Assembly (NCBI GenBank): GCA_905181735.1
Contig: CAJIYR010000008.1
Coordinates: forward strand, 81,876-145,875
Origin: an uncultured Hyphomicrobiales bacterium
Lineage (GTDB): Bacteria; Pseudomonadota; Alphaproteobacteria; Rhizobiales; TMED25
Length of the DNA stretch: 64,000 nucleotides
Reading direction: 5' to 3'
Within the stretch, counting starts at the first letter, position 1. Every line of letters begins with the position of its first letter. Positions 1 to 64,000 of the stretch are shown here, piece by piece. The notes beneath the pieces were generated by a model. It saw only the letters and a list, made by a program, of their open reading frames with translations. It was not told the origin of the DNA and searched no databases. Both the position numbers and the translations under genes were made by a program.

Positions 1-630
1 TTAAGTGGCTTGAAAAAAGTTTTTGAAGATAGGGCCTTGTGGCATTTGGCACCACTAATATGGATTACAGGTGGAGTACATATAGCTTTACTAACACTTT
101 GGACAGGTCCTTGGCTTCATGATGTTGCCGGACTAGAAAGAGAGCAGGTTGCAACGAGACTTACAATCATAGCATTGTCAGCAATATCGGGAATTTTTCT
201 AAGCGGTTTACTCGCAAAAATATTAACAAAACACAACGTCAATATTATAAAAATCCTTCAATGTCTATTAATTGTTAATATATTTTCACTAATACCATTA
301 TTTCTAATAGATCATAAAATTGCATTTTATACTTGGATTATTTTTGCCATGACAGGTCAAGGAGGGATTCTTTCATATCCATGGATTACGGAAAGATTTG
401 GCTTGTCATTGTCTTCTCGGGCTAATACAATTGTAAATCTTGGAACATTTGTAGTGGCATTTCTCATACAATATTTAATTGGTGTAATTATTGACCTTTA
501 CCCATTAACAAACAAAGGGCAATATAATCCAGACGCTTATAAAATGAGCTTTATCTTTATATTTTCATTGCAAATCTTAATTCTATTATGGTTTTTTAAA
601 GGGAAAAAGTATTTAAATTTAAATAAGTAA
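1..630 (+). CDS. MFS transporter, C-terminal part (5' truncated by window edge)
   Basis: About 6 hydrophobic helices, 'LWTGPWLHDVAGL' and 'SSRANTIVNLGTFVVAFLIQYLIG'; frame is open back to base 1. Confidence 0.75.
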   Translation, partial: LSGLKKVFEDRALWHLAPLIWITGGVHIALLTLWTGPWLHDVAGLEREQVATRLTIIALSAISGIFLSGLLAKILTKHNVNIIKILQCLLIVNIFSLIPLFLIDHKIAFYTWIIFAMTGQGGILSYPWITERFGLSLSSRANTIVNLGTFVVAFLIQYLIGVIIDLYPLTNKGQYNPDAYKMSFIFIFSLQILILLWFFKGKKYLNLNK

Positions 631-661
631 GTTTATAAATTACACTAAATTGGAGGATATG

Positions 662-1909
662 ATGCAAGTCGAAATAATCTGTACGGGAGATGAAATACTC
701 AGCGGAAAAATAATTAATTCAAACTTTTCATACATGAGCCGCAAGCTAGAGGAAGTTGGCTTATCTGTTGTTTGGGGGACAACAGTAGGTGACGATAGAA
801 AAGAATTACTTGACGCCTTCGTATTAGCTTCAAAAAGATCTGACGCTGTCATTGTTAATGGTGGACTAGGGCCGACTGTTGATGATCTGTCGCAAGAAAT
901 TGCTGCCGAAGCATCTGGAATGGAATTAGAATTAAGAGAAGATTGGCTTGGTAAAATGGAAAGTTTCTTTACTATGCGCGGTCGAACTATGACAGAAAAC
1001 AATAAAAAACAGGCAATGCTTCCAAGGACGTCGGAATTAATCGACAATCCCGTTGGAACAGCTTGTGGCTTTGCTATAAATATTGGAAAGTCTAGGTTCT
1101 TTTTTACACCAGGAGTTCCACGAGAACTATTTAGAATGCTTGAAAATGAAATTATTCCAAGATTACTCACATTATCTGGAGAAAAAGTAATTACCAAACT
1201 CAAAACATTTCATTCTTACGGTATCGGTGAATCAAGAGCGGATTCAATCTTGAATGAATCCCTTAAACTATCTCCTGATAATATTGTAAAACTTGGATTC
1301 CAAGCTCATTATCCTCAACTTGAAACAAAACTATATATCAAAGCATCATCTTTAGAACAAATAGAAAAAAACCTTAAACCAGTTGAAAATGACATAAGAG
1401 ATAAACTAAATAACTTTATCTTTGCTGAAGACAAGGATACATTGGAAGGCGTTATTATCAGAAAATTAGCAAAAAATAACGAAACCATCGCTATCGCAGA
1501 ATTAAAAACAAACGGAGGAACTGCAGCTCGGTTATCTTCGGAAGATTTTAATGGAGAGATTCTAAAATGTGGAATATTTGCTAATAATATTGAGAATATC
1601 TATGAACAATTTGATATTCAAGAAAAAAATACCTTAGATCTTAAAGGATCTGATATCATTGCTTCGACAATTAGAAAGCTATTTTCTGCATCTTACGGAT
1701 TATCCGTGATAATTAAAAACACTCTAGATAATGAAGCTGAAGCCTACATTTCCCTATCTGACTCAGAGAACATTATATCAAGAATAGGATACTTTGTTGG
1801 AGACGAGCAAAGAATTAGATTAGGTGCAGTTGAGATGGCATTAGATTGTCTTAGGAGGTATCTTCAGGATTTACCGTTTAATGAAAAATCAGATTTTGAA
1901 AAACTGTAA
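662..1909 (+). CDS. cinA: CinA-like protein (MoCF-like/COG1058 N-domain plus degenerate PncC C-domain)
   Basis: 'IICTGDEILSG', 'TVGDD', 'NGGLGPTVDDLS', 'NPVGTACG', 'PGVPREL'; SD GGAGG at 652-656 favours ATG at 662. Confidence 0.85.
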   Translation: MQVEIICTGDEILSGKIINSNFSYMSRKLEEVGLSVVWGTTVGDDRKELLDAFVLASKRSDAVIVNGGLGPTVDDLSQEIAAEASGMELELREDWLGKMESFFTMRGRTMTENNKKQAMLPRTSELIDNPVGTACGFAINIGKSRFFFTPGVPRELFRMLENEIIPRLLTLSGEKVITKLKTFHSYGIGESRADSILNESLKLSPDNIVKLGFQAHYPQLETKLYIKASSLEQIEKNLKPVENDIRDKLNNFIFAEDKDTLEGVIIRKLAKNNETIAIAELKTNGGTAARLSSEDFNGEILKCGIFANNIENIYEQFDIQEKNTLDLKGSDIIASTIRKLFSASYGLSVIIKNTLDNEAEAYISLSDSENIISRIGYFVGDEQRIRLGAVEMALDCLRRYLQDLPFNEKSDFEKL

Positions 1910-1918
1910 ATTTTAACT

Positions 1919-2941
1919 TTATTTTATTTTATTTAATAATATTTCTAGATTTGATGGATCTAGCTTTATTTCACCGCTATGCGTCATCTTTGCGATTTCG
2001 ACAACTGCGTCATTATAAGGCGTTAGGATACCCAATTTTTTTCCTTCTTCCGAAACTCTTCCGTTGATAAATTCAATCTCACTTCTCCTATCCTTAGCAT
2101 GATCTTGAGCGGCATGTGTACGGGCATTAGGGCCAACATCATTAACCATTCGCTTCATGACCAATTCAGCGGCACCTTCTCCAGCATTTCCTATCTCATC
2201 TGTTGTAAGACCGAACAAAGGCTCTATCATATGACCTAAAGCTTGCCCTACTTTAAAAGACTCTTTTCCTACCCCTACAGAGAAATCAAACATACCAGGT
2301 AATTTTATAGCTTCCCAATTTTTAAGATTTAATGATGAGAAAGGACAAGTCATTGAATTAGCGATTAATTTAGTCCATTTAGCTCCATAAACATTATCAG
2401 TAATATCGCAATTGCCAACATGCTTCATTAATGATTGTATCTCTAAAAGTCTTTCGGTTTTTTTGCCATCCAACTCACCAACAGCAAACCACGTCCCTGT
2501 AGGAACGGTATTACGTTGAACAATTCCTGGGATAAAGGCTTCACAGCTTAATTCAACTACAGCCCCTACTGTTCTATCCTTACCAATCATTTCTGCATTT
2601 AAATCATCATTAAACGCATTTTGTAGCCCAATTAGTGTTCCAGTGTCCTTTAAGTAAACACTGGCATACTTTGCCATCCATTGTGTATCATAAGATTTAA
2701 CAGCCATAAATATATAGTCAAACTTTGGTTCAAAAGTAGCCAGATCACTCAGATGAAAAGCATTAACTTTTCTTGTTTTATCTTCCTCTTTGGTAATAAC
2801 ACGTAAACCATCTGATTTTATTTTATTTATATGGTCCGCCCATTGGTCAACCAATATAACGTTACATCCTGCATCGGTCATTGAAGCCGAAACACATGAT
2901 CCTATAGCTCCACCACCCAAGACACATATTTTTTTATTCAT
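1919..2941 (-). CDS. Ketopantoate reductase (PanE/ApbA) family oxidoreductase
   Basis: GGGAIG Rossmann motif, 'AVKSYDT', 'LQN', 'KWTKLIAN', 'SEIEFING'. Confidence 0.85.
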   Translation of the reverse strand: MNKKICVLGGGAIGSCVSASMTDAGCNVILVDQWADHINKIKSDGLRVITKEEDKTRKVNAFHLSDLATFEPKFDYIFMAVKSYDTQWMAKYASVYLKDTGTLIGLQNAFNDDLNAEMIGKDRTVGAVVELSCEAFIPGIVQRNTVPTGTWFAVGELDGKKTERLLEIQSLMKHVGNCDITDNVYGAKWTKLIANSMTCPFSSLNLKNWEAIKLPGMFDFSVGVGKESFKVGQALGHMIEPLFGLTTDEIGNAGEGAAELVMKRMVNDVGPNARTHAAQDHAKDRRSEIEFINGRVSEEGKKLGILTPYNDAVVEIAKMTHSGEIKLDPSNLEILLNKIK

Positions 2942-3000
2942 TGATATTATTATCCCTTTATTAAAATAACTCTACAAACAGAGTATCACAATATGAAATA

Positions 3001-5760
3001 TTATTCAGCTAAGCAAATTTTAGCAGCCGAGAATTTAAATTCTGGTATTTTTGCCACAGGATCAAGTCTTGAACTTGTCAGCACATTGGCAGCTGCTTCT
3101 GTATAACAAAACGGAACAAAAACTACTCCCTCCGGTACATCAGGGTCCTGTCTTGCATTCATTGTTATTTCACCTCGACGCGTTGATATTGTAACTTTGT
3201 TGCCTGGGTATATATTAAATTTCTCCATATCATACTTATTTAAACAAATTATAGGATCCGGTTCAATAGAATTTAATATACTTGCCCTTCTAGTCATTGC
3301 TCCAGTATGCCAATGCTCCAATAGTCGTCCAGTCGTTAATACCATCGGATAGTCATCGTCTGGGGTCTCAGCCGGCGGAACTATAGATGTGGGTACTATC
3401 AATGCTCTACCATCTTTTGTAGGAAAACTATCACCAAACAATATATTTTCACCTTTATTATCTGGAGATAAACAAGGATAGGTAACAGATTCTTCTCTAA
3501 CTAATCTTTCCCAAGTAATGTTATTCAAAGAATTCATGACCTCAGACATCTCTTTAAATATATCTTTTGGATGGGTATAGTTCCAATCAAGTCCAATATG
3601 TTTTGCCAACTCAGTTATGATATACCAATCTTCTTTTGCATCAGCTGGCGGCTTAACAACTTGTCTTCCAATTTGAATTTGTCTATTTGTATTAGTATAA
3701 GTGCCCCATTTTTCTGCATGGGTTGAAGCCGGTAAAATAACATCCGCATTCCAAGCAGTCTCAGTGAGAAATATTTCTTGAACAACAAGGAAATCAAGGG
3801 CAGCAATTGCTTTACGGGTATGTATTGTATCTGGGTCTGACATTGCAGGGTTTTCACCAAGAATAAACATTGCTTTTATATTAGAAGCATGGATTTCATC
3901 GATAATTTCAACTGCTGTAAGGCCGGCTTCATTGCTTAAATCTTTGCCCCAAAATTCTTGATACATTTTTCTAACCAATTCATCTTGAACAGAATTGTAA
4001 TCAGGATATACCATTGGGATAAGACCAGCATCTGAGGCACCTTGCACATTATTTTGTCCACGCAATGGGTGAAGACCAGTTCCATCTTTACCAATATGAC
4101 CTGATATTAAAGCTAATGAGATCAGGCATCTAGCGTTTTCTGTTCCATGCACATGCTGTGAAATTCCCATACCCCAAAATATAATTGATTTATCCGATTT
4201 AGCGTATAATCTTGCAATATCTATGATTACAGATGCATTTATACCGCATATTTTTTCCATATTCTCCGGTGAAAAGTCTTTTGTCTCTTCAACAAGCTCT
4301 TCAAACCCTATTGTTCTATTCTTTATAAAATTAGTATCGTATAATTTTTCTCTGATAATTGTATGTATCATCGCATTTAGCAAAGCCAAATCTTGCCCAG
4401 GTTTAAATTGAACTATATGATCAGCATATTTCGCTAAACCTTGCTTTTGCCCTCTTGGGTCAATCAATATTAATTTTGAACCTTTTTTTATAGCGTTTTT
4501 TATATACGTAGAAGCAACAGGATGGTTTTCTGAAGGCCTTGCTCCAATAACGATAATACAATCTGATTTTAGAGCATCTGTAAATGGAGCTGTTACAGCT
4601 GCAGAATTCAGGGATTCCATTAAAGCAAAAACAGAAGAGGCGTGGCAGAGTCGAGTACAGTGATCTACATTATTAGATATAAATCCTTGCCGAATTAATT
4701 TTTGGAATAAATAAGCTTCTTCATTCGAACATTTTGCGGAACCAAATCCAGCAATGCTTTTGCCGCCGTATTGATCAGATGTTTCTTTTAAATTTTTAGC
4801 AGCCGAACTTAGAGCTTCTTCCCAAGAAGCTTCACGGAAATAATCTTTTATATTAGAATTATCAATCTTGAGATCAAAACTCTTGGTATTTTTATCTATC
4901 CTTATTAGGGGGGTTAGCAATCTATCTGGATGAGATATATAATCAAAACCAAATCTGCCCTTTACACATAAACGACTTTCATTTGATGGGCCATCTCTGC
5001 CATCAATTGATATTATTTTATTACCTTTTACCTTAACATTTGTTTGGCAACCAACCCCACAGTAAGGACACAAAGTATCTACACTTCTGTCTGGATAATG
5101 TTCTCTAACATTTGATTTGTTTAGTAAATTTGATTCCATTAATGCACCGGTAGGGCACACTTGAACACATTCTCCACATGAAACGCATGTCGATTCACCT
5201 AATTCACTATCAAAATCAAATATAATTTTTGACTTACTTCCTCTATAAGCCATGCCAATAACATCGTTAACCTGAACCTCTCTGCAAGCCTGTACACATA
5301 AATTACAATTGATACAAGAATCGAGATTAACTGTAATTGCTTGGTGTGTATTATCAACATCAGGTTTGGATGTAGTTGGAAATCTAGAACTTACATTGCC
5401 ATTAATTGCAGACGCCCATTTTAATAAATTTGATTGAGGATCGTGAACTGATGAATTTTTAGGTTGGTCTGCCATTAGCAATTCAAAGACCATACTTCTT
5501 GCTTTCTTAGACCTGGAAGAATTAGTCTCAATTTCCATACCGTCAGTTGGCTTTCTAATGCAAGAGGCCACAAGATTTTTTTCACCTTTTATTTCAACCA
5601 TGCAGGCTCTGCAATTCCCATCAGCTTTATATCCAGATTGGGTTGAGTAACATAAATGAGGTATCTCTATATCCATCCTTTTGGATATTTCCCAAATAGA
5701 TTCATCTTGAGATGCGGTTACCTCTTGATTATTTATTTTAAATTTTACGTACTTATTGAT
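3001..5760 (-). CDS. fdhA: NAD-dependent formate dehydrogenase alpha subunit (Mo/W-bis-PGD, Cys ligand); proposed ATC start
   Basis: 'IPHLCY..DGNCRACMVE', two CxxCxxC clusters, 'CPYCGVGC', 'NNVDHCTRLCHASS', 'PLRGQNNVQG'; frame extends upstream of 5676 as INKYVKFKINNQEVTASQDESIWEISKR up to a TGA at 5764-5766. Confidence 0.93.
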   Translation of the reverse strand: MNKYVKFKINNQEVTASQDESIWEISKRMDIEIPHLCYSTQSGYKADGNCRACMVEIKGEKNLVASCIRKPTDGMEIETNSSRSKKARSMVFELLMADQPKNSSVHDPQSNLLKWASAINGNVSSRFPTTSKPDVDNTHQAITVNLDSCINCNLCVQACREVQVNDVIGMAYRGSKSKIIFDFDSELGESTCVSCGECVQVCPTGALMESNLLNKSNVREHYPDRSVDTLCPYCGVGCQTNVKVKGNKIISIDGRDGPSNESRLCVKGRFGFDYISHPDRLLTPLIRIDKNTKSFDLKIDNSNIKDYFREASWEEALSSAAKNLKETSDQYGGKSIAGFGSAKCSNEEAYLFQKLIRQGFISNNVDHCTRLCHASSVFALMESLNSAAVTAPFTDALKSDCIIVIGARPSENHPVASTYIKNAIKKGSKLILIDPRGQKQGLAKYADHIVQFKPGQDLALLNAMIHTIIREKLYDTNFIKNRTIGFEELVEETKDFSPENMEKICGINASVIIDIARLYAKSDKSIIFWGMGISQHVHGTENARCLISLALISGHIGKDGTGLHPLRGQNNVQGASDAGLIPMVYPDYNSVQDELVRKMYQEFWGKDLSNEAGLTAVEIIDEIHASNIKAMFILGENPAMSDPDTIHTRKAIAALDFLVVQEIFLTETAWNADVILPASTHAEKWGTYTNTNRQIQIGRQVVKPPADAKEDWYIITELAKHIGLDWNYTHPKDIFKEMSEVMNSLNNITWERLVREESVTYPCLSPDNKGENILFGDSFPTKDGRALIVPTSIVPPAETPDDDYPMVLTTGRLLEHWHTGAMTRRASILNSIEPDPIICLNKYDMEKFNIYPGNKVTISTRRGEITMNARQDPDVPEGVVFVPFCYTEAAANVLTSSRLDPVAKIPEFKFSAAKICLAE

Positions 5761-7423
5761 GGGTCAACTCCGGAAAATACTTAATAATAGAAAGTAGGGG
5801 ATTTGGAGCTGCTTGCCCTAATCCGCATATAGACGCTTCACTCATAACGCTAGCTAAATCATTTAATAATTCTATATCCCATACTTGTTTTTTCATTAAA
5901 TTTAAGGCTTTTTCTGTTCCAACACGACAAGGGGTGCATTGACCACAACTCTCATGCTCAAAGAAATCCATCAAATTTATTGCTATATCCTTTATATTAT
6001 CAGCATCTGATAATATAACAACTGCATGGGATCCTACAAAACATCCGTATTTAGATAAATTATTAAAATCCAAAGGGATATCCGCCAAACGGGATGGGAG
6101 AATGCCTCCTGAAGCACCGCCAGGAAGATATCCTGTAAATTCATGACCCTTCAACATGCCACCTGAATATTCATTAATTAATTGATTAGCAGTTACGCCT
6201 GCAGGCACTATTTTAATGCCAGGATTTCTTACTCTACCGGAAACAGAATAAGTTCTTAAACCCTTAGAACCATTGATACCTTTATTTGCAAACCACTCGG
6301 ATCCATTTTTCAATATCATAGGTATCCAATATAATGTTTCAACATTATTAACTAAGGTTGGCTTGCCAAAAATCCCAACATCAGCAACATATGGGGGTCT
6401 GTGCCTAGGAAATCCTTTTTTTCCTTCAATGGATTCAATCATTGCAGACTCCTCACCACAGACGTAAGATCCAGCTCCACGCTTAATCTCTATTTCTATA
6501 TTCTTATTAATTCCACTTTTTTCAAGCTCCTTTATCTCATTCTTTAATATCTGTAATGCTGCTGGATATTCATCTCTAATGTATATGTATATTTTCTCAG
6601 CTTTAACAGTCCAAGCAGCTATTAACATTCCCTCTATGAATGAGCATGGATTATTCTCAAGATAATATTTATCCTTAAATGTTCCAGGCTCCCCTTCATC
6701 GGCATTAACGGCCAAATATTTTGGTCCATCTTTTTTTAATAAAATTTCCCATTTAACTCCTGTTGGAAAGCCAGCTCCACCTAATCCTCTAAGATTCGCA
6801 TCTTTTAAAATAGATATTATCTGCTCATCTGTAATTGTGCCATTTAAACAATTTTGGAACACAGTATACCCTGAATCTTTAACATATGCAGCGTGGTTTA
6901 TATAATTAGGGATAGAAAGTTTATGGTTATCGTTATTAATATGTGCGTTAACTTTTTCTTGCGTTGCTGATTCGATATGCAGCTTATTGACCTCACAAAC
7001 AGGTGCTTTGTCACACCTACCCATGCATGGAGCCTTTACCACTCTATAACCAGAAGCAGATGATTCCTTTAAATCATTATATAGATTTTCGCTATTAAAC
7101 ATATGGCATGTTACAGAATTACAAACTCTAATAGTCTGAACAGTTAACCTGTCATCTAAATCAGAAATAATGTCAAAATGAGCATAAAATGATGCGACTT
7201 CTAATGTTTCGGCCATTGGTATGCGTAACAAATCAGCTAGTGCATGCAAATTACCATAGGTAATGCAATGAAACTCATCTTGAATTAGATGAAGATACTC
7301 TATTAAGTCCTCCCTCTTATATATAGACAACCCCAGAAAATTCGATATTTCTTCTCTCTCAGAATCTTTTAGTAGCCGACCTTTTGTATAACCTTTTTTA
7401 GGTTTATCTTTATCGCGCATCAT
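5753..7423 (-). CDS. NAD-dependent formate dehydrogenase beta subunit (fused NuoE-like 2Fe-2S and NuoF-like FMN/NADH domains)
   Basis: 'VCNSVTC..APCMGRC', 'LRGLGGAGFPTG', 'NADEGEPGTFKD', 'GAGSYVCGEE', 'ESCGQCTPCR', 'SICGLG'. Confidence 0.92.
   Translation of the reverse strand: MMRDKDKPKKGYTKGRLLKDSEREEISNFLGLSIYKREDLIEYLHLIQDEFHCITYGNLHALADLLRIPMAETLEVASFYAHFDIISDLDDRLTVQTIRVCNSVTCHMFNSENLYNDLKESSASGYRVVKAPCMGRCDKAPVCEVNKLHIESATQEKVNAHINNDNHKLSIPNYINHAAYVKDSGYTVFQNCLNGTITDEQIISILKDANLRGLGGAGFPTGVKWEILLKKDGPKYLAVNADEGEPGTFKDKYYLENNPCSFIEGMLIAAWTVKAEKIYIYIRDEYPAALQILKNEIKELEKSGINKNIEIEIKRGAGSYVCGEESAMIESIEGKKGFPRHRPPYVADVGIFGKPTLVNNVETLYWIPMILKNGSEWFANKGINGSKGLRTYSVSGRVRNPGIKIVPAGVTANQLINEYSGGMLKGHEFTGYLPGGASGGILPSRLADIPLDFNNLSKYGCFVGSHAVVILSDADNIKDIAINLMDFFEHESCGQCTPCRVGTEKALNLMKKQVWDIELLNDLASVMSEASICGLGQAAPNPLLSIIKYFPELTHQ
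5768..5771 (-). promoter_or_regulatory. Shine-Dalgarno GGAG 7 nt upstream of proposed ATC start of FDH alpha
   Basis: Minus strand reads GGAG-TTGACCC-ATC-AAT-AAG. Confidence 0.6.
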
Positions 7424-7488
7424 ATTTTACATACTTTTTTGATTAAAATTATATAAGGTCAATATAAATCTTATAAACTAAAATCTAA

Positions 7489-9165
7489 TTAAAACAAACC
7501 TTCTATATTTCCAGATATATCTAATTTTATAGATTCTGCTGCAGGCTTTCTTGGAAGACCTGGCATTGTCATTATGTCACCAGCAATAGCAACTATAAAA
7601 CCTGCACCAGCAGATAGCCTGACATCTTTTATTTCGATTTTATGCCCAATAGGTGCATTTTTTAATTTTGGATCTGTAGAAAAAGAGTATTGTGTCTTAG
7701 CCATACATACAGGGAAATGACCATACCCCAAATTCTCCCAGTCTTTTAGTTGATTGATAACTTTTACTGAGAGAAAAACTTCAGAAGCTCTGTATATATC
7801 TGTAGTTATCTTTTTAATTTTATCTACTAACAACGTATCATTATCATAAAGCAAATTAAAGTTTGAAGCGTCTTCGTCACAAATCCTAACAACTTCCTTG
7901 GCTAAGACCTCTATACCCTCGCTTCCATCAGACCAGTGAGATGCAATAATTACCTTGCAATCAAAATCTTTTAATCTCTTGGACACAATGTCTAATTCCG
8001 AATCTGAATCTTTGGTAAACTTATTAATAGACACGACCACCTCTACACCAAATTTTCTCATATTATCAATATGCTGAATTAAATTATCACATCCCTTTTC
8101 TACAGCCTTAACATTCTCTGTCCCTAAATCTTTTACTGTGACACCACCATGCATTTTTAATGCTCTAACCGTAGCAACAATAACAACCGCAGATGGTTGA
8201 ACTCCCATACTCCTGCACTTAATATCAAAGAATTTCTCAGCACCTAAATCAGCCCCAAAACCAGCTTCGGTAACAACATAATCTGCCATCTTTAATGCCG
8301 TATCTGTAGCAATTACAGAATTACAACCATGGGCTATATTTGCAAAAGGACCACCATGAACAAAGGCAGGGTTATTTTCTAGAGTTTGCACAATATTTGG
8401 CATAAAAGCATCCTTTAACAAAACTGCCATTGCATCATTTGCTTTTATTTGCCTTGCGGTTACAGGTTTTTTATCTCTTGTGTAAGCTACAACTATGTTT
8501 CCTAACCTTTCGGTTAGATCTTCAAGATCATTTGCTAGACAGAATATAGCCATAACCTCCGAAGCAACTGTTATATCAAATCCATCATTTCTAGAAAATC
8601 CATTGGAAACACCCCCAAGAGAAGAAACTATTTCTCTAAGAGCTCTATCATTCATATCAACAACTCTCCTGATCACAACACGTCTTGTATCTATGTTTAA
8701 ATCATTCCCCCAATATACGTGATTATCAACCATCGCGCACAACAAGTTATGAGCTACGCCAATTGCATGAAAATCTCCGGTAAAATGTAAATTGATATCT
8801 TCCATCGGGATAACTTGTGCCTTGCCCCCTCCGGCCGCTCCACCTTTCATACCAAAACATGGTCCTAGAGAAGGCTCTCTAATGCATATAAGCGCTTTTT
8901 TTCCTATTTTATTTAATCCGTCTCCTAAGCCAACGGTTGTTGTTGTTTTTCCTTCGCCTGCAGGAGTCGGTGTAATGGCAGTAACTAAAATAAGTTTACC
9001 TTTTTTATTGCCTTTAATTTTTTTAATAAAATCTTCTGATATCTTTGCTTTATATTTTCCGTATAGAGACAACATATCAGACGGTATTCCAATATTATTT
9101 GCAACATCTGTAATAGGCTTTATATTAGCTTCTCTCGCTATCTCAATATCTGTTTTAACTACCAT
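7489..9165 (-). CDS. fhs: Formate--tetrahydrofolate ligase
   Basis: '[11 protein letters not shown]', 'GGAAGGG', '[11 protein letters not shown]', '[10 protein letters not shown]', 'AKTQYS', 'MTMPGL'. Confidence 0.97.
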
Positions 9166-9189
9166 TTATTTTCTTTCGTATTTGCATTG

Positions 9190-10098
9190 CTATTCAAATT
9201 TATCGCCAATTTTTATTTTATTATCTTTAATGTAATCATTAGCGGATATTTTTTCTTTATTTACCCTTACTTTTTTTACAAGTATAGAATCTTGACCTGC
9301 TCCAACTACAATTCCATCATTATTTATATTGATTATTTCTCCAATATTTCCAGTCAATTCTATATATGCAGCATCATAAATTTTAACTTCAACATCGTTA
9401 AATGAAGTCCATGCCCCGGGCTGTGGATTGCTCGCTCTTATTTGATTATATATAGAGCGTGCAGAATTAGACCAATCTATTTTTGATTCAAGCTTACCAA
9501 ACCACGATTCATAGCTACCATCATTTCTTTTCTGGTATAATTTTGGTGCAATGCCCATTTCAACCAATTCAATCGACTCTGCTATAGCTTCAAGGCCTAA
9601 CGGAAATAACTTATTAAAATACAATGACCCTAAAGTATCATCGGAATCAATATCACAATATTTTTGCAATAAAACAGGGCCTGTATCAAGTCCGTCATCT
9701 GGCCAAAATATTGTTATTCCAGTTTTTGTTTCACCGCTATATATCGGCCAATTGATTGACGAAGGTCCTTTATGCATTGGTAAAATGGAAGGATGATATT
9801 GGATTGTCCCATATTTAGGTTCATCTAATATAGCTTTTGGGACCATCAACAAAACATAAGCCATTACGCATAAGTCCGCTTCAAATGATTTTATTTTCTC
9901 CAATGCCTCTGGGTTCTTCCAACTTGAAGGTTGGTAGACTGGCAAACCCTTTTCTCTTGCTAGCTCAACAAGCGGATCAACTTTTAAATTTTCTATATCT
10001 GGAGCCGAACATACTGCAACAATATTTTTATTGTTTTCTAATAAATTCTCTAAGACCGCTTTACCAAAAGCTTGTTGCCCATGTAAAATAATTTTCAT
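9190..10098 (-). CDS. Formyltransferase-fold protein resembling the ALDH1L (10-formyl-THF dehydrogenase) N-terminal domain
   Basis: 'HGQQAFG', 'IQYHPSILPMHKGPSSINW', 'IFWPDDGLDTGPVLLQK', 'LFPLG', C-terminal FMT domain 'IRASNPQPGAW'. Confidence 0.85.
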   Translation of the reverse strand: MKIILHGQQAFGKAVLENLLENNKNIVAVCSAPDIENLKVDPLVELAREKGLPVYQPSSWKNPEALEKIKSFEADLCVMAYVLLMVPKAILDEPKYGTIQYHPSILPMHKGPSSINWPIYSGETKTGITIFWPDDGLDTGPVLLQKYCDIDSDDTLGSLYFNKLFPLGLEAIAESIELVEMGIAPKLYQKRNDGSYESWFGKLESKIDWSNSARSIYNQIRASNPQPGAWTSFNDVEVKIYDAAYIELTGNIGEIININNDGIVVGAGQDSILVKKVRVNKEKISANDYIKDNKIKIGDKFE

Positions 10099-10109
10099 AA
10101 AAAACTCAC

Positions 10110-11366
10110 TTATTTATCGCCCAATGCACCAGAAGATTGTATTAAATTTATTTCTTCCTCATTATAACCAAGAAGGTCTTGTAATATTTCAATATTGTGC
10201 TCACCAAGCAATGGAGATCTTTCAACCTCAACCGAGGATTCTGAGAGTTTAATAGGGCAACCAACTGATAAATACTTTCCTCTTTCCGGATGATCTATTT
10301 CAACAATAGTTCCTGTATCACGCAAAGATTGATCTTCAGAAATCTCTTTCATAGATAAAATTGGTCCACATGGAATGCCTTCTGGATCACACAACTCAAT
10401 AACTTCATACTTTGTCATTGTTTTTGTCCAATCTTCTATGGTTTTAAAAATTTCAGTCAATTTGTCCAATCTTGAAGCCGGCGTACTATAACCTTTATCA
10501 GTTATCCATTCTGGTTTATTGATTAATTTACATATCTTTTCCCAAACTGGCGCTTGGGTTATAAAATAAACGTATGAATCAGGATCGCTTTCCCAACCTT
10601 TACATTTTAAAATCCACCCAGGTTGACCTCCCCCAGAATCGTTCCCAGCACGGGGAACCGAGCTACCAAATGGTATATCTTTCCCATATTGGCTATATTC
10701 AGTTAAAGGACCTTTTTCAAGGCGTTGTTGATCCCTTAATTTAACACGACAAAGATTGATTACACCATCCTGCATTGAGGCTGTAACTTTCTGTCCTTTT
10801 TTAGTCTTCTCCCGCTGAAACAATGCAGTAACAATCCCTAACGCAAGATGCAAACCTGTTCCAGAATCACCAATTTGTGCGCCAGTAACTAAAGGAGGTC
10901 CATCTAAAAATCCAGTAGTCGATGCTGCTCCACCTGCGCATTGAGCTATATTTTCATAGACCTTGCAATCCTGATAAGGTCCGGGTCCAAAGCCTTTTAT
11001 GGATGCAACAATAATCTTATCATTAAGTTTTTGTATATATTCCCAAGGAAAGCCCATTCTATCAAGAGCCCCTGGTGCAAAATTTTCAACCATTACATCG
11101 GATTTTGCAATAAGATCCTCCAAGACCTTCTTACCCTGAGCTGTTTTTGTGTTGAGAGTTATAGATTTTTTGTTATGGTTTAGCATGGTAAAATATAAGG
11201 AATCAACATTATCAATATCCCTTAACTGACTTCGTGTCGCATCTCCAGTTCCTGGGCGCTCTAATTTTATAACATCAGCACCAAACCATGCTAGCAATTG
11301 AGTGCAAGTAGGTCCTGACTGTACGTGAGTAAAGTCCAAAATTTTTATACCCTGCAGAGCTTTCAT
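10110..11366 (-). CDS. frc: Formyl-CoA:oxalate CoA-transferase (class III)
   Basis: '[22 protein letters not shown]', 'DSLYFTMLN', catalytic Asp in '[10 protein letters not shown]', glycine loop '[11 protein letters not shown]'. Confidence 0.95.
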
Positions 11367-11387
11367 TCTAAATTACTTTCGTTAACT

Positions 11388-13115
11388 TTATTTATACATT
11401 GTTTGTGATTTTGTTCCAGGTGCGTATTCGTTGGGATCAACCCATATGTTTACAACAACAGATTTATTCTCTTTTTTTACGAAATTTCTTGCCAATATTA
11501 ATGATTCTGCAATTTTGTCAGATTCCGTAACATCTATTCCAAAGCCACCCCAAATATTCGGGAATACAGCAAAATTCATATCACCTAATTTATTAGCAAT
11601 ATTTCCTCTTTGAGGCCCATATTTTGATAACTGCCCATATCTAATTTGATTCATGGATGAATTGTTTCCTATTACAGCGATATAAGGAGCACCAAATCTA
11701 TCTGCAGTTTCCATATCAAAAGCTGTCATACCAAAGGATCCGTCTCCATAATAACAAAGAACTTCTTTATGAGGATCTGCTAATTTTGCAGCGATAGCGA
11801 ATCCAGTGCCAACACCCAAGCTTCCCAACGCGCCAGGATCCATCCATTGACCCGGAGATTTTGGCCTAACTGCTTGAGCGGAGATAGTAACAACATCTCC
11901 CCCATCACCAATAAATATTGTATCCTCATTCAAGAAATTATTAATCTCATAAGCTACTCGATAAGGATGGATAGGGCTATTGCTTGATGTGAATAATGGC
12001 AATAGTTTTTCATACTTAACTTTTTCAATATCTCTAAGCTTACTTATCCATGAAGTTCGTTTATTTTTAATCTCAGAACCAATGCTATCTGGCAATAGGC
12101 CACTAATTTGCTTTAAAATAGTTCCCGGATGACCAACAAGACCAATATCAATATCTCTATTTTTTCCTAAAGTTCCATAATTTTGATCAATTTGAATTAG
12201 CTTAACATTCTCCGATATTCTCTTGCCGTACCCCATTCTAAAATCAAAAGGTGTACCAACTATAATTATTACGTCAGCTTCCTTGAATGCATCTGATCTC
12301 GTTCTGTCAAAACAATATGGGTCATTATTATTAATCATCCCCCTACTGGCACCATTAGCATAGGATGGTATCATCGCTTTTTTTATAAATTCAATAGCTT
12401 CATTATGACTTCTTGAACTCCACACTTGTTGTCCAAACAAGATTGCAGGCCTTTCGGCTGCAGATAATATCTCAGCAACTTTTATAATATCCTGAGGGTC
12501 ACCAGAACTTTTAATTGAAGCTCTGTATGAACCAGGCTTAGGAATAACAACAGATTCCAAAGGTATCTCTTTATCCAAAATATCACGCGGAATTTCTAAG
12601 TAAGACGGACCATAAGAACCGTTAAAACATTCTCTTGCTGCCATAGTAACCATATCAGCAATTCTTTCCGTCGACATAACAGTGGATGCAAATTTTGTTA
12701 TCGGCTTTACAATATCAACGTGAGGCAAATCTTGCAAACCACCCATCTTCCATTGACTGAGAGAACTCTGACCTCCAATATGCAAAACAGGACTTTCGGA
12801 TCTATAGGCTGTCGCGATACCAGTTATTGCATTTGTAAACCCTGGACCTGCAGTTGTGACGACACATCCAAGTTTTCCAGTCTGTCTCGCATAGCCATCT
12901 GCAGCATGCGCCGCAGTTTGCTCATGCCTTACATCAATTATTCTTATCCCCTCATCAATACATCCATCGTATATATCTATAATGTGCCCGCCACATAGGG
13001 TAAAAATAGTATCAACACCCTCGTTTTTTAATGCTTTAGCAACTAAATGTCCTCCAGAGATCATAGAACCGTCAGTTGTTTTTTTCTTTAATATATCTTT
13101 TGTGCTTATGCTCAT
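11388..13115 (-). CDS. TPP-dependent enzyme, oxalyl-CoA decarboxylase / 2-hydroxyacyl-CoA lyase-like (non-canonical Oxc)
   Basis: 'TLCGGHI', 'DVRHEQTAAHAADG', 'QDLPH', 'YLEIP', TPP motif 'GDGSFG...GNN'; directly upstream of frc. Confidence 0.8.
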   Translation of the reverse strand: MSISTKDILKKKTTDGSMISGGHLVAKALKNEGVDTIFTLCGGHIIDIYDGCIDEGIRIIDVRHEQTAAHAADGYARQTGKLGCVVTTAGPGFTNAITGIATAYRSESPVLHIGGQSSLSQWKMGGLQDLPHVDIVKPITKFASTVMSTERIADMVTMAARECFNGSYGPSYLEIPRDILDKEIPLESVVIPKPGSYRASIKSSGDPQDIIKVAEILSAAERPAILFGQQVWSSRSHNEAIEFIKKAMIPSYANGASRGMINNNDPYCFDRTRSDAFKEADVIIIVGTPFDFRMGYGKRISENVKLIQIDQNYGTLGKNRDIDIGLVGHPGTILKQISGLLPDSIGSEIKNKRTSWISKLRDIEKVKYEKLLPLFTSSNSPIHPYRVAYEINNFLNEDTIFIGDGGDVVTISAQAVRPKSPGQWMDPGALGSLGVGTGFAIAAKLADPHKEVLCYYGDGSFGMTAFDMETADRFGAPYIAVIGNNSSMNQIRYGQLSKYGPQRGNIANKLGDMNFAVFPNIWGGFGIDVTESDKIAESLILARNFVKKENKSVVVNIWVDPNEYAPGTKSQTMYK

Positions 13116-13161
13116 TGTAAAAACCCAATACTATTAAATATTTTGATACAGATATGATGAA

Positions 13162-13476
13162 TTATTTTACAGGAGAGAAATTAGCTCCAACCATTATCTT
13201 GTCTTCTTGTGCGGTAATCATACCAGCAATCTTTTGTCTATAAACAGCCCATTCTGGATCTGCATCTCTTTTTTCTCTAAGGACTTCAAACTCTTCCATG
13301 TTTTTATATTGCCATATATGCACAACCTGATTCAACTGCCCTACTTTACTGATAAAGTATGCAACCAATTGTAGTCCGTGTTTTTGCGCAACCGGGTTAG
13401 CAACAGTCTCAAATATATCAACATATGCATTCATTTTACCTGGTTGTATTGTATACGTTCTGTGGTCAAATATCAT
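13162..13476 (-). CDS. NIPSNAP family protein
   Basis: 'DHRTYTIQPG', 'GQLNQVVHIWQY', 'DPEW'; SD AAGGAG upstream. Confidence 0.85.
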   Translation of the reverse strand: MIFDHRTYTIQPGKMNAYVDIFETVANPVAQKHGLQLVAYFISKVGQLNQVVHIWQYKNMEEFEVLREKRDADPEWAVYRQKIAGMITAQEDKIMVGANFSPVK

Positions 13477-13595
13477 TTATCTTCTCCTTGTTTAAGAATC
13501 TAGTATAATAGTATTAAAATCAATATAAAAGTTTTTTATATAAGTAAATTTTATTATAGGATATTCTATCATTATTTGGGGAGATATCTATAGCA

Positions 13596-14798
13596 ATGGA
13601 TTTTAATCTAAGTGCAAAACAAATTAATTTACAATCGCTTGCAAGGGTATTTGCAAGGGAAAATATAAGACCACGAGCTAAAGATCTTGATAAAAATCCT
13701 GATCCTAGCCAATCGTGGCCTTATGATCTATTTGAAAAAGCATCAAAATTAGGTCTGCGTACCTTAAAGATCCCAAAAGAATTTGGTGGCCAAGGAATTG
13801 ATACACTAACCGAGTTAATTGTTTTAGAAGAATTATGTGTTGGTGATATATCCTTTGGATCAAGTCTTGCTCATCCTTGGAGAGAAGGATTAATTTTAGC
13901 TTCTGCAACAACCAACGAACAAAGAGAGCTATTTCTAAAACCTTTCTTAGAAGACCATAATGCAATGACCTCTATTGGTATAACGGAATTACATTCTGGA
14001 AGTGATAATGCCACCGGTTATGATAAAGAATTAAAAGCAGGGTCTATGACCGAAGCTATTTATGATGGTTCGGAATGGGTACTAAATGGTCGAAAAATAT
14101 TTATAACAGCAGGGAATGTTGCTCAATTTATGCTTGTGGTAGCACGAACAAATAAAAAAGTTTCCTGGAAAGAAGGAATTTCAATTTTTATAGTACCAAC
14201 AAATACAAAAGGCTATCAGTGCATTAGGGTTATGGATAAATTAGGAATGAGAGTAAATCCAAACACGGAGGTTGTGTTTACCAATTGCAGGGTTCCTAAA
14301 ATTAATCTTATTGGCGAATTAAATAATGGTTATAGTATTTTATCAAAATACGGCGCATCTTCAAAAGTAAAAGAAGGGGTAAAATCATTGGGAGCAGCTA
14401 GAGCTGCCTACGAAGAAGCTCTGAACTGGTGTCAAAATCGTCATCAAGGTGGCAAGAAACTAATAGAGCATCAATCAATTGCTCATTGTCTTGCAAGAAT
14501 GGCTGGTAAGATAGAAGCTTGCAGATCTTTGTGCTGGAGAGCTGGATGGTCAATTGATCACGACCCTATTAACGCAATTCCATTACAAACTATTGCGAAA
14601 ATAGAAACATGTGAAATGGCGGCGAAAGTTGCCGTAGAAGCTTTGGAGCTATTTGGTGGATATGGAGTTTTGAAAGAATATCCAATCGAAAAGATTGCGA
14701 GAGATGCTATTACAATGCTGCATACTACTGGAGGCCAATTGGCACTCACTTCGAGTTTAGCTGAACAACTAAATTTTATAACTAAAAAAAATGAATAA
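13596..14798 (+). CDS. Acyl-CoA dehydrogenase family flavoprotein (atypical)
   Basis: 'MDFNLS', 'ITELHSGSD', 'WVLNGRKIFIT', 'DKLGMR', 'RHQGGK', 'FGGYG..EYPIEKIARDA'. Confidence 0.88.
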   Translation: MDFNLSAKQINLQSLARVFARENIRPRAKDLDKNPDPSQSWPYDLFEKASKLGLRTLKIPKEFGGQGIDTLTELIVLEELCVGDISFGSSLAHPWREGLILASATTNEQRELFLKPFLEDHNAMTSIGITELHSGSDNATGYDKELKAGSMTEAIYDGSEWVLNGRKIFITAGNVAQFMLVVARTNKKVSWKEGISIFIVPTNTKGYQCIRVMDKLGMRVNPNTEVVFTNCRVPKINLIGELNNGYSILSKYGASSKVKEGVKSLGAARAAYEEALNWCQNRHQGGKKLIEHQSIAHCLARMAGKIEACRSLCWRAGWSIDHDPINAIPLQTIAKIETCEMAAKVAVEALELFGGYGVLKEYPIEKIARDAITMLHTTGGQLALTSSLAEQLNFITKKNE

Positions 14799-15837
14799 AA
14801 ACATAATCAAACTAGCTTTTGGTGGAGATATAGCACCAATTAGAAATGCAGAAGATAATGTTTATGGTGATCTAGTTAAATATCTAGAAGTATCTGATTT
14901 AAAAATTGCAAATTTAGAAATTGCACTCACCAATGAAATTACATCCACACCAGGTAAAATATACCCACATAAAGGTCCCCCTTCTTCAATAAAAGCTATA
15001 ACAAATCATGGTTTTACAACGTATAATTTAGCAAATAACCATATGCTTGATTATGGAAAAAATGCATTGCTTGAAACGATAGAATTACTAAATAAGAATA
15101 AAATAAAATATTTTGGAGCTGGTAAAAATTTAGCAGAGGCATCAAGTCCCCTTATAATTAATAAAAATAATATCAATATTGGTATTCTTGGATTTTCAAC
15201 CACCTTACCAACAGGTTTTGCTGCAGAAACTGAAAAGCCTGGGGTTAACCCTATCAAAATCATAACAACCTACAGACAATTTAGAAATCCTGAAGAGTAC
15301 CCCGGTACTCCGCAAATTATTGACACTTATCCTGTTGAAGATGATTTGAATAAACTTTTAAATACTATATCTGAGTTAAAGAAAAAAACAGATATCATAT
15401 TAATTTATGCTCATTGGGGAACCTCAATGACAAGCGAAGTGCAAAATTATCAAAAGATTATCGCTCATCGTGCCATAGACGCTGGTGCAAATGCTATTTT
15501 TGGTGGCCACCAACATGTTATATCAGGAATTGAGTTATATAAAAGTAACCCAATTATTTACGGAATGGGTAATTTAGTTTTTGATTTTGTACCACCTTTT
15601 TTTAATTCATCCAATACAAAATCAATAGTATATTTTGCTGATATAACAAAAAAAGGAATCATAAATTCAAAATTTTTATTATGCAATACAGGCGTTAACA
15701 ATTCTGTTTCTATAATAAAAAACAACGACAGTGAGTATGATTGTTTGTATAAACATATGACATCATTATGCAAATCCTTAGGCACTAGAATAAAGAGCAG
15801 TGAGGACAATTTTATAACAATAAATGCAAAAGAGTAA
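14791..15837 (+). CDS. CapA/PgsA-family metallophosphoesterase-fold protein, no signal peptide
   Basis: 'GGD', 'NLE', 'LANNHMLDYG', 'HWG', 'GHQHV', 'YGMGNLVF'. Confidence 0.85.
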   Translation: MNKNIIKLAFGGDIAPIRNAEDNVYGDLVKYLEVSDLKIANLEIALTNEITSTPGKIYPHKGPPSSIKAITNHGFTTYNLANNHMLDYGKNALLETIELLNKNKIKYFGAGKNLAEASSPLIINKNNINIGILGFSTTLPTGFAAETEKPGVNPIKIITTYRQFRNPEEYPGTPQIIDTYPVEDDLNKLLNTISELKKKTDIILIYAHWGTSMTSEVQNYQKIIAHRAIDAGANAIFGGHQHVISGIELYKSNPIIYGMGNLVFDFVPPFFNSSNTKSIVYFADITKKGIINSKFLLCNTGVNNSVSIIKNNDSEYDCLYKHMTSLCKSLGTRIKSSEDNFITINAKE

Positions 15838-15856
15838 GCATGTAGAGTAAGCATAT

Positions 15857-17464
15857 ATGTCAAAAAAAGAAATCAAAAGAACCCTGGCTTATGATGCAAT
15901 AGTAATTGGGTCAGGTTTTGCAGGAATTTATATGTTATATCAACTTAGAAAAATAGGTTTATCAGCTATTGTTCTAGAGAAAGGTTTCGGGATTGGGGGA
16001 ACTTGGTTTTGGAACAAATACCCTGGGGCGAGATGTGATACAGAAAGCCTACAATATTCATACCAATTCTCAGAAGAACTTCAACAAGAATGGGAATGGA
16101 CTGAAAAATACGCAACTCAACCAGAAATATTAAAATATATTAATCATGTGGTTGACAGGTTTAATTTACGAAAAGATATTAAATTAAAAACAGAAATAAA
16201 AGAAATAATCTATAATGATGAAAAAAAAATATGGTTAGTATCTTCTTCAGACGAACAATATAAATCTAAATTTTGTATAATGGCAACTGGCTGTTTATCT
16301 ACACCCAACAAACCTAATATACCTGGATTGAATGAGTTCAAGGGAGAAGTCTATCAGACCTCTTTATGGCCAAATAAAAAAATTTCATTTACAAATAAAA
16401 ATATTGCTGTAATTGGAACAGGATCATCTGCGATGCAAGCCATTCCAATAATATCAAAAAAAGCAAAAAATCTTTATGTCTTTCAAAGAACTTCAAATTA
16501 TGCGGTACCAGCTCATAACAGGGAATTAGATCCAAAAGAAGTAATGAATTTTAAAAAAAATTATAAAGAAAATAGAGAAAAAGCAAAAACACTAGTTAGT
16601 GGATTTTTAACAGATTATAATCATAAATCTGCTCTACAGGTTTCTCAAGATGAACTAAAAAAAGAGTATGATAAAAGATGGAAGAAAGGAGGTCTTGCTT
16701 TTCTTGCGGCATTTACTGACATTGCAAACAATAAGAAAGCCAACAAAACAACCTCCGACTACATTGAGAAAAAGATTCAAGAAATCGTATATGACAAGAA
16801 AATTGCAAAATTATTAACACCAAATTCTATAGTTGGTTGCAAAAGATTAGTAATAGATACAGATTATTATAAAACTTTTAATAACAAAAATGTTTATCTA
16901 TTTAATGCAAAAAAATATCCAATATCAAAAGTTGATGAAACTCAAATTTATACCGAAGAAGCAATTAAAAATATCGATATGATTATTTTAGCTACAGGCT
17001 TCGATGCAATGACGGGGGCGATGAAACAAATCAATATAGTTGGAAAAAATGGTATAAAATTGGAAACTAAATGGAAAAACGGCCCAAAACTCTACCTCGG
17101 ATTAGCAACAAATGGATTCCCTAATTTTTTTATAATAACCGGACCAGGAAGCCCTTCTGTACTAACTAATATGATACCTACAATTGAACAGCATGTAGAC
17201 TGGATAGCCGAATGCCTTACCTACATGAAAAAAAAATCAGTATCTACAATTGAAGCTAAAGTTGATGCTGAAAATGATTGGGTAGATTACAACGAAAAAA
17301 TCGCTAGGAATACACTAAGATATAATTGTAAGTCATGGTATTTAGGATCAAATATAAAAGGTAAAAAAAGAATTTTTATGCCTTTTGTTGGAGGATTACC
17401 AGTGTATATAAAAAAATGCGAAGAAATAGTTGCTAATAACTACGCAGGATTTGAAATAAATTAA
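15857..17464 (+). CDS. Type I Baeyer-Villiger monooxygenase (cyclohexanone monooxygenase family)
   Basis: 'GSGFAG', 'GGTWFWNKYPGARCD', 'ATGCLS', 'FKGEVYQTSLWP', 'GTGSSA', 'GCKR', 'ATGFDA'. Confidence 0.92.
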   Translation: MSKKEIKRTLAYDAIVIGSGFAGIYMLYQLRKIGLSAIVLEKGFGIGGTWFWNKYPGARCDTESLQYSYQFSEELQQEWEWTEKYATQPEILKYINHVVDRFNLRKDIKLKTEIKEIIYNDEKKIWLVSSSDEQYKSKFCIMATGCLSTPNKPNIPGLNEFKGEVYQTSLWPNKKISFTNKNIAVIGTGSSAMQAIPIISKKAKNLYVFQRTSNYAVPAHNRELDPKEVMNFKKNYKENREKAKTLVSGFLTDYNHKSALQVSQDELKKEYDKRWKKGGLAFLAAFTDIANNKKANKTTSDYIEKKIQEIVYDKKIAKLLTPNSIVGCKRLVIDTDYYKTFNNKNVYLFNAKKYPISKVDETQIYTEEAIKNIDMIILATGFDAMTGAMKQINIVGKNGIKLETKWKNGPKLYLGLATNGFPNFFIITGPGSPSVLTNMIPTIEQHVDWIAECLTYMKKKSVSTIEAKVDAENDWVDYNEKIARNTLRYNCKSWYLGSNIKGKKRIFMPFVGGLPVYIKKCEEIVANNYAGFEIN

Positions 17465-17481
17465 TAATTAAGGTTAATAAC

Positions 17482-18897
17482 ATGCAATTAAATGAATACA
17501 AATCTTATGACGCAACTGATTTAGCTCTTATAGTCAAAAATAAAGATATCCAACCTAAAGAGTTACTTGATTTAGCAATAGGTTCGATAGAAAGCGAAGA
17601 TAAAACTATTTCTGCAGTTGTCACAAAAGCTTATGACAAGGCTAATAAAACTATCGAAAACGGAATCCCTAATGGACCATTTGCAGGGGTTCCTTTTTTA
17701 TTGAAAGATTTAAATGTATCCTATAAAGGATTGCCAACAACTTTATCCAGCAAGTTATTCAAGAGTAATATTGCAAAACATGACAGTGGTCTGGTCAAAC
17801 AATATAAAGATGCTGGATTAATAATATTAGGACTAACAAAAACTCCAGAACTAGCCTTGTCGTTAACAACCGAACCTGTATTAAATGGACCAACAAGAAA
17901 TCCTTTAAATATAGAATATTCACCAGGTGGTTCATCAGGCGGATCTGCAGCAGCAATTGTTGCTGGCTATGTTCCGATGGCACATGGAACAGACGGCGGT
18001 GGGAGCATTAGAGTGCCCGCTTCATTATGTGGACTCTTTGGATTAAAGCCATCACGTGGAAGAATTTCATATTACCCCGATCTTGGAGAAGGACTGGGTG
18101 GAATGGCCACAAGCCATTGTCTTTCAAAAAGTGTTCGAGATAGCGCAACATTACTTGACATTTCATCTAATATATTACCTGGCGACCCTTATGTTGCCCC
18201 TAAAAATATTAATAAATTTTCTAAAGCTGCAGAAACAGATCCTAAAAAATTAAAAATTGCAATTTGTACAACTGATTTTGAAGGAAATAAAATTAACGAT
18301 GAATCTGTTTTAAACACATTGAAAACCGGAAAGTTATGTGAAGATCTCGGTCATATCGTCGAGGAAGCGTACCCTGATTTAAGTGACCTGCCTATATTAA
18401 AAGCATGGAAAATTCTTCCTGGAATAAATCTGTTAAACAACCTAACAAAAAGATCTGAATTTCTTGGTGTTAAAATTAAAGACACAGATGTTGAACCACT
18501 TCATTGGGCTTGGATGGAAGAAGCAAAACAATATACTGCCATTGATTACTTAAATGCAATGAATACAATGCATTTAATAGGAAGGCGTATTGGAGATTTC
18601 CTTCAAGGGTACGATCTAATATTAACACCTACGTTAGCAAAACCAGATCTAAAACTTGGTAAAATAAAAACAGACCATACCGATGTTGACAAACAATTAA
18701 ATTATTTATTTAAAGAATTTTCTCCTTATACGGCAGTTTTTAATCAATCGGGTGGAGCTGCAATGTCATTACCTTTATGGACTTCAAGTAAGGGGCTACC
18801 GATAGGAATGCATTTTGGAGGAAAGCTTGGTGATGAAGAGAAACTCATTCAGCTGGCAGGGCAATTTGAAAGGTCCTATTCATGGAATATGACTTGA
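17482..18897 (+). CDS. Amidase signature family enzyme
   Basis: 'GVPFLLKDL', 'PGGSSGGSAAA', 'GTDGGGSIRVPAS', 'GLKPSRGR'. Confidence 0.92.
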   Translation: MQLNEYKSYDATDLALIVKNKDIQPKELLDLAIGSIESEDKTISAVVTKAYDKANKTIENGIPNGPFAGVPFLLKDLNVSYKGLPTTLSSKLFKSNIAKHDSGLVKQYKDAGLIILGLTKTPELALSLTTEPVLNGPTRNPLNIEYSPGGSSGGSAAAIVAGYVPMAHGTDGGGSIRVPASLCGLFGLKPSRGRISYYPDLGEGLGGMATSHCLSKSVRDSATLLDISSNILPGDPYVAPKNINKFSKAAETDPKKLKIAICTTDFEGNKINDESVLNTLKTGKLCEDLGHIVEEAYPDLSDLPILKAWKILPGINLLNNLTKRSEFLGVKIKDTDVEPLHWAWMEEAKQYTAIDYLNAMNTMHLIGRRIGDFLQGYDLILTPTLAKPDLKLGKIKTDHTDVDKQLNYLFKEFSPYTAVFNQSGGAAMSLPLWTSSKGLPIGMHFGGKLGDEEKLIQLAGQFERSYSWNMT

Positions 18898-18905
18898 TGA
18901 TAAAT

Positions 18906-19349
18906 CTATATTATAAAAAAATTATAAAAAACCAGATGCACAATAAGACAGCTAATTACTAAAAAGGTAACACTCACTCTAACACTCATATAGTAATACT
19001 CAAGGATACCTTTTCTATATAAATTATAATCTATACAAAGGAGGTACAGAAAAGAAAATATTAGTAAAAATATTCCAATAGAATGGTCTAGAAAAAAAGA
19101 GAACCAGGATAATATGGCTATTATATTACTGTGTATTAATAAATTATATGATGTGTATTTTAATAAAAAAATACCCCAATGAATTCCTGCCAAGAATGAA
19201 ACTATGATTGCTCCATAGATATGAATAAGTAAGTTGTTAGTTAAAAAGAATGGATCATAGTTTGAAAAACTAAAAATTATTGATATTATAAATGGCAATA
19301 AACCAGCGTAAGCTAATATCTTTATTAATCTTTTATTATTTTCATTCAT
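18906..19349 (-). CDS. DUF3429-like membrane protein
   Basis: 'LAYAGLLPF', 'YGAIIVSFLAGIHWG'; start moved to ATG 19349 because the longer ORF runs into the tRNA. Confidence 0.8.
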   Translation of the reverse strand: MNENNKRLIKILAYAGLLPFIISIIFSFSNYDPFFLTNNLLIHIYGAIIVSFLAGIHWGIFLLKYTSYNLLIHSNIIAILSWFSFFLDHSIGIFLLIFSFLYLLCIDYNLYRKGILEYYYMSVRVSVTFLVISCLIVHLVFYNFFII

Positions 19350-19413
19350 AATGTAATTGATAAAAATCTGATAATAATAATTTATAATATTTAAAATAAA
19401 AGGATTAGGAATA

Positions 19414-19488
19414 TGGCTGGGGCGGCAGGATTCGAACCTGCGCATGTCGAGATCAAAACCCGATGCCTTACCGCTTGGCTACGCCCCA
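19414..19488 (-). tRNA. tRNA-Gln (anticodon TTG), CCA encoded
   Basis: Minus strand TGGGGCGTAGCCAAGCGGTAAGGCATCGGGTTTTGATCTCGACATGCGCAGGTTCGAATCCTGCCGCCCCAGCCA; cloverleaf with GTTCGAA T-loop. Confidence 0.97.
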
Positions 19489-19637
19489 ATATAATTACTG
19501 CAATACCTATAATGTACTTGCAGTTATATGTATATTGTTATTTTATTCATAATTAAAGTATATAAAATAAAATATATAAAATAATGATATAAATCATTAA
19601 TTAATTAAAAGATTATGTAAAAAATAATTATTGTTAA

Positions 19638-20474
19638 ATGAATTATAATATAAAATCTATAACTGCCAAAAATAGCGGTCCAACGACCTCCAATGGAACT
19701 AATACATACATATTAGGAAATCATAATCTAATCATAATTGACCCTGGACCTGATGATAATCAGCATTTAGAAAATATATTAAAAAACATCGAGAATAAGA
19801 ACGTTGAATATATAATTGTTACACACACTCATAAAGATCATTCAACACTCGCCAATAAATTAGCAGAAATAACAGGAGCGAAGAAAATTGGCTCCACAAA
19901 AGATTTTATTAAAAACCAAGAGAAAAATTCTGTAATAAATTTTGATATAGAATTTACGCCAGATATATATCTGGTAGATCAGATGATTATTAAAACAGAA
20001 GATTTGATTCTAAAAGCACTCCACACGCCTGGACACACCTCTGATCACTTTTGTTTTAAGGAAGAGACTATGAGTAGAATTTTTACAGGTGATCATATTA
20101 TGGGGTGGTCTAGTACACTAATATCACCGCCAGATGGTAATATGGGAGATTACATGTCTTCGCTTAGTCAAATAATAGATAAAGGCAAAAATGAATATTT
20201 TCCCGGCCACGGCGATAAAATTACCGATGGAAAGAGTTATGCAGAAAAACTTCTGCAGCATAGGTTTAATCGCAAACAGAAAATTCATGAGCTTATTATA
20301 TTGGGTAATAAAAACGCAGAAGAGTTAACGGGTTATATATACAAAGACATTGACTTTAGATTATTAAAATATGCCACTTTAACAATATTGGCTCATTTGA
20401 TTGATCTTGAAAAAGAAAAATCTATAAAATCTGATGGCCTAGAAAACACCAACTCAACTTATAGTAAGATATAA
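19638..20474 (+). CDS. MBL-fold metallo-hydrolase (LACTB2-like)
   Basis: 'GTNTY', 'IDPGP', 'THTHKDH', 'TPGHTSDH', 'TGDH', 'PGHG'. Confidence 0.88.
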   Translation: MNYNIKSITAKNSGPTTSNGTNTYILGNHNLIIIDPGPDDNQHLENILKNIENKNVEYIIVTHTHKDHSTLANKLAEITGAKKIGSTKDFIKNQEKNSVINFDIEFTPDIYLVDQMIIKTEDLILKALHTPGHTSDHFCFKEETMSRIFTGDHIMGWSSTLISPPDGNMGDYMSSLSQIIDKGKNEYFPGHGDKITDGKSYAEKLLQHRFNRKQKIHELIILGNKNAEELTGYIYKDIDFRLLKYATLTILAHLIDLEKEKSIKSDGLENTNSTYSKI

Positions 20475-20487
20475 AATTATTCTTAGA

Positions 20488-21111
20488 TCACGGGTATAAG
20501 AATTTAGTATTCCATTTATTATTTTCTAAATAAAATACAAGCCTTTGGTGGAGTCTAAATTCTGAGTTAACCCAAAATTCAATCTCGTTTGGAACGATTC
20601 TGTAACCCATCCAATAAGGAGGCTTAGGAACATCTTTATCTTCATATATTAATTCAATATCGGAAAAGGAACTCTTCAATTGCGATTGGCTTTCTAAGTC
20701 TGAAGATTGTTTGCTGGCCCACGCTCCTATTTGACTACCACGAGGCCTGGTTTTAAAATACGCCTCTGACTCTGAATTTGATAAAATTTCAACTTTACCT
20801 TTAATTCTAATTTGTCTTTGTAAGCTCTTCCAATGAAAACATGCTGCTACAGATTTATTTTGTGATAATTCTTTCCCTTTTGCACTGTTTGCATTCGTAT
20901 AGAACGTAAAACCTTTTGTGCCATAATCTTTAAGCAAAACAACTCTTGCATTGGGTATATTGTCAGAATCAGATGTTGCAAGGATCATCGCATTAGGATC
21001 GTTTAACTCTTGGGATTCTGCTTCCTTTATCCATTCTTCAAATAAAGCTAATGGGTTCGTTTTATTCGAAAAACTATTATTCGAGAAGTCAATGTTAGAA
21101 ATTTGTTTCAT
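20488..21111 (-). CDS. pdxH: Pyridoxamine 5'-phosphate oxidase
   Basis: 'DPNAMILAT', 'RVVLLK', 'FYTN', 'SQIGAWASKQS', 'EFW..RLHQR', 'LYP'. Confidence 0.95.
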   Translation of the reverse strand: MKQISNIDFSNNSFSNKTNPLALFEEWIKEAESQELNDPNAMILATSDSDNIPNARVVLLKDYGTKGFTFYTNANSAKGKELSQNKSVAACFHWKSLQRQIRIKGKVEILSNSESEAYFKTRPRGSQIGAWASKQSSDLESQSQLKSSFSDIELIYEDKDVPKPPYWMGYRIVPNEIEFWVNSEFRLHQRLVFYLENNKWNTKFLYP

Positions 21112-21231
21112 AAAAAATATAACTCTTATTATTAAACAATTATTATTAAATATGCATTATAAATAGATTTAGTATATTACTATACAACTTAAACGATAAT
21201 AATAATAATAGAATTTATGAAATAAGATACT

Positions 21232-22068
21232 ATGGAAAACAATACAAATAAACATATCGGCTCATTAATGGCAGGGAAACGTGGCCTTGTTATGGGTGTA
21301 GCAAACAATAGGTCAATTGCCTGGGGGATAGCTAAAACTCTGCACCAATATGGTGCAGAAGTTGCTTTTACTTATCAAGGGGAGGCCATAGAGAAAAGAA
21401 TTATACCTTTAGCAAAAGAATTAAATTCAGAAATTGTGATAGAATGTGATGTATCAGAAAAGAATTCTATTGTCTCAGCATTTGAGATATTAAAAAGTAA
21501 ATGGGAGAAAATAGATTTTATCGTACACGCAATAGCTTTTTCCGATAAAAATGAATTAACAGGAAGATATATTGATACTTCACAAGAAAATTTCTTACAA
21601 ACTATGTTGGTATCAACTTATTCGCTTACGGCCGTTGCTCAAGTTGCTGAAAAAATGCTAAATGAAAATGGATCTATTTTAACTCTTACCTATTACGGAG
21701 CAGAAAAAGTTATGCCTCATTACAATGTAATGGGTATTGCGAAAGCGGGGTTAGAAGCTTCAGTAAGGTACCTAAGTGTAGATTTAGGAAAAACAGGAAA
21801 ACGTATTAATGCAATATCCGCGGGACCCATCAAAACACTTGCGGCATCTGGAATTGGAGATTTTCGTTATATTCTTAAGTGGAATGAATATAATTCACCT
21901 TTAAGAAGAACGGTTACCACTGATGACGTAGGGAATGCAGCGACCTACCTTCTATCCGATCTTAGTAGTTCGGTTACAGGGGAGATTCATCATGTAGATG
22001 CAGGTTATCACGTTGTTGGCATGAAAAACGAAGAAGCACCAGATATTAATGCAATTAGTAAAGAATAA
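21232..22068 (+). CDS. fabI: Enoyl-ACP reductase
   Basis: 'GVANNRSIAWGIA', 'YNVMGIAKAGLE', 'AGPIKTLAASGI'. Confidence 0.96.
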   Translation: MENNTNKHIGSLMAGKRGLVMGVANNRSIAWGIAKTLHQYGAEVAFTYQGEAIEKRIIPLAKELNSEIVIECDVSEKNSIVSAFEILKSKWEKIDFIVHAIAFSDKNELTGRYIDTSQENFLQTMLVSTYSLTAVAQVAEKMLNENGSILTLTYYGAEKVMPHYNVMGIAKAGLEASVRYLSVDLGKTGKRINAISAGPIKTLAASGIGDFRYILKWNEYNSPLRRTVTTDDVGNAATYLLSDLSSSVTGEIHHVDAGYHVVGMKNEEAPDINAISKE

Positions 22069-22089
22069 TTAATAAATATAAAAAACAAT

Positions 22090-23181
22090 ATGTCATATAA
22101 TACATTTGGACACATGCTAAAAATAACAACTTGGGGCGAGAGTCATGGTCCTTATATTGGCTGCGTTCTTGATGGTTGTCCTCCTAATATAAAGATATCT
22201 ATTGAAGAAATTCAAGAATACTTGGATAAAAGAAAACCTGGGCAATCAAAATATACAACCCAAAGAAAAGAGCCCGATCAAATCACTATCAATTCCGGTG
22301 TGATCGAAGATGAAACTGGGAATCTGCTGACTACAGGAGCACCAATATCATTAATTATTAAGAATATTGATCACAAGTCAAAAGACTATTCTGAAATAAA
22401 AAGTAAGTTTAGGCCAGGTCACGCCGATTATACTTATATTGAAAAATATGGAATTAGAGATCACAGGGGGGGTGGGAGATCTTCTGCTAGAGAAACAGCA
22501 ATGAGAGTTGCAGGAGGTGCTATTGCAAGAAAGATAATTCCAAATATTAAAATTAGAAGCGCCCTAGTCCAAATGGGTTCAATTAAGATTAATCGAAATA
22601 ATTGGGATTGGGACTTTGTAAACAAGAATCCTTTCTTTTGTCCGGATAAAGAAATTGTACAAACTTGGGAAGAGCGTATAGAAAAAATTAGAAAATCAGG
22701 TAATTCTATAGGAGCAATAATTGAAGTAATTGCCGAAAATGTACCGGCTGGACTTGGTGAACCAATATACGGAAAACTTGATCAAGATATCGCATCTGCA
22801 TTGATGTCAATCAACGCAGTAAAAGGCGTTGAGATTGGCGCAGGATTTTCCAGTGCATCGCTTACAGGAGAAGAAAACGCTGATGGTATTAGGATAGGCG
22901 AAGATTCCAAAGTAAAATTTTTATCAAATAATGCAGGTGGTATCCTTGGAGGTATATCAACAGGACAAACTATTGTAGCTCGATTTGCAGTTAAACCAAC
23001 ATCCTCTATTTTAAAATCGAAGAAAACAATTGATTATGATAAAAAAGAAACAGAGATTATAACAAAAGGTAGACATGATCCTTGTGTTGGAATTCGAGCC
23101 GTACCGGTTGGCGAAGCTATGATGGCTCTAGTTATAGCAGATCATTACATAAGAAATAGAGGACAAACGGGGAAGAATTAA
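22090..23181 (+). CDS. aroC: Chorismate synthase
   Basis: 'TWGESHG', 'RPGHAD', '[11 protein letters not shown]', 'GRHDPCVG'. Confidence 0.97.
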
Positions 23182-23183
23182 TT

Positions 23184-23906
23184 TTATTTCTTTGCATATA
23201 TAAGCCATTCTTGATTACCTGTTTTTCCTAATAACGGTGATTTAAACAAACGAATATCATAAAACCCCTGCTCTAATATCCATTGTCTTATATCCCAGAC
23301 AGCTCTCCAAGCTATGTCTATATCTCTGACAATTCCACTGCTTCCTATGTTTTTTCTTCCAACTTCAAATTGAGGTTTTATCAATGCCATGAATACAATA
23401 TTTTTTTTCAATAAAAGCAACGTATTACCCATTGCTTTTTTTAAGCTTATAAAACTTACATCAACAGTTATAAGATCTATATTAATGAAAAAATCTTCTG
23501 TTAAATTCCTGCTGTCCGTACCTTCCATATTAACTACTTTATTATTACTTAAAAGATTTTTTGATAATTGATTGTGCCCAATATCAATAGAATAAACCTT
23601 TCGGACACCCTTCTCCAAAAGAACTTGGGTGAAACCTCCTGTTGACGCCCCTATATCAACGCAAAAGAAGTTTCCAATATTGATATCTATTATCTCTAAT
23701 AAAAATAGTAATTTTAAAGCTGAACGTGAAACATATAATAAAGAAATGTCATCAATCGTAATAACATCATCTGAAGATACTTTTTGACTGATCTTTCTTG
23801 CAATCACACCATTTACTAAAACTTTACCTCTTCGTATAGAATCGGCAGCTTTACTTCTTGTTACAGCTAACCCCCTGTCCGCTATTATTTGATCTAATCT
23901 ATTCAA
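23184..23906 (-). CDS. tlyA: TlyA family rRNA 2'-O-methyltransferase
   Basis: S4 domain 'RLD', 'YVSR', 'DIGASTGGFT', 'DVSFISL', 'LIKPQFE'. Confidence 0.93.
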   Translation of the reverse strand: MNRLDQIIADRGLAVTRSKAADSIRRGKVLVNGVIARKISQKVSSDDVITIDDISLLYVSRSALKLLFLLEIIDINIGNFFCVDIGASTGGFTQVLLEKGVRKVYSIDIGHNQLSKNLLSNNKVVNMEGTDSRNLTEDFFINIDLITVDVSFISLKKAMGNTLLLLKKNIVFMALIKPQFEVGRKNIGSSGIVRDIDIAWRAVWDIRQWILEQGFYDIRLFKSPLLGKTGNQEWLIYAKK

Positions 23907-23913
23907 TTATTCC

Positions 23914-25803
23914 CTATCTATCTATTTTAGTCATACTCGTGATACAATCAACAATAGAATCTGAATTTAGACCTGCTTTAATATATTGATTTTCTTGCGT
24001 ATCTTGCTGAAGAAAAAAATCAGGTAAAAATATATTTTTAATTTTTAATTTAGAATCCAAATGATTACCTTGTATCAAGAAGTTATTCACATGAGAAGCA
24101 AAGCCTCCTATAGAACCCTCTTCTATCGTAATTAGAATATAATGATTTTCAATTAATTTTAATATCAGCTCTTCGTCCAAAGGCTTAACAAACCTTGCGT
24201 CAACTAAGGTAATATTAAACCCAAGTTTCTTAAGCTCTATATCAGCCTCTAGGCATTCTTTTATCAAAGTTCCATAACATAACAAAACAATATCCTCTCC
24301 TTGTTTTATAATTTTACCTTTACCAATTCTAATAGGCTTAATTTCATTTGGAAATTCTATACCAATCCCATTTCCTCTTGGGTATCTAAATGCTATCGGC
24401 CCTTCATTATAATCTGCAGCAGTTACCACCATTCTAGCTAGTTCCAGTTCATTGGATGGAGCCATTACAATAAAATTAGGTAAAGAAGCAAGGTATGTTA
24501 TATCAAATGACCCAGCATGTGTAGCTCCATCAGCACCAACTAATCCAGCTCTATCTATAGCAAATCTAACTGGTAATTTTTGGATAGCCACATCGTGTAC
24601 CACTTGATCGTAAGCTCTTTGTAAAAAAGTCGAATAGATTGAACAAAAAGGCTTATAACCTTCTGTTGCTAACCCAGCTGCAAACGTTACGGCGTGTTGT
24701 TCTGCAATGCCAACATCAAAATATCTTTCAGGATAAAGATTAGCAAATTTATCTAGACCAGTACCGTTAGGCATTGCTGCTGTAATAGCAATTATTTTAT
24801 TATCCTCTTTTGCAATTTTTGTTAACTCTGTTGAAAATGTATTCGTATAACTTTTAATGTTTGTGTTTGGCTTTATTTGGGTTCCTGTTGATATATCAAA
24901 TTTCGATACCCCATGAAATTTATCAGCAGATCTTTCGGCCGGCTCATAACCTTTTCCTTTTTGAGTTACTATATGTAATAATATTGGCCCTTCTTTAGAA
25001 TTTTTTACATTCTTCAGAATTGGTAATAAATGCTTAAAATTGTGTCCGTCAATAGGGCCAACATAATAAAAACCAAGCTCTTCAAATAGGGTTCCTCCTG
25101 TGAAAAAACCCCTTGAATATTCTTCGGCCTTTGAAATGCTTTGCCTTATTCTTTTTGGAAGATGTGATATAAGTTTCTTAACATACCTTCTTATACCCGT
25201 GTATGCTCCGCCTGATATTAATTTAGCAAGGTATGCGCTCATTGCACCAACTGGAGGTGCTATTGACATATCATTGTCATTTAAAATAACGATTAATCTA
25301 TTATTCATTGATCCTGCGTTGTTCATGGCTTCGTAAGCCATTCCAGCGCTCATTGCACCATCTCCTATAACGGCGATAACATTACCCTCGGATAATGATA
25401 AATTTCTAGCAACAGATATTCCCAGGCTTGATGAGATTGAAGTAGATGAATGAGCGGCACCAAACACATCATACTCACTTTCACTTCTAGACGTGAATCC
25501 AGATAACCCATTACCTTGACGGAGTTTTTCCATTAACTTTCTACGACCTGTTAGTATTTTGTGAGGGTAAGTTTGGTGACCAACATCCCATACTAATTTA
25601 TCATCAGGAGTATCAAAAATATAATGCAATGCTATGGTGAGTTCAACCACACCTAAACCGGCACCTAAGTGCCCACCTGTCTTAGATACTATCTCAATTA
25701 GTTCAGTTCTTAATTCATCTGCAAGAGGCTCTAGATCGATTTCTTCTAGTTTTCTTAGATCAGAAGGATAATTAATTTTATCTAATATTGGTGTTTTGCT
25801 CAT
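23914..25803 (-). CDS. dxs: 1-deoxy-D-xylulose-5-phosphate synthase
   Basis: '[14 protein letters not shown]', 'WDVGHQ', 'GDGAMSAG', 'DVGIAEQH', 'GADGATH'. Confidence 0.97.
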
Positions 25804-25845
25804 AAATTATAAACTTATTTTTATATTTAAAACTCTAAGAAAAGA

Positions 25846-26103
25846 TTATTTGCTGTCTTCGAGAGATTGAATATTTTTTATATTACCGGAAGTATTAAGA
25901 TTTATTTTTTCTATCCTCGCTTCGGCTTGGTTTAACAAATTATTACAATGGACTTTAAGTGATTCGCCTCTTTCGTATTTAAATATAGATTCTTCAAGAC
26001 CTATTGAACCATTCTCAAGACTTTCGACAATTAATTCCAGCTCTTTAATAGCATCTTCGAAGCTCAGGCTACCTATATTTTTGTTAATTACATCAGATTC
26101 CAT
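25846..26103 (-). CDS. xseB: Exodeoxyribonuclease VII small subunit
   Basis: 'SFEDAIKELELIVESLENGSIGLEESIFKYERG'; upstream of dxs. Confidence 0.93.
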   Translation of the reverse strand: MESDVINKNIGSLSFEDAIKELELIVESLENGSIGLEESIFKYERGESLKVHCNNLLNQAEARIEKINLNTSGNIKNIQSLEDSK

Positions 26104-26222
26104 GTCAATAAACTCCTTAATATATTTTTACTATATTATTTATCACTATTTTTATGTTAAGTTTATATATATTTTATATAGACTTAATTAATAATGAATA
26201 ATAGCTTTTTCGATAATACAAA

Positions 26223-27179
26223 ATGTTAAATAATAATATTATATCAGCTAATGCCTCAGGCATCAAAATTGCAAGTAATATACTAAGGAAAAATGGGATT
26301 ATTTCATTTCCCACAGAAACTGTTTATGGATTAGGGGCCTCAGCTCTTAGCAGTGATGCGGTTGCTAAAATATACGCTGTTAAAAAAAGACCAAGCTTTA
26401 ATCCCTTAATCGTTCATGTTAGCTCATTGAAAAAGGCAATGGAGATTGGAATCTTTAATCAAGAGGCTCAAAAATTAGCGGAAAGATTTTGGCCTGGTCC
26501 GCTAACAATTGTAGTTCCTATCAGGAAAAATAGCCAAATATCTGAACTAGTAACTGCTGGATTATCAACAGTAGCATTAAGGGTACCGTCAAATGACATT
26601 GCCCTTGCTTTATTAAAATATTGTGATATTCCCTTAGCTGCACCAAGTGCAAATCTATCTGGTACAGTTAGCTCAACCAATGCAAAACATGTGCTTGATG
26701 ATTTTCATAGTTCTATCGATATAATTCTTGACGGTGGTAAATGTAAATACGGAATAGAATCAACTATAATTATTAGCGCTAAAGATGGGTTTAAGCTTCT
26801 GAGAGCTGGTTGTATAACAGAAGATATTATTAAAAAAGAATTAAACATCATAGTTCAAAAATATGAATCATCCACAATTATCGCACCAGGGCAACTAGAA
26901 AAACACTACTCGCCAAAAGCAAAATTGAGATTAAATGCAAGCGCATTATTAGAAGATGAAGAATTTATTGGATTCGGAAAAGTTCCAGATGGCATTTCAT
27001 CAACAATAAATCTATCTGTTAATGGTAACCTGATTGAAGCAGCAACGAATTTATTTAGTATATTGCGTTCAATTGATGATCTAAAATTGAATAATGTTGC
27101 TATAGCTAAAATTCCAAACACAGGAATAGGAATAGCAATTAATGACAGATTACAGAGAGCGGCAATACAAAATATATAA
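26223..27179 (+). CDS. tsaC: L-threonylcarbamoyladenylate synthase (Sua5 type)
   Basis: 'FPTETVYGLG', 'KKRPSFNPLIVH', 'WPGPLT', 'APSAN', 'APGQLEKHYSP'. Confidence 0.93.
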   Translation: MLNNNIISANASGIKIASNILRKNGIISFPTETVYGLGASALSSDAVAKIYAVKKRPSFNPLIVHVSSLKKAMEIGIFNQEAQKLAERFWPGPLTIVVPIRKNSQISELVTAGLSTVALRVPSNDIALALLKYCDIPLAAPSANLSGTVSSTNAKHVLDDFHSSIDIILDGGKCKYGIESTIIISAKDGFKLLRAGCITEDIIKKELNIIVQKYESSTIIAPGQLEKHYSPKAKLRLNASALLEDEEFIGFGKVPDGISSTINLSVNGNLIEAATNLFSILRSIDDLKLNNVAIAKIPNTGIGIAINDRLQRAAIQNI

Positions 27180-27198
27180 GTTATAAGGAGTTAATCTA

Positions 27199-28650
27199 AT
27201 GAGTAAGAATGTTACGAACAATAGAGAGGGTTATGCGCACCCTAGTCAGAATATAATTAATTTATTTTGTGAAATCGTAGGTGATTCAAATGTATTATTG
27301 GATGAAAGTGATATGCAGTCATATCTATTGGAGCCAAGAAGATTATATAGTTCGAAAGCAGCATGTGTGATTAAGCCAAGTTCAGTGCTAGAAATTAGTC
27401 ATCTACTCAAAATAGCAAACGAGAATAATATTTCGGTAGTTCCCCAAGGTGGTAACACCGGATTAGTTGGCGGACAAGTGCCTTACGACAAAGGCAATGA
27501 GGTCATTTTATCACTTTCCAGATTAAATAAATTAAGAGAAATTGATATAAGCACAAATTCTATGACCATAGAAGCAGGAATGACCCTAGATAAAGTACAG
27601 AAATTAGCGGACGAGAACGATAGGTTTTTTCCATTGAGCCTAGGATCAGAAGGCTCTTGTCAAATTGGCGGGAATCTCGCAACTAATGCAGGTGGCACCG
27701 CAGTTATTGAATACGGAAATACCAGAGAACTGACTTTGGGACTAGAAGTGGTATTAGCAGACGGTAAGATCTTAAATGGATTAAAAAGCTTAAGGAAGGA
27801 TAATACCGGCTATGATCTTAAAAATCTATTTATAGGGAGCGAAGGAACCCTTGGCATAATTACAGCCGCAACAATGAAATTATTTCCAAAACCTAAAAAC
27901 ATAATCAGCACTTTTGTATCTTTAAAGGATCTAGATGCTGCTGTTAATTTATTAAATTTTCTTCGCAAAGAAACTATGAATAAGATCACTAGTTTTGAAT
28001 TAATGCCAAAAATTGGAATTAAATTAGTTCAAAAACATAAACCAAATATAAAAATCCCATTAAGAGCACTAAATGATTGGTCTGCTTTGATTGAATTTTC
28101 CTCTAATGATACGCTAGATTCAGCTAGAGAAGATTTGGAGAGTACGCTTTTTAAAGCTATCAATGAAGACTATATAACCGATTGTGTAATTGCAGAATCA
28201 ATATCACAATCAATGGATTTTTGGAGAATAAGACATTTTATTGTTGAAGTTCAAGCTTATGAGGGCGGGAGCATCAAGCATGATATTTCTATTCCAATTG
28301 CAAAAATACCTCAATTTATTTATGAAGCAAATAATATCGCAGAATCTGTATGTCCGTCATCCCGTCCTATTCCCTTTGGACACCTTGGTGATGGGAACAT
28401 ACACTATAATATTACCCAACCAATAAACGAAAATACCGATAAATTCATGGAAAAATGGCATGATATGTCTGTTAAAATACATGATTTAGTTATTAAGTTA
28501 AATGGATCTATTAGCGCTGAACATGGAATCGGCAGAATGAAAAGAGATGAGCTGCTTGAAAGATCCGATTCTACTAAAAATTTCATTATGAAGAATATAA
28601 AAAATGCATTAGATGTAAAGGGAATACTCAATCCAGGAAAAGTACTTTAA
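27199..28650 (+). CDS. FAD-binding D-2-hydroxyacid dehydrogenase-like oxidoreductase
   Basis: 'PQGGNTGLVGG', 'IGGNLATNAGG', 'KDNTGYDL', 'GSEGTLG', 'GHLGDGNIH', 'AEHGIG'. Confidence 0.92.
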   Translation: MSKNVTNNREGYAHPSQNIINLFCEIVGDSNVLLDESDMQSYLLEPRRLYSSKAACVIKPSSVLEISHLLKIANENNISVVPQGGNTGLVGGQVPYDKGNEVILSLSRLNKLREIDISTNSMTIEAGMTLDKVQKLADENDRFFPLSLGSEGSCQIGGNLATNAGGTAVIEYGNTRELTLGLEVVLADGKILNGLKSLRKDNTGYDLKNLFIGSEGTLGIITAATMKLFPKPKNIISTFVSLKDLDAAVNLLNFLRKETMNKITSFELMPKIGIKLVQKHKPNIKIPLRALNDWSALIEFSSNDTLDSAREDLESTLFKAINEDYITDCVIAESISQSMDFWRIRHFIVEVQAYEGGSIKHDISIPIAKIPQFIYEANNIAESVCPSSRPIPFGHLGDGNIHYNITQPINENTDKFMEKWHDMSVKIHDLVIKLNGSISAEHGIGRMKRDELLERSDSTKNFIMKNIKNALDVKGILNPGKVL

Positions 28651-28682
28651 GACAACTACATAAATAAGCTCTCAACATATCT

Positions 28683-28686
28683 GGAG
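28683..28686 (+). promoter_or_regulatory. Shine-Dalgarno GGAG 8 nt upstream of proposed ATT start of NUDIX gene
   Basis: GGAG-ATTATAAG-ATT-AAT-AGA-GAT-TAT-CCT. Confidence 0.6.
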
Positions 28687-28694
28687 ATTATAAG

Positions 28695-29108
28695 ATTAAT
28701 AGAGATTATCCTGAACATCCATTATTTGGAGTTAGCTCTCTAATTATAAAAGAGAGCAGTGTCCTTGTGGTAAAAAGATCTTCTAAACCTGACGTATGGA
28801 GTTTACCTGGAGGGTTAGTTGAACTTGGTGAAATGCAACAAAATGCTGCCATAAGAGAAGTTCAGGAAGAAACAAATATAAATATTAAAATTATTAAATT
28901 TCTAGAGAATTTAGATATAATTATAAAAGATGAACAAAAAAAAATAAAAAGACATTATATTTTAGCTGTTTTTAGTGGAGAATATATAAGTGGTAACATA
29001 ATTGCAGGAGACGATGCCTTGGATGCAAAGTGGGTTCCAATTCAAGATATAAAAAATATTAACATGACTATTGGAACAACTCAATTTATAATGAATTATT
29101 GTAAATAA
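28695..29108 (+). CDS. NUDIX hydrolase (ADP-ribose pyrophosphatase-like); proposed ATT start
   Basis: Nudix box 'GGLVELGEMQQNAAIREVQEETNI', 'AGDDALDAKW'; in-frame extension (I)NRDYPEHPLFGVSSLIIKESSVL upstream of GTG 28767. Confidence 0.88.
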   Translation: MNRDYPEHPLFGVSSLIIKESSVLVVKRSSKPDVWSLPGGLVELGEMQQNAAIREVQEETNINIKIIKFLENLDIIIKDEQKKIKRHYILAVFSGEYISGNIIAGDDALDAKWVPIQDIKNINMTIGTTQFIMNYCK

Positions 29109-30095
29109 TTACATGTTTACTATGTATCTTCCTTTATGGTTTCCTTCTATAATTTTATTCGAGATAAGCAGAACTTCATCAATATCTATTTCAGTAATCA
29201 CTGATTTTATTAAGTCTAAATCAATCAATTCAGTCAACCTATTCCAAGCATTTTCTCTGTTTTCTTTTTTGCAATAAGCCGAGTCAACTCCAAGTAACTT
29301 AATACCTCGAAGAATGAATGGTGCCATATTAGTACTCAGATTTATACCTTGTATTTGACCGCAAACTGAAATAGCTCCTCCTCTAGCTGTTTGAGAAATT
29401 ATATGAGAAAGAGTATTCCCTCCAATAACATCAATCGCACTAGCCCAAGTCTCTTTGTCTATTAATCTAGGAGTGCCTTCGAATACTTCATTGTCAATGA
29501 TCCGTTCGGCACCCAATCTCATGAGGTACTTCTCTTCATAAATTTTTCCAGTTGATGCGACAACCCTAAATCCTAGCTTCGATAGAATCATAATAGCAAA
29601 AGCACCTACCCCACCCGTTGCGCCTGTAACAACTATTTCACCCATATTGGGTGTGATGCCTGATTCTTCAATTCCAATAACACATAACATTGCTGTTAGA
29701 CCTGCAGTTCCTATAGACATGATATCATTGCAGGAAAACTGTTTTGGAACTTTTAATAACCATTGAGAGTCAATTCTTGCGTATTCAGAAAGACCACCGT
29801 AGTGAATCTCTCCCATGCCATGGCCGGTTGCAAAAATATTATCACCTTTTTTAAAAAGAGGATTATCAGAATCTTCAACAATACCCGCTAGATCAATGCC
29901 TGGTATCATTGGAAATTTTCTAACAACAGGAGCTTTTCCCGTTAAAGCCAGTGCGTCTTTGTAATTAATGCCTGAAGACACAACCTTAACGACAGTATCC
30001 CCAAGCATTAAATCATTAATATTGATTTTTTTTAATTTTGCTATTGTTACTTTATCTTGTTGAGATAAATGCCAAGCTTTAAATTTATTATCCAT
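29109..30095 (-). CDS. acuI: Acryloyl-CoA reductase (AcuI/YhdH family MDR)
   Basis: 'INYKDALA', 'FPMIPGIDLAG', 'IGTAGLTAMLCV', 'VTGATGGVG', 'PFILRG..LLGVDS'. Confidence 0.88.
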   Translation of the reverse strand: MDNKFKAWHLSQQDKVTIAKLKKININDLMLGDTVVKVVSSGINYKDALALTGKAPVVRKFPMIPGIDLAGIVEDSDNPLFKKGDNIFATGHGMGEIHYGGLSEYARIDSQWLLKVPKQFSCNDIMSIGTAGLTAMLCVIGIEESGITPNMGEIVVTGATGGVGAFAIMILSKLGFRVVASTGKIYEEKYLMRLGAERIIDNEVFEGTPRLIDKETWASAIDVIGGNTLSHIISQTARGGAISVCGQIQGINLSTNMAPFILRGIKLLGVDSAYCKKENRENAWNRLTELIDLDLIKSVITEIDIDEVLLISNKIIEGNHKGRYIVNM

Positions 30096-30239
30096 TAATT
30101 ACCCAAATTATATAAATAAATACAATTAATATATTACAAGATATTATTTAATATACTATAATATAAAATATTAACGACAAATAATCTAGCACAAGTCATT
30201 GCATAGATTTAATAAAAAAATTATTATGATAATTAAAAA

Positions 30240-31013
30240 ATGAAACACAATATATTAGAAGATAGATCTGTAATAGAAATAAAAGGTAATGAATCTATCA
30301 AATTTCTTCAAAACATACTGACCGCAGATATATCGCTATTAAACAAAAAAAATATACTGAGTTCAGCATTACTTAGCCCACAAGGAAAAATATTATTCGA
30401 AATGATAATATATTCTCATGGAGGTAATATTCTTATAGAATCTAATAAAAATCTGCATCATGATTTAATTAAAAAACTCAATTTATATAAATTAAATTCG
30501 AATATAGAAATAAATGATCGAAAAGATCTAGTGGTTTCATGGGAAAAAGTATGTTCTAAGGTGGATCAAAATTTTTACACTGATCCTCGCGACGAGGCAT
30601 TGGGTCAAAGAGCAATTATTCAAAAAGAATTAAATTTAAAGAGCAACTTAGATTTATATCACAAGACAAGAATAAGTCTGGGTATCCCAGAGATAATTTA
30701 CGATTATAATCAAGGTACTATTTTTCCACACGAGGCAAATCTCAATGATTTTAACGGGGTATCCTTAAATAAAGGTTGCTATATTGGCCAAGAAATAGTC
30801 TCAAGAATGCATTTTCGGGGAACTATGAAAAAAAAATTTCATTTATTTAATTACGAAGGAATTGTGTCTGCATTTAACGAAAATCTAGTACACAAAAATA
30901 AGATTATTGGAACATTTGGATCACACACAGAAGACAAAGTGCTAATCTTAATTAAATTACAAGAATTGGAAGAAAGTATGAAATTGGAAAAAATAAATTT
31001 ATACTTATGTTAA
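30240..31013 (+). CDS. ygfZ: Folate-binding Fe-S repair protein YgfZ
   Basis: 'LLSPQGKI', 'DPR', signature 'KGCYIGQE'. Confidence 0.9.
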   Translation: MKHNILEDRSVIEIKGNESIKFLQNILTADISLLNKKNILSSALLSPQGKILFEMIIYSHGGNILIESNKNLHHDLIKKLNLYKLNSNIEINDRKDLVVSWEKVCSKVDQNFYTDPRDEALGQRAIIQKELNLKSNLDLYHKTRISLGIPEIIYDYNQGTIFPHEANLNDFNGVSLNKGCYIGQEIVSRMHFRGTMKKKFHLFNYEGIVSAFNENLVHKNKIIGTFGSHTEDKVLILIKLQELEESMKLEKINLYLC

Positions 31014-31039
31014 ATTATAATAATAATTAATAAGATAAT

Positions 31040-31546
31040 ATGAAAATTGTAATATCTCCGTTAAGTTTAGCAAATAAGATGATTGATAAATATAATGCAA
31101 ATTATATAATTTCAATTTTATCGCCGGGCGAATCGTTCCCGATATTTGAAGGCATTAAAGATACAAATCATCTTAAATTATCATTTAACGATATCACATC
31201 TCCTAGAAAAAATTTAATTCAACCGTCCTTAGGACACGTAAAAAATATTATAAGCTTTACAAAAAAATGCACTAAGAATGACACCCTTTTAATACACTGC
31301 TATGCTGGGATATCAAGATCGACAGCGGCCGCATTAATTGTATACTGTTATTATAAAAAAGACTTAAGAGCAGATTTAATGGCAACTGAACTGATGTCTT
31401 TATCTCCATCCGCAAACCCTAATAGTTTATTATTAAAGTTGGGAGACCATATAATCGGAAGTAGTAATATCTTAAGTGAATGCCACAAGATATTAAAAAA
31501 ACCAATATTAACCTATGAAAACAAGCCTTTTACACTAAATTGCTAA
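31040..31546 (+). CDS. Protein-tyrosine-phosphatase-like protein
   Basis: CX5R loop 'HCYAGISRSTAAA', 'FNDI', 'SPSANPN'. Confidence 0.85.
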   Translation: MKIVISPLSLANKMIDKYNANYIISILSPGESFPIFEGIKDTNHLKLSFNDITSPRKNLIQPSLGHVKNIISFTKKCTKNDTLLIHCYAGISRSTAAALIVYCYYKKDLRADLMATELMSLSPSANPNSLLLKLGDHIIGSSNILSECHKILKKPILTYENKPFTLNC

Positions 31547-31770
31547 GAAATTAAGAAAATATATTTATTATAATTAAATAAACTAAATTGATTTATTATG
31601 GTTTAATTATTATATATAAAACATAATAAATAAAAGTTGTTTACAGTATGAGATTAATATAATTATATATAGCTATGGTGGTTACGATTTAAATACTGGG
31701 ATGTATTGGTGAATATACACTTATATAGAAATTCAATGAAAAAAGTAATAAAGAATCAAAGGGTATCATA

Positions 31771-32787
31771 ATGGAAACTTCAATAGAAATTCCAAACTTG
31801 GAATATAGCAATGATATTGCGAATGAAATGGCACCTTATTACGAAAAGGTGAAGTCGGTAATACCAAAAATCGAATGGCCGGTTCACGCTCCTTATATAA
31901 AGGCGATCAATGAATTAAAAAAACAAAGAAATGCAGTGCTATTAGCCCATAATTATCAAACACCAGAAATATACCATTGTGTAGCAGATTTCGTTGGAGA
32001 CAGCCTGGCATTGTCAAAAGAAGCCGCAAGAACAGAAGCGGACATAATCATTCAATGCGGCGTGCACTTTATGGCAGAAACATCAAAAATACTAAATCCG
32101 AATAAAATGGTTTTGGTACCTGACTTAGATGCAGGTTGCTCTCTTGCTGAATCTATAACTGGAGATGATGTAAGAAAACTGAAACAAAAATATCCAGGGG
32201 TTCCAGTTGTTACATACGTCAACACTTCTGCAGATGTTAAAGCTGAATCTGATATTTGCTGCACATCAGGAAATGCATTGGAAATAATAGAATCACTTGG
32301 TGCTAAGAAAGTATTATTTCTCCCAGATAAATATCTAGCGCAAAATATTGCTAAACAAACAGATGTTGAAATTATTTGGTGGGAAGGCAGTTGCATAGTT
32401 CATGAACTATTTACCCCCGAAGAATTACATCAAGCGAGAGAAAACGAAGAGGATTTAATAATAATTGCTCATCCAGAATGCCCACCTAACGTTGTTGAGG
32501 CTGCAGATTTCTCAGGTTCCACAGCCAATATGATTAGTTATATCAAAGAAAATCAACCAAAAAAAGTTATGATGGTTACAGAGTGCTCAATGAGCGATAA
32601 TGTTTCTGCAGTGAACCCAAATGTTCAATTTATAAGGCCTTGTAATCTGTGCCCTTATATGAAAAAAATTACATTACCTAAAATATTAGATAATTTAATA
32701 TATCTTAATAATGAGGTTAAAATTGACCCCCTTATTGCAGCAAAAGCTTTTAATGCAGTTGATAGAATGATAAATTTAAAAATTTAA
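31771..32787 (+). CDS. nadA: Quinolinate synthase
   Basis: 'LAHNYQ', 'GDSL', 'CGVHFMAET', 'AGCSLA', 'YVNTSA', 'CIVH', 'AHPEC', 'CPYMKK'. Confidence 0.97.
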   Translation: METSIEIPNLEYSNDIANEMAPYYEKVKSVIPKIEWPVHAPYIKAINELKKQRNAVLLAHNYQTPEIYHCVADFVGDSLALSKEAARTEADIIIQCGVHFMAETSKILNPNKMVLVPDLDAGCSLAESITGDDVRKLKQKYPGVPVVTYVNTSADVKAESDICCTSGNALEIIESLGAKKVLFLPDKYLAQNIAKQTDVEIIWWEGSCIVHELFTPEELHQARENEEDLIIIAHPECPPNVVEAADFSGSTANMISYIKENQPKKVMMVTECSMSDNVSAVNPNVQFIRPCNLCPYMKKITLPKILDNLIYLNNEVKIDPLIAAKAFNAVDRMINLKI

Positions 32788-32803
32788 ACTAGGATCAGTA
32801 ATC

Positions 32804-34324
32804 ATGACAGACAAAAATACTGTCATTATAATAGGAGCTGGTCTTGCAGGACTATTTACAGCATTAAAACTAGCTCCATTAAATGTCAAAGTTATATCAT
32901 CAAAGTCCCTAGGGTCTGGCACTTCTAGTCAATGGGCTCAGGCCGGGATAGCCGCCGCTGTTGGTCAAAATGACTCTGCAAATTTACATAAACATGACAC
33001 GATATCTGTTGGTGCTGGAATAGTTGATGAATATGCTGCCGGGATTATGGTTGAGGCTGGACCAAATAGAATTAATGATTTGATAAACTTAGGCGTTCCC
33101 TTCGATAAAGGATCTAATAATAAACTTCTATTAAAAAAAGAAGCTGCACATGGCATAAATAGAATAGTTTCTGTTAATGGAGATATGACCGGAAAAGCAA
33201 TAATGAAAACGTTGTCTGAAACTGTTAAGAAATCAAATCATATAGATGTCATAGAAAATTTTAATGCCGTTGAATTATTAAAAGATCAAGATGGTATTTT
33301 TGGAGTTGTTATACAATCGAATCTAGATAATAAAAAAGAACAAAGATTGTACTCTAGGAATATTATTATAGCTACTGGTGGCATTGGTCAATTATATGAA
33401 GTGACAACTAATGCAATAGAAGCTAAAGGTGATGGTATCGCTATTGCAGCCCGTATCGGTGCAGATTTATCAGACTTAGAGTTTGTACAATTTCATCCAA
33501 CTGCATTTAATATAGGGATTGACCCTGCCCCCCTTGCAACAGAAGCTTTGAGGGGAGATGGAGCTAAAATTATAAATGAACTCAACGAAAGATTTCTCTT
33601 AAAGACACATCAACAAGCGGAGCTAGCTCCAAGAGATATTGTTTCTCGTGCTATATTCAATGAAATAAAAAATGGCCACAAAGTGTATCTAGATTGCAGA
33701 GGTGAATTAGGGAAAAGCATGAAAAAAACCTTTCCTACTGTATATGGATTTTGCAAAGATAATAATATTAATCCAGAAAACCAGGCAATTCCTATAGCCC
33801 CTGCAGCACACTACCATATGGGAGGAATTTCTACCGATGCTAATGGAAAAACTAGTATCAACGGACTATGGGCATGTGGAGAATCAGCTTCAACTGGCGT
33901 GCATGGCGCCAATAGATTGGCTTCGAATTCCTTGCTTGAAGCGATAGTTTTTGGCTCTATAATAGCAAAGAATATTAAGTCTTTGCCTAACAACACTCCA
34001 GTTAAGAATAGTGAAGCTACAACATCTAAAGTAGTACCGATTAATTCAAAAGATCTAAAAATTTTAAAGTCAATAATGACAAGAAAAGTCGGTGTAGAGA
34101 GAAATGGAGAAGAATTAGATGAAGCTTTTAATGAGATACTAACACTAAATCAAAAATACAAAAAAAATAATCAAATAAATAACACTATTATAACAGCGCT
34201 TCTTATAATTAAATCTGCTATAAAAAGAAAAGAGCATCGTGGGAGCCATTATAGGTCAGATTTCCCAGAAACTAACTCTTTGCTAAACAATAGAAGCAAA
34301 ATAACAATAAAAGATATAATCTAA
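32804..34324 (+). CDS. nadB: L-aspartate oxidase
   Basis: 'GAGLAG', 'WAQAGIAA', 'QFHPT', 'TEALRG', 'ELAPRD', 'HYHMGG', 'HGANRLASNSL'. Confidence 0.95.
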   Translation: MTDKNTVIIIGAGLAGLFTALKLAPLNVKVISSKSLGSGTSSQWAQAGIAAAVGQNDSANLHKHDTISVGAGIVDEYAAGIMVEAGPNRINDLINLGVPFDKGSNNKLLLKKEAAHGINRIVSVNGDMTGKAIMKTLSETVKKSNHIDVIENFNAVELLKDQDGIFGVVIQSNLDNKKEQRLYSRNIIIATGGIGQLYEVTTNAIEAKGDGIAIAARIGADLSDLEFVQFHPTAFNIGIDPAPLATEALRGDGAKIINELNERFLLKTHQQAELAPRDIVSRAIFNEIKNGHKVYLDCRGELGKSMKKTFPTVYGFCKDNNINPENQAIPIAPAAHYHMGGISTDANGKTSINGLWACGESASTGVHGANRLASNSLLEAIVFGSIIAKNIKSLPNNTPVKNSEATTSKVVPINSKDLKILKSIMTRKVGVERNGEELDEAFNEILTLNQKYKKNNQINNTIITALLIIKSAIKRKEHRGSHYRSDFPETNSLLNNRSKITIKDII

Positions 34325-35181
34325 TGATAGAAATTAATCCAATTCCACAACACATAATAAAAAATTGCGTAAAGAATGCCATTGCAGAGGATCTTGGTCA
34401 AGCGGGTGATTTAACAAGCAATTACCTTATTGATAAAAATCAAGAAAATGAATGGATAATTACTTCCAATCAAAATGGAGTGGTTTCTGGTATAAGATGT
34501 GCTGAGTATGCCTTCAATTTTATTGACAAAAATGTATGTTTCAAGTCTTTTGTAATGGACGGAGAAAAGGTTACAAAAGATACTAAAATAGCATTGATAT
34601 CCGGAAGAAGTTTACCTATTTTAACAGCTGAAAGAACAGCTTTAAATTTTATAGGACATTTATCTGGAATTGCTACCGAAACAAATAAATTTGTTGAATT
34701 AACGAAACATACAAAGGTCAAGATTGTTTCAACAAGGAAAACAACACCTGGAATAAGAGCGTTAGAAAAATATGCTATACGTTGTGGTGGTGGATTTAAT
34801 CATAGATTAGGGTTGGATTACGCAATTTTAATTAAAGATAATCATATTGAGGCCGTCGGTGGTGTAAAGGAAGCTTTAAAATTAGCAAAACAAAAAGCAA
34901 GTCATTTAATGTCTATTGAAATTGAAGTTGATACAATTGAGCAATTAGAAGAAGCGTTAAAATATGAAGCTAAAATAATCCTTTTAGATAATATGACAAT
35001 TGATAATTTAAAGGCTGCAGTTAAAATAGCTAATGGGGGCGCTATCCTAGAGGCCTCAGGAAATATCAATGAAAATAATGTATTACAAGTTGCTGAAACA
35101 GGTATTGATATAATATCAATTGGAAGATTAACTCATTCTTCACCCTCTTTGGACATAAGCTTGCACTGTAATAAAAAATAG
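34324..35181 (+). CDS. nadC: Quinolinate phosphoribosyltransferase
   Basis: 'ERTALN', 'TRKTTPG', 'HRLGL', 'IKDNH', 'EIEV', 'LLDN', 'EASG'; TAATG overlap with nadB. Confidence 0.96.
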   Translation: MIEINPIPQHIIKNCVKNAIAEDLGQAGDLTSNYLIDKNQENEWIITSNQNGVVSGIRCAEYAFNFIDKNVCFKSFVMDGEKVTKDTKIALISGRSLPILTAERTALNFIGHLSGIATETNKFVELTKHTKVKIVSTRKTTPGIRALEKYAIRCGGGFNHRLGLDYAILIKDNHIEAVGGVKEALKLAKQKASHLMSIEIEVDTIEQLEEALKYEAKIILLDNMTIDNLKAAVKIANGGAILEASGNINENNVLQVAETGIDIISIGRLTHSSPSLDISLHCNKK

Positions 35182-35186
35182 AAAAT

Positions 35187-37856
35187 CTATTTATTTTTTA
35201 TTTTTATCTCTGCTTGTGCTGCTGAAAGCCTTGCAACCGGAACTCGGTATGGAGAACACGAAACATAATTTAATTCAATTTCTGCACAAAATTCAATAGA
35301 ACTTGGATCCCCTCCATGTTCGCCACAAATACCTAATTTTATAGAATTATTTTTTGACCTACCTCTTTCAACTGCAATCTCTATTAACTCACCGACACCT
35401 TCTCTATCAATAGAGACAAATGGATCCCTTTCAAAAATACCATTGGATATATAAGTATCTAAAAATCTTGAGGAATCATCCCTACTAATCCCATATGTAG
35501 TTTGAGTAAGATCGTTTGTTCCAAAGGAAAAGAAGTCCGCAACTTCAGCTATTTCTGAAGATTTCAAAGCAGCTCTTGGCAATTCAATCATAGTGCCCAC
35601 TGTATAATCTAATTTTAATTTATGTTCGTTTTCTATTTCTTTTGCAACCTTATCAATCAAATTTTTAACTATCTCTAATTCTCTTCTCGAAGCAACTAAA
35701 GGTACCATAATTTCTGGTTGAACCCTCTTCCCTGATTTTTTATTAATCTCAACACACGCTTCAAAAATAGCCCTTGCTTGCATCTCGGGTATTTCTGGGT
35801 ACGTTATTGCTAACCTGCACCCTCGATGACCTAACATTGGATTGGATTCAGATAGTTCATCTATTCTTATTTTCAACGAAGAAGTGTTAATACCCAATGC
35901 TGTTGCCACTGCATCTATATCTTTTTGTGTATGCGGTAAAAACTCATGCAATGGAGGATCAAGAAGCCTTATGGTCACTGGCAATTCATCCATAACATCA
36001 AAAAGGTCTATAAAATCCTTCTTTTGCATAGGTAGAATCTTTAACAAAGCTTTCTTTCTACCTTCTTCGCTATCAGCTAGAATCATTTCACGGACGGCAT
36101 TTATTCTACCTTCCTCGAAAAACATGTGCTCGGTTCTACATAATCCTATGCCTTCAGCACCAAAGCTCCTTGCAACCTCGGCATCAATCTTTGTCTCAGC
36201 GTTAGCCCTTACTCTAAGCTTCCTAAATCCATCTGCCCATTTCATTAATTGAGAAAAATCTCCAGATAATTCAGGATCCTTCATTTTAACTTCTCCTGAA
36301 ATAATTTGTCCACTTGAACCATCTATTGTTATGATATCGCCCGCCATAAATGTTAACTTACCAATTATTAACATATTATTTTCATAATCAATTCTCAGAG
36401 CACCCGCACCAGAAATACATGGACGCCCCATACCACGCGCAACAACTGCCGCATGACTTGTCATGCCTCCCCTAGTAGTCAATATTCCTACTGCAGCGTG
36501 CATCCCATGAATATCCTCTGGACTTGTTTCAATTCTGGTTAAAATGACTTTTTTCCCATCACTTGCTAATTTCTCAGCTTCATCTGCGTTAAAAACAATC
36601 TGACCAGAGGCTGCTCCAGGTGATGCTGGAAGACCAGTAGCTATGACATTCAAATCAGCATCTTTATCAATGGTAGGGTGTAGTAATTGATCTAACTCAT
36701 TAGGATTTATTCTGGACACCGCTTCTTCTTGAGAAATCAATCCTTCTTTAACAAAATCGACAGCAATCTTTATTGCAGCTTTGGTTGTTCTTTTTCCAGA
36801 CCTTGTTTGAAGCATCCATAGGCGACCTTCTTGAATTGTGAATTCAATATCTTGCATATCGCGATAATGACTTTCTAAATTATCCGCAACTTTTTTTAGC
36901 TCCTTAAATACATCCGGCATTAATTTTTCAAGCGACATGTCTTCTGAACCGGATTCAATTCTAGATAGCTCTGAAATATTTTGCGGCGTTCTAATTCCTG
37001 CTACAACATCTTCACCTTGTGCATTAACTAGAAACTCCCCATAAAATTCTTTATTCCCATTTGATGGATTACGAGTAAATGCAACCCCTGTTGCACTGTT
37101 ATCATCTAAATTACCATATACCATCGCTTGTACATTAACAGCAGTCCCCCAGTGATCAGGTATATCATTTAATTTTCTATAAGTTTTTGCTCGATTATTT
37201 TGCCAAGAACCAAACACAGCCGAGATGGACCCCCATAATTGTATGTTAACATCTTGAGGAAAAGGGTTTCCGTACTCTTTTAATAACTCCTCTTTATAAT
37301 GACTAACTATATTCTTCCAATCTCCACTATTCAGATCAGTATCAAGGGTGTAATTATTATCAATTTTATAATCTTCTAGGATATCCTCAAAAATATGGTG
37401 TTCCACACCCAAAACAACGTTAGAATACATCTGTATAAATCTACGGTAAGAATCGTATGCAAATCTTGCATCTCCAGATTTTTTTGCCAAAGCCTCCACT
37501 GTAATATCATTCAACCCTAGATTTAATACTGTGTCCAACATACCTGGCATAGATGACCTTGCACCAGATCTTACAGAAACCAACAGAGGGTTCTGATCGC
37601 TTCCAAATTTCGATCCAACTGTATCTTCAATTTCTTTAATTGCACTATTAACCTGATCATCTAATTCATCTGGTAAATTAGAATTATTTTCATAATACGA
37701 AGTGCAAACTTCAGTTGTAATAGTAAAACCTGGAGGGACAGGAAGTTTTAAAGAACACATCTCAGCTAAATTAGCTCCCTTACCACCTAATAAATTACGC
37801 ATTGAAGTGTTGCCTTCTGTATTTTTTCCACCAAAATTATATACCCATTTAGTCAT
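35187..37856 (-). CDS. ppdK: Pyruvate, phosphate dikinase
   Basis: 'MTKWVYNFG', 'LLGGKGANLAEM', phospho-His 'GGMTSHAAVV', 'GLCRTEHMF', 'FGTNDLTQ'; ORF could start as far up as 37886. Confidence 0.97.
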   Translation of the reverse strand: MTKWVYNFGGKNTEGNTSMRNLLGGKGANLAEMCSLKLPVPPGFTITTEVCTSYYENNSNLPDELDDQVNSAIKEIEDTVGSKFGSDQNPLLVSVRSGARSSMPGMLDTVLNLGLNDITVEALAKKSGDARFAYDSYRRFIQMYSNVVLGVEHHIFEDILEDYKIDNNYTLDTDLNSGDWKNIVSHYKEELLKEYGNPFPQDVNIQLWGSISAVFGSWQNNRAKTYRKLNDIPDHWGTAVNVQAMVYGNLDDNSATGVAFTRNPSNGNKEFYGEFLVNAQGEDVVAGIRTPQNISELSRIESGSEDMSLEKLMPDVFKELKKVADNLESHYRDMQDIEFTIQEGRLWMLQTRSGKRTTKAAIKIAVDFVKEGLISQEEAVSRINPNELDQLLHPTIDKDADLNVIATGLPASPGAASGQIVFNADEAEKLASDGKKVILTRIETSPEDIHGMHAAVGILTTRGGMTSHAAVVARGMGRPCISGAGALRIDYENNMLIIGKLTFMAGDIITIDGSSGQIISGEVKMKDPELSGDFSQLMKWADGFRKLRVRANAETKIDAEVARSFGAEGIGLCRTEHMFFEEGRINAVREMILADSEEGRKKALLKILPMQKKDFIDLFDVMDELPVTIRLLDPPLHEFLPHTQKDIDAVATALGINTSSLKIRIDELSESNPMLGHRGCRLAITYPEIPEMQARAIFEACVEINKKSGKRVQPEIMVPLVASRRELEIVKNLIDKVAKEIENEHKLKLDYTVGTMIELPRAALKSSEIAEVADFFSFGTNDLTQTTYGISRDDSSRFLDTYISNGIFERDPFVSIDREGVGELIEIAVERGRSKNNSIKLGICGEHGGDPSSIEFCAEIELNYVSCSPYRVPVARLSAAQAEIKIKNK

Positions 37857-37898
37857 TTTTTTAAAATCTTTCATTATTTTAAGCATAGGAGAAATACA

Positions 37899-39986
37899 CT
37901 AAAAATCTATTACAGAAAAATCTGCTATTTTTTGTGTAAAAGAACGAATTCCCGCTAATAATTTTAACCTATTATCTTTTATTTCTTTTTTATCCACATT
38001 AACTATCACAGAGTCGAAGAAGTTATTTATTGGTTTCGAAAAAGCTAACAATAAGTCTTCGTAAATTTTTTTATCCCCCTTTTTATACACAGAAATGTCA
38101 ATATGGGAAAGTTTCGTTAATACATTATACAATTCTTTTTCTTCATTAAATTCAAACAAAGATTCATTTATCGTGCCATCAAGCACAGAGTAATCCTTCT
38201 TCCTTTCCTGAGCTTGCAGTATATTATGCACTCTTTTAATGGCTTTAACGAAGTCTATGCCTTCAATTGATTTAATAAAATTATTTAGTAATTTTATTTT
38301 TTCTGATAATAAATATAAATCATCTACTTCTTGCGCATTAATTGCAGCATCTATAACTTCTTTTCCGATATCATATTCACGCATATATGTACGCAATCTA
38401 TCTAACAAAAAATCTATTAAATCAGCACATATACCGTTACAATTAATACCTATCTCATTGGACAAAATATCTTGAGATTTATTTATAATTTGACGTATTG
38501 GAACCTCTATTTGACTTTCTATTATAATTCTAATTATACCATTTGCGGATCTTCTTAAAGCAAACGGATCTTTAGAACCAGTAGGTTTCTCGTTAATAGC
38601 CCAGAAACTAACTAACATATCAACCTTCTCGGCCAAAGCTATGCTTATAGAGACAGGAGAACTTGGCAACAAATCACCGCTACCAACAGGTAAATAATGC
38701 TCTCTAATTGCATCAGCAACCACACTATCTTCACCTTGTTCGATAGCGTAATATCGACCAATAGTTCCCTGGAGTTCTGGAAACTCAGAAACCATACCGG
38801 TTTGGAGGTCTGCCTTCGATAAATAAGCAGCCCTAGAAACTAACTCTACATTGGCGCCAACAAACCCTGCTATTAGTATTGATATACTCTTTATTCTAAT
38901 AACTCTGTTATATAATGTTCCTAATTTTTCATGAAATATAACGTCTTGCAATCCTTGAACCCTATTTTCAAGTTTGGTTGAAAGATCCTCCTCCCAAAAA
39001 TACAAAGCGTCATAAAGTCGTGCGCTTAGAACTCTCTGATTGCCGTTAATTATTGATTTTCCCAGATCTTGTGAATCAATATTTGATACAACTAAAAAAT
39101 TATTTGTCATTTCATTTGTTTTTTTATCAAAAACAGAAAAATATTTTTGATGATTCCTCATAGAGGTTATTAATACCTCCTCAGGCAGCATTAGAAATTT
39201 GACATCAAAGCTTCCAAATAAAACAACTGGCCATTCAACTAGTCCCGAAACCTCATTCAAAAGAGTTTCGTCTTCATGAATCATAAGATTTCTATCTGCC
39301 ATAATCAATGAAGCTTGGATATTGATTTTGTTTTTCCTCTCAACAATATCAATATCCACATAACTGCTTCTTAAAGATTTATGATATTGATCAATGCTAT
39401 GTATCTCTATGGAATTATTTGCCATAAATCTATGGCCAAAGGTAACGTTGGTTGCCTTCATATTATCAATTTTAAAATCTAAAGTAGTTGTTCTGTTTTC
39501 AAAAATTAATATACCTAAAATATTCTTTAAAGGTCTTACCCATCTCAAATCACCATTTCCCCACTTCATTGACTTTGGCCAAGGGAAATTTTGTATTATA
39601 TCAGGCATGATCTGAGAGATAATTTTATCTGCATCCCTTTTAGGTATTTTTCTATGAAAAGAATATCTGCTTCCTTTCGTTCCAGGCTTTATTTCACATT
39701 GATCTATCGTAGATAGATTATTTGAATCTAAAAAACCCTTAATAGCAGTTTCTGGAGCATCTGTTCTAGGTCCAAGTTTTTCTTCTAGAGTTTCTATGCT
39801 AAATGCATCCACGTTACGCAAAATAAGAACAAGTCTACGTGCGGAATAATACGTATGCGGATTATCAAAGCTTAAGCCATTTTCTTTTATTCTATTAGAC
39901 ACTAACTTTAACAGGTTGTCTGCTGCTGGAGCTTGCATCCGAGCTGGAATTTCCTCTGATAACAATTCAATTAAAAGATCTGGCAT
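37899..39986 (-). CDS. glyS: Glycine--tRNA ligase beta subunit
   Basis: 'LLIELLSEEIPARM', 'WPKSMKW', 'EFPELQG', 'TGSKDPFALRR', 'NRLKLL'. Confidence 0.96.
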   Translation of the reverse strand: MPDLLIELLSEEIPARMQAPAADNLLKLVSNRIKENGLSFDNPHTYYSARRLVLILRNVDAFSIETLEEKLGPRTDAPETAIKGFLDSNNLSTIDQCEIKPGTKGSRYSFHRKIPKRDADKIISQIMPDIIQNFPWPKSMKWGNGDLRWVRPLKNILGILIFENRTTTLDFKIDNMKATNVTFGHRFMANNSIEIHSIDQYHKSLRSSYVDIDIVERKNKINIQASLIMADRNLMIHEDETLLNEVSGLVEWPVVLFGSFDVKFLMLPEEVLITSMRNHQKYFSVFDKKTNEMTNNFLVVSNIDSQDLGKSIINGNQRVLSARLYDALYFWEEDLSTKLENRVQGLQDVIFHEKLGTLYNRVIRIKSISILIAGFVGANVELVSRAAYLSKADLQTGMVSEFPELQGTIGRYYAIEQGEDSVVADAIREHYLPVGSGDLLPSSPVSISIALAEKVDMLVSFWAINEKPTGSKDPFALRRSANGIIRIIIESQIEVPIRQIINKSQDILSNEIGINCNGICADLIDFLLDRLRTYMREYDIGKEVIDAAINAQEVDDLYLLSEKIKLLNNFIKSIEGIDFVKAIKRVHNILQAQERKKDYSVLDGTINESLFEFNEEKELYNVLTKLSHIDISVYKKGDKKIYEDLLLAFSKPINNFFDSVIVNVDKKEIKDNRLKLLAGIRSFTQKIADFSVIDF

Positions 39987-40035
39987 CTAAATTAACATTC
40001 CTTTGTTGTAAATAATATAATTATATTACCCGTTA

Positions 40036-40929
40036 TTATTTATTCTCAAGCCAAGCGTCAGCTGATGATTTGGCTAAATTTCTTATTCTAAGGATATAGG
40101 ACTGTCTTTCTGTAACGGATATAACCCCTCTTGCGTCTAATATATTGAATAAATGCGAAGCTTTAATGCATTGATCATAGGCGGGTAAAGCCAATCCAAT
40201 GGATGCCAATCGTAAACTTTCATCTTCACAATCTTTAAATTGTCTAAATATATAATTAGTATTAGCTTCTTTAAAATTATAATAAGAGAACTCTTTTTCA
40301 GACCTTTTAAAAACATCCCCATAAGTAATCTTATTTTTACCTTGTAGTCCGTTATAATTTAAATCATAGACATTATCTACCTCTTGAACGTACATAGCTA
40401 GTCGTTCGAGGCCATATGTTAATTCTCCAGGTATTGGATTGCATTCATATCCACATACCTGCTGAAAATAAGTAAATTGAGATACTTCCATCCCATCACA
40501 CCAAACCTCCCATCCTAAGCCCCAAGCTCCCAATGTTGGACTCTCCCAATCATCTTCAACAAACCTAATATCATGCAGGTCCTTACTAATGCCAATCTGA
40601 TTTAAGCTCTCTAAATACAAGTCTTGTATATTATCTGGAGACGGTTTCAATATTACTTGGAATTGGTAATAATGCTGCATTCTATTTGGATTTTCACCGT
40701 ACCTGCCATCAGATGGTCTTCTTGATGGTTGCACGTAAGCAGCGTTCCAGGGGTCAGGACCCAAGGCCCTTAATATCGTAGAAGGATGGAAAGTACCGGC
40801 ACCAACCTCCATGTCATAAGGCTGAAGTATAGTGCAACCAACGCTTGCCCAATAATTCTGTAATGTTAAAATTAGACCTTGAAAAGAATTTTTTGGATCC
40901 AATGAAATTTTACCGTCTATATTACTCAT
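40036..40929 (-). CDS. glyQ: Glycine--tRNA ligase alpha subunit
   Basis: 'EVGAGTFHP', '[10 protein letters not shown]', '[16 protein letters not shown]', 'YGLERL'. Confidence 0.97.
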
Positions 40930-41040
40930 TGTGCTTGAAACTTTTTTATTAATTAAGATTTTTATATTATCCTATTATCTCTAAATATAAATCAAATATT
41001 GAATACAACCATAATATAAAAAATTAAAAAAATACTTAAA

Positions 41041-41850
41041 TTATTTAACTATAATATAATTTGATTTTGATAAATCAATAGTTGCTCCATTTCTTAACAC
41101 ATATTCAGCTTTTTTTGTATAAGAACCATCATTTTCGTGTAAAATCAATGGTGGCAATAATTTTAATTCAGATCTACTGCCTTTTTTTGCCTGAACAATT
41201 ACCCTTGAAGCGCTAGATGTGATTTTTGACATTATTGGTAAAATATTTATTCCTCCAAAAGACTTATTTAGTGCAATTAACAACTCATCCAAAGCAGACA
41301 TCCTGTTAATTATTGTAATCGTGCCTTTTTCGACTAAAACTTTGGAGAGCTTATCGATCCAAATTGTAGAAGTGCCTTTGGGCGAAACTTTAGCTATTTG
41401 ATTTTTATAATTAGATGGCAATTGTACTTTACCACTTTCATAATATGGTGGGTTCATTAATACATGATCGAATGGAAAAGGAATGTTTAATTTTTTAATT
41501 GATTTAGAGCTTAAATCTGAAATATCCATTTTTACAAAGTTTGATATCTCTTCTAAATTATTAAATTTTGCATTATAGTTAGCATAAGAAATATTCATTT
41601 CATCCAAATCGATACCACAAATATTTATATTAGGAACTCTTGTTGCCACAGCCAAAGCAGCCGCTCCATTGCCGGTTCCTGCATCCAAAATATTATTACC
41701 ATTCTTTACAGGTACCGCGGCAGCCAGTAACATGGTATCAGAAGTAACTCTGGCACCTTCAGTTGATTGTTTTAGAAGTAATCTCCCACCTAGAAATTCA
41801 TCCGTCGAATATGTTATATTTATATTTATTTCTTTATTCATGAAATCCAA
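41041..41850 (-). CDS. tRNA1(Val) A37 N6-methyltransferase-like SAM methyltransferase
   Basis: 'FLGGRL', 'DTMLLAA', 'LDAGTGNG', 'MNPPYY'. Confidence 0.85.
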   Translation of the reverse strand: MDFMNKEININITYSTDEFLGGRLLLKQSTEGARVTSDTMLLAAAVPVKNGNNILDAGTGNGAAALAVATRVPNINICGIDLDEMNISYANYNAKFNNLEEISNFVKMDISDLSSKSIKKLNIPFPFDHVLMNPPYYESGKVQLPSNYKNQIAKVSPKGTSTIWIDKLSKVLVEKGTITIINRMSALDELLIALNKSFGGINILPIMSKITSSASRVIVQAKKGSRSELKLLPPLILHENDGSYTKKAEYVLRNGATIDLSKSNYIIVK

Positions 41851-41924
41851 TTACAAAATTAATTAATTTAAGCTATACAAAGAAATAGAAAAAAATATTT
41901 CAAAGATTAATAAAAAAATATATT

Positions 41925-42983
41925 ATGATTAAAGTAAATAAAATGCAAAATACTTCTGTAAATAATATGGTAATTCTAGCTAATATAAAAAAAGAACCGT
42001 CAAATAATAGCGGCATTAATTCCTTAATAGAATTAACGGCAGCTGATATGGAAAAAGTAAATTCTCTAATTATAAGCCAAACAATATCTAAGACAGATAT
42101 CATTCCTAAAATTTCTAGATATCTAATAACCGCAGGTGGAAAAAGATTAAGACCAATGTTAACCATCGCATCTAGTATATTATGTGGCCGCAAAGATAAT
42201 AATCATATTTTACTAGCGACCAGTGTAGAGTTTATGCATACGGCGACTTTATTGCATGACGATGTAGTTGATGACAGTAGTATGAGAAGAGGTAAAATTT
42301 CTGCCAAGATGTTATGGGGCAATGAAGCAAGCGTTCTTGTTGGGGATTATATATTAGGACAAGCATTTAAAATTATGGTTCAATCCGGATCATTAAAAGC
42401 TCTTGATACATTATCTAACGCTGCTGCTATTATTGCGCAAGGAGAAATAATGCAATTATCTAGTGTAAAAAATATCTCTACATCTGAAGATGACTATATT
42501 AATATAATTGAATCAAAAACTGCGGCTTTATTTGCTGCAGCAACAGAAATCGGTGGGATTATAAATGATCGTCCTAAAAAAGAATGCGAAGCGCTAAGAT
42601 CCTTTGGTTACAATCTTGGATTAGCATTTCAATTGGCCGATGATGCTTTAGATTACAACGGTGATGCTAAAACTCTGGGAAAAGAAATTGGTGATGATTT
42701 TAATGAAGGAAAAATAACCTTACCTATTATACTTTCTTACAAAAAATCAAATTCAGAGGAAAATAAATTCTGGAATAGCATTATGTTAAAGGAGGAAAGA
42801 ACACGCGATGACTTCGTTCAAGCGATGATAATATTACAAAAACATAATTGTATAAATGAAACTATTGAAGCAGCCGAGCATTATGCAAGCTTAGCAATTA
42901 AAGCTTTGGATCTATTTCCTGATTCTGAGATAAAAAAAGCTCTGATTGAAAGTGTGTTGTTTTCCTGTAATCGTAATCATTAA
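41925..42983 (+). CDS. ispB: Polyprenyl (octa/decaprenyl) diphosphate synthase
   Basis: 'GGKRLRP', 'LLHDDVVD..RRG', 'FQLADDALD', 'EGKITLP'; true start may be ATG 41943 or 41967. Confidence 0.93.
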   Translation: MIKVNKMQNTSVNNMVILANIKKEPSNNSGINSLIELTAADMEKVNSLIISQTISKTDIIPKISRYLITAGGKRLRPMLTIASSILCGRKDNNHILLATSVEFMHTATLLHDDVVDDSSMRRGKISAKMLWGNEASVLVGDYILGQAFKIMVQSGSLKALDTLSNAAAIIAQGEIMQLSSVKNISTSEDDYINIIESKTAALFAAATEIGGIINDRPKKECEALRSFGYNLGLAFQLADDALDYNGDAKTLGKEIGDDFNEGKITLPIILSYKKSNSEENKFWNSIMLKEERTRDDFVQAMIILQKHNCINETIEAAEHYASLAIKALDLFPDSEIKKALIESVLFSCNRNH

Positions 42984-42991
42984 AATTTAAA

Positions 42992-43861
42992 TCAAAATAA
43001 ATTAACCTTTTTACACCAATATTCAGGATAAGCGTTGACAATACAATCATACGCCTTGTCCAAATACTCTAGATCTTCATATAATCCAAAACAAGTAGCG
43101 CCGCTTCCAGACATCCGTGAAACTATACATTTATCTGTTTTTTGAATTGCAAGCAATATTGTGTTTATTTCAGGCTCTAAAGAACAAGCTATATCTTGTA
43201 AATCATTTTTACCGTTGACAATAAATTCCAATAAATTTTTCTGCTTATCTGGGGCAACTGAATTATTACTATCTGCATCTATTGAATTATTTAATTTCCT
43301 CATTGAAAAAACTTTTTTGGTAGATATTTCTTTATTCGGATTAACCAATAGAGCAGAAAATTTAATATCATTATTCAATGGCTGTATCTTTTCACCTGTA
43401 CCATGCAGAAATAATAGCTTTGAAAACAAACAAGCGTTAACATCCGATCCAATAGAATTTGGAATACCAGATTCTTTAATTTCGCTAACTCGATTATTGT
43501 TAATGTTACACAAACCTCTAAAGATCGCAGCTGCGTCAGCAGAACCACCACCTAAACCAGCTGCAATTGGTATATTTTTATCTAGTTTATATAGATAATA
43601 ATTCGAACCAGGATAAAGACTTCTATATCCATAATCACTTTTAATAATAAGGTTATCTAAGCTAGAAATAACACCATTAACATTACTTTTTATAAGAAGC
43701 TCAGTTTTTTGGTTTCTATAAAAATCTATTGAATCGTATAAATCAGTAAATGCAACTATACTGTTAATATTATGAAGGCCGTTTAAAGCTTTATCAAAAA
43801 CATTTAAAGTTAGATTTATCTTAGCAAATGCTTTTTCTGTATGTATAATTTTATTGTGAAT
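42992..43861 (-). CDS. ispE: 4-diphosphocytidyl-2-C-methyl-D-erythritol kinase; proposed ATT start
   Basis: Manual translation upstream of 43513 gives 'EKAFAKINLTLNV..GLHNINSIVAFTDLYD..DNLI..KNIPIAAGLGGGSADAA' with no stop until TAG 43868-43870; C-terminal 'NDLQ', 'MSGSGATCFG'; 289 aa. Confidence 0.92.
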   Translation of the reverse strand: MHNKIIHTEKAFAKINLTLNVFDKALNGLHNINSIVAFTDLYDSIDFYRNQKTELLIKSNVNGVISSLDNLIIKSDYGYRSLYPGSNYYLYKLDKNIPIAAGLGGGSADAAAIFRGLCNINNNRVSEIKESGIPNSIGSDVNACLFSKLLFLHGTGEKIQPLNNDIKFSALLVNPNKEISTKKVFSMRKLNNSIDADSNNSVAPDKQKNLLEFIVNGKNDLQDIACSLEPEINTILLAIQKTDKCIVSRMSGSGATCFGLYEDLEYLDKAYDCIVNAYPEYWCKKVNLF

Positions 43862-43872
43862 TTTTTTCTAAT

Positions 43873-43877
43873 TCCTT
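43873..43877 (-). promoter_or_regulatory. Shine-Dalgarno-like AAGGA 11 nt upstream of proposed ATT start of ispE
   Basis: Minus strand AAGGA-ATTAGAAAAAA-ATT-CAC-AAT. Confidence 0.45.
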
Positions 43878-43911
43878 GATTTTTAGAGATTATATAATTC
43901 TTAATTATAAA

Positions 43912-45573
43912 TCACATGTTAGAATAATTTGGTCCCCCGCCGCCCTCTGGTGCTACCCAGGTAATATTCTGGTTTGGATCTTTGATATCACAAGTCTTAC
44001 AGTGAACACAATTTTGGCTATTAATTTGCAATCTTTTATTATCTTGTTCACCAATCCATTCGTAGACGCCTGCAGGGCAATAATTACCAGAAGGTCCTCC
44101 ATATTTTTGGAACTCACTGTTAATTTGCATATCCATATCATTAACTTGGAGATGGACAGGTTGATCTTCTTCGTGATTAGTTGCCGATAAAAATACTGAA
44201 GAAGGTTTGTCAAAAGAATATTCTCCATCTGGTTTTGGATAAACTATTCTATTTCTATCATTAGCAATTTCCAATGTTTCATGATCAGCTTTTCTATGCG
44301 ACATTGTAATAGGGAGATTAATACCAAAATTTCTTAACCACATATCAATCCCGCCTAAGCTTATACCAAGATACGTTCCAAAACGCGACCATAATGGCTT
44401 AACGTTTTTTACTTTATTTAACTCTTTTTTTACATCACTGAAGTCGTATTTATTCTGGTAATCAATAGCTTCATCATTAGATCTATTATCAATAATAGCA
44501 TCAAATATAGATTCGGCAGCCATAACACCTGTTAATATAGCATTATGTGAACCTTTAATCCTCGGTACGTTAACAAATCCGGCCGAACAGCCAACCAAGA
44601 CTCCTCCAGGAAATGTTAACTTAGGTACAGATTGATAGCCACCTTCATTAATTGCTCTAGCCCCATATGAAATTCTCTTTCCCCCTTTTAAAATCTCTTT
44701 TATCATTGGGTGGGTTTTAAAGCGCTGAAACTCTTCGTATGGTGATAGGTGGGGATTAGTGTAATTTAAATGAACAACAAAACCTATTGATACTAAATTC
44801 TTATCGAAATGATATAGAAAAGAACCGCCACCAGTTCTCTTGTCTAATGGCCAACCCATAGTATGTTGAACGAGACCAGGTGTATGGTTGTCTTTAGGAA
44901 TTTCCCATAATTCCTTTAAACCAAGACCATATTTTTGTGTATCACTCTCTCTATCAAGCTTGAATTTATCTATTATTTTTTTAGACAACTGACCTCTAAC
45001 GCCTTCTGCAAATACTGTGTATTTTGCAAAAATTTCCATACCCCTCATGTAAGTCTCTTTCTTTGACTGGTCTTTAGCGACTCCTAAGTCACCTGTTGCT
45101 ACCCCAATCACGGAACCTTCTGAAGAATATAAAATTTCATTTGCTGGAAAACCAGGGTAAATTTCAATACCCATAGATTCTGCTATATTTCCAAGCCATT
45201 TAGTTAGATTTGACAAACTTGTAACATAACAGCCGTCATTTGACATTATTGGAGGCATAAGTAAATTTGGAATTCTTATGCCACCTGCAGGACCGAGAAG
45301 ATAGAACTTATCAGTGACGACTTCATCCATTACAGGGTGATCTAAGTCTCTCCAGTTAGGCAATAAAGAGTCTAAACCCACTGGATCAATAACTGCTCCA
45401 GATAAAATATGTGCACCTACCTCAGATCCTTTCTCTAAAACAGTAATTGATATTTCTTTACCAGCTTCGTCCGCTTGTTGTTTTAATTTAATAGCCGTAG
45501 CAAGCCCTGCAGGGCCAGCACCTACTATAACTACATCTATGTCTATTGATTCACGGTTTTCAATTTCTGTCAT
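43912..45573 (-). CDS. Electron transfer flavoprotein-ubiquinone oxidoreductase
   Basis: 'GAGPAGL', 'EVGAHILSGA', 'YGARAINEGG', 'KGSHNA', 'YCPAGVYE', 'NCVHCKTCDIKD', 'PEGGGGPNY'. Confidence 0.96.
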   Translation of the reverse strand: MTEIENRESIDIDVVIVGAGPAGLATAIKLKQQADEAGKEISITVLEKGSEVGAHILSGAVIDPVGLDSLLPNWRDLDHPVMDEVVTDKFYLLGPAGGIRIPNLLMPPIMSNDGCYVTSLSNLTKWLGNIAESMGIEIYPGFPANEILYSSEGSVIGVATGDLGVAKDQSKKETYMRGMEIFAKYTVFAEGVRGQLSKKIIDKFKLDRESDTQKYGLGLKELWEIPKDNHTPGLVQHTMGWPLDKRTGGGSFLYHFDKNLVSIGFVVHLNYTNPHLSPYEEFQRFKTHPMIKEILKGGKRISYGARAINEGGYQSVPKLTFPGGVLVGCSAGFVNVPRIKGSHNAILTGVMAAESIFDAIIDNRSNDEAIDYQNKYDFSDVKKELNKVKNVKPLWSRFGTYLGISLGGIDMWLRNFGINLPITMSHRKADHETLEIANDRNRIVYPKPDGEYSFDKPSSVFLSATNHEEDQPVHLQVNDMDMQINSEFQKYGGPSGNYCPAGVYEWIGEQDNKRLQINSQNCVHCKTCDIKDPNQNITWVAPEGGGGPNYSNM

Positions 45574-45695
45574 TTTATATCTCCTAGACCATTAATAAAC
45601 ATGTATTCTCAATAAATAAATAAATAAAATCTAAGTTTTATTAAATTTAGTATAAAATTATATAATATACATATATTAAACTTATAGGAATTAAT

Positions 45696-46469
45696 ATGGA
45701 AGCTGATCTTGTAAAAAAATTATATCTATTAAAGTGGTATGAGCAGGAAGGAATTTGTGAATTAGTAAACAATAAACCTATTAATAGATCTCAAGACAAT
45801 AAAAGTGATTTAATAAAAAATAATAACACCATAGTTAACTATGCAAGCAAACCTAGTAATAAAAAAATAAACTCTAATATAAAAAAATTAATTTCAAGCG
45901 TTACAAATATTGAAGAATTAGAAGGTATCATTAAAGATTACGATTTATGCCACCTAAGAGCAATATCTAACAAAACATGCTTCAAAGAAGGAAGTAACAT
46001 TGCAAAGATTCTATTAGTTAGCGATTATCCAAAAGCAGACGATGATCTTAGCGGTAGAATTTTTTCTGGCTTAGTTTCTGACTTATTAATTAAAATGCTA
46101 CTGTCAATTAACGTTTCGATAAACGATGTATATATGACAAATGTTGTTTATTGGAGAACACCAGGAGATAGAAATCCTAGCTATGAAGAAATAATTACAT
46201 GCAAACCATTTCTTGAGAGGCAAATAGAGATTGTAAAGCCTAAAATTATCATTACCCTTGGTGAAATTGCAACCAATACACTGTTAAATAAAAATAATAC
46301 AATAATGGAATTGAGGGGAACTTGGCATAGCTATGATAATAAAAAAATAGAATGTCCTGTAATGCCCATGTTACACCCATCATACCTTTTAAGGCAACCT
46401 GCTCAAAAAAAACTTGCTTGGCATGATTTGTTGTTAATTAAAGACAGGATCCATGAATTGAATTTATAA
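45696..46469 (+). CDS. Uracil-DNA glycosylase family 4-like protein (degenerate motif A)
   Basis: 'VYMTNVVYWRTPGDRNP', 'CKPFLERQI', 'LRGTW', 'HPSYLLRQP..KKLAWHDL'. Confidence 0.85.
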   Translation: MEADLVKKLYLLKWYEQEGICELVNNKPINRSQDNKSDLIKNNNTIVNYASKPSNKKINSNIKKLISSVTNIEELEGIIKDYDLCHLRAISNKTCFKEGSNIAKILLVSDYPKADDDLSGRIFSGLVSDLLIKMLLSINVSINDVYMTNVVYWRTPGDRNPSYEEIITCKPFLERQIEIVKPKIIITLGEIATNTLLNKNNTIMELRGTWHSYDNKKIECPVMPMLHPSYLLRQPAQKKLAWHDLLLIKDRIHELNL

Positions 46470-46485
46470 AAACAGGACGATAAAA

Positions 46486-47019
46486 ATGACAATAATTCGT
46501 AAATTCATTCCTCTAAATATAGGGGTTATGACTATATCTGATACACGGGACGAATCAAACGATAAATCCGGTAGTACTCTATGCAGTAAATTAATAAAAT
46601 CTGGTCATAATTTATATAAAAAGATAATTATCAAAGATGATGTGCAAGATATAAGAGATGCGGTCAACAAATGGCTAAGCGTAGAGAAAATTGATGTTAT
46701 AATTACCACAGGCGGCACAGGATTAACTGGTAACGACGTTACACCAGAAGCTATTCAACCGTTATTTGACAAAGAGATAACTGGATTTTCTGTCATTTTT
46801 CATCAGATTAGTTATCAAAAAATTGAAACTTCAACAGTACAATCTAGAGCGCTTGCTGGAGTAGCGCGAGGTAAATATATATTTGTACTTCCTGGTTCAC
46901 CCGGCGCATGCATTGATGCTTGGGAAGCTATACTAGAAAAACAACTAGATTACCGTCATTTACCATGTAATTTTGTTGAAATAATGCCTCGATTAGATGA
47001 AAACTTAAAAAGAAAATAA
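46486..47019 (+). CDS. moaB: Molybdenum cofactor biosynthesis protein B
   Basis: 'TISDTR', 'DKSG', 'TTGGTGLTGNDVTPEA', 'LPGSPGAC', 'PCNF'. Confidence 0.93.
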   Translation: MTIIRKFIPLNIGVMTISDTRDESNDKSGSTLCSKLIKSGHNLYKKIIIKDDVQDIRDAVNKWLSVEKIDVIITTGGTGLTGNDVTPEAIQPLFDKEITGFSVIFHQISYQKIETSTVQSRALAGVARGKYIFVLPGSPGACIDAWEAILEKQLDYRHLPCNFVEIMPRLDENLKRK

Positions 47020-47030
47020 TAATAAATGGC

Positions 47031-47666
47031 ATGAATAGAAAAATGTTAAACAGACCATCTTGTCTGATGGAAAACAATTATCAATTAAAGGGCTATAAAA
47101 TTATAGCAGGTACAGATGAAGCAGGTCGAGGGCCTATTGCGGGACCAGTAATTGCAGCAGCAGTTATATTGGATAAAAAAAACATTCCAGATGGTATTAA
47201 TGATTCAAAAAAATTATCTGAAAAAAATAGGAAAAAATTATTCTATGAAATAAAAAAATATGCTGACGTTGGAGTTGGAGTTGGAGATGTAGAGAAAATT
47301 GATAACATAAATATTCTTCAATCATCACTTTGGGCTATGAGGCAGGCTGTGTCATGTTTAAAAAGAGAGCCCGATTTAGTACTTGTAGATGGCAATATAT
47401 CAATAAACCCTCAATATAATAGCGTCCCGATAATAAAGGGTGACGCAATATCTCTGTCAATTGCAGCCTCATCAATAATTGCAAAAGTTATACGCGATGA
47501 AATAATGATAAAATTTTCATATATATTCAAGGACTATATGTTCGATGCTAACAAAGGCTATCCAACACAAAAACACTTAGCAATACTAAAAAAAATTGGA
47601 CCTTCCGCAATACATAGATTTACATTTAAGCCAGTAATAATATCTAGAGAAAATCTAAAAAATTAA
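47031..47666 (+). CDS. rnhB: Ribonuclease HII
   Basis: 'GTDEAGRGPIAGPV', 'DSKKL', 'KGD..SIAASSIIAKVIRD', 'NKGYPT', 'HR'. Confidence 0.95.
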   Translation: MNRKMLNRPSCLMENNYQLKGYKIIAGTDEAGRGPIAGPVIAAAVILDKKNIPDGINDSKKLSEKNRKKLFYEIKKYADVGVGVGDVEKIDNINILQSSLWAMRQAVSCLKREPDLVLVDGNISINPQYNSVPIIKGDAISLSIAASSIIAKVIRDEIMIKFSYIFKDYMFDANKGYPTQKHLAILKKIGPSAIHRFTFKPVIISRENLKN

Positions 47667-47725
47667 TAACTATTTTACTTTAATGCTCTAAATATTAGTT
47701 ATTAAATAATAGCACTGATTTATAA

Positions 47726-48835
47726 ATGAAAAAACCCATTAAAAATAATACCCTAATAGGCAATCTTAATTCAATAGTAATTGGAGATTGCGTTGAGGTT
47801 CTAAAAAATTATCCTGAGAATAGCATTGACCTAATTTTTGCCGACCCTCCCTATAACCTTCAACTTAACGATAAACTTCTTCGCCCAGATCGCTCTGAAG
47901 TAATAGGAGTAAGTGAGAATTGGGATAAGTTCTCAAGCTTTGAAGCTTATGATAATTTTTTAACTTGTTGGTTAAAAGAATGCCAAAGGATATTAAAACC
48001 AACAGGATCAATTTGGGTAATAGGTAGTTATCATAACATATTCAGAGTGGGGAGAGTTATTCAAGATATTGGATTCTGGATATTGAATGATATTATTTGG
48101 AATAAAACAAACCCAATGCCGAATTTTAGAGGAAGAAGATTTACAAATGCTCATGAAACAATCATATGGGCAGCAAAAGATAAAAACTCAAAATATAAAT
48201 ATAACTACGATGCAACTAAATCCTTAAATGGCGATATCCAAATGCGTTCTGATTGGAATATTCCAATCTGTACCGGCAGCGAAAGAGTTAAAAAACAAAA
48301 CGGCGAAAAGTCGCACCCAACCCAAAAACCAGAAGCGCTGCTTCATCGCATTCTTCTTTCTGCTTCTGAACCAGGGGCCATCGTTCTTGATCCTTTTTTT
48401 GGAACAGGAACAACCGGTGTAGTTGCAAAAAGATTAGGGAGAAAATGGATTGGAATTGAGAGCAACAAGGAATATGCAAAAATTGCTAATGAACGCATAT
48501 TAAGCGTAAATGAAGCTAGCAGAGAATCTATTGAGATAAAACAAACAAAGAGAGATCAGCCAAGAATACCTTTTGGTAATTTAGTTGAAAGAGGGCTAAT
48601 TGAACCGGGAACAAAACTTTATAGCTTAAAGAAGAAACACTTTGCCATTGTTAAGGTTGATGGAAGCATCGAAATTAATAATATGAATGGTTCAATACAC
48701 AAACTAGGCGCTTATGTTCAAGGTCTTGAGTCATGCAATGGATGGACTTTTTGGCACTTTTCTGACGGAAGAAAACTGCATCCAATTGATATGCTTAGAG
48801 AGAAAATTCGCTGTGAATTATCAAATGCAGCATAA
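47726..48835 (+). CDS. ccrM: Cell-cycle-regulated N6-adenine DNA methyltransferase (GANTC)
   Basis: 'FADPPYNLQL', 'GSYHNIFRVG', 'NPMPNFRGRRFTNAHET', 'HPTQKPE', 'DPFFGTGTT', C-terminal 'GSIHKLGA..CNGWTFW'; sits between rnhB and mutY. Confidence 0.93.
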   Translation: MKKPIKNNTLIGNLNSIVIGDCVEVLKNYPENSIDLIFADPPYNLQLNDKLLRPDRSEVIGVSENWDKFSSFEAYDNFLTCWLKECQRILKPTGSIWVIGSYHNIFRVGRVIQDIGFWILNDIIWNKTNPMPNFRGRRFTNAHETIIWAAKDKNSKYKYNYDATKSLNGDIQMRSDWNIPICTGSERVKKQNGEKSHPTQKPEALLHRILLSASEPGAIVLDPFFGTGTTGVVAKRLGRKWIGIESNKEYAKIANERILSVNEASRESIEIKQTKRDQPRIPFGNLVERGLIEPGTKLYSLKKKHFAIVKVDGSIEINNMNGSIHKLGAYVQGLESCNGWTFWHFSDGRKLHPIDMLREKIRCELSNAA

Positions 48836-48841
48836 TTAACT

Positions 48842-49909
48842 TCAAATATATTGCATTGCTTTTTTCATTAAGCTTGAAAATCCATATTTATGGAATTCTT
48901 CAGGTAAGACCCAGAAGCATTTATCTAGACTGAATGGAGACATAAAGTCTTTTTCGCTCTCAAATATTATCTTACCAACAATAGATAATGTTAAATAAAA
49001 ATGTGAAAAAGTATGTTTTATGACACCCAATTCACTGTAGTGAAGATTATTTGATTTTAAATATTTATTTTTATTTACAATCATTGCAGTATCTTCCCAG
49101 TTTGTACCAGGGAATTCGACGGTTCCACCCAACAATCCTTTTGAAGGTCTTTTTCTGAGAAGATAAGCTCCGTCTCTTCTTGTAATCAAATATAAAGTCC
49201 CTATTTTTTCACCCCTACTAACCTTCTTCCCTTTTATTGGTATTTGAGAAATTATATCTTGCTTTAATGACATGCATTTCTTCTCTAAGGGACAAATTGT
49301 ACACGTACAATTCTTTGCAGAACAAATTAACGAACCTACGTCCATCAATGACTGCAGAACATCTCCAGGTCTGTTTCCTGATGTTAATTGAAAAACTATG
49401 TCTCTAACCATTTTTTTGTTATAAGATAAATTACTAGATTGCAATGCAAATAACCTACTAATTACTCTCTCAATATTAACATCAACTGCATCAGACTGCT
49501 TATTAAATGCAATAGACATTATTGCAGCAGAGGTATAATCACCAATACCCGGTAATTTTTTTAATAAATTAATATCTTGAGGAAAGTTACCTTGAAAATC
49601 ATTCGCTATAATCTTTGCACATTTTAATAAATTTCGTGCCCTAGCGTAATATCCTAAACCAGCCCAAGCATTAATAATTTCATCTTCACTAGCAGACGCT
49701 AATAACTCTATATTAGGCCACTTTTCTATAAAATTTTTAAAATATTTTATTGCCGCAGAAACTGTTGTTTGCTGCAACATAACTTCGCTTACTAGAACTT
49801 TATATGGATCTAAATATTGTCCGTCCACACTTAAACGCCATGGCAAATCTCTTTTGTTTAAATCATACCAAGAAAGTAGTGGGTATTTAATACTATTTAA
49901 TTTATTCAT
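48842..49909 (-). CDS. mutY: A/G-specific adenine glycosylase
   Basis: 'RDLPWR', 'SEVMLQQT', 'WAGLGYYARARNL', HhH 'LPGIGDYT', 4Fe-4S Cys cluster, 'HTFSHF'. Confidence 0.95.
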   Translation of the reverse strand: MNKLNSIKYPLLSWYDLNKRDLPWRLSVDGQYLDPYKVLVSEVMLQQTTVSAAIKYFKNFIEKWPNIELLASASEDEIINAWAGLGYYARARNLLKCAKIIANDFQGNFPQDINLLKKLPGIGDYTSAAIMSIAFNKQSDAVDVNIERVISRLFALQSSNLSYNKKMVRDIVFQLTSGNRPGDVLQSLMDVGSLICSAKNCTCTICPLEKKCMSLKQDIISQIPIKGKKVSRGEKIGTLYLITRRDGAYLLRKRPSKGLLGGTVEFPGTNWEDTAMIVNKNKYLKSNNLHYSELGVIKHTFSHFYLTLSIVGKIIFESEKDFMSPFSLDKCFWVLPEEFHKYGFSSLMKKAMQYI

Positions 49910-49973
49910 TTAATGTTCAGTTAATATATAATTGTAATTACAGTATTACAAATAAATAATAAAAAATTTAAAA

Positions 49974-50459
49974 ATGAATAATACTAACAAAAAATATAGA
50001 AGTAGTCGGAATTATCCTGTTGCAATAGGGAGAATAATTAATCCAATTATCAAGCCAATTTACAAAGAATATGGAACAGGTCTTCCCGAAATAGAAGAAT
50101 CATGGAAACATGTCATTGGAGAGAAGTATTTTAAATCTACAAAGCCAAAACAAATTAAATGGATTAATTCCTCAAACTCAAGCAAAAATAAAAAAATAGG
50201 AATATTAGTAATATTAGCATACGGTCCGATATCTTTAGAGGTCCAATATTTAAATGATATAATTATCAACAAAGTTAATAACATTTATGGTTATGAAATA
50301 ATAAAAAAAATACAAGTAATACAAGTTAACGATTTAAAGTTAGAAATAGAATCAAATAAAAAAGCACCTTTAGAAGCAAATGACTTAAGTGAATTTAACT
50401 CAATAAAAAATATCAATCTAAAAAAAGCTCTTTCAAGAATTAAAGCTTTAACAAAGTAA
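49974..50459 (+). CDS. DciA/DUF721 family protein
   Basis: 'SWKHVIG', 'LEVQY..IINKVNNIYGY..IKKIQVIQ'; located between mutY and dsbA-smc. Confidence 0.7.
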   Translation: MNNTNKKYRSSRNYPVAIGRIINPIIKPIYKEYGTGLPEIEESWKHVIGEKYFKSTKPKQIKWINSSNSSKNKKIGILVILAYGPISLEVQYLNDIIINKVNNIYGYEIIKKIQVIQVNDLKLEIESNKKAPLEANDLSEFNSIKNINLKKALSRIKALTK

Positions 50460-50463
50460 ATGA

Positions 50464-51168
50464 GTGGAAATAAATATGATAAAATTAATAACGAATAACA
50501 AAATAAAAATTTTTCTTAGTGTACTACTTGCCATTATTTTATGGTTCGTATTTGTTTATAATAATAACATTAGTAGCAAAGAAAATAACTCTAACGATAT
50601 AGAAAGTACCAAAGATTACCGTTCCGATATATCTAGTGATCTTCTGGTAACCGGATCACTTGAAGATAGGTTTATAGGCAATGAAAATGCACCCATAACC
50701 ATAATAGAATATGCTTCTATGACATGCTCTCATTGTGCTGATTTTCATGCTGGTGTTTATCCAGAACTTAAAGAGAAATATGTAGATACAGGAATTGTAA
50801 AATTTATATTTAGAGAATTCCCTATAGACCAGTTAGCTGTGGCAGTATCAATGCTTGGCAGATGTGTTGAAGATGAGAAATACTTCCCATTCATTAATAT
50901 ATTATTTCAACAAAGAGCCCAATGGCTAATAGAACAACCGATTGAGCCATTAAAAAACTTATCAAAACAGGCTGGTCTAACAAATAAATTATTTGACCAA
51001 TGTTTAAAGGATCAAGAATTATTAGATTCCTTACTATCATCCAAAAAATATGCTAGTGAAAAATTAGCCGTTACATCAACTCCGACATTTTTTATAAACA
51101 ATAAAATGATTATAGGAAGCCAATCATTTGAAACTTTCGAAAATGAAATTCAAAATAACATTTATTAG
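50464..51168 (+). CDS. DsbA-family thiol-disulfide oxidoreductase
   Basis: N-terminal TM helix, 'IEYASMTCSHCADFH', 'REFP', 'STPTFFIN'; start may be ATG 50476. Confidence 0.9.
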   Translation: MEINMIKLITNNKIKIFLSVLLAIILWFVFVYNNNISSKENNSNDIESTKDYRSDISSDLLVTGSLEDRFIGNENAPITIIEYASMTCSHCADFHAGVYPELKEKYVDTGIVKFIFREFPIDQLAVAVSMLGRCVEDEKYFPFINILFQQRAQWLIEQPIEPLKNLSKQAGLTNKLFDQCLKDQELLDSLLSSKKYASEKLAVTSTPTFFINNKMIIGSQSFETFENEIQNNIY

Positions 51169-51189
51169 TATGATGGTATATTTTTAATT

Positions 51190-54100
51190 ATGGAATTCAC
51201 TAAATTAAAACTACTCGGCTTTAAATCATTTGTTGACCCCGTAGAACTCGATATTAAATCGGGTTTAACGGGAATTGTTGGTCCAAATGGTTGCGGAAAA
51301 TCAAATCTGCTTGAGGCCTTGCAATGGGTTATGGGAGAAAATTCATATAAAAATCTGCGTGGATCCGAAATGGATGATGTTATATTTGCAGGCACTCAAA
51401 ATATAACAGCAAGAAATATGGCTGAGGTAACGCTTATTATAGATAATAGAAAAAAAGATTGCCCCCCTGAATACGCCAATGATGAAGAAATCGAGATAAC
51501 GAGAAGAATTGATAGGAACGAAGGTTCCACATATTACATAAATTCAAAGGAAAAAAGAGCAAAAGATGTTCAGCTTTTCTTCGCAGATCTATCTTCCGGT
51601 GCGCACTCGGTGTCATTGGTAAGGCAAGGGCAAATCAGTCAAATTGTAGCGGCGAAACCAATTGATAGAAGAAAAATATTAGAGGAAGCAGCCGGGATAA
51701 GTGGCCTTCACTACAGAAGACACGAAGCCGAACTTAGACTCAATGCTACACTACAGAATCTAGAAAGAATTGATGACATATCTGGAGAAATAAATCTACA
51801 GTTAAGCTCTTTAAAACGTCAATCTAATCAAGCTATTCGATTCAAAAAAATAGCAGAAGAAATAAGAAATCTAGAATCTTTAATGTTACTTTTAAAATGG
51901 ACTGAAATAAATAAAAGCAACGATGAAATTAACGAAAAAAAAACTACCCTTCAAAATGAAGTCCAAGAACATACGATAAAATTAAGCGAGTTAAGCAATA
52001 AAGAAAATAAATATTTTGAAATGTCGAAACCAATAAGGGATCAGGAAAGGCAATTGAATGATCAGTTGCAAGAGCTATTAAACCAAGATTCAAATTTTAA
52101 AAATGAATTACATTATATAGGAGAGAAAAAGTTAAACTCTACAAAGATAATTGATCAGGTTAGAAAAGATATAACAAGAGAAGAAGGTAATTTAAAAGAT
52201 CAAAATGAGCAAATAGAATTACTTACAAGTAAAGAAAAAACATATAAGACTAGAATATCAGATATATCAGACAAAGAAAAACTGGCATCAGAAGAATCTT
52301 TACATGCAAAGTATGATCTCATTGACCTTGAAGAAGAATATAACAAAAAAACATCTGAATTAATTAATGCTAAAGCACTAAGAACAACACTCGAAAATAG
52401 ACTAATAGAATACAATGCAGAGCTTCATAAGCTAAGAACAGAAAAAGACCAATTAACAGTAATGTCAGAAAATGCAAATAAGCATAGCGATGATTTATTG
52501 CAAACAACTAAAATAGAATTATACGCATCAAAAGAAGACACAAAGGATATAGATAAGCAATTATCAGAATACGAAGAGAATAGCTTAGTCTTAATAGCTA
52601 ATGAAAAAAATATACAAGAAAAGCTAACAGACGTTAGGATTTCAATAGACAGACTGGAAACTGAAAAAAATATTTATAATAATATTTTAGAAGAAAAAAA
52701 TGGCGGAACACCTACACTAGAAGAAAGAATTTCCGTAACTAATGGCTACGAGAATGCTATCATTGCAATGTTTGAAGATAAATTAGAAGTAACGTTAGAT
52801 AAAAACGACCAGAATCACTGGAATCATATAATAAACGTTACTGAAAATAAAAAATTACCAGACAATGTCATTCCAATTAAAAAATATATATCAGGTCCTA
52901 GGGAAATAGACCTGCTAATTAATCACGTTGGGTTAGTAAAAAAAGAAAACGGAGAAGACCTCCAAAAACAACTACATCCAGGACAAATATTGGTTTCTAT
53001 TGAAGGTGATATATGGCGTTGGGATGGATATACATCAAGAGCCAAAGAGGATGAGGTCGGTAATAAAATATACGCTAAAAATCGTCTTGGAATTATTGAT
53101 ATTAATCTTCTAGAGGGGAAAAAAATATTTGATCACACTTCTAAAGAGCATAATAATGTAAAAATCCAACTATTAAAACATAAAGAAGAAGAGAGTCAAC
53201 TTAGAAGCAAAAGAAAAAACATACTAGAAAATCAGGATACATTACAAAATAAAATTACAAACATAGAACAAACACTATGGAATGAAAAAGAAATTTTAAT
53301 TAGCCAAAGCCAAAAAAAACAATTTCTAGAAGAATCGATTTCTCAAATAAATTACAATATTAATTCATACAAAATTGAACTTGGTAAGGCGGTAGATGAA
53401 AAGACCTTAGAGATTGAGCTGGAACCATTAAAAAGAAATTTTTTTAAGGCTAGAAGCAATGCGGATAGTAAGAATTTTATTTCTGAAAATCTTACTATTG
53501 AAAAAAAATCTTTTGAGGACAATTTATCAAAAATATCTTCAGATTATCTTCTATGGAAGAAAAGAAACATTCAAACCATAGAATACTTAGTAGGATTGAG
53601 AGAGAGGTTGTTTGATTCAATAAAAGAAGAGAATGAATTATCGATATTGCCAGACAAGATAAAGCAAAAAAGAATTGAACTTTCCTTGGAAATAGAATTA
53701 GCAACAAAAAATAGAAATAAATTACTTAAAGATATTCAAGAATCCGAATTAAATTTACATAAATACCAGAGGCTTACAAGAGAAGAAGGCAGTATTTTAA
53801 GCGAAAAAAGAGAAAGATTGGCTCATACTAAAGCTCAATTTGACGCAACAATGGAAAAGAAAGAAGACTTAAGTAAAAAAATCAACACATCCCTATTATG
53901 TAACCCAGATCAAATATTAAGCAAATATAGTCTATCGGAAGTATATGAAAAAAATAGGTTAAAAATTGATGATATTGAAAACAAGATAGTGTATCTAAAA
54001 AATCAAAGAGAAGCGATTGGTTCTGTAAACTTAATGGCTCAAGAAGAATATAACCAACTTTACAACAGAGCTGGTAAATTAGTTACTGAAAAAGAAGACC

Positions 54101-54663
54101 TTTTACAAGCAATTGAAACTCTCAAAAATGGGGTTAAGGAAATAAACACTGAAGCTAGACAAAGGTTAATGGTTGCGTTTAAACAAGTTAACAATAACTT
54201 CCAAACATTATTCAAGAAACTTTTTAAAGGCGGCGAAGCTGAGCTTAAGTTAATTGGGTCGGAGGACCCTTTAGAAGCAGGCTTGGATATTATAGCATGG
54301 CCGCCAGGGAAAAAACCACAGACTATTACACTGCTATCTGGAGGAGAGCAGGCACTAACTGCATTTGCATTAATATTAGGAGTGTTTCAAACAAACCCTT
54401 CTCCAGTATGTGTCCTTGACGAAGTTGATGCCCCATTAGACGATTCAAATATACAACGATTTAGCGACCTGATTAAAAGTCTAACTCAGGAAACAAAAAC
54501 TAGATTTCTTATAATTACCCATCACCCTTACACAATGTCTAGCATGCATAGGTTGTTTGGTGTTACCATGATTGACCAAGGTGTTAGTAAATTAGTATCT
54601 GTAGATCTTAGAACCGCCGAAAATTTGACAGACAAACAATTAATACCAGATATAAAAATATGA
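51190..54663 (+). CDS. smc: Chromosome segregation protein SMC
   Basis: 'GFKSF', Walker A 'GPNGCGKSN', long coiled coils, 'LSGGEQ', 'VLDEVDAPLD'. Confidence 0.96.
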   Translation: MEFTKLKLLGFKSFVDPVELDIKSGLTGIVGPNGCGKSNLLEALQWVMGENSYKNLRGSEMDDVIFAGTQNITARNMAEVTLIIDNRKKDCPPEYANDEEIEITRRIDRNEGSTYYINSKEKRAKDVQLFFADLSSGAHSVSLVRQGQISQIVAAKPIDRRKILEEAAGISGLHYRRHEAELRLNATLQNLERIDDISGEINLQLSSLKRQSNQAIRFKKIAEEIRNLESLMLLLKWTEINKSNDEINEKKTTLQNEVQEHTIKLSELSNKENKYFEMSKPIRDQERQLNDQLQELLNQDSNFKNELHYIGEKKLNSTKIIDQVRKDITREEGNLKDQNEQIELLTSKEKTYKTRISDISDKEKLASEESLHAKYDLIDLEEEYNKKTSELINAKALRTTLENRLIEYNAELHKLRTEKDQLTVMSENANKHSDDLLQTTKIELYASKEDTKDIDKQLSEYEENSLVLIANEKNIQEKLTDVRISIDRLETEKNIYNNILEEKNGGTPTLEERISVTNGYENAIIAMFEDKLEVTLDKNDQNHWNHIINVTENKKLPDNVIPIKKYISGPREIDLLINHVGLVKKENGEDLQKQLHPGQILVSIEGDIWRWDGYTSRAKEDEVGNKIYAKNRLGIIDINLLEGKKIFDHTSKEHNNVKIQLLKHKEEESQLRSKRKNILENQDTLQNKITNIEQTLWNEKEILISQSQKKQFLEESISQINYNINSYKIELGKAVDEKTLEIELEPLKRNFFKARSNADSKNFISENLTIEKKSFEDNLSKISSDYLLWKKRNIQTIEYLVGLRERLFDSIKEENELSILPDKIKQKRIELSLEIELATKNRNKLLKDIQESELNLHKYQRLTREEGSILSEKRERLAHTKAQFDATMEKKEDLSKKINTSLLCNPDQILSKYSLSEVYEKNRLKIDDIENKIVYLKNQREAIGSVNLMAQEEYNQLYNRAGKLVTEKEDLLQAIETLKNGVKEINTEARQRLMVAFKQVNNNFQTLFKKLFKGGEAELKLIGSEDPLEAGLDIIAWPPGKKPQTITLLSGGEQALTAFALILGVFQTNPSPVCVLDEVDAPLDDSNIQRFSDLIKSLTQETKTRFLIITHHPYTMSSMHRLFGVTMIDQGVSKLVSVDLRTAENLTDKQLIPDIKI

Positions 54664-54977
54664 AAAAATATGAAAAAAATATCTATAAGAATAAATTAAA
54701 GAAAATAGATGAAAAGCTGGAAACTATAAAAAAAAGTTACCAGAAAACTCTTGATAATAAAGAATCCTCAAGAAGAGGCAATCAAATAGGCTTTGCATTC
54801 AGGCTTGCAACAGAGTTGGTTGCTGGTTTTGTAGTTGGCGGAATAATAGGATGGTATTTGGATAAATGGCTTGGCACTCTTCCGATTTTCCTTTTTTTAT
54901 TTTTTGCTCTTGGCGCAGCTGCTGGTGTATCAAACATTATAAAAACTGCTAAAAAACTAAATAGTAACGATCAATAA
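54660..54977 (+). CDS. atpI: ATP synthase protein I (AtpZ/AtpI family)
   Basis: 'FRLATELVAGFVVGGIIGWYLDKWLGTLP'. Confidence 0.88.
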   Translation: MKKYEKNIYKNKLKKIDEKLETIKKSYQKTLDNKESSRRGNQIGFAFRLATELVAGFVVGGIIGWYLDKWLGTLPIFLFLFFALGAAAGVSNIIKTAKKLNSNDQ

Positions 54978-55104
54978 TAGTAAAATACGCTAAATTCACA
55001 GCTATCTTCATTAAATATGTCTATAAACATATAAAATTGCTATTAATATGATTAAAAATTATATATAAGATTGATGTAAATTAGTTTTTTAATGGAATAA
55101 TTTA

Positions 55105-55893
55105 ATGGCAACAAATAATCATGTTATAGAAAATGTAGGTAACTCAGCAGATGCTGGGCATGGGGCAAGCCCCATACAGCCAATGCATCAATTTGAAATT
55201 GTAGATCTAATACCACTTGAACTTTTTGGGGTTAATATATCCTTTACAAATTCTTCACTATTTATGGTAGTTGCGGTATTGGTAGTAATTGGACTAACAT
55301 TACTAACTGTAGATGGGCGTGCTACAGTGCCAGGTAGATTACAGTCTATAGCTGAACTATCCTATGAATTCGTCGCTAAAATGGTGAGAGATAATGTTGG
55401 AGACTCAGGGCAAAAATACTTTCCTTTTGTCTTTAGTTTATTTATGTTTGTTCTAGCATGTAATTTGATAGGCATGATTCCTTATACATTTACTGTAACA
55501 AGTCATATAGCAGTAACTTTTGCATTATCAGCCGTAATATTCATTGGAGTAACTATACTTGGATTTATAAAACATGGAATTCATTTTCTTAAGTTTTTTG
55601 TTCCCTCTGGAATTCCAATTGCACTTATGCCACTATTAGTAGTAGTAGAAGTAATTTCATATTTCACAAGACCTATAAGTCTATCAGTTAGGTTGTTTGC
55701 AAATATGATGGCTGGCCACACTATGATAAAAGTTTTTGCTGGTTTTGTTGTTATGATGGGACTAGCGGGAATAGCGCCCCTAGCTCTTATTGTGGCATTC
55801 ACAGGGCTGGAAATATTAATTGCCTTTTTACAAGCCTATGTTTTTGCGATATTAACATGTATATATCTCAATGACGCAATACATATGCATTAA
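55105..55893 (+). CDS. atpB: F0F1 ATP synthase subunit a
   Basis: 'PMHQF', 'FTNSSLFM', 'RPISLSVRLFANMMAGH', 'LQAYVFAILTCIYL'. Confidence 0.97.
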   Translation: MATNNHVIENVGNSADAGHGASPIQPMHQFEIVDLIPLELFGVNISFTNSSLFMVVAVLVVIGLTLLTVDGRATVPGRLQSIAELSYEFVAKMVRDNVGDSGQKYFPFVFSLFMFVLACNLIGMIPYTFTVTSHIAVTFALSAVIFIGVTILGFIKHGIHFLKFFVPSGIPIALMPLLVVVEVISYFTRPISLSVRLFANMMAGHTMIKVFAGFVVMMGLAGIAPLALIVAFTGLEILIAFLQAYVFAILTCIYLNDAIHMH

Positions 55894-55931
55894 TTTATTT
55901 TTTAATTTAATTACAAACAGGAGAAGAAAAA

Positions 55932-56162
55932 ATGGAACCAGAAGCAGCTAAATTAATAGGCGCAGGATTAGCATCAATAGCACTAGCAGGTGCAGGTGTA
56001 GGAATAGGAACAATCTTTGGTAATTATCTCGCAGGGGCACTACGTAACCCTTCTGCAGCACCAGGACAATTCCCTAATCTATTACTTGGATTTGCATTAG
56101 CAGAAGCAACAGGATTATTTGGCCTTGTTATTGCACTAATTATGCTATTCGTTCCCCTATAA
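55932..56162 (+). CDS. atpE: F0F1 ATP synthase subunit c
   Basis: 'GAGVGIG', 'RNP', '[10 protein letters not shown]'; SD GGAG. Confidence 0.97.
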
Positions 56163-56168
56163 AAATAC

Positions 56169-56195
56169 TTAGTTGCGGCTTAAAGCCGCAACTAA
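56169..56195. other. Perfect inverted repeat / RNA hairpin between atpE and atpF2
   Basis: TTAGTTGCGGCT-TAA-AGCCGCAACTAA (12-bp stem); no sense-strand U-tract follows. Confidence 0.8.
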
Positions 56196-56216
56196 AATAA
56201 ATTTCGAGATACAAAA

Positions 56217-56705
56217 ATGCCACAACTAGATTTTGCAACATTCCCGTCACAGATTTTATGGCTCTTTCTCACTTTTGCAGTTCTATATATTGTGATGGCT
56301 AAAATTGCATTACCTAAATTAGCAAACGCAATAGAATTACGTCGTGATATTATAGCAAGAGATCTTGAGGAAGCTGAAAATTTTAGAGATGAATCAGAAA
56401 AAGCACAAATTGAATATGAAAATTCAATCAAGGAAGCTCATGATAAATCAAATGAAATAACAAAGAAAACAAAAGAAAAGCTTTCCGTGCAATTCGAGAA
56501 GGAAAGAAAGAAAGTTGAAGAAGATAATTCAAAAAAGATAGTTGAAGCTGAAAGTAAGATTTTAAGCGCTAAAAATGTTGCTTTAAAGCAGATCGATTCA
56601 ATTGCCACTGATATATCAAAAACAATTGTTGAAAAGCTTGTTGGAGACAAAGGGTTAAAAGCAAATAACATTGAAGACAATATTAAACTTTCAATAAATA
56701 GCTAG
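56217..56705 (+). CDS. F0F1 ATP synthase subunit b'
   Basis: 'MPQLDFATFPSQILWL', 'LP', coiled coil. Confidence 0.93.
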   Translation: MPQLDFATFPSQILWLFLTFAVLYIVMAKIALPKLANAIELRRDIIARDLEEAENFRDESEKAQIEYENSIKEAHDKSNEITKKTKEKLSVQFEKERKKVEEDNSKKIVEAESKILSAKNVALKQIDSIATDISKTIVEKLVGDKGLKANNIEDNIKLSINS

Positions 56706-56715
56706 GAATTAATTA

Positions 56716-57195
56716 ATGTTAGATAAACCAGAAACTTGGGTTGCCGTCGGATTTTTGTTATTTATTGGCTTAGTTCTTTATTTAAAAGTTCCAAAACTTA
56801 TAACCAATGCTTTGGATGATAGAGCCGAAAAAATAAGTAATGAGCTAAAAGAGGCAAAAATTCTCAGAGAGGAAGCTCATTCTCTATTTAATGATTATAA
56901 AAAGAAACAGAAAGAAGCAGAAAAAATTTCTACAAATTTAATAGCTAATGCAGAAAAAATTGCTAAAGATTACATCAAAGAATCAAAAGAAAAATTAAAT
57001 GAAACGCTTGATAGAAGAAAAAAACTAGCAGAAGAAAAAATTAAGAGAGCAGAAGAAGAGGCTGTTAAAGAAATTCAAAACAAAGCTATAGATATCGCAA
57101 TTAATGCTACAAGCAAATCATTATCGAATAATATTAATGATAAAAAAAATAGTGAACTTATAGAAGATGCTATAAATAATCTTAATAAAATTTAG
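56716..57195 (+). CDS. atpF: F0F1 ATP synthase subunit b
   Basis: 'ETWVAVGF', 'KVP..ALDDRAEKI', coiled coil. Confidence 0.93.
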   Translation: MLDKPETWVAVGFLLFIGLVLYLKVPKLITNALDDRAEKISNELKEAKILREEAHSLFNDYKKKQKEAEKISTNLIANAEKIAKDYIKESKEKLNETLDRRKKLAEEKIKRAEEEAVKEIQNKAIDIAINATSKSLSNNINDKKNSELIEDAINNLNKI

Positions 57196-57207
57196 TTAAA
57201 TCCTAAA

Positions 57208-57798
57208 CTACTGAACTCTATTGTAATTTAACTGTCTAGAATTAAGATTAAATCCAGTTAAGATTTCATATGAAGCTATATCTTTAGTTGAATCAATATA
57301 AAATTCAAAATCTTTAAAAACATGATCAAACCTTAAAAGCGTTGCTCCTTGAGGAATATCTGTCTTGATATTAACAAACCTTCTATTTGTTACATCGTTA
57401 TCATTCTTAACCAAAGCTATGAATATCGGCAGATCCATTTCTCCTGAGGAACCTTGAGGTCCTAACGCAATAGAACCAGATATATATAAATTACCTTTAA
57501 TTTGTAAATCCTGATACGAACAATCATATGTGATTGTTTCTATTCTGGCCTTGTATATTAAATCACTCTCATTAGGTGAATCGTATGAAATAAATTCATT
57601 TAAAGATACCGCATCTGCAAGTATCATTGCACTAGGACAAGAAATAGAGCTAGTTTTATCCTCTGAGAATGGGTTTAATTTATATTTACTCAAATCTGGC
57701 ATACCTAAATTTGGCATAGATAAATCAGATACCGACTCACATCCCACCAAAAAAAAGAGGATGAATAGGATCGATAATCTATTAAACTTATTTTTCAT
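57208..57798 (-). CDS. Putative lipoprotein
   Basis: Signal peptide with lipobox 'LVGC'; 'SCP', 'GPQG..LPIFIALV'. Confidence 0.7.
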   Translation of the reverse strand: MKNKFNRLSILFILFFLVGCESVSDLSMPNLGMPDLSKYKLNPFSEDKTSSISCPSAMILADAVSLNEFISYDSPNESDLIYKARIETITYDCSYQDLQIKGNLYISGSIALGPQGSSGEMDLPIFIALVKNDNDVTNRRFVNIKTDIPQGATLLRFDHVFKDFEFYIDSTKDIASYEILTGFNLNSRQLNYNRVQ

Positions 57799-57961
57799 TA
57801 AATTTGCCAATATTATAAACTTATCTAATATTACTCTTGTAAGTAGATTATTTTCTTAATTTATAAGAACTAAATGATACTCATGTATATTATTCATATA
57901 ATCTATTTAAAGCTATATAAATCTATAGACTATTTTTTACTATGTGGATAATAATTAACTT

Positions 57962-58918
57962 ATGCATAAAATTAATAACAAAAAAAAACTTAATGTATTC
58001 CTAGCTCAGCCTAGAGGATTTTGCGCAGGGGTAGAAAGAGCAATTCAGATAGTTGAGAAGTCGCTAATTAAGTATGGAGCACCTGTATATGTAAGACATG
58101 AAATTGTCCATAATACTAATGTTGTCAATGACCTTAAAAAGAAAGGCGCAATATTCGTTGAAGAATTAGATGAGATACCTGAAACAAAACAACCAATAAT
58201 ATTTTCAGCTCATGGAGTACCAAAATCTGTTCCCAAAAATGCTAAGAATAGAAATCTTTTCCATATTGATGCCACATGTCCATTGGTATCAAAAGTACAC
58301 ATTGAAGCAGAAAAATTGTATAAAAATGGTTTTGAAATAATACTAATTGGCCACCAGGGTCATCCCGAAGTAATCGGAACAACAGGTCAGTTACCGGATG
58401 GAACGATTACTCTAATAGAAACAATAATAGATGCTGAATTATTCATAGCAAAGAATCCTATCAAGCTCGCTTACATTACCCAAACCACTCTTTCCATAGA
58501 TGATACGGAGGAAATAGTTAAGTGCCTAAAAAGAAGATATCCTGATATCACAGCTCCTCACAAAGAGGATATATGTTATGCGACTACCAATCGACAGAAT
58601 GTAGTAAAAAAATTATCCCCTCACGTTGATGCACTATTTGTAGTGGGGTCTAAAAATAGCTCAAATTCACAAAGGTTAGTTGAAGTTGGTATAAAGTCAG
58701 GATGCAAAGAATCATATTTAATCGAGGATGAGAATGAAATAAAATGGGATATACTTGAAAAAATTGAAAATTTAGCTATAACGGCAGGGGCATCTGCTCC
58801 AGAGAAAATTGTACAAAAAATAATAGAAGCATTATCGAATAAATTTAATGTTAATCTAGAATCATACAATCATATTAATGAAGATATTTTCTTTAAATTA
58901 CCGGTAGAGTTCAACTAA
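57962..58918 (+). CDS. ispH: 4-hydroxy-3-methylbut-2-enyl diphosphate reductase
   Basis: 'PRGFCAGV', 'HEIVHN', 'SAHG', 'DATCPLV', 'ICYATTNRQ', 'NSSN', 'TAGASAP'. Confidence 0.97.
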   Translation: MHKINNKKKLNVFLAQPRGFCAGVERAIQIVEKSLIKYGAPVYVRHEIVHNTNVVNDLKKKGAIFVEELDEIPETKQPIIFSAHGVPKSVPKNAKNRNLFHIDATCPLVSKVHIEAEKLYKNGFEIILIGHQGHPEVIGTTGQLPDGTITLIETIIDAELFIAKNPIKLAYITQTTLSIDDTEEIVKCLKRRYPDITAPHKEDICYATTNRQNVVKKLSPHVDALFVVGSKNSSNSQRLVEVGIKSGCKESYLIEDENEIKWDILEKIENLAITAGASAPEKIVQKIIEALSNKFNVNLESYNHINEDIFFKLPVEFN

Positions 58919-58935
58919 TAAAATGGTTTTATAGC

Positions 58936-59907
58936 ATGGCTGTTTATACAAAAGTAAATAAAATAGAATTAAAGAATTTTTTAAAAAATTATCAATTAGA
59001 TGAGTTATCTTCTTATACAGGTATTACAGAGGGTGTTGAAAATACAAATTATTTAATAATATGCGGGAATACAAAATACATACTAACACTGTATGAAAAG
59101 AGAGTTGCTGAGGCAGACCTACCTTTTTTTATAAATCTGCTAAATCATTTGAGTGCGAAAGACATTGCTTCACCTATTCCCATAAAAATGAAAAATGCAC
59201 AATATATTGGAAAAATAAATGAAAAATCTGCTGCCCTGTTTAGCTTTATAGAAGGATCTTCAACAAAAAAGATAACTGAGAAGCATTGCAAAGAAGTTGG
59301 AAAAGCATTAGCAAGCATGCATATTGCAAGCAAAGATATTGATCATATCCGCCAGAATTCACTATCTTTTAACAGTTGGGAAAACTTATATAATTCGATC
59401 AAAGGAAACCTTGATAAAATAAAATTTGGACTGTCTGGCGAGATATCGGATGAATTAGAAAATTTAAGAAGAAATTGGCCAAATGACTTACCGAAAGGAA
59501 TAATTCACGGCGACTTATTTCCAGATAATATCTTTTTCATTAATAAAGATCTTTCTGGCTTAATAGATTTCTACTTTGCGTGCGAAGAATTCTATGCTTT
59601 TGATATCGCTATTTGTATAAATGCCTGGTGTTTTGAAAGCGATTATTCATTTAACATTACAAAAGCCAAAAGACTATTAGGTGCGTATCAAGAGAAACGT
59701 ATTTTATCAAAGAAAGAGTTAAAGTCATTACCTATATTATGCAGAGGTGCAGCATTAAGATTTCTCTTAACAAGATCCATTGATTGGTTTATTAAACCAG
59801 AAAATGTATTGGTCATACCAAAAGATCCGATAGAATATTATAATAAGTTAAAATTCCATCAGTCTATTAACTCAGCTAATGATTACGGGTTATATGAATA
59901 CAACTAG
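58936..59907 (+). CDS. thrB: Homoserine kinase type II
   Basis: 'MAVYT', 'GVENTNY', 'HGDLFPDN', 'IDFYFAC', 'LRFLLTR'. Confidence 0.95.
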
Positions 59908-60343
59908 CAAAATAATCAATATATATACCGATGGGGCCTGCTCTGGAAATCCTGGGATTGGAGGTTGGGGGGCCTTTCTATCTTATGGAATATATTCAAA
60001 AGAAATCTATGGGGGTTCGAAGGAAACGACTAACAATAGAATGGAATTAACGGCTGCAATAGAGTCTCTTAAAATTATTAAAAATCCAAGTAATATTATA
60101 ATTAATACGGATTCTGTTTACGTGAAAGATGGAATAACTAAGTGGATAGCAAATTGGAAAAAAAATAACTGGAAAAACTCTCAAAAAAAAGATGTTAAAA
60201 ACAGAGATTTGTGGGAAGAGCTTGATAATGCAATTAAAAGTCATCAAATACAGTGGAAATGGGTAAAAGGACACGCAGGTAACATTGGCAATGAACGCGC
60301 CGATGAGTTGGCGAGAAAAGGAGTTTCAGAACAGACCGACTAA
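59894..60343 (+). CDS. rnhA: Ribonuclease HI
   Basis: '[16 protein letters not shown]', 'TTNNRMEL', 'TDS', '[12 protein letters not shown]'. Confidence 0.96.
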
Positions 60344-60360
60344 TGATTAAGCTATTACTG

Positions 60361-61209
60361 TTATTCAATAGTGATATCTTCTTTTATTAGATCACCCTCT
60401 GTTACTATAACTAAAGATAAAATCTGATCAACAATATCATCAGCTACATAGTTTGAATATATTTCGTAATTAAATTCCACATTTCCATTAACTAATTTTT
60501 TTGGAGGACCTAAAGCTGATAAATATAATTTATCATGCTCTTCAATAAATATTGAAGAATTTTCTGATAAATTTAACTCTATCTTTAAATACAGATTATC
60601 TTCTCTACCATGAATAAGACTGGCTTTTATTGCCTTTTTCTCAGTTATATTATTGTAATTTGGCACACGTTCTAAAAACTCATTAACTAATAGTGATTTT
60701 TCTTTCGACAAAGACCCTAGATTGCTGATGATATAGGATAACTTATTATTAACAGGTACACAAACGGTGTCACAAATCCCATAATCAAATGTTACGTTGA
60801 TATGCAATGGTTTTTTTGTAGATACTGGTTCTAAAATAATAGGGAATATTACATTATCCTTATAACCATTAGATGACCCAAACGAATGTACAATTTTTTC
60901 TGGTACAGGATATTTAATGTCGTATGATTCTATATTTATTGAATCTTTGAAATCAATAATAGGTGGTATACCTGAATCACCTGGGTTTCTCCAATATGAG
61001 TAACTGCCTTTTTCAATAGATAACTGCAACCCTATAATCAATTTTTTATCTGAGCTATAGCTACCGATTATAAGACGTGATCTAGAATTATAATTATCTT
61101 GCCAATCGGTTGTTATTTCATTACCTAATACGCTACTATTAAACCCTGGTAGCAGTAATAAGAAGGAAGTAAGCGAAAAGCTTAAAAAAATTATAATTTT
61201 AATAATCAT
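60361..61209 (-). CDS. Secreted DsbD N-terminal-domain-like protein
   Basis: Signal peptide, 'YWRNPGDSGIPP', 'YGICDTVCVP'. Confidence 0.8.
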   Translation of the reverse strand: MIIKIIIFLSFSLTSFLLLLPGFNSSVLGNEITTDWQDNYNSRSRLIIGSYSSDKKLIIGLQLSIEKGSYSYWRNPGDSGIPPIIDFKDSINIESYDIKYPVPEKIVHSFGSSNGYKDNVIFPIILEPVSTKKPLHINVTFDYGICDTVCVPVNNKLSYIISNLGSLSKEKSLLVNEFLERVPNYNNITEKKAIKASLIHGREDNLYLKIELNLSENSSIFIEEHDKLYLSALGPPKKLVNGNVEFNYEIYSNYVADDIVDQILSLVIVTEGDLIKEDITIE

Positions 61210-61801
61210 CTTTAATCATTCTTTTGTAATTTGAGCATAACATGCCATATAGAAAATGGTCCTGCCAAATACCATTAATTTTCAAGTATTGGGAAGCCAT
61301 ACCCTCTCTAATAAAACCAACTTTTTCTAATAATGATACTGATGGAATATTATTAGGAATACAATATGCTTCTATTCTATGTAACTTCAATATGTGGCAA
61401 ACATGGGATAAAAATAAATCCATCGCAGCAGTCATATAACCCTTTTTTGAATACTTTTCACCAATCCAATAACCAACAGATCCTGATTGAGATACCCCTC
61501 TTCTTACATTGGTTAATATGATCGCGCCAATTAGTTCATTATTTATATTAAAAACAAAGAAAGGATAAGTTATCTCATGTTTAACACCAGCTTGATAAGA
61601 TTTTAATAGCATTTTGTAATAATGCTTTGATAGATGGTTTGCACTCCACAGAGGTTCCCAAGGTTGAAGAAAATTCTTGCTTTCATTTCTTATTTGAAAC
61701 CATTGATTATAATCAGAAACCCTAGGAAACCTAATATATAAATCATTACCTGAAATTATAGATTTTGAATTTATACTGTTTGAACTTCTAAAAAAATACA
61801 T
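61199..61801 (-). CDS. rimJ: RimJ/RimL family N-acetyltransferase
   Basis: 'FLQPWEP', 'NVRRGVSQSGSVGYWIG', 'LHRIEA', 'YLKINGIWQDH'. Confidence 0.9.
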   Translation of the reverse strand: MYFFRSSNSINSKSIISGNDLYIRFPRVSDYNQWFQIRNESKNFLQPWEPLWSANHLSKHYYKMLLKSYQAGVKHEITYPFFVFNINNELIGAIILTNVRRGVSQSGSVGYWIGEKYSKKGYMTAAMDLFLSHVCHILKLHRIEAYCIPNNIPSVSLLEKVGFIREGMASQYLKINGIWQDHFLYGMLCSNYKRMIKDDY

Positions 61802-61825
61802 AATAATATATAATTTTAAAAAAAA

Positions 61826-63091
61826 TTATCCCTGAGTAAAATATTGATTTAACTTATTATAATCATGTAATTTTGAAATTGGACCTAGAGCACTAACTGT
61901 TAGCATCGAACTATCTATCATATTCCGCGAGTAGGCCTGGATAGATTCAATACTTTGTTGATCTATCTTTTGAATAATTTCATTTGTTGGGAAAACACGC
62001 CCATATATGCTTACTTGTCTAGCAATCTGGTTAAGTCTTGAAATTGGGCTCTCAAGAGCCATCATTAAGCCTGATTTTAACTGTTTTTTAGCCCTTTCAA
62101 GCTCTTCTTCTGTTAATGTACTTGTAATATTAAATAATTCTTCAGCTATAACCCTTGAACATTCGTTTATTTTTTCTGGCGACGTAGCTGCATATATGCC
62201 AAATATACCTGTATCTTTATAGTTAGATGCAAAAGAAAATACCGAATATGACAAACCCAATTCTTCACGAATATTCTGAAATAATCTTGATGACATGCCA
62301 CCACCTAATGCATTTGAAAAAAGATGAGATGCATATAAATTTTTGTCATTGTACGAATTTCCTTCAAAAGCAAACAGTAAGTGTGCTTGTTCTATTTCCC
62401 TTTCCTCTCTAATGTCTCCGCCATCATATCGAGCTGGAACAGTGTTAATTAAATTTTGTTTTTTTATATCAGAAAAATAATCTTCTACCAAGCTAACAAA
62501 GTCAGAATGCTTAATCGATCCAGTAGCTGCTATGACGATGTTGTTAGAATGGTAATAACGATTAAGGTAAGATACCAAAGCGCTTGAGTCAATTCCAGAT
62601 AATGTATCATTAGTTCCTAATATTGATCTACCTATTGATTGATTTGAATAAGCCGTTTTTTGTAAGTTCTCAAATACCACATCATCCGGAGAATCATTAT
62701 TTGATGCTATTTCTTGATATATAACATTCTTTTCTTTATCTAATTCTGATTGGTCGAAGATAGAATTTTTTATTATGTCTGATAATATTTCTAAGGCTAC
62801 CTTTGCGTCATTTTTCATAACCCTTACATAATAGGAAGTTCTCTCTAAACTAGTTGATGCGTTTATATCTCCCCCTACATTTTCAATTGCCATCGCAATT
62901 TCTTTGGCAGATCTTGTTTTTGTACCTTTAAAAGCCATGTGTTCCAGTAAATGTGATATACCCTGCTCGTTCTGTTTTTCATCTCTTGCTCCAACCTCAA
63001 TCCAGACTCCAAGTGACAAGGTTTCTAGGTTCTGCATTTCATGAGAAACAACTCTAATATTATTTTTAAGTTTAGTAATATTTATATCCAT
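61826..63091 (-). CDS. M16 family zinc peptidase (processing protease-like)
   Basis: HXXEH motif 'HLLEHMAFKGT', 'GGGMSSRLFQNIREELGLSY'. Confidence 0.93.
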   Translation of the reverse strand: MDINITKLKNNIRVVSHEMQNLETLSLGVWIEVGARDEKQNEQGISHLLEHMAFKGTKTRSAKEIAMAIENVGGDINASTSLERTSYYVRVMKNDAKVALEILSDIIKNSIFDQSELDKEKNVIYQEIASNNDSPDDVVFENLQKTAYSNQSIGRSILGTNDTLSGIDSSALVSYLNRYYHSNNIVIAATGSIKHSDFVSLVEDYFSDIKKQNLINTVPARYDGGDIREEREIEQAHLLFAFEGNSYNDKNLYASHLFSNALGGGMSSRLFQNIREELGLSYSVFSFASNYKDTGIFGIYAATSPEKINECSRVIAEELFNITSTLTEEELERAKKQLKSGLMMALESPISRLNQIARQVSIYGRVFPTNEIIQKIDQQSIESIQAYSRNMIDSSMLTVSALGPISKLHDYNKLNQYFTQG

Positions 63092-63109
63092 TTTACCTCG
63101 ATTTATATT

Positions 63110-64000
63110 TTATTGTGAGACTATATAGTCTTTAATTATTTGAGCATTATTTGGCATAGAGCAGATCTCTTCGCTTAAGGAATGTAGGTTTTTATGTTTT
63201 TCAGGAAGAGCTGGGTGTTGCTTAATCGCTTCAAAAATAGTTTCAGGAAATTTTGCTGGATGTGCAGTTGATAAGACTATAGTTGAAGATTTAGGTTTTT
63301 TTAATGCAACACCAAATCCTATAGCTGTATGTGGATCTATGATCATATTATATTCAACATACACTTTTTTAATTATTTTTAACGTATCAATTGTATCCAA
63401 TGAATCAGCGTCAAACATCATTTTAAACTGCAAATGAGCATTTTTAGATAACTCAAATTTTCCGCAATCTGAAAGTAATGCCATGCACTTTTTTACTTCC
63501 AATGGATCTTTGCCTTCAAGATCAAATAAGAGTCTCTCAAAATTGCTAGAAATTTGAATGTCCATAGAAGGGCTATTGCTTGGCATAACATCAGATATTT
63601 TATAGACACCAGTATCAATGCACCTCTTTAAAATATCATTTATATTCGTAGCTATAATGAGCTTAGATATTGGCAGACCCATTGATTGAGCTAAATAACC
63701 AGCGTATATATCCCCAAAATTTCCTGTGGGCACAATAAAATTAATTGGTATGTCTTTATTTTTTATAAAAGAGAAAGCTGTAAAGTAATAAACACATTGG
63801 ACCATTATCCTTGCCCAATTAATTGAATTTACTCCGGACAAGTTAACACTTTTAGCAAAATCATGATCATTAAAGAGATTTTTTACAATATTTTGACAGT
63901 CATCAAAGGTTCCGTCTATTGATAATATCTTAATATTTTTGGATTTTACAGTTGTCATCATTCTTCTTTGTACATCAGAAACTTTTCCATTCGGCAATAG
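63110..64000 (-). CDS. thrC: Threonine synthase, C-terminal part (5' truncated by window edge)
   Basis: 'GTFDDCQ', 'NSINWARI', 'VPTGNFG', 'SPSMDIQISSNFER', 'DPHTA', 'TAHPAKF'. Confidence 0.95.
   Translation of the reverse strand, partial: LLPNGKVSDVQRRMMTTVKSKNIKILSIDGTFDDCQNIVKNLFNDHDFAKSVNLSGVNSINWARIMVQCVYYFTAFSFIKNKDIPINFIVPTGNFGDIYAGYLAQSMGLPISKLIIATNINDILKRCIDTGVYKISDVMPSNSPSMDIQISSNFERLLFDLEGKDPLEVKKCMALLSDCGKFELSKNAHLQFKMMFDADSLDTIDTLKIIKKVYVEYNMIIDPHTAIGFGVALKKPKSSTIVLSTAHPAKFPETIFEAIKQHPALPEKHKNLHSLSEEICSMPNNAQIIKDYIVSQ

Follow-up and report, generated by a model that had tools for sequence, protein, structure and literature searches.

The N-terminal domain of the 10-formyl-THF dehydrogenases ALDH1L1 and ALDH1L2 moves a formyl group from 10-formyl-THF to a 4'-phosphopantetheine thiol by means of His106, Ser108 and Asp142, and this acceptor is the same arm as that found on CoA (PMC6802093, in the part available to us). 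In the available text of a 2025 paper (PMC11730586), LctF, a stand-alone, Fmt-like formyltransferase of the lactacystin pathway of Streptomyces lactacystinicus, is described as converting 10-formyl-THF and CoA to formyl-CoA and THF in vitro. According to the same text LctF serves secondary metabolism, where it feeds a PKS loading module, and not oxalate or C1 catabolism; the formyl-CoA-forming direction alone was assayed, and that text describes no Frc or Fhs partner. The N-domain of HypX has been proposed, from its structure, to move formyl from 10-formyl-THF to bound CoA via a His/Asp pair (PMC6802093, likewise in part). HypX (HoxX; PDB 6j0p) functions in CO ligand synthesis for [NiFe]-hydrogenase, and in it the domain is fused to an enoyl-CoA-hydratase-like decarbonylase, the CoA stays in place as a prosthetic group, the formyl-CoA undergoing decarbonylation instead of release.

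The textbook oxalate pathway, consisting of Frc and Oxc, is a closed thioester cycle, and we know of no stated start, refill or drain for it, save YfdE in E. coli. Formyl-CoA is labile, having a half-life of 1.9 h as opposed to 29 h for oxalyl-CoA, and E. coli requires YfdE to 'prime' the cycle (both from the available part of PMC3720670).

Here we consider a formyltransferase gene that stands within an operon related to this pathway. The window, meaning the whole stretch of DNA analysed, comprises 64,000 nucleotides from an uncultured marine Hyphomicrobiales bacterium, and the genes concerned are as follows.

9190..10098, minus strand: stand-alone ALDH1L-N-type formyltransferase, 302 aa, predicted formyl-CoA:THF formyltransferase (from sequence, domains, homologue alignment and model)
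10110..11366, minus strand: frc, formyl-CoA:oxalate CoA-transferase, 418 aa (TIGR03253, 710.1 bits, cut-off 504.2; Pfam CoA_transf_3)
7489..9165, minus strand: fhs, formate-tetrahydrofolate ligase, 558 aa (NF010030, 900.7 bits, cut-off 652)
11388..13115, minus strand: ThDP (TPP) enzyme of the Oxc/HACL group, 'type A' (Pfam TPP_enzyme_N, _M and _C)
13162..13476, minus strand: NIPSNAP-family gene, 104 aa (Pfam NIPSNAP, 8.1e-27)
5753..7423, minus strand: NAD-linked formate dehydrogenase beta subunit, a NuoE/NuoF-like fusion (Pfam 2Fe-2S_thioredx, Complex1_51K and NADH_4Fe-4S)
3001..5676, minus strand: formate dehydrogenase alpha subunit, molybdopterin (TIGR01591, 763.4 bits, cut-off 666)
1922..2941, minus strand: ApbA/PanE-family reductase (TIGR00745, 123 bits, under the cut-off of 141)

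The original prediction had placed the formyltransferase gene between frc and fhs, and its coordinates match: 11 nt separate the frc stop from the formyltransferase ATG and 24 nt separate the formyltransferase stop from the fhs ATG, with fhs being the sole copy in the genome (a single PF01268 match in G000). It had also held that no ACP or ALDH partner is encoded nearby and that the cluster lacks a CoA ligase, and both statements agree with our profile scans, which found no ALDH or ACP gene among the 57 window ORFs of at least 90 aa and, using domain and family profiles, no CoA ligase in the operon. Intergenic gaps across 1922-13476 are at most 76 nt, and there is thus no room for an extra gene inside the operon.

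The formyltransferase incorporates the Pfam domains Formyl_trans_N (5.5e-31) and Formyl_trans_C (8.5e-22), and the motifs on which its likeness to ALDH1L had been argued (GQQAFG, IQYHPSILP, INW, IFWPDDGLDTG and LFP) are all found in its translation. In a phmmer search against PDB sequences the top matches are ALDH1L N-domains (4qpd, 1.7e-58, 201.5 bits; then 2bw0 and 1s3i), followed by Fmt (1fmt, 2.2e-44, 155 bits), ArnA (1e-20) and HypX (3.4e-14), which bears out the claim that the protein resembles the ALDH1L domain more than Fmt. Identity to the N-domains of ALDH1L1 and ALDH1L2 (4qpd, 2bw0, 1s3i and 7rlu) is 33-41% over about 245-300 residues, and the shared features are a two-subdomain fold, the His/Ser/Asp residues, the Y-H-P-S...I-N-W and GLDTG motifs and the lack of the Fmt basic insertion. 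Moreover, His102, Ser104 and Asp138 of the formyltransferase are invariant in an alignment of 18 homologues. Judged by its sequence, the formyltransferase is of the ALDH1L type. Unlike the three-domain ALDH1L, however, it is bacterial, is encoded in an oxalate operon, has neither a carrier-protein-like linker nor an ALDH domain, and its presumed acceptor is free CoA. The window protein is stand-alone, the nearest homologues, of which 120 were listed, range in length over 251-307 aa, and ALDH-domain proteins turn up only at 32-41% identity, those with names being from animals. Identities as PurU (TIGR00655, 20.4 bits, cut-off 286) or PurN (TIGR00639, 46.9 bits, cut-off 150) were considered and rejected.

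The AF2 model of the formyltransferase (pLDDT 89.4) gives TM values of 0.82-0.86 against ALDH1L and 0.87-0.92 against Fmt, and the modelled fold, at 0.82-0.92 for both, does not separate the two; HypX has the same superfamily fold but is distant (TM 0.69, 18-19% identity). Quick maximum-likelihood trees, both of which left out ArnA, HypX and LctF, grouped the formyltransferase family with ALDH1L, with SH-aLRT 99 (46 rows, PurN root) and 100 (47 rows, two other paralogues as root). However, AU tests of the alternative, in which the family groups with Fmt, gave p 0.824 and p 0.142, and the PurN-rooted tree constrained to that alternative scored higher than the unconstrained tree. A sister relationship to the ALDH1L domains is favoured by the two quick trees, but a grouping with Fmt is not rejected by the AU tests, and the ALDH1L clade lacks firm statistical support.

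We propose that the formyltransferase is a reversible formyl-CoA:THF formyltransferase, a prediction in which the acceptor is drawn from context and analogy and to which we assign a rough probability of 0.68. The formyl group would be exchanged between the CoA thiol and N10 of THF (formyl-CoA + THF <-> 10-formyl-THF + CoA), Fhs would catalyse 10-formyl-THF + ADP + Pi <-> formate + ATP + THF, and the two steps summed would constitute an ADP-forming formyl-CoA synthetase. The lability of formyl-CoA and the lack of a CoA ligase in the operon suggest a need for such an activity. The Frc/decarboxylase cycle would remake its own formyl-CoA, with no net thioester entering or leaving, and the formyltransferase-Fhs pair could act as a valve between this cycle and the ATP pool. 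In the supply direction, formate and ATP would yield formyl-CoA, which would start the cycle, replace hydrolysed formyl-CoA or offset oxalyl-CoA that is drawn off; in the drain direction, surplus formyl-CoA would be converted to formate and ATP whenever a route that bypasses Frc, such as one from glyoxylate, produces oxalyl-CoA. Either direction, the ATP-spending supply or the ATP-yielding drain, may dominate in the organism. The original prediction went further in stating that it knew of no described enzyme of this kind, and here it has to be corrected, as LctF makes formyl-CoA in vitro (PMC11730586) and a like step is proposed for the HypX N-domain (PMC6802093), going by the available parts of both papers. 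LctF, which like our protein stands alone, performs the reaction proposed here in its formyl-CoA-forming direction (PMC11730586, in part); no oxalate role for a 10-formyl-THF:CoA formyltransferase was found in the literature searched.

The context of the gene in other loci and genomes is important for this proposal. Homologue neighbourhoods were surveyed, as the original prediction had envisaged. Of the 72 related loci that offer 1400 nt or more of room, 71 have frc on the same strand and within 1 kb upstream, and of the 65 that offer 1900 nt or more, 48 have fhs within 1 kb downstream (raw neighbour counts among 80 formyltransferase loci are 75/80 for frc and 52/80 for fhs). The linkage to frc is near-obligate. 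Of the 17 loci with room that have no fhs downstream, 15 have a type A ThDP enzyme. Across 301 genomes of the class the formyltransferase is found in 23, Frc over its cut-off in 26 and both in 21, and just two of the 275 genomes without Frc over the cut-off carry the formyltransferase, both being fragmented assemblies; in seven of the 21 co-carrying genomes the two genes are not adjacent but still co-occur. Of the 23 genomes with the formyltransferase, 22 also encode Fhs. We estimate that the genome collection holds 2200 stretches matching the formyltransferase.

Recurrent neighbours in the 80 loci are Frc, the ThDP enzyme, Fhs, GntR, TctABC, a SucCD-like ligase and PanE, and all of the recurrent enzyme partners handle formyl-CoA, oxalyl-CoA or 10-formyl-THF. 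This bears on the possibility that the formyl group of 10-formyl-THF goes to another acceptor encoded elsewhere, be it a protein-bound phosphopantetheine as in ALDH1L, an amine or sugar nucleotide as with ArnA-type enzymes, or another thiol. The acceptors of the Formyl_trans_N/C superfamily are indeed many (tRNA, sugar nucleotides, GAR and carrier proteins), two loci (L063 and L076) have the formyltransferase without frc, ThDP enzyme or fhs, and one genome (G240) has it without Fhs. However, the narrow gaps of the operon could not house a carrier-protein or ALDH gene, neither of these recurs in the 80 loci, and the substrates of the recurrent partners point elsewhere, which makes another acceptor unlikely. 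We infer instead that CoA is the formyl acceptor or donor, with the role that follows from the proposed reaction.

Gene fusions and a gene substitution are also consistent with a formyl-CoA:THF formyltransferase. Among 99 longer homologues, 42 are formyltransferase-Fhs fusions, one of which (P0121) has a Pro/Ala-rich linker between the two parts, and in one genome (G167) both are encoded in a single 966-aa open frame. The 99 also include a lone formyltransferase-Oxc fusion (P0160), eukaryotic, whose Oxc part, at 586.8, exceeds the cut-off of 557. Together with the linkage to frc and fhs, these fusions are the context expected for a link between formyl-CoA and 10-formyl-THF. In another genome (G270) the genes for the ThDP enzyme, Frc, FdhB and FdhA follow one another as in the window, with identities of 70, 72, 52 and 60%, but the slot between those for Frc and FdhB encodes a 709-aa ADP-forming acyl-CoA synthetase instead of the formyltransferase and Fhs. 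Of 32 metagenome loci with room, 31 have a member of this synthetase family next to frc; the family occurs in none of the 80 formyltransferase loci, and its own 80 loci contain a formyltransferase homologue in three cases and Fhs in none; two genomes (G084 and G240) have both the formyltransferase and the synthetase, hence they are not strictly exclusive. We infer that the synthetase, whose function is itself predicted, is an analogous displacement of the formyltransferase and Fhs. Like YfdE (ACOCT, the acetyl-CoA:oxalate CoA-transferase of E. coli), it would be a functional analogue and not a homologue, each of the two being found beside frc/oxc and able to feed a thioester into the Frc/Oxc cycle, but with folds and chemistry unrelated to those of the formyltransferase and Fhs.

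The same observations weigh against a 10-formyl-THF hydrolase, analogous to PurU, which would free formate for the formate dehydrogenase of the operon with no part for CoA. Such an activity would suit the annotation of the nearest solved relatives, deposited as the 'hydrolase domain' of 10-formyl-THF dehydrogenase, the isolated ALDH1L N-domain being called a 'hydrolase', as well as a genome that has no PurU over the cut-off (the best match, at 107.9 bits against 286, is PurN) and an operon in which the formate dehydrogenase genes come next. However, the neighbouring Fhs already turns 10-formyl-THF into formate with a gain of ATP, so a hydrolase beside it would waste ATP, and hydrolysis would leave unexplained the link to frc (71/72 loci; 21/23 genomes), the fusion to Oxc and the ADP-forming synthetase in the same slot. 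We therefore regard a hydrolase as quite unlikely.

Fmt has a similar length and shares its domain architecture and fold with the formyltransferase, whose top NCBIfam match is TIGR00460 (fmt) and whose homologues are called 'methionyl-tRNA formyltransferase' wherever the source gives a name. However, the TIGR00460 score of 172.7 bits is under the cut-off of 201.5, and homologues from five other genomes score 139-183 bits. The basic insertion of the Fmt N-domain (P-x-R-x-x-G-R-G-x-K...S-P-V), a loop with a role in tRNA recognition, is present in all Fmt rows aligned, whereas neither ALDH1L nor the window protein and its homologues have it, and the window protein reads Q-Y-H-P-S where Fmt reads N-[VIL]-H. 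By a crude measure of net charge its C-domain is at 0 and its N-domain at -9, whereas four Fmt C-domains are at +1 to +6. The gene shows no linkage to def, and another contig (C6) carries a def-fmt-truA cluster with an Fmt of its own, which scores 259.8 bits, above the cut-off, a point on which the original prediction had asked for confirmation; all five other tested carriers of the formyltransferase likewise have their own Fmt over the cut-off. With these differences and a catabolic operon around the gene, there is next to no chance that it encodes a second methionyl-tRNA formyltransferase.

A broader form of the formyl-CoA:THF formyltransferase proposal, which we put forward tentatively and consider rather doubtful, is that the formyltransferase and Fhs make up a freely reversible, folate-mediated ADP-forming formyl-CoA synthetase that is widespread in marine and soil Proteobacteria, is sometimes a single 880-aa protein, harvests ATP by substrate-level phosphorylation, makes formyl-CoA from formate in reverse, and is the analogue of the ADP-forming acyl-CoA synthetase beside frc in other lineages. 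In an ATP harvest, the formyl-CoA would come from oxalyl-CoA or from 2-hydroxyacyl-CoA cleavage, for example where glyoxylate or glycolate is oxidised via oxalyl-CoA.

The NCBIfam scores of the ThDP enzyme are all under their cut-offs (PRK05858 417.6 against 587, HACL 344 against 600, Oxc 236 against 557 and 220 against 739), its top PDB matches are a 2-hydroxyacyl-CoA lyase (7pt3, 264 bits), E. coli Oxc (183 bits) and O. formigenes Oxc (145 bits), and a search of the genome found no canonical Oxc. The type A enzyme is thus predicted, by sequence comparison, to be a formyl-CoA source and not a canonical oxalyl-CoA decarboxylase. The ApbA/PanE-family reductase gene lies on the same strand 59 nt after fdhA and is a weak candidate for an oxalyl-CoA reductase, or CoA-acylating glyoxylate dehydrogenase; its product is only 24% identical to that of the PanE-like gene behind the formyltransferase in another locus (L009).

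If the proposal is correct, the formyltransferase family would supply the missing step (start, refill or drain) of the oxalate pathway in many Alpha- and Gammaproteobacteria and would connect the activated formate carried on CoA with that carried on folate. Because the family is named 'methionyl-tRNA formyltransferase', genome-scale models would miss this link between formyl-CoA and folate. Work on synthetic pathways that assimilate formate and formyl-CoA likewise seeks a reversible, ATP-coupled connection of natural origin between the two compounds.

Because seawater RNA libraries contain the operon, the step may matter for marine oxalate or glyoxylate turnover. Metatranscriptome contigs from four runs of four studies, nearly all at least 99% identical, cover 28-30 of 30 bins of 1800-13700 and span the fhs/formyltransferase, formyltransferase/frc and frc/ThDP-enzyme junctions, although contigs from RNA libraries may include DNA and a contig over two genes is no proof of a single transcript. 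The NIPSNAP gene, from which 46 nt lead downstream to the ThDP enzyme gene, is also found upstream in three related loci (L006, L020 and L039) and is likely to be the first gene of the operon; the contigs from the four runs all end at 13476-13481.

The 302-aa formyltransferase of the window is encoded in a row of minus-strand genes, in which it lies, as the original prediction had it, between frc (formyl-CoA:oxalate CoA-transferase) and fhs (formate-tetrahydrofolate ligase). This placement is borne out by the gene order, by the domains of the protein and by the scores of Frc and Fhs, both above curated cut-offs. In reading direction the row comprises:

13162-13476, minus strand: NIPSNAP gene, first in the row
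11388-13115, minus strand: ThDP enzyme, directly upstream of frc
10110-11366, minus strand: frc (710 bits; curated cut-off 504)
9190-10098, minus strand: 302-aa formyltransferase ORF (domains Formyl_trans_N and Formyl_trans_C)
7489-9165, minus strand: fhs (901 bits; curated cut-off 652)
5753-7423, minus strand: NuoEF-like formate dehydrogenase beta subunit (FdhB)
3001-5676, minus strand: formate dehydrogenase alpha (FdhA)
1922-2941, minus strand: ApbA/PanE-like reductase, last gene of the row (score below the family cut-off)

From the NIPSNAP gene to the PanE-like gene the intergenic gaps are 46, 21, 11, 24, 65, 76 and 59 nt, and direct reading of the sequence agrees with the predicted 11 nt between frc and the formyltransferase gene and 24 nt between the latter and fhs.

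Part of the stretch is present in nineteen RNA-library runs, and contigs of four seawater or aquatic metatranscriptomes, from four studies, cover 28-30 of the 30 bins between 1800 and 13700, nearly all at 99% identity to the window or more. Contigs bridge the junctions PanE-like/fdhA, fdhA/fdhB and fdhB/fhs, as well as fhs/formyltransferase (contig source X3), formyltransferase/frc (X2 and X3) and frc/ThDP enzyme/NIPSNAP (X1), although such contigs cannot establish a single transcript and may include DNA. Differences in depth and the few uncovered bins are not interpretable. In all four runs contigs end at 13476-13481, three with adapter sequence, at a distance of 0-5 nt from the start codon of NIPSNAP; this hints weakly at a transcript 5' end there, with NIPSNAP as a nearly leaderless first gene. 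Between 1500 and 14000 neither promoter-like sites (58 against 51.8 expected) nor terminator-like sites (6 against 6.7) were enriched, and the scan was therefore not used to set operon limits.

Judged by its sequence, the window formyltransferase is not a methionyl-tRNA formyltransferase (Fmt). It scores 172.7 bits on TIGR00460, under the cut-off of 201.5, and the separate def-linked fmt that was to be checked for is present in its own genome, G000 (1.39 Mb, 97.7% complete), as a canonical Fmt of 259.8 bits in a def-fmt-truA row on a different contig. Each of the five other carriers tested also has its own Fmt above cut-off, with formyltransferase-family copies at 139-183 bits. In our alignments a basic insertion (P-x-R-x-x-G-R-G...S-P-V) and the motif N-x-H are present in every Fmt sequence; neither the window protein nor its relatives nor ALDH1L have the insertion, and their motif reads (Q/I)-Y-H-P-S...I-N-W. 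The net charge of the C-domain is 0 in the window protein; in four Fmt sequences it ranges from +1 to +6.

The family is large, with 7348 of 8000 scored candidates at E <= 0.001 and an estimated 2200 matching stretches in the species-genome collection. The best 120 homologues are 56-99% identical to the window protein, and every source-named one among them is called 'methionyl-tRNA formyltransferase'. Among PDB sequences the top matches are ALDH1L N-terminal domains (4qpd, 1.7e-58, 201.5 bits), followed by Fmt (2.2e-44), ArnA (1e-20) and HypX (3e-14). His102, Ser104 and Asp138, the counterparts of ALDH1L His, Ser and Asp residues (available portion of PMC6802093), show no variation across 18 homologues. 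In two quick maximum-likelihood trees of 27 formyltransferase-family rows (fusions included), 11 ALDH1L domains and 7 Fmt, built without ArnA, HypX and LctF, the family groups with the ALDH1L domains and apart from Fmt, with SH-aLRT values of 99 (PurN root) and 100 (root of two other paralogues). However, an AU test did not reject grouping with Fmt (p 0.142), and the clade with ALDH1L is not secure. PurN is moreover an unreliable root: it sits on a very long branch, and with it the AU test favoured a constrained tree that outscored the free search. The AF2 model of the formyltransferase (pLDDT 89.4) matches ALDH1L and Fmt structures equally in a fold search (TM 0.82-0.92), and thus fold does not decide the subfamily. 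An exhaustive search of cluster representatives gave 949 proteins at E <= 1e-30, and many diverse stand-alone proteins of ~300 aa, also without the insertion, fall between the formyltransferase family and canonical Fmt.

The genomic surroundings of the homologues were surveyed at the 80 best genome loci, from Alpha- and Gammaproteobacteria. Carriers that can be cultured include Filomicrobium insigne (L022), Rhabdonatronobacter sediminivivens (L029), Aurantimonas marina (L050) and, among the homologous proteins, Breoghania sp. L-A4 (P0013). The original prediction looked to linkage of homologues with frc and fhs, and this was found: frc lies on the same strand within 1 kb upstream in 71 of the 72 loci with room for it (at least 1400 nt upstream), and fhs within 1 kb downstream in 48/65 loci (at least 1900 nt downstream). 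The one exception for frc is L063, which together with L076 (both Rhodobacterales MAG loci) has a GntR/FCD regulator followed by the formyltransferase gene, divergent from a SucCD-like ligase, and no frc, ThDP enzyme or fhs within the locus. Unbiased ORF clustering of the 80 loci gave as recurrent neighbours a GntR/FCD regulator (37), the transporter components TctA/TctC/TctB (30/26/25), two kinds of ThDP enzyme, a SucCD-like ligase (16/13) and PanE-like genes (9). From this gene content the formyltransferase loci are, we conclude, oxalate-utilisation clusters. Identity between the window PanE-like gene and the one that follows the formyltransferase elsewhere is only 24%, hence we make no claim of orthology; the window reductase is a weak candidate for action on oxalyl-CoA or glyoxylate.

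A similar association is seen across 301 genomes sampled evenly from the class to which the window belongs, in which the formyltransferase is found in 23, Frc above cut-off in 26 and both in 21; the unpublished genome G240 contributes to all three counts. The two Frc-less carriers are fragmented, G143 being 81% complete with the gene at a contig edge and G283 consisting of 600 contigs with a Frc-like gene at 396 bits. Five genomes have Frc without the formyltransferase (G270, G069, G120, G166 and G250), the last two of them 74-75% complete. The two genes are adjacent in 14 of the 21 genomes with both, and in the other 7 they are on different contigs or 10 kb apart, where fragmentation may mask adjacency. 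Fhs accompanies the formyltransferase in 22 of the 23 carriers, the sole exception again being G240, and the window fhs is the single copy in G000.

The ThDP enzyme of the window is, by profile comparison, not a canonical oxalyl-CoA decarboxylase (Oxc): it reaches 220-236 bits on Oxc models with cut-offs of 739 and 557, and among solved structures it comes closest to a 2-hydroxyacyl-CoA lyase from an actinobacterium (264 bits). A canonical Oxc was sought in G000 and not found. This kind of enzyme (type A, ~70% identical to that of the window) occurs in 28 of 67 related loci in place of the Oxc-like type B (~25% identical), which occurs in 39; where there is room, fhs comes next after the formyltransferase in 33/33 loci of type B and in no more than 11/26 of type A. 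G000 encodes eight ThDP enzymes related to acetolactate synthase/Oxc and seven family-III CoA-transferases, of which one is Frc and six are further members, many for a 1.39-Mb genome.

The original prediction proposed that the 302-aa protein catalyses formyl-CoA + THF <-> 10-formyl-THF + CoA. By analogy we infer that the thiol of CoA would be the taker or giver of the formyl group, as in ALDH1L the formyl goes to a phosphopantetheine arm, the same arm as in CoA (available portion of PMC6802093). The accompanying statement that no such enzyme had been described did not hold, since LctF was reported in 2025 to transfer formyl to free CoA in vitro (PMC11730586) and HypX has been proposed to transfer formyl to CoA (PMC6802093), in the parts of these papers available. 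As to its role, Frc and a decarboxylase would form a closed cycle, so that any loss or gain of thioester would require a second enzyme. Formyl-CoA does get lost, its half-life being given as 1.9 h and that of oxalyl-CoA as 29 h, and in E. coli the cycle is said to be primed by YfdE (both from the available part of PMC3720670); reduction of oxalyl-CoA to glyoxylate would be another drain. In C. necator, the available part of 10.1101/2020.05.08.083683 describes glyoxylate being converted to oxalyl-CoA via an ApbA2/PanE2-type enzyme, followed by Oxc and Frc, a route which would yield surplus formyl-CoA and leave Frc without an acceptor acid. The formyltransferase-Fhs pair could serve loss or gain alike. 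The gene content of G000 leans towards dissimilation without fixing the direction: FolD is present, and a search of this 97.7% complete genome returned no PurU, no glyoxylate carboligase or GlcD above cut-off and no malate synthase domain.

Gene fusions point to the same link. Among 99 longer homologues of the formyltransferase, 42 are formyltransferase-Fhs fusions of ~880 aa, one of which (P0121) has a Pro/Ala-rich linker, and in genome G167 both parts lie within a single 966-aa open frame. One further protein, P0160 (920 aa, from a EukProt eukaryotic transcriptome), is a formyltransferase-Oxc fusion whose Oxc part passes NF006721 (586.8 against a cut-off of 557). Joining of the formyltransferase to the enzyme that forms or consumes 10-formyl-THF (Fhs) and to a maker of formyl-CoA (Oxc) would be expected if it links formyl-CoA with 10-formyl-THF. 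An ALDH domain of the ALDH1L type is found in 50 of the 99, and in P0219 an Fmt is fused with domains of the rRNA methyltransferase type. Three apparent Frc-formyltransferase fusions (P0156, P0158 and P0218) begin inside Frc and cross intergenic-looking Arg/Pro-rich stretches, with P0156 and P0218 also degenerating to junk within or after the formyltransferase part; they look like frameshifted or read-through gene calls and were discounted. In P0158 and P0218 the formyltransferase part belongs, like P0221 and P0223, to a second subfamily, ~45% identical, that keeps HGQQAFG and has Y-E-G-R-C-G where others have Y-E-S-W-F, and in these two calls it also comes after an frc gene. In the long proteins P0157 and P0165 the formyltransferase domains are the only ones recognised; in P0157 (688 aa, eukaryote-derived) they are preceded by an N-terminal half of ~350 aa with no recognised domain and the look of a membrane-associated region.

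Genome G270 carries Frc and no formyltransferase. Its row ThDP enzyme - Frc - X - FdhB - FdhA matches that of the window (70%, 72%, 52% and 60% identity for ThDP enzyme, Frc, FdhB and FdhA), and the place of formyltransferase and Fhs is taken by a 709-aa ADP-forming acyl-CoA synthetase (locus L096, 5979-8105) with domains ATP-grasp_5, CoA_binding, Succ_CoA_lig and Ligase_CoA_2. Together, formyltransferase and Fhs would give formate + ATP + CoA <-> formyl-CoA + ADP + Pi, the same class of reaction as that of an ADP-forming acyl-CoA synthetase. We read the synthetase, whose substrate is putative, as an analogous displacement of the pair, and consider its family a candidate for ADP-forming ligation of CoA to oxalate or formate. 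In 80 metagenome loci of this synthetase (L099-L178, 80-88% identical), it stands beside frc in 31 of the 32 with at least 4.3 kb upstream, frc being directly upstream in 17 and a divergent frc-ThDP pair lying within 3.5 kb in 14. A homologue of the window formyltransferase occurs in 3 of the 80 and Fhs in none, and the synthetase was found in 0/80 of the formyltransferase loci. Mutual exclusion thus holds per locus and fails per genome, as G084 and G240 have both. G240 is one of two genomes in which the synthetase adjoins frc, and the counts of 23, 26 and 21 as well as the statements on Fhs-less carriers and on synthetase beside frc rest partly on this genome. In G069, also with Frc and no formyltransferase, a second family-III CoA-transferase adjoins frc, resembling the YfdE arrangement of E. 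coli.

With the reaction itself already known from LctF, what we did not find in print is the placing of this family in oxalate metabolism: literature outside subscription journals yielded neither the family nor a step of this kind in the metabolism of oxalate or in central C1 metabolism, nor, for 'ADP-forming' with 'oxalyl-CoA', a description of the 709-aa synthetase, and the available portion of a 2024 review of oxalotrophy (PMC13409138) has no such step. The counts by locus and by genome, the fusions to Fhs and to Oxc, the ADP-forming synthetase in the slot, the RNA-library evidence and the caveat on the ALDH1L clade come from this analysis.

Elsewhere in the window, a 173-aa ORF (42995-43513, minus strand) matches the C-terminal half of IspE alone (profile positions 138-292 of 294); the missing half is perhaps encoded in a different frame, or the ORF may have been shortened by the choice of start codon.
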